Notes: generated by a model from the sequence alone, not told the origin. A stretch of 61,295 bases of DNA, filler included, from Hausera hauseri (GCA_046269625.1; 13 parts of 13 records of this genome joined end to end with filler, not necessarily neighbours in it); one strand, 5' to 3'; positions 1 through 61,295 are shown, numbered from the whole stretch's first letter. Program-made: numbers and translations.

Positions 1-369
1 TAACACTATTTTAAATTTTCGTAATATTTCACTCCGTAAATTTTTAAATAAAAATATTGATATTCAGTCGAGGTTCAATGTCGCCAATTGCACTACTGTC
101 ACCAACGTTAATTCACTTGACGAAATCACTTCATCCAACATCATTTTCAATTCGACCATCTTACACCAAATACCACATGACTGCACAGCACCAAACAATT
201 CACAAATTGCATCCCCTACTACTCAAGCCGCTTCACCATCATCACCGAATCTCTCACAGCTGCCTACAACTTTACAGCAATTTGTCAACACATCATGTCC
301 ACGCGTACTTAAAAAAGATCGTGCGTTTACTTTCACAAACAATACTTTACATCGCATAGTTACACAGCA

Positions 370-951
370 TCAACGATTATCGGTCATCGTGTTCGGTAGA
401 AAGTTTATTCGAGGAGAATGCACGGAGCATCCAGAATCTACCAATTTCAAATTGTAATCATAATCGATGAGCAAATTTCCAGAATTTACGTCGTGGTGTA
501 TGACGCCTTTTAAATGATAATACACGAGTGCTTTACATAGAGTAATCGATATCTGACCGCACCATGCATACTCAGGAACCAGAAAAATTCGAATATCATC
601 ATCGAACCGAGTATTTAATTTTAAAATATTCTGATGGGATAATTTAATCATAACATTTACTTCACAAAAATGAAATTAATAGAATTATTTTCATACCATG
701 CTTTTTTGACATAACCTTCGCTGCACAGACGACCCCTTCTTTATTGTCTTAGCTAAAAATTCACGAATAAACTTCCAAATACCCAACAAACTTCCAGCAT
801 CAAAATCATCCAATTTACTTTTCGCATTTTGTTTGTCAATATGATAAGGTGGCGATTTTTCAACATCGAATTTATCAAGACTGTTGCTTGAATTAAAATT
901 CTCCGTAACTGGCAGTTGAAAAATATCAGCTTCCAAATTCATTTGGATCAA
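370..951 (-). pseudogene. Degraded, apparently intron-less Aurora-family Ser/Thr kinase fragment
   Basis: LDDFDAGSLLGIWKF resembles Aurora LEDFEIGRPLGKGKF. ALVYYHLKGVIHHDVNSGNLL..LKLVDSGCSVHSP resembles ALxYCHxKxVIHRDIKPENLL..LKIADFGWSVHAP. The HRD and DFG motifs are mutated, with frameshifts and truncation. Confidence 0.8.
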
Positions 952-1984
952 ATAGTAAAAAATGGCGCAGCACTATTTCAAAGTAAATTCAAATTTCAAA
1001 AGTATTTATTATTATTAAACCAAGTTTGTTTTTTACCTCTTTTTACAAGGCCACACGAAAGGTCACATACAAGTCCAGCAAATCCGGCACATCACCGGGA
1101 ACTGCTAACTGGTCTGACTACCACTATTAGTGCTGTGAAGAGTGAATGGCTGATGAGACGAATTAAATTGGGCGATTGCTGTGGGAGAACCGCCAGAATC
1201 TTTTACGGATTCAAATATGTTAGGAACTTATCTGAATTTCTTCGGCAGCGATATTAGGATGTTGTCTTGGAATACTGAACTGGTTTTATTCAAAAGACAC
1301 TTTACTCTCTGATCGAGGTTGAGCAGCATATTATACAGGTGATTCTACTCCTTCAGCGGCATTTTTGATATGTAAACAATTTTCTCAAACGACAGCTCCA
1401 CTTGAGTCAACGTCGAAACAGTCAGCTGATGGCGCTCGTTGAGGTGCTTCTTAAAGTTCTCCTTGATTTCGTTCTGATTTCTCAATCGTCTGTCGAATTC
1501 TCTGATATTTGGAGGTGAGGAAAGGATTTGCAGATATTGATTAAGCTACAGAGTTTGTAGTCAGCATCATTTTGTTGTCATTCATTTTTGGAGTGTCATT
1601 TATCTGTAATGGCGGAATGGATAGCTGATCGGCTGACTGAATGAGACTGCCGAATTCAGTGCCTCATTGATCATGTTCAGGGCGATCATATTTTCCGCAG
1701 TTGTGTCGCTGTTACCGCCGCCAATGAGGAATGATTGGTTGTTTGGAGTGGCACATGGCTAAAGCACCATTGACTCGCTGGCACCACTGAACAGTGTGGA
1801 CTTTAATGAATTGTTTTGCATTAGAGTGTCTGAAGCGGGAGATCGGGCCCGACTATGAATCCAACGCGCGGCAACGGAATCTCGGCCGTACCCGACCAAA
1901 TGGGCCAAAGGGCACCGGCTGCTGTGGACACCACAACGACCAATACTCCAAAAGGTACGACCACTGGCACCTTGTAGTAGACAG

Positions 1985-4913
1985 GCCGTAGAAGCCGCAT
2001 TCCTCGAACTAGAACGCTCCGGCATTGTACGACGTTACAAATCTCATTGGTCGTCACCTTTACATATTGTACAAAAAAGGACGGCACTTTTAGACCATGC
2101 GGTGACTACCGACAGTTTAACATTTTGACCATCATAGATGCGTACCCCTTACCACTCATCAAGGATATCTTGCATCGCCTTAATTCAACTACCATTTATT
2201 CGACCATCGATTTGGCCAAAGCACACCACCAAAGATCGGTGGCACCCGACGACATAGAAAAAACTGCTATCACTACTCCTTTTGGCCTTTACGAGTACCT
2301 GTTTATGCCTTTTGGTTTGCGAAATGCCGCACAGACCTTTCAGCGACATATTCGATTCTCTCAGATTTTCCGTTTGCACACGTTTACATTGATAATATTT
2401 TGATCGTTTTGTCTTCGGCCAAACAACACAAGGAAAACCTTCACGCAATATTCCAGTGCCTTAACCACCATAACCTCCAAGTCAATTTCGACAAATGCCA
2501 TTTCTTCAAAAAGTACATAAACTTTTTAGGCCACGTTATTTCATCAGACTGCCACTCTCCTCAACCAGACCGAGTTGAAACTATTAAGAATATCAAGTTA
2601 CCAAGTACGACCACCGGAATGCGTAGTTTCCTTGGTAAACTACACTTTGTACATAAATATATACCATATTGCTCTGAAATGACAGCACCATTTGCACACT
2701 TAAGAGGCGGCAAAAAACATCAGACAATCCAGTGGACACCTGAATTGGTTGAAAAATTTGATAAGCTATGCGAAGGAATTAAGGCCGTCGACATTCTCGT
2801 TTTCCCCAAGCCTGATGCTGAACTCATCCTTACTACAGACGCTTTAACCATTGTAGTAGGTGCTGTACTACACTAAATCCACAAAGGAGAAAATCAACCG
2901 CTAGAATTTTTCTCTCGTAAGCTACCAACCCCTAAAACTAGATATTCCACGTTCGATCGAGAATTATTGGCCATCGTCCTTGCTCTAAAGCATTTCTCCC
3001 ACCTACTTGTCGCTCGCCATTTTACTATACAAACCGGTCACAAACCCTTACTTAACATCATGGCTACGAAACATCCTTCCAGACGCCAAGAACGACAGAT
3101 ATCATACTTATCGTTATTTAACTTCGACATAAAACATATTAATGGGGTTAATAATTTGGTGGCCAATTTTTTATCTAGGTTGGTTAGTTTGATTAATTTT
3201 TCACCGATTTTTACGCAAGCTCAAGAACCAGCCACCTCAGGACATGCTTAATTCTTTCACGTCTTACACATTTTGGCGGTGTGGCTTTATATACTTCTAA
3301 ACCAGGTTATTCTGTAATAATCCTGGCACCATCATTGCAAAGGCAAGCATTTAATAGCGTATATTCCCTACACCACTCTGGTGCTAAAGCCACTTTTCGT
3401 TTACTCCATCGACAAGTAATTTTGCCGTCAATGCGTTCCGATGTGCAGGCATGGGTTAAGGAATGTGTGGCTTGCCAAAAATACAAAACAACTAAGCATT
3501 TAAAGCCACCACTGTTCCACTTTCCATGCACATCGCGTTTCGAATCCGTGCATATCGACATCGTTGGCCCTCTTCCTCCAGACAACGGACATCAATTCAT
3601 TCTCACTATGATGGACCATTCCTCGCGATGGCCGAAAGCCATCCCTCTGCAGAGCACAAACACAGACACTATAGCTGACGTTTTCATTCGTACATGGATT
3701 AGCAGGTTTGGATCACCTCGTTTCATCATCACGGACCAGGGTCAACAGTTTGAATCCAACCTGTTCAAATCCCTTGTTAACCGATTGGGGATCCATCACA
3801 TACATACAACTCCTTACCATCCCCAATCGAATGACCTCCTAGAACGCTTCCACCGAATATTGAAAACGTCACTAAGAATCCTTGCAGAGTCCAACACTAG
3901 TTGGACGCATCTTCTTCCGTTTGTTCTGCTTGGCTGGCGGAACACTCCGTCTACTTCTACAGGATGCTCACCTACTGAAGCCTTATTCGGAGCTCCTGTA
4001 CGATCATTATTAGAACTAACCGCCGTAGATAACACTTTCACGGAGGAGACGATACGGGCAGCGCAAAATCACTTCGTCGAGGTCAGCAAAGATTTGTTCT
4101 GCAAGCTACTTCACAAAGACAAAACATACTTATCCGAAGATTTGTATTCGGCAAAATTTGTATGGCTAAAGAATCAAGCGCTTTGGGGTTTTCAGCCACG
4201 GTACCTGGGGCCCTATAAACTGATACAGCTGCACTCACACAACGCTATTATCTCTAAAGAGGGTAAAGACCTTACAGTACACATTACCAACTTAAAGCCC
4301 GATTTCTTTGTAGACGACACTTTACCAATCGACACATCAACCTCTTTTTTTACTCCTCCATTCCCTGATATCTCTATATTTATTGCTACACCATTTCCAT
4401 TTTTCTCTTCTACGCCTAGTTCTGCCCCATCATTTTTTATACTTTCTACTTTTATTCCTACCACGCCCTCTGTATCATCTTCCTCTTCCACTCTTTTACC
4501 CAACACAATTCCAATCTCTACTCCAACTTTTTTCTCTCTTCCTTTATTATCCACTACACCTTTCATCAATCCTTTGTCTTCTAACATTATTTAATGCCTT
4601 TAACCATCTGTCTTTAACAATCCCTCTTCCTTCTTCATCCTCTTCTTCTCTTTATTCCGATTTATCTTCGCACGACACAACACCTACACCAAAATATACA
4701 ATTTTTTCCATAACCTTAATCTCTGCAAACAAACACATCGCATAAAGACACAACACGCAGAGTCACATTAAGCAAGTATAGCAGGGAAAAATCAGTCGAA
4801 GGTACCCAACGTCTTATTCACAATAAGCTTAACTGACACAAACATTTTTCTTTTTGCGATTTTTTTTCTCTATTCTTTTACTCTCCATAGTTTTAACTTT
4901 GCCACGGGGGTGA
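1985..4913 (+). mobile_element. Ty3/Gypsy LTR retrotransposon (family A), decayed pol: RT-RNaseH-integrase, then a polypurine tract
   Basis: RT (KKDGTFRPCGDYR, YSTIDLAKA, MPFGLRNAAQTFQR); RNaseH (LTTDA, FFSRKL, YSTFDRELLAI); integrase (HH-CC, VHIDIVGPL, TDQGQQFES, ERFHR, PRYLGPY). G-rich PPT at 4905-4910. Several frameshifts and stops. Confidence 0.95.
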
Positions 4914-5193
4914 TATGGTGCCCACATCGACCGCCGCCCTCTGGCCCATTCGGTTGAACATGGCCGGGCTTCCGCTGCCAACACGGCGGGCACATAGGCG
5001 GGCCCCCATTTTCCGCCTCGAAAGAAGATTAAGATCCTCAAAACTTAAACAAAACCTCATATGGTATCAGATGCCAACAACTATTTCCCACCTATCAGGA
5101 TTTATTTTATTATGCGGCCAATAAACATGCTTTATCTAATGAAGAAATTTATTTGATTTTGAAACCGAATTTATTCAGTGAAAATAATAAGAA

Positions 5194-5293
5194 NNNNNNN
5201 NNNNNNNNNNNNNNNNNNNNNNNNNNNNNNNNNNNNNTTAATTAATTAANNNNNNNNNNNNNNNNNNNNNNNNNNNNNNNNNNNNNNNNNNNN
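5194..5293. other. Artificial contig-joining spacer (44 N + TTAATTAATTAA + 44 N). Identical spacers at 9421, 13600, 17650, 22376, 26886, 32513, 38081, 43053, 47600, 52153 and 56982
   Basis: Twelve identical 100-bp blocks. The 12-mer gives stops in all six frames, and sequence content changes abruptly across each block. Confidence 0.98.
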
Positions 5294-7161
5294 TCTCCTT
5301 CTCCAACTATATGACCCAGATAAGGTACAACGTTTTGGGCCCATTTGCATTTCTTTGGATTCAACTTTAATCTGGCTTGTTCTAGTCTCATTAATGTGTG
5401 TTCGATATCCTTTAAGTGTTCCTCTTCTGTCTTGACGCTATCATTAGTTAGTCTAAATACGCAAAAGAATGATCCAGTCCCATTAGCATTTTATTCATCA
5501 TTCTTATAAATATGGCTGGTCCAATAGTAATACCGAACGGCATGACATTAAATTCATAAACCCCATTGTGTGTTTTAAATGCTGCCTTATAGCGGTCTTT
5601 GTCTTCTATCTCCACTTGCCAATATCCAGATTGTAAGTCCAGAGTGGTAAACAATTTTGCTCCTGAGAGTCGGTCTAAAGCCTCTTTTAATGACGGTAAT
5701 GGAAAGTAATCTTTCATCATAAGATTATTCAGGGCTCGGTAGTCAATAAAAAATCGATGTTTTGTGGTCCCTTTCTTCTTAACCATGAGGATTGGCGAAT
5801 ACCAAGATCTATAGCTAGGCCTAATTATATCGGCCTTAAGCATTCGTCCAACTTCCTTTGTTATTTCGAGCCTCGGTGAATGTGGTGGCGGGTATCATTT
5901 CGGCATCTTCTGGTCTTCCAAGTCTATTTCTTCGTTCGAACCAGGCTTTTTCTTGAGTGGAGTAGTCAGTTTTAACGCTTTTGCTCTACCGATATCTTCT
6001 TCGTTCTTAGCGATGATCAATTTATAGCGGCATAATAGTTCATGGAATCGACAATAAGACTCAGGTTCAAACTTAGTTTCTACATGAGGCGGAAATTCGG
6101 CGTGTTTATGAGGTTATTGACGATACTGCATAGGGATTTCCTAGAGTGGTATAAGCATAAAGCCTGACGGGGGTCTGTGCGTTATTAGCTATTCTGATCG
6201 GCACCCGACCGGACCGTACACTTGTTAGTATATTGCTGAGTATTATATTCGGATCTAATGTATCCTTTGGTTCAAAATTTACCGATTGATCGTCATTTTG
6301 CTGTATTTGGGCATAAATTATCATTTATGTTCTCGGTAAAATGTCTTCGTCTACGAGTATCCATATCTCTCCAAATTTTCTATCTTTAGCGTTTTTAACG
6401 CCTTTATTTGGCCTGATTTTTATTAACTTTCCTGTTTGTAAGTCAATTGCTATATTTGGTAGTCTTTTCAGTAGATCACATCCCAGAACTACGTCGTCTG
6501 TTAATTGCTCCATAACTGCAAATTCACGACGAAATATTTGTCCAACTATTTGAACTTCTGGGTTCCATTTATACATCGGTTTCGACATTTGGCCAAAAGC
6601 TCCCGTACTTCTCGGATCCCTTGTGGATGGCGGGTATAATTGTCTCCTTAACGATTGCGGTATCAATTTGTTTTTAATGTAAGACATTTCAGACCCTGTA
6701 TCAAGTAAGGCATAAACTTCCCAATCTTCAATAGTGACCTTGGCGAAGGGTCTTCCTTTTATTACTGTTCCGAAACAGTTTGATGCAACTTTTGGACGTT
6801 TGGTCGCCGGTATCGTATGTCCATTGATTAGGATTTCCGGGGAGGAAACTATATTTACAGACAATTGTCTCAATGCTTCGTTTGGATATAATTCGTTATA
6901 TTTTTTGTGCAATTCGTTTGCTTCATGTGTACTAATAAATGGTTCTCGATTGTTAGTGTGCAGTTTAGTATTCTGGAAGGTTTTTAACCTTGTATTGTCC
7001 CAAACCGTTGATCTAGTTTCTATATTCCGAGGTTCTCTCGGAGAATACAACAAATTGGGACCATCCGCGGATTGTCGATAACACATTTTTCGTAGCATCC
7101 CGTAGCGTTTCTTTCCTTCATAAAGGTCTTGTACACTAACTGTTCTCTTATAAATTTCCGT
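5294..7161 (-). mobile_element. Ty3/Gypsy element (family B): aspartic protease and RT, decayed and truncated by the contig end
   Basis: Protease ALLDTGSEMSYI...VVLGCDLL (6325-7098). RT SPILMVKKKG..RFFIDYRALN, FTTLDLQSGYWQV, MPFGI, AYLD* (5448-5843). Confidence 0.93.
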
Positions 7162-9065
7162 CTAATATGAACTTATTGATAGTTTGCTGCAGTATGGGGG
7201 CAGCATAAGCAATGGTGCTTTAATGACCGAGTACGCCTTATGTCTGTTTACTGCTGAAGGTACTTCTCCTCCCTTAGGCTCGTCATCATCTGAATTATCT
7301 CTTCGTATATTAGGTTTTGTAAATATCTTCTTCTGCAAGAATATAGGCCTCCTTTTCCGTTTACGATTATAATAGCCGACATGGCGTTCTACGTCCGATG
7401 TCCATCTATTTCCTTCGTAAGCTTTTAAAAATTTTCCAAAGGGCGTTATGATTGCAGTCAGTATTTTACATGAAAATCCAGTCAATGTGAATATTTCATA
7501 CCTACTTATTACTGCTTGGATGACTGCTTTAATTATTTGTATCAGAAAATATATCGCTAAGAATACGGATGCGGCTTGTCCAAAAATCAAAAATCTTCCC
7601 CAAATTTTGTAGAGTATTTTTGTTGTTACTCGTTAATAATGGTTTACACCAAGTAAGGTTTCCCATTTAGCCTGATATTGGGTATCGTCTACTACTGAGG
7701 CCATGGCTCGGTTTAATTCATGTGTTCGTTGTCGCTGAAAAGCGAGAAATTGTGTAAAGTCTTCGATTTCCTTCGCCCTGTATATGTATTTTGACGAGGT
7801 ATCTTGAAATTTATCGTCCGTAATTACTTTCTCGAGGTTTGTTCCCGTTAAGTTATTTGGAGCGGCAGTAATACCTCCATTTGGCAAACTAACCCAGTCT
7901 GTTTCATTACGTCTAAACATGGGTTCGCCTAAGCTTGCCTTACAATCTTTAAGGATGGTTGGTTGGGTAGCGTTATCCAATAACACTCTCGTCAATGGTG
8001 TAGCTAATCTTGGATAAATAACAGGGAGTTCCTGAATGCAACATTTTTCCTCCACGTTGATGGGTACATCTCTCTTTTCTCATTCATAGGTTAGCAGTAC
8101 CTGATCCGTGACCCGAACAAAAATTCCCGCTCTCATAGGAATTATTGGAGAAGCCAATTCTGGGTTGGCATATAAAAGAGCCAATTTCATCCTCATGATC
8201 TCGGTATCTAATTTACAGTCATTCATTATCATTTTGTGATATAGTTCCCTTATTCCGACTTGTCCTTTGTAATAGAAGTAATCATCTCTGTTTTTCAGGT
8301 AATCCTCAATTCGGACATCCCTTTCCAGTATCATATTCTGCTCCGTAACAATATGCGCTATGCATGCCTAACCTTCCGGCCACTACTTTGTATGCCCTAA
8401 TTATCTTTCCGAATTGCATTTCTAATTCCATACTGTCCCACTGTACTCTTTTAGTCTCCTTGGCTTGTTTGCTTGTGCTGGCGTTCCAAGTTCATTGGAA
8501 TTAGGGGAGTTGTTGGTTTGATTATTGAGGAATGTCCGTGTACTAACCCACAGTGAAAAATGCTAAGCGATCGTCTCAGCATGCATTCCATTAGATCTAA
8601 CGATAGCAGTTCTTGTCGTTGGTACAGGAAGTAATTTTTCTTTTTTGTTTCCAACTTGTGTGGTCCGTTATCTTCGCAAACTTCCAGATCCATTAAAGAA
8701 TACCTCGGCCCTAGTCTAAACTTATGGCAGTCGTAGATGGTTACAGCTCCTATATGCTTTATTAACATTATCAAGGTGAGTAGGCTGATTAACCAACTTG
8801 ATTCATTTTTCCGATAGCCAGCGTCTGCCGTTGTTAAATTATGTAGCATATCGTCGAATCTATTACCGATCCGTCTGTCTTCTTCCTTGTCGAATAGTCT
8901 TAACCAATTTACTTCGCAGGGTATCTTTCTTGCTGCTCTTCGTGCTAAACTTGTAGCTCTATTAACTTCATTCTCTCGATTAGGGTTTACTTTGATATCT
9001 AAATATAGTAATACTTTTCTTAATTCTTCAGTGATGTTTTTACCATGATCTTTTCGATTACCCAT
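7162..9065 (-). pseudogene. Env-like glycoprotein of chuvirus/Monjiviricetes type (class III, gB-like fusogen), fragmented into four ORFs
   Basis: A hydrophobic signal-like segment is followed by IYDC..YSLMDLEVC..YQRQE..C..SIFHCG..HSS. Then LYHKMIMNDCKLDTEIMRMKLAL..P..GIFVRVTDQVL, then CIQELPV..TPLTRVL..PMFR..W..IYRAKEIE, then a TM region FGQAASVFLAIYFLIQIIKAVI..GFS. This is the motif order of chuviral glycoproteins. Confidence 0.82.
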
Positions 9066-9520
9066 TCGTAAGTTAAGTTACTTTTTGATAGTTTAAAACG
9101 TGAACCTTTCATTATTCTAGCTGCATCGAATATTATCTTTTCTTTATCGTCTAACATGTCACCTCAAAGGCTCGATTAGTTTACAATTCGTATCAAATTC
9201 TTCATTAACTCGCTTAATTCCTCACTGTTTGTACTGAGAGTCGGAATCGACATCTGCCTCAGTTCTCTAATCAATTCACCATTATAATCGATTTCCTCTT
9301 GCGTCTTTTTCGGTTTACAAACTCGACGTTTCGGCTTTGGGCCTTTTGTCGTTATCTCACTCAATGGTACTAAATTTATGTCGTATTGTTAGTTATCCTC
9401 GTCCGTTTGTACATAGTCGANNNNNNNNNNNNNNNNNNNNNNNNNNNNNNNNNNNNNNNNNNNNTTAATTAATTAANNNNNNNNNNNNNNNNNNNNNNNN
9501 NNNNNNNNNNNNNNNNNNNN

Positions 9521-9810
9521 TGAAGTCGATTGTATTCAACACGATATGACGACTGCCGTTCAATTTGAGAAACTAACGATGACGGATAGTAAAATCCAAG
9601 CGGATCGAATACTCTGATGACGTTGTACGGATGGATGTACACAGCAATCCAATGTTCGCCGGAAACGATGAAGTTTGTGTTGACAATAAAGCCGCCGGTT
9701 TATCGTAAATCACGCGGCACACAGTCCAGTGAAAACACGCCACAAAATGTCACGCTCAAGAGCAGTTTTCCGTAGTGACTGGGCTCGGTGGAGCTAAATG
9801 TAAAAAATGT
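9521..9810 (-). pseudogene. Polinton adenain-like cysteine maturation protease (fragment)
   Basis: Minus-strand translation FIVNTN..GEHWIAVY...VFDPLG matches Maverick PRO IVNTD..GxHWVA...FDSxG. It lies directly downstream of the major capsid gene. Confidence 0.8.
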
Positions 9811-9882
9811 GATTTAAGCATAATAGTAATAGTAATAAATTACTTCATAGTACGACGGTGAGATACAGCGGATTTTATTTAT

Positions 9883-11088
9883 TTATACAATGACAGTTCC
9901 GATTTTCCTTATTTCAACCTCGGCATCAAATACACGGTAAATTTACGTAACAGTAGATTACTCCAACGCTTTAGCAAACTGAACCTCCAATAGAAGGTTT
10001 CCCTGTTGAGGTAATTGAGCCAGTTCAACCTCATAATCCGGAGCTAGGACAATTTAAAGAATGGATAGGTGGACTTACACAAATCCATCGATATGCCATT
10101 GTTGATGTTTCTGTTGAGCATATATGTGCAAACATAATCATTAGACTTAAAGTCTTGTTTGTACGTCTCAACGAAATCCGCATTCCGACCCATACTGATG
10201 TAATTCACATTGCTATGGGTAAACGTTTCCGAGTCGGTAGTATAACTGCCCGTTTGTAGAACAGTCGTTTGAAATGTATCGAGCACAAATTTCGGCAATC
10301 GCATGTCGCCAAACAGTGCGTCCTTGTAAAATGTAGTTAACCTTTGGGTATGGTGTAAAAGACGAGTTCTGTGTGTTGTATCGGGTAACAGGCATTTTGT
10401 GTTTCCAAGCTCAATTGATGTCCCATGAGCACAGATGGTTCTGCCTTTACTCGACGTACATATAATCGTATCTCGGTAATTTTCAGTATGGACTTGAGAT
10501 TTGCAACGGCGGCTTTCAAACAAAGGACATTGTCGTTGCGTTTGAGCCAAATCATGGCTTTAACACCGGGCAGTACGTATTTGGGCTAATCGAAAAAGTC
10601 AAAGTACAGCGGTCCATACATTGTAAGTGCTTTTGATTCTGTCACCCATACCTGATGGTTTGCTGCAGTGGCGTCATATCCGATGGTTTTTGTTAAATGA
10701 GTCGTTTCCGTGTCAGTACTGAAATTTAAAGCCGTTTTAATGAGTGCTTTGATACTGTATAGACTGGTGTTGCCTTCGATTTTGACGCTGTTTAGAGTCA
10801 GTGAAGCCTCCTGGAGCAGTATGAGGAAAAGGCGATTGGCCGGTGTGACAGTGTCTGTTGCATCGAGAACCGCTGATGCATCCTTTTTAACAATGACTTT
10901 TACATAGAGTAGCGTATGGTTTAAATCTAGGTATTCATTGTCCGATGGCATAATGTTTAATTGAATGTCAATATTATCATCCGTTAAAACCGAATTAACG
11001 GGATAGATTTCTTCAAAAGCTGCATTGTCAATAACAATTTGTGATGCGCCTTGTCAAATATACACAATTTAGATTTTACACATACCAT
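9883..11088 (-). pseudogene. Polinton major capsid protein (double jelly-roll, PY/hexon-like), frameshifted
   Basis: N-terminus MVCVKSKLCIFD..EEIYPVNSV..EYLDLNHTLLYVK and C-terminus QQGNLLLEVQFAKAL..FDAEVEI match Maverick MCP (KSELDLF..YLDLNNTLLYVK..GNLRLExxFAxAL). Span is about 400 codons. Confidence 0.88.
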
Positions 11089-11139
11089 TTGTCTATCAAT
11101 CAATCGGAAATCGTACGATGACGACCTTTATTTATAGTT

Positions 11140-11442
11140 GATGAGCTATATGATATCCTACGGTGGTTTCTCATTGTTTCTTGACCAATTCAACGACACC
11201 CGGTGCATCGCTTTTTATTTCTGACAAGACGTGTTACTTCAATGATGGTAAAATCGATTTGTTTTATATAGTACGCCCTGCGCTGTTTTTTCTGCCACGG
11301 CTCTAATACGTTGGAACACCGGAAATTCTAAACCTGCCAATGTACGCAACCATCCAGAGCCATACTGTTTACCGAGGAAATACGGCAGTTCACCGCCCTG
11401 CTGGGGTTTACTGTAAATGGAAATGATTTCGGAATCAATCAT
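11140..11442 (-). pseudogene. Small Polinton virion/core gene with QxGxG protease-site-like motifs and an amphipathic helix (cupiennin-like gene of adintoviruses)
   Basis: PQQGGELPYFLGKQYGSGWLRTLA..PVF matches the conserved Maverick QxGG.LP.F.G..QxGxG protein. It sits in its usual position between minor and major capsid genes. Confidence 0.7.
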
Positions 11443-12451
11443 GCTGTTGTTGTTGTTGCAGTCTACGTACATGAAAAGTTAGACTGGTTGTGGTACCGGA
11501 GGGAAATTCAACAAGGTAGCCCAAGTCATATCGGATATTCAATTCAACATTGTTTATAGATGTTGATGCTACAGATAGGTACATTGGATTATCAAACTTG
11601 ACCGTTACATTGTCGCCAGCAGTATACTTGCTGCTTTCCGGATAAATTGCGCAGAGTAGCGGTACACGTACTCCACCAACCAAAATCAGTTCGGTGACGT
11701 TCACGTAAATGTATATTTGACTTAGTACTGTTTTTCAAAACCCAATACCATGGCCAAAGCTTTGTCCCATAAAATTTCGACAATATCCATAGCGAGTTCT
11801 AATTTAATGTACCCTTTTGCATTTAACTCGAAAACTTTAACTATCTCCTTGTACTTTTGATTTGAAGAAAAGTGTTAACAGAGATGTGCTACAGATTCGA
11901 GATAAAAATTGTCTCCAATCGACACGTATGACGTTGACACCCCTTTGGCTGTATAGGTAAATTTCACCGTTGACTGGTAATGTAAGGGACTTAATCTTGG
12001 GCAACTGCATATTCACTTTTAATATGTTTACCTTTGTACTCTTTATTTTTGAATCCAAATTTCTGCGCCATCTGAGAGGACTCAAAGATTACAGTAAATT
12101 CAAAATCTGCCATAAAATGTAAATTTTGATCTAAAGTAAAAACACCGATTTTGCCGTGTTAACCGTAATTTATTTCGATCTTGCAAATGGCCGATACTCC
12201 AACTGTTATTTTATTGTTAGTAAGTGTCAGAGGACAAGAATGTCTTTTGGTTTCAGTAACAGTCTTGTACGTTATTTTCATACTACCTTTTAATGTCACC
12301 TGTGCGTAGGGAAAGTTAAATTCCGTCGAAACAATCACCTCTTTTCTAGATAAATCCAAAGGACTGTTCCAATCTACAACGTATTCACTGGCTGAATTGT
12401 TCGGACGAATTGTCGGATAAGTGTTGCTCGCAACACCATGTAAATACTCAT
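11435..12451 (-). pseudogene. Polinton minor capsid protein (penton/PX), paralog 2
   Basis: N-terminus MSIYMVL.SNTYP..PNNSASEYVVDWNSPLDL; C-terminus LVGGVRVPLL..FDNPMYLSV..NNVELNIRYDLG..FPSGTTTSLTFHVRR. Frameshifted. Confidence 0.82.
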
Positions 12452-12505
12452 GATCTCAATGGTGATGATGATGATGATGGTTAGAGTGATGACGCAATTT
12501 GTTTA

Positions 12506-13552
12506 TTATCGACGACGACGAAAATGTAGCATAAAATGTGTCTTGGGTCCAAACAGAATAAAGTTCGTCTACTATATACACGAAAATACTGTGCACAACA
12601 TTGTGAGGCAACAATAAATACATGGGCCGGTTGACATTTACGTGAGCAGTTTCGCCCAGTGTTTTGTACATAAACAAATCCAGTTTAATAAAAGCCAATA
12701 GTTGTTTACGGCCTCCGCCAACATATACGGTTTAAGTTAGATCCGTTGAAATATTAATTCGATGAAATGCTTCATACAGACGTGGTTTGTGTTTAGTAAC
12801 ATTGGGCGGTCCGCCGCCGGTTTGACCGAATTCTCGTTTCTGAAAACCCAAATTCCGTGCCAATAGTTCAGCAAAGACAAAATATGTAACATTATCATGT
12901 AGTGTAGACGAAATACAACCGTCAGAGTTTAACTCAGATGTCTTGAGAGCCAATTTAACTACAAACTTGATGGTTGTGAACAATTCTTTTTCTGTTTTTG
13001 TAAGAAAATCAGTTTCTTTTGTATGCGAGTAAAAGAATGATTCAGTATTTTGCCAGTTCACTGTAATATTGGTGGTTTCTTTTTTGAAAAGTTCAATTTT
13101 TCACTAATTGTACTCTGTCTACCGAGATGTAGATCTTTCGAGCGTACATTGGCAGATGATTGAAAACCCCATGCCTGTGCGCCGTCTGGTGATCTACATT
13201 GCAATTCAATCGAATGTTTGTGTTTTAGCACCAATTGATTGTTTAAATGAAAAATATAAACCGGGAAATATTGCCGCTTGTAATTGAGAACGTGAAATAT
13301 TCCATTAGAGTCTCGGACTAACTGCAAACGACTGGATGCAGGAGATTGTTTTACTAGAGTATAGTAAATTCCAGTGTCCGCATGAATTGTTATTGGTGAA
13401 AATTTAAACGTGAATTCCGCCAAAGCCACTTCCCAGGCTCCTTGGCGTAAATCCAGCGGCCAGTCCAACGCCATAGTAAAACGTTCAGCGGTATTGTTGT
13501 TATTGTCATGTTCTGATAATCTGTTACCATCAAGTACCAAATAAATGCTCAT
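12506..13552 (-). pseudogene. Polinton minor capsid protein (penton/PX), paralog 1
   Basis: N-terminus MSIYLVLDGN..NNTAERFTMALDWPLDLRQGAWEVALAEF; C-terminus VYVGGGRKQLLAFI..RPMYLLL..LHFRRRR. Confidence 0.82.
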
Positions 13553-13599
13553 CACTCAATCTGCGATGCAAATATCCAACTCCGTTTAGTGTATCCGTG
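13552..13599 (-). pseudogene. C-terminus (chromodomain-like end) of a Polinton integrase
   Basis: HGYTKRSWIFASQIE* aligns with KWHGYTAPSLIFPSQIQ* at 39454. Confidence 0.75.
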
Positions 13600-14676
13600 N
13601 NNNNNNNNNNNNNNNNNNNNNNNNNNNNNNNNNNNNNNNNNNNTTAATTAATTAANNNNNNNNNNNNNNNNNNNNNNNNNNNNNNNNNNNNNNNNNNNNA
13701 AAAAATGTGAAAATCAGGTCTAAAAATGGATAATTCAGAGAAAATTAGAATTAACAATCAATTCTGTGTAAAACTTGTTGATACTCGTGGTGATAGACAA
13801 CAGGAAACTTAAAACCTGTAAATGTCAATGAATGCCTTGCAGCAACAACATTTCACCGCCAAGACTCCACATCAAAGCGGTGCTGCTGCTGTAAAAGGCT
13901 ACAAGTAATACTTCATTAATAATTCCACTTGATTTCTTTTGGATTCTCGAGCTCAAGATCAAAAGTGTGTTTTACTTTGTTTGCAGCTGGCAGGAGAGGA
14001 AATCCCCATTCTCATCATCTCTCCGCCTTAAATGACAGGCGGGCTGCGGATGGCCAATCCCCTCTCGACTTTGTTGTATTTATTTGAAATTTAACCATAA
14101 ACTGAAATGGACACACTTTATGTAGATGACAAAAAGTTGATCCAGAACACAAACATTTGGGGGAAGCTTCAGGACTAAAGATGGGGTTCATAAACTTTTG
14201 TGTTAACAAAGGACATCACTATCTTGCTGAAAAGTCAGAGAACATAAGATCCCACATCCCATAAATACCGGTACAAACAGCTTTTGTGTCCATGAACTCA
14301 CTCCTCGAATGTATTTTACTTTTACTGCCCTTCATTTCCTGAAAGAGGCCATGTTACGACTTTTGGGTTTTCCTTTTCAGTGTATTACATAGCTTTTTCT
14401 GGAAAAGACTGTTTAGTTTCAAAGCTCAATGTTGGTGAGTGCTACTTTTAGCACATGCTCCACAAGCGAAATCTGCTCTAAGTAAAGAAATAAATGTAGA
14501 TCTGGCGGGGAGGCATGAAAAGACGAGCGGCTCGAGGTGGATTTTATCGTTTTTTATCGCGAGGCCACGGTCATAGTAACTGAAATCCGTCGTGCGGATG
14601 AAGAACTGAAGCCTCGTGGTTTTGGCTCCTGCAAGTCCAAGACTTCTGATGGTCTCCTGTGGTTTTTCTTTGACAG

Positions 14677-14751
14677 GAAGCTCTGAAGCTTCAGCAGGAC
14701 ATGAGGAGGAAGAAGCAGGAAATACTGGAGAAGCACATGGAGACGCAGAAG
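14677..14751 (+). CDS. RBM26: Internal exon of RBM26-like RNA-binding protein (vertebrate-like)
   Basis: tttctttgacag|GAAGCT...CAGAAG|gtgaga. The 75-bp exon encodes EALKLQQDMRRKKQEILEKHMETQK, close to the recalled human RBM26 EALKLQQDVRKRKQEILEKHIETQK. Confidence 0.85.
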
Positions 14752-16199
14752 GTGAGAAGAGTCTTTCATTTTCCTGAGAAGAAGTTTGAATCCAGCTTCT
14801 TTAGTTTAGGAGAACTTGGACTGTTTTAAAGTCTGAAGCTCAAACTCATCAGAAGAGTCGATTAGTCCAACAGAAACTTGTGAATGTTGGACGTTTTGTC
14901 TCCAGATGTCCAAACTGTCCCTTTATGACATCATGGACATGAAAGAACTTATGGGACATGTTTGTATTTATGTAAAAACCTGGTGATAAAATGTTTTTCC
15001 ACTATTTTATTTAATCTGTTTAGTGGTTTGTTAGCTTCCATGTTCCAAGTTGCCACAGACTCCAATCACATGACTGCTTCCTGCCTGCTGATTGGCTCAG
15101 CTGCTGCAGACAATAAGAAAAAAGTAGTGCCACAACTCTGATATTCTTACAGAAAAGGGGAAAGAGTAAATGGGTTCCCGGTTCTGGATAACTTCCAAAC
15201 AATCTCATGTTTTTAATAAGTGCAGAAAACAGGAGGCTTTTCAGCTTCCTGCCGTCGTCAGCTTGTTACAGATCAGACAAACAATGAGTCGATATAAAGA
15301 GGTTAAAGAACATCTGAGCCAATCACAAACAGGTTGAGTAATCAGCCCAAAAGAGGAGAATCTGTGACTAACAAGCACAACTAGTAACAAACTACAATAA
15401 TATACAACATATAGGAATACTTGGAATTACAATTAAGTTACAAAAAATGACAAAAACCACAGAAAGCAGTTCAAACCAATTACTCATGAAGTCTTTAGTG
15501 TTAACTGTCTGTAAAGTGTGGATCCAGAATGTTTCCTTTGTAGCAGAAGTTTATCTCCATCAGCTCCTCTTTAGAGAGCAGCAACAACTTCTACAGCTGA
15601 AATTTCAAGGAGCAAATCTCATGAGCAGCTGTCATCAAATGTCTGCCAACAGGAAGTCTCTCATCTTTAGGACCAACTTTGCTTTTATGTTCTGAAAAGC
15701 TGTTTTTAATTCTCTTGTAGTTTTGCCTACATAGAGCAGGCCACAAGGACGTTTCAATAAATACACAACATGTTTAGTTCAACAAGTGATTCTGTGTGAA
15801 ACAGAACTTTGTGCCTGTATGAGGATGTAGAAACACATTCTCTTTAATCACAGCACCACACTGAGCACAGCTACAACAAGGAGCTTTACCACCAGCTGAC
15901 TGAGGCAAACAATGAGGAAGAGGGCTTTAGCAGTCTGCTGCAACTAAGAAGTCCCCATAAACTTCTCCAAGATCAATTCCATCTCACCAGCAAAGTCCAG
16001 GGACCAGAGCCGGCCCGCGACCCTAAGAGCTGCTTGCAGACAGAGTTCCAGCTCACACAGAGTGAGTCTGAGTGCTGACAGAACGACAATCCTTCATATT
16101 TATCAGGCAGACAGGAAATGGCCTGAAGAACCACCGACGCTGTTTTGTAGACCACCAGGAGACCACCAAGACAATCTGTAGAAATCCACTGATCAGAAC

Positions 16200-16500
16200 T
16201 AGGGGTGTAAATCACCAGCTTTACCACGATACGATATTATATCGATTTGTTTGGATGACGATTTGATATTTCTCGATATCACAAAGTCTGTCACGATATG
16301 ATTTCGATTCAATTCAATTCCCAAGTCTGCGATCGATATAATGCGATATTATATGCCCAGCTAACACCAATGACTGTGTTAGATGGGCATATGATATTGA
16401 TCTACATCCAGCATATGATGACGATATAGATCGATATTTTCATTTTGCCTCGATATAACTGAATCATGAACCATTATATCGTTATATCAATATAGATCAA
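16200..16500. repeat. CGAT/ATCG-rich non-autonomous DNA-transposon-like remnant
   Basis: Starts taggggtgt.. and has dense cgatac/atcgat/gatatc iterations, like MITE-type repeats common in fish genomes. Confidence 0.4.
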
Positions 16501-16899
16501 TGTATTGTTACACCGCCAGTCCACATATTTTTTTCCTGTTTCTGGATGATTTTTGTCACTGCCTGGCATGGTTTTGGGCCATTTTTCATGTTTCATTTGA
16601 ATGAAGACATTTATCAAAATTGTACCGTGTTTACAAGGATATTTTGTAAGATGCACAAAAAATACTGTTTAGGAAGAAGCATTACCTCTTCCGAGATGAC
16701 AGCGCCCCTGGTCTTCGTAAAGGTGTGGTACTATTCTCAGATATGTTTGCTGTGTTTGTATCCACTAAATGATCAAGGCTGTTGATGTCCATAAGAGTCA
16801 GTTGAACTAATAGTGGTACCATGTACTGCAAACAGAATTTAAAAAACAAATAAGTGGATTTCACAAAAGAAACAATACTGAGAACCACAATGCATGTAA

Positions 16900-17075
16900 A
16901 GTAAGTAAAGACCATTTCACGCCTAAAGGCAGGCATATAGGTAAATGTGGAGTTAGTGTCCACATTTTTTCCTCGACATCAGCACATGATTGGGTTATGT
17001 TGTCAGCATAACGCCAGGCCGCCTTAACTTTCCCAGAGAATTTCTACGGTAACCCATTTTTGAGGCTGGTTGGGT
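16900..17075. repeat. Interspersed SINE-like repeat; a second copy is at about 52040-52152
   Basis: Shared blocks gtaaag.ccatt..cctaaa.gca.gc.ta.agg..gtgga.ttagtgtccacatttt..ttatgttgtcagc.taa occur in two different contigs. Confidence 0.6.
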
Positions 17076-18739
17076 CGAAACATTCAATCAACAACAGAAT
17101 TGATGAACCCATGATCATGCGATCGCACAAGCGTGTGCACTAACAGCAACGCCACCAAGATTCTCCAAAACATCTTTGCAGTTTGATGTTCGATTAAAAC
17201 TTTTTAAGATTTTGGTGGTTTGGTTTTTGTAGACCTAGTTTTACGCTTTGAAAATCCGATCTATTTTTCATCGCGGCATGGTTTGTGTTCTAACAAAGAT
17301 GGCTCCTACCGCCAAGTGAAGTGTGTATATTACACAAAGACTGAATTTGGTAGATCAAACATGGAGGGTGGCACGTCCTTACAAACAGTGCTCGAAGCCC
17401 ACCCAGTCCTAAAACATAAAGTAACATGGCCTATTGGTTATGCTGAAGAAATAACTCAGCTATGTGCCGTTGGTAAAAGAAGAAGTCGACACTAACTCTA
17501 CATTCGACATATATAATGTCAATGTGAGAAGATGGAGAAGGTTAGACCTGAGTTCGCATAAAGAAATTGTTAGAAAGAAAGAGAGATTCTATGAAAAACA
17601 GAGAGGGATAGAGAGACATGCGCACAGATATTCAGACAGATAAATAGATNNNNNNNNNNNNNNNNNNNNNNNNNNNNNNNNNNNNNNNNNNNNTTAATTA
17701 ATTAANNNNNNNNNNNNNNNNNNNNNNNNNNNNNNNNNNNNNNNNNNNNTAAGAGTTGAGAGATAGAGAATTACATAGTGTGAAAGGAAGTGAGAAGAAA
17801 AGATAAAGCTGAGCTGGAGAGTTAGTTCACAATAATAGACGAGTGTAGGTGAGGTAGAGGATGCTAGGGAGGAAAGGAAAGAACATAACTGAAATAAAAA
17901 GTCAAAATAAAGGCACTTAGCTGATAAATTGAAAAACCCGTCCACTCCACGGTGAATATTTCCAGCAGGAAGGTCATTAAATAATCCATTTGATTCTAAA
18001 AACTGGTCTTTATTTTCAGCATATCAATCTCATTTCAAGTTTGTCAATTTCTCTTTTCCTTTGACGACATTAATCTTTTCCCCTAACATTTCCGTGTCTG
18101 TTCACTTGTTATAGTCTAAAATACTGTTTCTCTTAATATCCCTTTTCGGCTTCTTTTAATATCCTTTTAATGGTCTTTCGTTAATTCGTGAACACTTGAT
18201 TCGTTTTCCAAGCTATACTTCTTTGTTGACCTGACTTTTAGTTGACCATTCCTCTCACCTCTATGTCTCGTTTCTCGTTCGCCCCATAAATGCCTCCTCA
18301 TTTGCTTCTCTTTGTACATCCTCTTCCGGTAACAGTTTTGCTAGGTTACATCTTCTAAGCTTTTCCTGAATCGTTTGTTACTACAAAATGTTGTCGCCTT
18401 TAACCAAATTGTTTGTTGCACAGAAGTCTACACTTTCTCCCTTTTAGTTTATTATCGTAATTCTCTGTCTTTCTGTCTCTCTCACTCTCTGTATATCTGT
18501 CTGTATGTCTGTCTCTCTCAGATATACCGAAGAAATCGATGCCTCTTTTGTGGTTACTATAAACCACTTCAGAGGGTTGACTATGCTTCGCCCATCGGTC
18601 AACCTCATAAAGACATCTAGGTAATGCTGATGATCTGACACCCTTTGCTGAGGAACGTAAGAAGAAAAGACAAAAACCGACTCAACACAAATCTAATGTC
18701 GTTTAATAGCCTTTCAGCTCCACCCGCTGCTAGGTGTTA

Positions 18740-19320
18740 TAAATCCACACGGCCATGGGAGGTGTAGGAAGGTCTTGGTCAATTTTAGACAGTGCTGATG
18801 ATCCACCACCCAGATTCTATAGGTCGAGCCTCTTGTCTCTCAGATTTAGAAGAAGCGATATGCCTCTGATCCCATGCTCCCTACATCAGAAGATCTCGAT
18901 CACTACACGACAGTGATGATGATCCACCGCTCGGACCTCTTTCAACCTTGTCATATTCCTACAGCTTTTGAAGGTCTTGATCACTAAGGATCAAAGCTCC
19001 GATGCTCCCAAAATCAGGATGACGTCACAACGATCAAGACACCGGCAAATCACACGTCTTATTATAGAAACGCCGGCAGGTTTTTTCTTCTTTCCCTAAA
19101 GAAACGCCCCCAGAGTTTTTTTTTCTTCTTTGCACTATATTAACGCCACCAAGCTCCTCTGCTCCCATGCTCCCTTCATCGGAAGGTCTTGGGCGCTAAT
19201 AATCCACCGCTCGGCCCCTTTCAAAACTCCTACGTCAGAAGGTCTTGATCACTAAGGATCAAAGCTCCCATGCTCCCATCCTACAGAAGGCTCCACTGCT
19301 TACAGCTCAAAGCTCTCTAT
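18740..19320 (+). repeat. Degenerate short-unit tandem repeat cluster
   Basis: Recurring gaaggtcttgatcact, gatgatccaccgc, cccatgctccc, aaggatcaaagctcc and gaaacgcc..tttcttcttt units. Confidence 0.7.
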
Positions 19321-19599
19321 CGACCAGAAGAACCAACGCGCCCCCGCAGTATTTGTCCTATATAATCTTTATTAATATTCTGCCTATAAAATCTCTATTA
19401 AAATGCTTCCTAATTCTATAAACCCTAAATTATCTCCTCCTTCCCCTTTATTGTCTCCCCCTTAAAACCATAACGATTGTCTGCCCTTTAAAGATTATCT
19501 CCCCCTTACCAACCGCCATCGATCTTGCCTGCTGCAAGCTTGCAGAAGGTTTTTTGCTATATAAAAGTCAGCAGCAGGCCAAAGTATACCTGTTTTGTA

Positions 19600-20240
19600 C
19601 ATTACCTACTACTAACGACCACTAACCAACCAGATGTAAAGAATACATCAAAAAGATTGTTTACCGCTAAATTCAGCTACCTAAAACGTATGAAATTACA
19701 TTCATCGAGCGCTTTTAATCAAGAAAACGAAAAGGCGGTGGAACGGTCATACGAACTTGACATTTTTATTGCTAACAATGAGAAGCTTATGTGGAAACGC
19801 AGTGTACCCACGGGTGATCAAAGCTGCAGTTAGCATACTTATACCTATTTCTTCACTGTTTACGAGTCACGAGTTTCACCACCGTCATAAAAACAGAACA
19901 ATGCAGCCCTTTTGACGTAGAAAACGACCCCCTTTGTTCTTTGCCCAGTTTGAGACCTATCACACGCATATAATTAAGATAAAATAGTATCCGCTTTTAA
20001 ATTAGCATTTCTGTACGTTTTTTCTGTTTTGATTTTTTCACTGAGGTGTTTGATTGCGTTGTGAGATCGTTTTTATTTAAGCCTAAGCTTATGATATGAA
20101 ATTAATGTTCACGAAAAACCTTTCAAAATAATCAAATAATATTTACTTTAGTAGGGGAGAAAGGAAGGTGGTGTAAAGGCCTTGCCATAGATCAAATGGG
20201 GGGCATCAGCTGGACCTTTGTGAGAACGTCTGCTCTACAG
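19600..20240 (+). mobile_element. hAT (Charlie/Buster-like) transposon remnant
   Basis: NEKAVERSYELDIFIANNEK resembles NEKAxxASYxVAxxIAKxxKP. The 3' end gagaacgtctgctcta resembles Charlie-type termini. Confidence 0.4.
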
Positions 20241-21759
20241 GGATATGCTGGTAAGTCTTACCTAGTGTGATTTAATCTTGGTCTTGACCGAGGTCGCAGA
20301 ATTCGCAGCCCCGTCCTTTTATACCAGGAAGCTAATAACACGTGACAGTTATTGGAGTCTGAGAACGAATAATATTATGTATCACAGTTACAAATATGGA
20401 TATTTACTGACTGAGCAAGAGACTGCATCAAGATTAAGACATAGTGAAACAAAACAAAAATTATAATAAATTAAAAGAAAATTACTTGATACCATTTATT
20501 TAACCCTGATATAAGCCATCATCAGACTGCCGCCATAAGGCAATTATGGATTTTTAAATGTATAACGATGTATAAAATGGAATGTGCGCGTGCAAATTTG
20601 TGACGTTTCGGTCTTCCATAGACTATCATCAATACGGCGGTAACAGCCGTAGACGCCAGTATTTGCGTCATTTAAATATAACGAAAGTATTATTTCTATA
20701 TAATGTATAACTTAGTAAATTGTCTCAATTTGCATATATATTAATGAAGAGTTTTCAAAAGTACCTGAATTTTTCCAATCCATATCGACAAATTGCATGA
20801 TATTACAAAATCAGCATTAATATACAAATATTTCATTGATTTCCTTATTACTAATAGATGTATTGTATACTACATTTCATTTCATTAAATACATTTATTG
20901 TTTTATTGGAGACATACATTCCTATAATAAAAATTCGAACCGGGTCAGAATTTTTCATTATAGGATTGAATTATTCATAAGACGATTAACAAAGCCACTC
21001 AAAAGGTATAATAACTCCCATACATCAACGTTAGACAGAAAAACAAATAATGGAAGTTTCAGATTTCTGGAATTATATGGCGGCATTGTACTTAAAGTTT
21101 ACTGAAATCATCTGTATTTTTATGCTGATAACACTAGTTACAAAACTATATTTGTTATATTGATTTTCTATGACGATAAATTTCAAATTTGTATTAAATA
21201 TTTACAACTCAAATGAACCGTTTTGTTGAATCACAAATAATGGAAATAATAAAACATCAGTACAAATAATGCACACTAATAAAGAAAAAAAGGCTAAATT
21301 TATTTCAAATTAAATTTTAGGAATATAAAATTGACAACACATAATTAGAGTTAATTAGAAGCCGAATATTTCTTTATTCATTTCGATGATACTTGAATTT
21401 GTGGCCATCCTAGAAATGATAAAATAAATTGCCAAAACCTCAACTACTTGCTTGAAATATGTGTACCTTGTGCTGCAATGAATTTGTTTTTCTCCTTATA
21501 GCCCTGTGTGGAAGATAGAAAGACAAAGAAATGTAAAACTATTCTCACGATATGTATAACTTACTGTTAAACGACAAGTGTTTAAAGGATCCGCATCACA
21601 GCAGTAGACAGTATCATGTGCTTTAGGGCGGAGGCAGTTGGTATATCGTTCCTCAGCCGTGGCGAAAATGACTAGGCTTCGAAACACGCGGTAAAATGTG
21701 TTCTTAACACACGATTTGTCACGGAAATAAATAAATCAGCAAACCATAAAAAGAAATAC

Positions 21760-22088
21760 CTGTTCCTGCACCTGAGCCCCTGTTGTCCATAAGTGTGTAA
21801 AGGGGCAATCCAGGTCCTCGTGCAAACAAGATAGACATAAATTCGCAAAGACATTTCACACCAACATTAGCCGTCTTTGTGACGTCTAAAGTTTGATTAT
21901 TGTTCACAGATGTTTCCTGCATGGCTGAGTTATTGCTTGCCAACACATATAAAGCTAACTGACCATAGCAGTCCATCCGGTAGAAGGAGGCGTCAACGCT
22001 TAAGTAAGCTGAGTTGTACTGACACCTGTCTTCTTGTAAGCCACAGGTGAGGCACATGGGAGTTAAGGGGCTGCTTCCAAGCCTAATC
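21760..22088 (-). CDS. Two exons (22088-21964 and 21816-21760) of a FAP/DPP4-family prolyl dipeptidyl peptidase, vertebrate-like
   Basis: Phase-compatible ag/gt boundaries give IRLGSSPLTPMCLTCGLQEDRCQYNSAYLSVDASFYRMDCYG|PGLPLYTLMDNR, against DPP4 CLSCELNPERCQYYSVSFS..RCSG|PGLPLYTLH. Confidence 0.85.
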
Positions 22089-22475
22089 CTGATTTGAAAA
22101 AAAGAAGAAAATCTCATTTAAGTTATGTAAATAATATTCTACAAGAGTCTAATTAGCTCGTACAATAGTCTGTCTGTTTCAGTTTAACAAATAGAGTCTT
22201 CCATACTGGCAAAGATGTGTAAAAAACATTGTAGAGTGAGATGAAGAAAGGATCAAACAGTGTCTGGAATAAAAAATAAACTGGTTATCATTTACCTCAT
22301 ACTTAATTCTTACTTAAAGGCACTTAAACTAACTGCCAGGAGCTGATTATTAAAAAATGGCTTGCTTCATTTCTCNNNNNNNNNNNNNNNNNNNNNNNNN
22401 NNNNNNNNNNNNNNNNNNNTTAATTAATTAANNNNNNNNNNNNNNNNNNNNNNNNNNNNNNNNNNNNNNNNNNNN

Positions 22476-25400
22476 ATCATCCATGACGGTCAGACATGCC
22501 ACAGTATCATGGAAAAATATTTCAAATGGTCATTCAATGGCTTTCAATTCTACATATGCTCAATCTGTGAGGAGGTGAGCAGAGGAAGTTATTATGATTT
22601 CTATGATGGTCATAGACATCATATCAATATGTTCAAAACATCCAAGAAAGGAATATTCCAAAGATTTTTACCACAAATGGTGATTTTATTAATTCCCATT
22701 TACTAAATTAATTATATATTCAGATGTCAACTTTATCAAATGCTCCCAAACAGAACATTGAAAAATGTCAAATATATACATGTTGTGTATCAAGTGGATC
22801 ACATGATATCCAGAAATGCCATAAAAATGAGAAAATATTATGGTCTGATCTGGAACAGTGAATACTTTATATGCCCCGAATGGGAAACTGTCAGCACAGG
22901 TGAATACTGTAAGTTTTATGAATTTCATGAAATCCAATTACGCAATTTCATGGCTAAATCCAAAAAGGCCATATTCAAGATAGGCATTGTTCCAGTTATG
23001 CCTTGTACATCTGCAGCGCCTGCAGCATCAACCTCAATGCAGCACCCTTGATCGTCGGCGCAGAATAATGGATCCTCACAGCAGCGTAAACGAGGCGCAG
23101 TGGCAGCGAATGATGTATCGCGAAAAAGTCAACTGCAATGATCAGTTGATGTAGCTGCATTGAAGAACAAAGTGAGGCGATACTTCATAACAGCAATGGG
23201 ACAGATATCACTCCATGAATTCCTGGAATATTCAAAGGAGGAAGCAGCATGAATTCTCCAGGTCAACTTGTTGGAGATGAAGGACCTTAAGGTGAACTTC
23301 AAATTGGAAGCCACCTTCACCAATGTCGAAGGAGAACTGTCTAGTGGAGCCTTCAAGACAAAGAACAGGCCATTATTGAAATCCTCTAACATTAAGGACT
23401 TAATTACTGATGACTATGAAAGGCTCATCCGCGAAGCCGAAGAAAGCCACGACAAGAAGAGGGGTTGGACATTAGCAACAATAAAGGAGTTACTTGTGCA
23501 TGTGTACAAGTATTCTCCCATGAGAGACAGCTCCTACATACCGCTTCCTGATCGGATAGTTAAGAAAAAGGCATGCATCAATGTCCATAATAATGACAGC
23601 ATGTGTTTCATGTATTCTCTTTTGTCAAAACTAGTCCAGGATCAACATAATGTTTCCCGAGTTTGCATATATGACAAAGTGCAGTACTCATACGACTTCA
23701 GCTGTATTTCATTCCCGCAGAGTCTAGATGAAGTCGCAGAATTTGAAAGCGTAAACATCTCCATCAACATCATTGGATTGGAGGACAAATTTTATCCCTT
23801 ACATATGTGCAAGGAGGAATTGGAGGATCATAGGGATCTGCTGCTGCTAGATGATGGAGAAACGAGGCATTTCATCTGGATCAAGAATTTTGAGCACCTC
23901 GTAGGATCCCAAATATCTAAGCATAAATCAAGGCTGGAAATATGCAAAAGATGCTTTACCCATTTTAATGGAGACAGCCGCAGAAAAGATGTAGGAGCAC
24001 AATACCTACTGCGATACGAACTATTGCATCCGAGCAGAATTCCCCAAGGAGGATTACCTGGAATTCAAGGTGTCCGCGAAGATGCAGAAGGTGCTGATTG
24101 TCATATATTGTGACTGAGGCCATCCTCAGCCCAGTTCACAGTGCAGCCCCAATCTGCAACAAAGCAGTACTACAGCATACCAGTACCATGAAATATCATC
24201 ATACTGCATGTATGTCAAAGGACTGGACAAAGAACCCTACCTATACAGAGATCTAAATACAGCAGCACATTTTATGCAGCGTCTGGAACAGTATGCCCAC
24301 AAACCTGAAGACATGTTGCAGCAGCACAAGGGATACATGGTGATGTCGCAGCCAGAGAAATGTGAATAGCGCAAAGCAGCACTATGCAACCTATGCAAAA
24401 AGCCATTCACAATCACAAAGTCAGGGATCACTGCCATCTTACAGGCATATACCGAGGCGCAACGTGCAACAATTGCAACTTACTCTGCAAGACATGTAAA
24501 TATGTTCCCGTGGTATTCCACAATCTTAGTGGATATGATTTCCCCTTTTTGTTCCAGAATTGGGTAATATTGAGGGGAACATTGATGTAATTCCAAATAG
24601 TGAGAAGTACATCACCTTCACAAAGTATGTAGGTCGCATTAGACTTCGCTTCATTGATAGCTTCCGCTTCATGACCTCGTCACTACACAACCTCGTGAAG
24701 AACCTTAAAGCTGATGAGCTCAAGGAGACGAAGATGCTCTTCTCGTATACATTTGACCTGGTGAAGCAGAAAGGAGTGTCGCTATGACTATATAACGTCA
24801 TGGAAAGCACTGGATGAAGATGTATTACCGGCCAAAGAGGACTTCTATAATCAGTTGTCATACAATCATATTAGCCATGCTGACTATGAGCACATCCAAA
24901 GAGTATGACAGACTTTCCAGTGCAGGACAATAGGGGAATACAGTGATATCTATTTCCTCACAGATGTGCTGTTGCTTACAGATGTCTTGGAAAGATTCCG
25001 GGATGTAACTCTTAAGAGCCACATGTTAGATCCAGCCCATTTCTTTACAGCTCCAGGAATGAGCTGAACGGCGATGCTGCGCTATACCGGCATAAGGCTC
25101 CAGATCTTGAAGGATTACAATATGGTCCTCATGGTTGAGAGAAGCATCATGGGCGGAATCGGCCAGGTCATTCACATGTACAGTGAGGCCAACAACAAAT
25201 ACATGGTAAATTATGACCCATCCAAGGCATCCAGCTATATAAGATACCTGGATTCCAACAACCTGTATGGATGGGTAATGAGCAACCCATTGCCCTATGA
25301 TAACTTTCAATGTGTGGAGAAGCTGCAAGTCCTGGATTTGGAAGGTATGGATCCCGATGGAGATACGGGATACATACTGGAGGTGGACGTGGAATACCCT

Positions 25401-26433
25401 CATAGAATCCACACAAGGCATGAGCAGCTACCTTTTCTTCCGGAGAGCAAGAGGCTGCCGAATGGCAAGCATAAGAAGCTGCTCTGTCTTCTCGAAAACA
25501 GAGATAGGTATGTAGCCCACTATATAAATCTCCAACAGACCATTACAAATGGACTCCAAGTCATCAGCATTCATCGAGCCCTGCAGTTCAGCCAGTCAAA
25601 ATGGCTGAATCTATACATAGACCACAATATCCAGTTGAGAGCCAATGCCAAAAACGAGTTTGGAAAAAACAAGCTGTATAACAACTCGGTCTTTGGCAAA
25701 ACTATGGAGAACATACGGAACCGGATAAACATCTAGCTGGTATGTCACTGGAAGAGAGCAAAGAAACTCACCGCTAAGCCCAACTTCCACATCAGCACAA
25801 TTTACACGGAGAACCTGGTGAGCATCCATATGCTCAAGACATCACGAGTCAAACAAGCCTATATATGTGGGCATGACCATATTGCATCTATCCAAGACCT
25901 TGATGTATGACTTTCATTACAACATCATGGTCCCCGCATTCAAGGAGCTCCAGCTAATGTACATGGACACGGACAGTTTCATATACCAGATCCGTACGGA
26001 TGATGTCTTTGAAAAGTACGCAAAATTGCAGCAGTATATGGATACCTCAGACTATCCGAAGGATCATCCAAATTATTTAATTACCAACAAGAATGTCCTC
26101 AGGAAGTTTAAAGATGAGGTGAATGGGAAGATCATCATCCGTTTCGTGGCGTTGAAATCAAAAATATACGCCATCGATGTAAATGGTCAGGTAACGAAGC
26201 GGGCCGAGGGAGTTCGAAGGACCACATTAGCAAAGAAATTGGTTTTGGAGATTTTGAGAGAGTGTTGCGGGAGCAAAATCACAGCCAGCGAGATGAAAAG
26301 GATCCAGTCCCGGGAACACCAGATTGCCACAGTTGCGCTGCGAAAGAAAAGTCTTGATTGGTTCGATGACGAGAGGCACTTTCTTGAAGACGGAATCCAC
26401 ACACTACCTGATGGACATGTGGCTTTATTGTAA
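22476..26433 (+). pseudogene. Polinton protein-primed family-B DNA polymerase (copy 1) with an inserted endonuclease-VII/HNH-like domain
   Basis: SSYIPLP..KKACINVHNND..CF; VRDHCHLTGIYRGATCNNCNL; HNLSGYD; FIDSFRFM; YLDSNNLYGWVMS; KLYNNSVFGKTMENIRNR; YMDTDSF; KFKDE. AATAAA at 26461. Many stops and frameshifts. Confidence 0.93.
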
Positions 26434-26582
26434 CTATATACATATTGTTATTCTTTGTTCAATAAATGTTGTATAGAAATATAGGGTTGTCTTCTTGATA
26501 AAGAAATGTGGGATATAGGATAAGGCCAAGTAAAACTAAGTAACTACTATATAGGGTAAGACCAACAAATTTAATAACACAT

Positions 26583-26885
26583 TTATTTCGTAACAATATA
26601 ACTTTGACATAACGCTAAACACTTGTTATATGCACAATGTGAACCATGTTCACGAAAAATACATGTACTGTTCTTTGGTATAGTTACCAATTTGTTACAT
26701 TCATATGCACACATTCGCAATTCTGGAAATATGCTATTAAATATCTTCTTCTTTCGCCCATCAGCATGATTTTTGACACAGAACATTGAATCATTTATAT
26801 CACACATATTCCCAATATCTTTCATAAGGCAATCTCTGCAAAACTGGGTATTATATTCTTCCCAAGTCAGTTTTTGATGATGGTT
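26583..26885 (-). CDS. C-terminal part of a Polinton accessory DEDD-like nuclease, homologous to 52427-52892
   Basis: FCRDCLMKDI..DINDSMFCVK..FPELRM..HCAYNKCLALC aligns with FCVSCIMRDI..DIENTIFYIK..FPELRM..HCAYKKCLRLC at about 52630-52875. Confidence 0.72.
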   Translation of the reverse strand, partial: NHHQKLTWEEYNTQFCRDCLMKDIGNMCDINDSMFCVKNHADGRKKKIFNSIFPELRMCAYECNKLVTIPKNSTCIFREHGSHCAYNKCLALCQSYIVTK

Positions 26886-26985
26886 NNNNNNNNNNNNNNN
26901 NNNNNNNNNNNNNNNNNNNNNNNNNNNNNTTAATTAATTAANNNNNNNNNNNNNNNNNNNNNNNNNNNNNNNNNNNNNNNNNNNN

Positions 26986-28476
26986 TGACACTTCAAAACA
27001 AGGTCATCCCATAATAATTCTAGCACCGCCTTTACAACGACAAGCGTTTAACAGCGTACATTAACTACATCATCCTGGTGCTAAGGCAAATTTTCGCCTA
27101 CTTCACCGGCAGGTAATATGGCCGACAATGTGTTCCGATGTGCAAGCATGGGTTAAGGAGTGCGTGGCTTGCCAGAAATTTAAAATCACAAAATATTTAA
27201 TGCCACCACTATACCATTTCCCTTGCGCATTACGCTTCGAGTCCGTACATATAGATATCGTCGGTTTTCTTCCTCTTGACATCGGTCATCAATTCATTTT
27301 GACCATGATGGATCGCGCCTCACGTTGGCCAGAAGCTGTTCCTCTACGGAGCACTAACACGGACACAATAGCCGACATTTTCATCCGCACTTGGATCAGC
27401 AGATTTGGTTCTCCTAGATTTATCATTTCGGACCAAGGTCCCCAATTCGAGTCCAACCTATTCAAATCACTTGTCAATAGATTGGGAACCCGTCATATAC
27501 ACACTACGCCTTATCATCCACAATCAAACGGTCTTATTAAGAGATTCCACAGAACCCTGAAAACGTCGCTAAAAATTCTCGCTGAATCCAACGTAATTGG
27601 ACTGTTCTTCTCCCTATGGTTCTGGTCGGTTGGCGGAACACGCCATCCACTTCCACAGGATGCTCACCCACCAAAGCATTATTTGGAACACCTGCTCGCT
27701 CCTTGTTCGATTTAACAGCACTAGATAATAGGCCTACAGATGAAAAGATCAAAGCATCAAAGAACCATTTCATTGAAGTCAATAAAGACTCATTATGTAG
27801 AATACTACACAAGAATAAAACATATTTTCCTGACGACTCGTATTCTGTACAGTTCGTTTGGCTGCGTAATCAAACATCGTGTGGCTTTCAACCGCAGTAT
27901 CTCGGGCCTTATAAGCTAGTTCAACTATTTTCTCACAACGTTATAATCCTTAAAGATGGAAAAGAACTAACAGTCCATATAAATAATGTGAAACCTGCCT
28001 TTTTTGTAGATGACACCTCTCCAACTGAAACTTCGACGAATTTTTTGACTTCTAGATTTCCTTATGTTTGTACTCCTGACTCTACTCCTACTACATTTTC
28101 TCCGTTTCCTGATTCTTTTCACACATTCACTCCACCTACTATTCCTACCCCTACCACTTCTTCATTCCCCTCCCCACCTTCTTACCAACAACTACTTTTC
28201 CCTCGCCGAGTTTGTTTCAACGAGACACAACATTTAACGCGACAGATTGTAGTATCGTTTCTTCCAAAGAACCTCAATAAACGGAGACTAAAGCAAAGAG
28301 ATTGCGCAAAACTGTTACTTTCGGCAAGTACAGTAAAGTAAAACATAATGAAGGTATTCAACCTCTGGTCCATACCAAAACTGAATAATCCAATAGAAAT
28401 CATCTACTTCGTCATTTTCAGTCCTCATTTCATCTTATCTGTTTAGTCCATATTTCGCCACGGGGGCGGGGGGTGA
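26986..28476 (+). mobile_element. Gypsy family A, copy 2: integrase and PPT
   Basis: Nearly collinear with 3290-4330 (SDVQAWVKECVACQK, VHIDIVG, SDQGPQFES, QYLGPYKL). PPT gggggcgggggg at 28462-28473. Confidence 0.93.
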
Positions 28477-28606
28477 TGTCGTGCCAAACTTTACTTTGTA
28501 AATATATTGTAAATAGTATTTTATAAATAGTACTGCAATTGCCAACGAATAGACATGTTTTTGCTAGTTGTGCTCCGTTGTGTCGAAACGCCTCGTCAAC
28601 ACTACA
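28477..28606 (+). repeat. Putative 3' LTR (130 bp) of Gypsy family A
   Basis: Follows the PPT, begins TGTCGTG and ends CACTACA (near-perfect terminal inverted repeat, TG..CA), and contains TATAAATA. Confidence 0.6.
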
Positions 28607-28987
28607 GCAATCCAGAATTGTATGTTCCAGTTTAAGGTTTGATATAGTGTTCTACCGAAATAAAAGTATCCGTCAAATATTTAGCCTATCATAATTACAA
28701 TTTTACTAAAGCTTAAACCACTCGGATATGCGAATATTTATGGTTTGGACGGCTGTGAAACAATGCAGGAAATTTCAGAAGAAAGAAATTTGTACAGAAA
28801 TTACTATTGTCAATTTATTGAGGAAAATATGACTGATACCAAGCATGGGTTGTACGATCATGTTTGTGTTGCTGGTGCTTTCGCCAAATTTCACATGAAT
28901 CAATAAAATATTGACGATAGAAGTTTTGAATTTAGGAATGTTGAAAATATACAGAGTTTCATTTTAGACTTATTGGTTGTTACCAGT

Positions 28988-29810
28988 TTAATATTTTCTT
29001 AACGGATCTACCTTTGTATTTATCTTTTGTTGCCAGTTCAGTATTTTTCTTAACAAAACCACAGGTAGGATTGCCTCTCGTCCATACATCATAAAGAACG
29101 GTGTAAATCCTGTTGCTGGATGTGGAGTCGTATTTATCGCGAATTGTGTTCCTTCTAAGAATTCATCCCGTTCTTTTTGATCTTTTACCACTACTGTTGA
29201 TAGTATCCGAATGACTGTTGCATTCATCCGCTCGATCATTCCATTACATTGGGGATTATACGCGGTAGTAGTTAAACGTTTAATTTCAAATATTTTAGTC
29301 ATCTTTTTAAATAATTCGATCGTAAAATTCTTTCCTCTATCTGTTAAAATTTGTTCTGGTGGTCCGTACCTGCAGATGATTTTTCTTACTACTGCGTCGG
29401 CTAGAGTTTCTGCCTTTTGATCTAGCAGTGCCACCAATTCAACAAAGTGTGTGAGCCGATCTACGCATGTTAGGATATATCTGTTATTCTTGTGGGTTTT
29501 TGTCAACGGTCCTACTATATCCATATACATGGCTTGCATGGGCCTGTCTGGTACGTTTATAGGTTTTAATTCTGCTACGTAGCCTTCCGTTTTCTTTTGT
29601 TTTTGTCGCGCAGACTTCGCATGCTCCTATCCAATTCTTTACATCAATGTAGATACTTGGCCTGTAGTATTTATTTAATATCCTTTCTAATGTCTTCTTC
29701 CAAGACATGTCCGGCTAAATATGAATCGTGCTCGGCCATAAGTACTTCTATGCTCAATCATTTTGGAATAACTATTAGTCTTCTTCCTTCTCGTTTGTAA
29801 TACAAAATGT
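28988..29810 (-). mobile_element. Gypsy integrase fragment of a different family (HHCC zinc finger + rve core)
   Basis: HDSYLAGH..KTLERI..ACEVC; MDIVGPL..NRYILTCVDRLT; LTDRGKNF; YNPQCNGMIERMN; TGFTPFFMMYGRE. Confidence 0.9.
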
Positions 29811-30163
29811 TGGAACCCGACTGACTAGTTGGGTAATCCGGAAAGCATGAGAAAGATAAAGGGTTGTGGGTATATATTGCATATATATGTGTATGTATGT
29901 ATATAAATATATGTGTTCATATGTTCGTTGCATTGTGCATGATGGTTGTATTAAAAATTGCGTTGTTAAAGGTTAGATTGTTGAATTAGTGTGCGTAACA
30001 TAAAAACAGAGTGCAAAATAATGGATGCATGACCCCTGGAAGGGTTTGGAAAACTGTGAGAGCAAGAATAATCATGGTTCACCGAGAGTTGAAGTCCGTT
30101 AGACGGTCTTTATAAACTATTATTTTATTGAGGAAAGCCGTGCACTAGATGAGGCATGTAATT

Positions 30164-30349
30164 GCCGTTAGTTCGGATATTGAAAATCCGAATGAAGAAT
30201 ACGAATCGTCGAAATTGCGGGAATTATGACGGATAAAACGAGATCGAGAAGAAAAGGATGCTCGACCTAGAGAACAAGAAGAAATCAAACGAATACGAGA
30301 AATGACCGATACCGAACGAAATACTGAATTTAAGAACAATCAGAGATAC
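30164..30349 (+). pseudogene. MFAP1: MFAP1 (Spp381-like splicing factor) C-terminal-domain fragment with an in-frame stop
   Basis: ENPNEEYESSKLREL*RIKRDREEKDARPREQEEIKRIREMTDTER against recalled MFAP1 [46 protein letters not shown]. Confidence 0.75.
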
Positions 30350-31187
30350 GTACAAAATATAATGCCGAATGAAGAATACGAAAATACTTTTGTCAACAAA
30401 GCGAAAATAACACAATTTGAGCTTTCAAATTAGGCAGCAAACATCAATGTACTCAAATTATTCCATATAGCCACCATCTGATGAAAATAATGATGACAAT
30501 GATACAGGAAATAACTTTGACAATGAAGGCGACAAATCTGTACAAAATTCGACCGGTGAAGTGCAAAATGCCAAGTTGGAAAAGGAAACGAAACCGGATA
30601 ACGAATGTAAACTACCGAAAGTATCATCGGAATCGAAGATCAATATCAACAATATTCACAATTTCGAATTGAATTTAGACAGTAACATTTAAAAAAGGTT
30701 GTGTATAAAGTTGTGTATATTTTCATACTTCATTTATTTGAACGAAATACGATAAAACGAGTGATATTTTTTATAAATAAAATCATTAGCAATGATTATT
30801 TCCCCTTTGTCTGACAGGTAATTTTCCAGTTGTCATTTTTCGTATTCAGTTCTCATTGAACTATCGTCAGTACTAAAGACTAAACGAAGGCAATTGTTGT
30901 TTTGTAACAGCTTTAGACGATGTGGGAAAATGGCACATCAAAACTGCAAATACTCTGAACACGGTGTACATTGTTCATTGTACGAATGTTTCGTATTTTG
31001 TGAATTATTAATTTTTATGGGATACTATTGGAGATTAAATATTACTAGACCAGTTATAAATTGTATTGATGAAAAGGAAATTTAAAAATTCATAAATTAA
31101 AAATATTGTTTTAAAATAAATTTATGGACAAATGTTAAAACGAAGGCTAATAATTACAATTCTATGATCATTTATATACAAGCTTAC

Positions 31188-31402
31188 CTAACAAGTTCTT
31201 GATTATATAAACTAAGTGGGGATTGTCTAGCCACGATATAAACATGACCTTTGAACAACTTCAGTGTAACTTCTCCCGTTACAAACTTTTGTGAGTCTTC
31301 TATAGCCGTTCGCAAAAATTCACATTCTGGACTAAACCACAGCCCTTTATAAACCTGTTCTGAAAATTCAATGCACAGTCTCTGTTTAATTCGTCTCAAT
31401 TC
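31188..31402 (-). CDS. ASS1: Internal exon of argininosuccinate synthase
   Basis: ttttcag|GAATTG...GTTAG|gtaag encodes ELRRIKQRL..FSEQVYKGLWFSPECEFLR..VTGEVTLKLFKGHVYIVARQSPLSLYNQELV with an intact frame. Confidence 0.92.
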
Positions 31403-32849
31403 CTGAAAACAAAAAACATCTAAGAAAATGCATCATAAGTTTTATTTTTAAGAAATCGTTTGTTAAAAAGTGAAAAGACAGAATGGACTGGGCTCAAAGC
31501 GGAACTGTATTTTTTAATGAAAATGCAGGATTATTTCACATTTTGCGGGACAGCAGGCATGCTTGCCATTCTAGCAGAAATTAACCTGGATCCTCTTATT
31601 TGTTGTTTTCACCAAGAAGACTCAGAATCTGCAAGTTTCTGAAGACATTTTGAGTTGAGTAGCATAACTTTCCATATGTAACATGGCAACAATTCTAAAA
31701 TGATAAAGGTCACCTTCATTCCAAACTTATGTTACCACCGCCAAACCTGGACACTAAACACAACACTGTCATGACAGACTCTGCATAGTTGAGCACTTAA
31801 CTCTTCTGGAGAGGGTTCCAGAACTTTCCTTGTCTTGTTGGGTATGTAGGAGATATGCCAAGGTCATACGGCACTGCAATATCTGGTAGCTGAGCTTTCC
31901 TACTGTCCCAGTGGTGTCTTGGAGATGGACCTAGGTCCTCCAGGTTTTTAGAGCAATGCTTGGCCTCCTAGAAGTGATCCACATCTCAACTTGGGCCCAT
32001 GACGATCCTCCCAAAGTTGGCCAGAATTTCTTCTGTTTCCAGGACGCATTATGAGGAAGTGTTAAGAGGACTTGGCCAATATGTGGGTCCTAGATCCGAC
32101 TAGATCGAAGTCTCAGCATCCCATTTGACCTCTTAGAAGTGATTAACTGCTCAAATGGGAACCATCTTTTGACTCGTAGGTTTCCTTTCCGCTGGCCTTG
32201 AGTCACAACAAGGATGTGGGCTGAGGCCTTGATTGATGACGAGTCATCAGGCCTGATACCGTGTAACAGGACTGGCTATGAGATGCCTAGAAACCTCACA
32301 GCATCTCAAACTCCCGTCTGAACAAACTTAAAACATGTAACACGAGCTGCTTACATGAAGCTGCAAGCAACACATTAGACGACAAAATATCAAATGATGT
32401 GCATGTTCCCAAAGTACTAGGCAGGTCACAGAATTCTCCCTTTAGAGTCCGGTCCATTGTGAAACATATTCTCCAAAACTGTACCCAGTATGATGCACTG
32501 AGGCACACTCACNNNNNNNNNNNNNNNNNNNNNNNNNNNNNNNNNNNNNNNNNNNNTTAATTAATTAANNNNNNNNNNNNNNNNNNNNNNNNNNNNNNNN
32601 NNNNNNNNNNNNCGATCTCAGGAGAACAGAGCACTAATGGATACACACCCGCGTACGAAGATGTTGACCCTTCGACTAAACTAAACTGAACTAAAACATT
32701 CAAAACTAAAACGTGAAGAATTGTCTCCACTTGTGAGGGTAAAGACAACATCCCCACAAACTCAGACCACAACCGTCACCTCTACACATTTAAAGGCTAC
32801 CGTTCAGTCAACGATTACAGCAACACTGGATACACTAAGTAAATATAAA

Positions 32850-33155
32850 GATAACATGCTCAGGAAACAGCTGATACACACGGACGTACTGTTTATGATC
32901 ACTGAATATTTGCAGCTATTCTGTTTAGTTGAAGATGGAGGTTTTATAAGACAAGTTCATGACCTCAATCTTAGATATGAACTTCCAAGGCGATGAAATT
33001 TGACAAGAAAACGGTTGCCTCAGCTTTATGAAAAAAACAAAAGCAAAAATCAGGCCAAACCAACCTTGTGGGCGTTAAGGATGTGGCAATTACTAGAGAC
33101 ATTTGGATACCTCGAAAAACACAAGCTTATTTGACAATGACGTGTCATCTCACTG
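32850..33155 (+). mobile_element. hAT (ZBED1/Ac-like) transposase remnant
   Basis: MITEYLQLFCLVEDGGF..LNLRYELPRR and VAITRDIW..QAYLTMTCH match MIxxDLQPFSxVEDxGF..NPRYxLPSR and ALTTDxW..SYxxVTxH. Confidence 0.75.
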
Positions 33156-33559
33156 AACTGTTGTTAAATGCATGGGAGGGGGAGGAGAGAGAAGAAGACA
33201 GAAAGAAAGGGGAAGTTACCAATTAAATTGCATGTTTCGGTTCTGATAGATAGTTACCCACCCTTTACTCGGTTCAGATAATTACCTGCCCTTTATTCAG
33301 TTATCCAGATAAATCTGGTTCCTGTAAAGTGAGTACTCGGTTCTAATTGGATCTTCCAAAACTGGGTATTCGCTTGCTTTTTCGTACGGTTTTTTAAACC
33401 CTGTGTCGTTTTTGTCAGGAAAATATCATTTTTCTTGTTTACCCTTTTCTACTAAGGGCAGATAACGTCTACCACACAAGAAAACGAAGAACTGAAACAT
33501 TAAATAAATACATTGGTAACTTCCCAACTTATTTATGGCCGTACAGTTTAGACATTAAA

Positions 33560-33985
33560 CAGCAAGCTCATCGTGTGGTATGTCTTTTGCAGAACGTCGC
33601 CCACATCAGATCCCGTCTGAAAGATTCTCTGTCTCTTGTAGTTCGCCCGCCTCTGCCAAGTTCATTTTCAAATTTTCCTTGATGTCTTGTGTCCAGATTC
33701 GTCTTGGTCTTCCCTTGTCTCTTGTGCCAGAAACAATACCTTCCAATACTATTTTATTCAGGCCATCATGATGTTTAACGTGGCCAAAATATTTCAGTTT
33801 TTGAGACATGATACTGTTGAAGAGCCAGTTGTTCATGATGTTCAGTTCCTGGAGTATATGTGTTGGAAATCCCATGACTCTCATGATGTTCTGTAACTTT
33901 TTAAACTGCACACAGTCAAAAGCCTTGGTGTAATCAACGAAACAAGTGTGAAGGTCTACAATGTACTCTCTGCACTTCTCAAAGG
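33560..33985 (-). mobile_element. RTE-clade LINE remnant with an internal deletion
   Basis: EKCREY..CFVDYTKAFDCV..MGFP is joined directly to QKLKYFGHV..LEGIVSGTRDKGRPRRIWTQDIKE. Confidence 0.85.
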
Positions 33986-35739
33986 GTAAATGTTCACAGG
34001 GCAGGCAAAAGAAGCCCATTAAAGTACATTCAAAAATTCACCTTCCACAAAAACCCTGACCCATGGGAAGCTACTGCAGAAGATCAAATTGCATGGTGAA
34101 AACTCCTTCTTATTTTTAACATCACATATTAATTTTTAAATATCACATTCAAACTTCACCTGGGACATTCTCTTTAGTCTGCAGTTCTTGATCCTGTGTT
34201 TTCATTCTGGTAGTTAAGTCTTTATTTGGTGAGCTACAACCCTGAGCATAAGGCTCTTCAGACTGATCACTTGAAGAAGCCAGAGTGACAAAATTCTGTA
34301 CATTGGTATCTGCAGAATGAGTCACTGTTTCTACCTGTGTCAAGAGATTCAGAATTAATGATGCAACTGTTTGTATCAAAAGGTTTAAAATTAACGCTGA
34401 TTCTGTTTGCGTCATAGGAAATCGGAATAAACAATTGGTTGAATTTTGTTTAAACCAAAATGGTCCAGGGTCAACCCAGCTTTAAAAGTAGGTACCGGGA
34501 AAATTCAGTGCGAAAGTAAAGTCAGCTTAATGATAACTGCATAATCCAAATATGTACTACAGGTCAAGGAAAAGTGTGAACACTAACTCCACATTTGCTT
34601 ATACATCTTTAAGTTTAAATAGTTAGCTGCCTTTTTCCCTTATTAATAAGCCACAAATAACAGTAATGGTAGCAAACACTGTCGTTATAGCTGTGCCCGA
34701 ATGCTGAGCAGCAAAACATTTATCATGTACTGAGTGAACCTGAACAGTATAAATAAAAAAAAAAAAAAAAAGACTGACTGCTTTAAAACAAAGTCTTACA
34801 GAGTAAGCCCTCCAAATACCTTAGGCCAACAAGAGGAAAAAAAAACATTCTACAGTAACCGAATGTAACAGATAACTGGCTCATAAAAGATATCATGTCT
34901 CAAAAACTGACACATTTTGGCCATATTAAACAACTATGGGTCCATTAGAGAATGATAATGGAAAGTATAGGTCCTGTCAGATGTAGATGACATTGGACAT
35001 TCTTTCATCATCACCATCCTCCTGTTGATCATTGCAGATGACACTTATTACTGACATGACATCACTTATTATCGACACTATCCGATACAGTATGAATTAC
35101 AAGAGTATAACAGGTTTCAGCAAAGATTATCGCCACACTCCAGTCAGAAACAATGGGTGCTCAGATCTCCTCTTCAGAATATCCTTCAGTGCATATCCAC
35201 TGAGAACTCACTTTTGGTGTTAATTCACAATCTTCCTGGTGTCGCATATTCTTCAGGCCTTGTGGCTCTGTGCATGATGGGAAGCTGTCCCATCCCAGGC
35301 TATAATAATATGAGAACTGAAATTTCTCTGTAAAAACTGGAATATTTTAAAGAAATAAACATAAAAACTAGTATGCAAACACAGGTTGATAGAGGCAAAC
35401 ATCTGAGAAAAGCTGGCAGTAATAATGATGCCAAATGAAGGCACTGTAATCTCAATGAGGATTTCATTAACATTTTTCTTCAACTGTTGACATCTGACAG
35501 ACCTTATGGAAGAACTTCTGCCTAATTTTCCCAGACAAAAAACTGCTTATATACAGATTTCAAGAGTCTCAAAAGAACCAAGTAGGGTGGCAACAGCTGC
35601 CAAGAGATCACAGCTTACAGCTACAGGGGATCATCTACCTCCACCATCACCACACGTTTGAAGAAAGAATAAATTAATCTTTACAATAATGCAGAATAAG
35701 TAAGTCACAACAAAACTGGTAATAAAACAGTAAACTCAC

Positions 35740-35939
35740 CGACACAGAAGATGTATCATGCCCAGCTCTTGGTGATCTGTTTGTCAGTGGTTCACACACT
35801 CTATCTAGTGATTTCAACATCTTTTCTTCACCCTCAAACTGTTTCTGCAAGTAGTCTTTCGCTGTTGATAAATCAAATGATCTGATACTTGTGGTTGATG
35901 GTGACCGCTTTCTGTTTTTCTGTCTTAAGGCTTTTAGTT
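35740..35939 (-). CDS. Possible internal exon of an unidentified cellular gene
   Basis: Polypyrimidine acceptor ttttccatttttag|, a stop-free 200-bp frame (LKALRQKNRKRSPSTTSIRSFDLSTAKDYLQKQFE..), and donor |gtgagt. No family recognised. Confidence 0.4.
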
Positions 35940-38180
35940 CTAAAAATGGAAAATAAAAATGTCACCTCTTGCAAACACAAAAATATGAACTAACAATGAA
36001 AAATTATGTGATTATTAGTTCAGTCTGGAGGAGACTGATCCAAGATCATATTCTGAAAGGTGAAAGAACATGTGTTCTGAATACTGATCTGACTAGGAGC
36101 AAATTTGATGTGCTGTAAGGGTTTTTTTGGCCTGCCCTTTTACACAGCAGCAGGACTGATGACTCATGGTCAGCCAGGACCCCTGTCCACATCCATGCCA
36201 TGACTACTAGGTAACCAAAGGGAAATTTGCCTCCAAATGCGTATAGGATCACTAAGGTGCCTAGGAAAGTAGTTGATCAACTCTCTGAGGTCAAGCATTC
36301 CACTTTCACCCATCCTTCTAAATGTTCTCATGACGGCAGGAAAGTTTCATATCATTTCAAAAGTCCTGTTCAAGATTGGAACAGCCCTTTTGGAGGCTTG
36401 TCCATTACAGCTGAACAATGACATGGAGCCATCAACTGAACAAATCCATAACAACCTACTGACTCAATTCCCAGAAGAGGCAAGATATTTTGCAATGGCC
36501 TGTACAATTATGCAGTCTTTGTTCTGAAATAAAAAGGGGTGGGGGTGCGTGCACATATACATACAAACAAAAGAAAATATATAAAGAGAAGAAAACAGCA
36601 ACGGGAAAATCAGGCATAGAGTTAGAAAAACTGGCACAAGACTTACTTTATGTGAACCGGTCAGAGGCTTTTGCTCCATAGGAGGATTAAAGAAAAGTAA
36701 TGATCATGAAAGTAATAAATATTTTAAATTGCTATTTATGGAATATAGTAAGAACAGCAAAGAAAATGTTTGATGACCCTAAAACTTATCAAACAAATGC
36801 TTTCCCACAGCCTCGTGGAAAGGACTGCTATATTATTTGATTAATATAAGAGATTTCTTTTGGTTGGATGACTGATGGTGGTGGCTGTTTACTGCTGATT
36901 TAGCTGGTGCAATAAAGGGTGATGGAAGAGAATGTGTTATTTCTGGTTTAAAAACTCTGCTCACAATCAAAGCATTGCAAGGGAAGACAACTCTTATGTA
37001 ATTAAAGGAATGTTAAGCACAGCACATACAAAAATGTCCTGAATGCTTTGATGCTGGTTCCACTGGCATATAAGCACATGTTATTGTCCTTGTTCCAACA
37101 TTATGTTGATATGATGGGTTGTGGTAGCTAACTTGAACTCTGGGACTCACAACAGCAGTTCTCACCAGCCACGGGAATTACTGGTACAAGATGAAACATC
37201 ACTTTAGAAACTTAGGTACACGATGGTAATCACAGGTGCTTCAACCCATACTGCTGATTTGCATATGTTCATTATTAGCCAGATGTTTTACCTGATCTGA
37301 GGCTGCATATAATTTCAATCTCAGAGAGGCATGCTGCTTATCATGTCAAGAACAGACAATACATGAACAGACAAAAAAGGAATTACAACGTGAAGAAATG
37401 TGATTCTGAGACAGAAAAATGTAGTTAATATTCTGCACAAGGAATGAAATAAATGATGACATTCTTACATGAATTTCAAAGCATCATAAACATAGTTTGG
37501 TTTAGTGAAAAGGTCAGCATTTTTGCATACGGATATATAGCCATAAGTTCTCCATATAGCAGTACCACAAACGTGGCTCCCAATACAATGCATGTATTCC
37601 GCTGCACCGGTGACAAATCTCTTTAAGCCGTTTATAAGCAAAATTTTACACTGGTTGTTAATATTCCTCTGGCATTTTCAAGCATAGTCTCTTTCAATTT
37701 TCAACTGCTAAGAGAATGTTAACGTGTACGATCATGCATACGAACGTCCGACTCCACCACCCACCGATTAAGGGAATTAATTACTAGAAGATGCAGGAGG
37801 GGGGAAATGCATAATGCTTCTAGTGGGATTCGAACCCCGGTCATGTATATTCCAGGTGGACGCATTATCAGGAGATCACTCATCGCTAACTTCAGAAAAC
37901 AGAAAAGGAAACATTTGGTCGAAACCGGGTGCCTCGCAGAGAAATTCGAAAGAGATAAAAGAATTTACTACACCCAAGGAAGACAATAGAAGCGATATCA
38001 ATCTGGATACGATAACAGAATTTATCACTGTCTCAAGATATTACTAGAATTTATCACAGCCCCAAAATGACAAGAGAGTTNNNNNNNNNNNNNNNNNNNN
38101 NNNNNNNNNNNNNNNNNNNNNNNNTTAATTAATTAANNNNNNNNNNNNNNNNNNNNNNNNNNNNNNNNNNNNNNNNNNNN

Positions 38181-61295: not shown

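What the first reader, a model, noticed from the sequence alone, without database searches (positions are those of the whole stretch)
5294..9420. Gypsy element with a chuvirus-type envelope gene upstream of pol
Seen: on one strand of one contig the order is unknown ORF - glycoprotein (signal, YDC..CG..HSS, TM) - protease - RT. Known: errantivirus env genes and chuvirus-derived env genes in BEL/Pao elements normally lie downstream of pol. Inference: this is an independent capture of an RNA-virus class III fusogen by a Ty3/Gypsy lineage, with (gag)-env-pol order and a possibly infectious ancestor. The ectodomain looks shortened around 8300-8450.
Basis: partly seen in the sequence, partly recalled or inferred. 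Interest (0 to 1): 0.8.

Follow-up and report, generated by a model that had tools for sequence, protein, structure and literature searches.

The report
Decayed retroelement, envelope before polymerase
This contig is a broken copy of a retrovirus-like mobile element whose membrane-fusion gene sits in the same reading frame just ahead of its protease and reverse transcriptase, an unusual gene order already described in a few invertebrate groups, so it is likely a new example of a known kind.

Summary
On the minus strand of one 4.1-kb contig lie a leader, a chuvirus/herpes-gB-type envelope gene (Pfam Monjiviricetes_fusion, E 2e-28), a protease and a Ty3/gypsy RT. A chimera is unlikely: 8 of the 10 closest envelope relatives continue in frame into a protease, several are single gag-env-PR-RT-RH-IN polyproteins, and these also give the four best RT scores. 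Two corrections: the 'signal' is internal, and env and protease share one frame. This copy is dead, with stops, frame changes and about 145-160 ectodomain residues missing.

The novelty claim fails. GAG-ENV-POL gypsy elements with gB-type env are reported in nematodes, bryozoans and flatworms (Chary & Hayashi, eLife 2026), who argue for an ancient env rather than a fresh capture. This scan also noted the layout on other DNA (e1-9743086).

Still open: host phylum, gag and LTRs (off the contig), and how Pol is made. One in-frame TAG between env tail and pol seems shared by other copies, hinting at read-through or splicing. Verdict: new member of a known kind, interest 0.3.

The parts
9062..9420 (-). 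Upstream coding fragment, broken by stops and cut by the contig end; likely the variable spacer between Gag and Env (inferred). No gag domain seen.
   Evidence: No Pfam hit in three frames; no similarity to relatives' upstream regions (best E 0.06); relatives carry 150-600 aa of variable spacer here
8799..9077 (-). About 90 residues in frame ahead of the hydrophobic segment (leader of Env)
   Evidence: ORF 8451-9077; hydropathy scan
8733..8798 (-). Internal signal/anchor segment just before the YDC motif
   Evidence: Kyte-Doolittle peak at residues 94-115; same position in polyprotein relatives
8487..8735 (-). N-terminal part of the class III envelope ectodomain (YDC ... CG..HSS)
   Evidence: PF24664 profile 5-96; 29-37% identity to the top env-before-pol relatives
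8440..8490 (-). Site of a deletion of about 145-160 codons, with a frame change; removes most of the beta-rich region that likely carries the fusion loops
   Evidence: Gap against P0122, P0123, P0124, P0127; in run X1 depth 115 at 8473-8474 against thousands on both sides and 13 loose ends at 8491; region is beta-rich in the P0124 model; fusion-loop assignment inferred
7597..8367 (-). C-terminal half of the ectodomain, two in-frame stops (8080-8082, 7633-7635)
   Evidence: PF24664 profile 298-601, E 2.3e-28; 191 relatives at E<=0.001
7504..7596 (-). Transmembrane helix of Env
   Evidence: Hydropathy; WGxF motif shared with relatives
7165..7503 (-). Basic cytoplasmic tail; 7180-7256 varies among copies
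   Evidence: Translation; joints and depth minimum in run X1
7162..7164 (-). Single in-frame TAG between env tail and pol frame; apparently shared by other copies
   Evidence: no difference listed at 7148-7235 among 40 of 69 rows shown (all with share >=0.54); no indels listed
6460..7161 (-). Pol leader (about 135 aa) and aspartic protease (DTG at about 6700)
   Evidence: Pfam RVP, gag-asp_proteas; best blastp to P0127 protease, E 1.7e-11
5895..6459 (-). Protease-RT linker, broken by stops and a frame change
   Evidence: tblastn of P0122, P0127, P0272, P0275
5294..5894 (-). Ty3/gypsy reverse transcriptase, YxDD motif interrupted, frame change near 5440, cut by the contig end
   Evidence: RVT_1; best PDB hit Ty3 RT 4ol8, E 3.3e-30

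Best explanation
This is a decayed copy of a multi-copy Ty3/gypsy element whose chuvirus/gB-type envelope gene lies in frame ahead of protease and reverse transcriptase, and which in its working form likely made one Gag-Env-protease-RT-RNase H-integrase polyprotein, as its closest relatives encode. Likely working (inferred): Gag stays in the cytosol; the internal hydrophobic segment threads the ectodomain into the ER and is cut by signal peptidase; the second membrane helix brings the chain back to the cytosol, so Pol is first made as an extension of the Env tail and is freed by the element's own protease. Env trimers would then let particles fuse with other cells, for example germ cells. This copy can do none of that: env and RT are both broken.
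For: Shown: domain order and one frame from env C-half to linker. Of the 10 best env relatives, 8 have a protease in frame behind env at E<=0.001, a ninth weakly (E 0.0018), and one ends after the TM. Eight proteins run env-protease-RT-RNase H in one ORF (P0122, P0127, P0129, P0148, P0155; P0272, P0275; P0279). Five have CCHC knuckles or a gag hit upstream in the same ORF. The env tree puts the query in a 97-supported set of 12 rows, 8 of them env-before-protease. The four best RT scores among 128 proteins are such polyproteins. TM-to-protease distance is 299 aa against 130-463 in relatives. Fold: a profile of 57 homologues hits herpes gB in 39 of 41 PDB matches; the model of intact relative P0124 (pLDDT 82.7) matches gB (E 1.5e-13) and chu-like virus glycoproteins (E 1.7e-43). 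Family: 15,240 contigs of run X1 lay on the contig, and one joins protease to env N-part with 61 letters on the short side. Established: GAG-ENV-POL gB-type elements (PMC13524379).
Against: Gag, LTRs, PBS, RNase H and integrase are off the contig, so 'gag-env-pol' is shown only for relatives. The RT tree support for query plus env-before-pol proteins is only 81/82, on a 40%-filled row with an unsettled bootstrap, and the one-clade test did not finish. The TAG at 7162-7164 seems shared by other copies, which does not fit a plain uninterrupted ORF in this family. No listed contig spans the env-pol junction ungapped; the three joints that clearly cross it have 24-28 letters on the short side, under the tool's 31-letter bar. 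X1 may be the window's own sample. Topology, cleavage and fusion are untested.
Confidence: 0.82

Rival explanations
1. Same element, but in this family Pol is not simply fused: the TAG after the Env tail is a real, kept signal, read through at low rate or used as a splice acceptor that joins gag to pol and drops env as an intron. This would set the Env-to-Pol ratio.
For: No difference listed at 7148-7235 although 7 are listed in 7105-7147, depth 224 at 7153-7173, no indel rows. Four joints from other copies resume at 7173-7180, so the block around the stop is kept while 7180-7256 varies. Polymorphic sites (share <0.8) favour third codon positions of the same frame on both sides (5 of 7 and 4 of 6).
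Against: 29 of 69 difference rows were not shown, and differences near contig ends are not listed. The numbers are small. This copy has three other in-frame stops in the same frame, so a fourth lesion is not unlikely. Close relatives have no stop here. No stable structure lies 3' of the site (-7.2 vs -7.8 shuffled). No RNA data.
Confidence: 0.25
2. One reading: an independent, lineage-specific capture of an RNA-virus class III fusogen by this gypsy lineage.
For: Closest viral folds are chu-like virus glycoproteins. No near relative exists: best env identity 34%, best RT 54%. Chary & Hayashi report that GAG-ENV-POL elements are not one clade.
Against: The env groups with env-before-protease polyproteins (support 97 and 95) rather than with the stand-alone glycoprotein-length hits. 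RT points to the same proteins. Viral matches are only about 22% identical. The paper argues for an ancient env-pol association. My tree has no named viruses and no root, so the donor was not tested.
Confidence: 0.08
3. Chance neighbours or mis-assembly: an env fragment from one element (for example BEL/Pao) next to a gypsy pol from another.
For: Depth in X1 is lowest at 7174-7194 (56) and no listed piece spans it ungapped. Only contigs, no raw reads, were available.
Against: Same strand and same frame across the join. The same relatives match both env and RT, collinearly. Contigs of other copies join the two sides. The hit with a BEL/Pao-type DUF5641 domain (P0186) and the env-after-integrase hit (P0210) sit elsewhere in the env tree.
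Confidence: 0.04

Closest known systems
GAG-ENV-POL Ty3/gypsy 'errantiviruses' with HSV/gB-type ENV in Nematoda, Bryozoa and Platyhelminthes (Chary & Hayashi, eLife 2026, PMC13524379; abstract, sections 5 part 1, 6 part 1, 9 part 1, 14, 22, passages and parts of supplements 1, 4, 6 seen)
   Same: Ty3/gypsy RT, gB-type/chuvirus-like env, env between gag side and pol, ectodomain flanked by two hydrophobic segments, multi-copy family.
   Different: This copy is broken. Host phylum unknown. No sequence comparison with the paper's elements was possible (sequences are on GitHub, figure supplements unreadable). In the text I searched, 'frameshift', 'readthrough', 'single ORF' and 'splic' do not occur, so how Pol is expressed is not treated there.
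Non-canonical nematode endogenous retroviruses (Sacco et al. 2022, J Gen Virol, doi 10.1099/jgv.0.001739)
   Same: Env before pol in a metavirus, env from an RNA-virus glycoprotein (title and citing passage seen in PMC13524379). Recalled, not read: a continuous gag-env-pro-pol ORF.
   Different: Paper not held, so no direct test. Nothing here shows a nematode host.
Anakin and other BEL/Pao elements with chuvirus-like glycoprotein; Jingchuvirales-glycoprotein EVEs beside gypsy fragments (Dezordi et al.; PMC10084718, abstract and Results seen)
   Same: Same glycoprotein family next to an LTR retrotransposon.
   Different: RT here is Ty3/gypsy and env precedes protease; in BEL/Pao elements env follows integrase (recalled; P0186 with DUF5641 then env is an example).
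ENV-GAG-POL elements of oribatid mites (Medioppia, Oppia; PMC13524379)
   Same: Env upstream of pol.
   Different: Those carry F-type env (supplement 1 rows) and a short gag between env and pol; no gag feature lies between env and protease here.

Membership tests
Ty3/gypsy (Metaviridae) | RT of Ty3/gypsy type | tested here: met
   Best PDB hits Ty3 RT (E 3e-30), far above HIV RT; 120 listed homologues are gypsy-type Pol at 42-54% identity
Ty3/gypsy (Metaviridae) | Order protease-RT-RNase H-integrase | tested here: inconclusive
   Protease-RT seen; contig ends inside RT. Relatives show the full order
Ty3/gypsy (Metaviridae) | LTRs and tRNA primer site | not testable with these tools
   Both ends off the contig; no genome held; no DNA of relatives recovered
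GAG-ENV-POL gB-type errantiviruses | HSV/gB-type (class III) env | tested here: met
   PF24664; homologue profile hits gB; fold of relative P0124 matches gB and chu-like glycoproteins
GAG-ENV-POL gB-type errantiviruses | env upstream of pol on the same strand | tested here: met
GAG-ENV-POL gB-type errantiviruses | gag upstream of env | tested here: inconclusive
   No gag hit in 8800-9420; five relatives have gag features upstream in the same ORF
GAG-ENV-POL gB-type errantiviruses | Pol groups with the published nematode, bryozoan or flatworm clades | not testable with these tools
GAG-ENV-POL gB-type errantiviruses | Intact ORFs (the paper's inclusion rule, not a lineage trait) | tested here: not met
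   Stops, frame changes and an ectodomain deletion; this is a decayed copy
BEL/Pao with chuvirus env (Anakin type) | BEL/Pao-type Pol with env after integrase | tested here: not met
   Gypsy-type RT and env before protease

The most novel reading that the evidence does not exclude
A distinct clade of gypsy elements makes Gag, Env and Pol as one membrane-threaded polyprotein, so the enzymes are packaged through the Env tail instead of as Gag-Pol; in this family a kept TAG at the env-pol border (read-through or splice acceptor) sets the Pol level, in a host phylum where the gag-env-pol order has not been reported.
Probability: 0.2. Interest if true: 0.6.

Novelty: new member of a known kind. Interest (0 to 1): 0.3.

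Why it matters
As it stands, it adds one divergent, high-copy family (34% env and 54% RT identity to anything found) to a recently described group. The useful point is mechanistic. With env between gag and pol in one frame, Pol cannot be packaged as an ordinary Gag-Pol fusion, and the passages I read in the main paper do not say how it is made or packaged. The intact natural relatives found here and the possible kept stop make that question testable.

Tried and rejected
A -1 ribosomal frameshift at the AAATTTA heptamer near 7157 was rejected: its -1 frame is not the pol frame, and the downstream fold is no more stable than shuffles. Word-index protein searches with env pieces found nothing; only the full HMMER search found relatives. 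Direct PDB sequence search with the env C-half gave 0 hits. The single-sequence fold of the env C-half was unusable (pLDDT 38.4), so the fold evidence rests on relative P0124. The first RT tree (121 rows, 149 columns) left the query unplaced. No DNA of relatives was found in viral, metagenome or prokaryote collections. No RNA holder was listed. The ESM Atlas gave no result. No look-alike DNA and no notes for this genome in earlier findings. The host could not be placed below 'animal'. ENV-GAG-POL order was considered and dropped: no gag feature lies between env and protease. Sacco 2022 could not be read (searches did not return it).

Full report
1. Observation. The window joins short contigs with N/TTAATTAA spacers, and 5294-9420 is one of them. 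No whole genome is held. On the minus strand, Pfam finds Monjiviricetes_fusion (PF24664) in three of four env pieces. Read with X at two stops, the C-half matches profile positions 298-601 at E 2.3e-28; the N-part matches 5-96. A retroviral aspartic protease follows (E 6.6e-6), then RT (E 2.6e-21), whose best solved relatives are Ty3 RT. From 8367 to 6108 one frame holds 4 stops, against 63 and 55 in the other two (counted), so env C-half, tail, pol leader, protease and linker are one coding frame. The hydrophobic segment before YDC is internal, about 90 residues into an open frame.

2. Relatives. A full HMMER search with the env C-half gave 191 proteins at E<=0.001, 150 listed. I scanned 22 of them with Pfam, then 5 cluster members and 3 more proteins. 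Of the 10 best, 8 continue in frame into a protease, one does so weakly and one ends after the TM. Eight proteins carry env, protease, RT and RNase H in one ORF, seven of them with integrase; P0272 and P0275 are 90%-cluster mates of P0125 and P0126. Five have CCHC knuckles or a gag hit upstream. tblastn lays these proteins collinearly on the contig, env first. In an env tree of 125 rows (hits covering at least 230 residues, out of 156), the query sits in a set of 12 rows with support 97 (8 env-before-protease) and in a set of 17 with support 95 (12 of the 14 such rows); the three hits with env after RNase H, integrase or DUF5641 lie elsewhere. The four best RT scores among 128 proteins belong to the same polyproteins. 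An RT tree of 48 rows (40 chosen from the 120) groups the query with all 7 of them, but only at 81/82, on a 40%-filled row. Almost all relatives are unnamed, so their hosts are unknown.

3. Fold. A profile of 57 homologues matches herpesvirus gB in 39 of 41 PDB hits (best E 2.5e-4). The model of intact relative P0124 (85-row alignment, pLDDT 82.7) matches HSV gB (E 1.5e-13) and chu-like virus glycoproteins (best E 1.7e-43, 22% identity). The window's env aligns to P0124 residues 141-232 and 441-736. This is a class III fusogen by homology; fusion itself is untested.

4. State of this copy. Against four relatives, 144-161 ectodomain residues are missing near 8440-8490. In run X1 depth drops to 115 at 8473-8474 and 13 contigs run off at 8491, so other copies have sequence that this one lacks. 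The lost part is the beta-rich region of the P0124 model, likely the fusion-loop domain (inferred). Env has further stops, and RT is interrupted at YxDD. The copy is dead.

5. Family and contiguity. One run held the stretch (30% of words); it may be the window's own sample and offers contigs only. 15,240 contigs lay on the 4.1 kb, 657 of them at 99% or better, which fits a large repeat family but is no copy number. One contig joins protease to env N-part with 61 letters on the short side. Seven of 15 joints shown link 7036-7180 to 7196-7269, but the three that clearly cross the border have under 31 letters on the short side, and depth is lowest at 7174-7194. Raw-read contiguity was not tested; the case against a chimera rests mainly on the relatives.

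6. The env-pol border. One TAG (7162-7164) separates tail and pol frame. No difference is listed at 7148-7235 among the 40 of 69 rows shown, all with share 0.54 or more, and no indel is listed. A stop private to this copy would be expected among those rows, so it may be a kept signal (read-through or splice acceptor). Against that: rows were cut, this frame has three other stops, relatives have none here, and no stable structure follows. A -1 frameshift at the nearby AAATTTA was rejected on frame. I give the kept-signal reading 0.25.

7. Mechanism. Shown: order, frame, homology, breaks, and single-ORF relatives. Inferred: a polyprotein threaded twice through the ER membrane, with Gag cytosolic, the ectodomain luminal and Pol back in the cytosol behind the Env tail, released by the element's protease; particles would use Env trimers to enter other cells, as Drosophila errantiviruses do with F-type Env (PMC13524379 discussion).

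8. Known or new. Chary & Hayashi (PMC13524379) report HSV/gB-type env in GAG-ENV-POL order in Nematoda, Bryozoa and Platyhelminthes, note that the env resembles chuvirus glycoprotein, find ectodomains flanked by two TMs, and argue for an ancient env-pol association. They cite Sacco et al. 2022 for nematodes; that paper is not held, and its continuous ORF is recalled. Dezordi et al. (PMC10084718, Results) describe these glycoproteins beside gypsy fragments. The eLife figure supplements and GitHub sequences, which would allow a direct placement, could not be seen, nor the bioRxiv supplements. Earlier scan notes e1-9743086 and e1-9887218 reached like readings on other DNA; I had the paper before seeing them and did not check their DNA.

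9. Verdict. Real feature, new member of a known kind, interest 0.3. The most novel reading left open is Env-tail packaging of Pol with a kept recoding or splice signal in a new host group (probability 0.2, interest 0.6).

Noticed in passing
P0127, P0130, P0272 (relatives): Tandem aspartic-protease motifs behind Env: 3, 4 and 6 D[TS]G motifs after the TM, some of them after the integrase; Pfam finds 2-4 protease stretches.
   Followed up: partly
P0122 (about 2250-2627), P0127, P0275 C-termini: After the integrase, the same ORF goes on into a second hydrophobic segment, about 300 aa without a Pfam hit, and a TM: possibly a second membrane protein.
   Followed up: no
P0124 residues 9-70: Weak Bcl-2 hit upstream of Env (E 0.00096, below the curated cut-off); the region is helical in the model.
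   Followed up: no
P0122 (HBK71150.1): The closest env relative, a gag-env-pol polyprotein on a 9-kb contig, is labelled as a Flavobacteriaceae MAG protein; probably a mis-binned animal retroelement.
   Followed up: no
P0237: A Monjiviricetes-type glycoprotein fused behind immunoglobulin domains.
   Followed up: no
window 9521-13599, 22476-26885, 38181-43052, 52253-56981: Polinton/Maverick-like fragments: family B polymerase at 25068-25736 (E 3e-11); capsid-, integrase- and ATPase-like ORFs named from recall; 12272-13599 is repeated at 38181-39501.
   Followed up: partly
window 1859-4594, 27065-28341, 28991-29626, 46423-46740: Other decayed gypsy pol pieces (RT-RH-IN on the first contig; integrases elsewhere), no env found with them by tblastn.
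   Followed up: partly
window 31184-31432 (-), 57899-58219 (-), 370-675 (-), 44330-44560 (+): Host hints: argininosuccinate synthase exon (E 4e-23) and EGF exon, a kinase fragment, and a mariner-like piece (recalled, no Pfam hit). They point to an animal but not to a phylum.
   Followed up: partly
window 47700-51100: Long CT-rich microsatellite region with internal N gaps.
   Followed up: no
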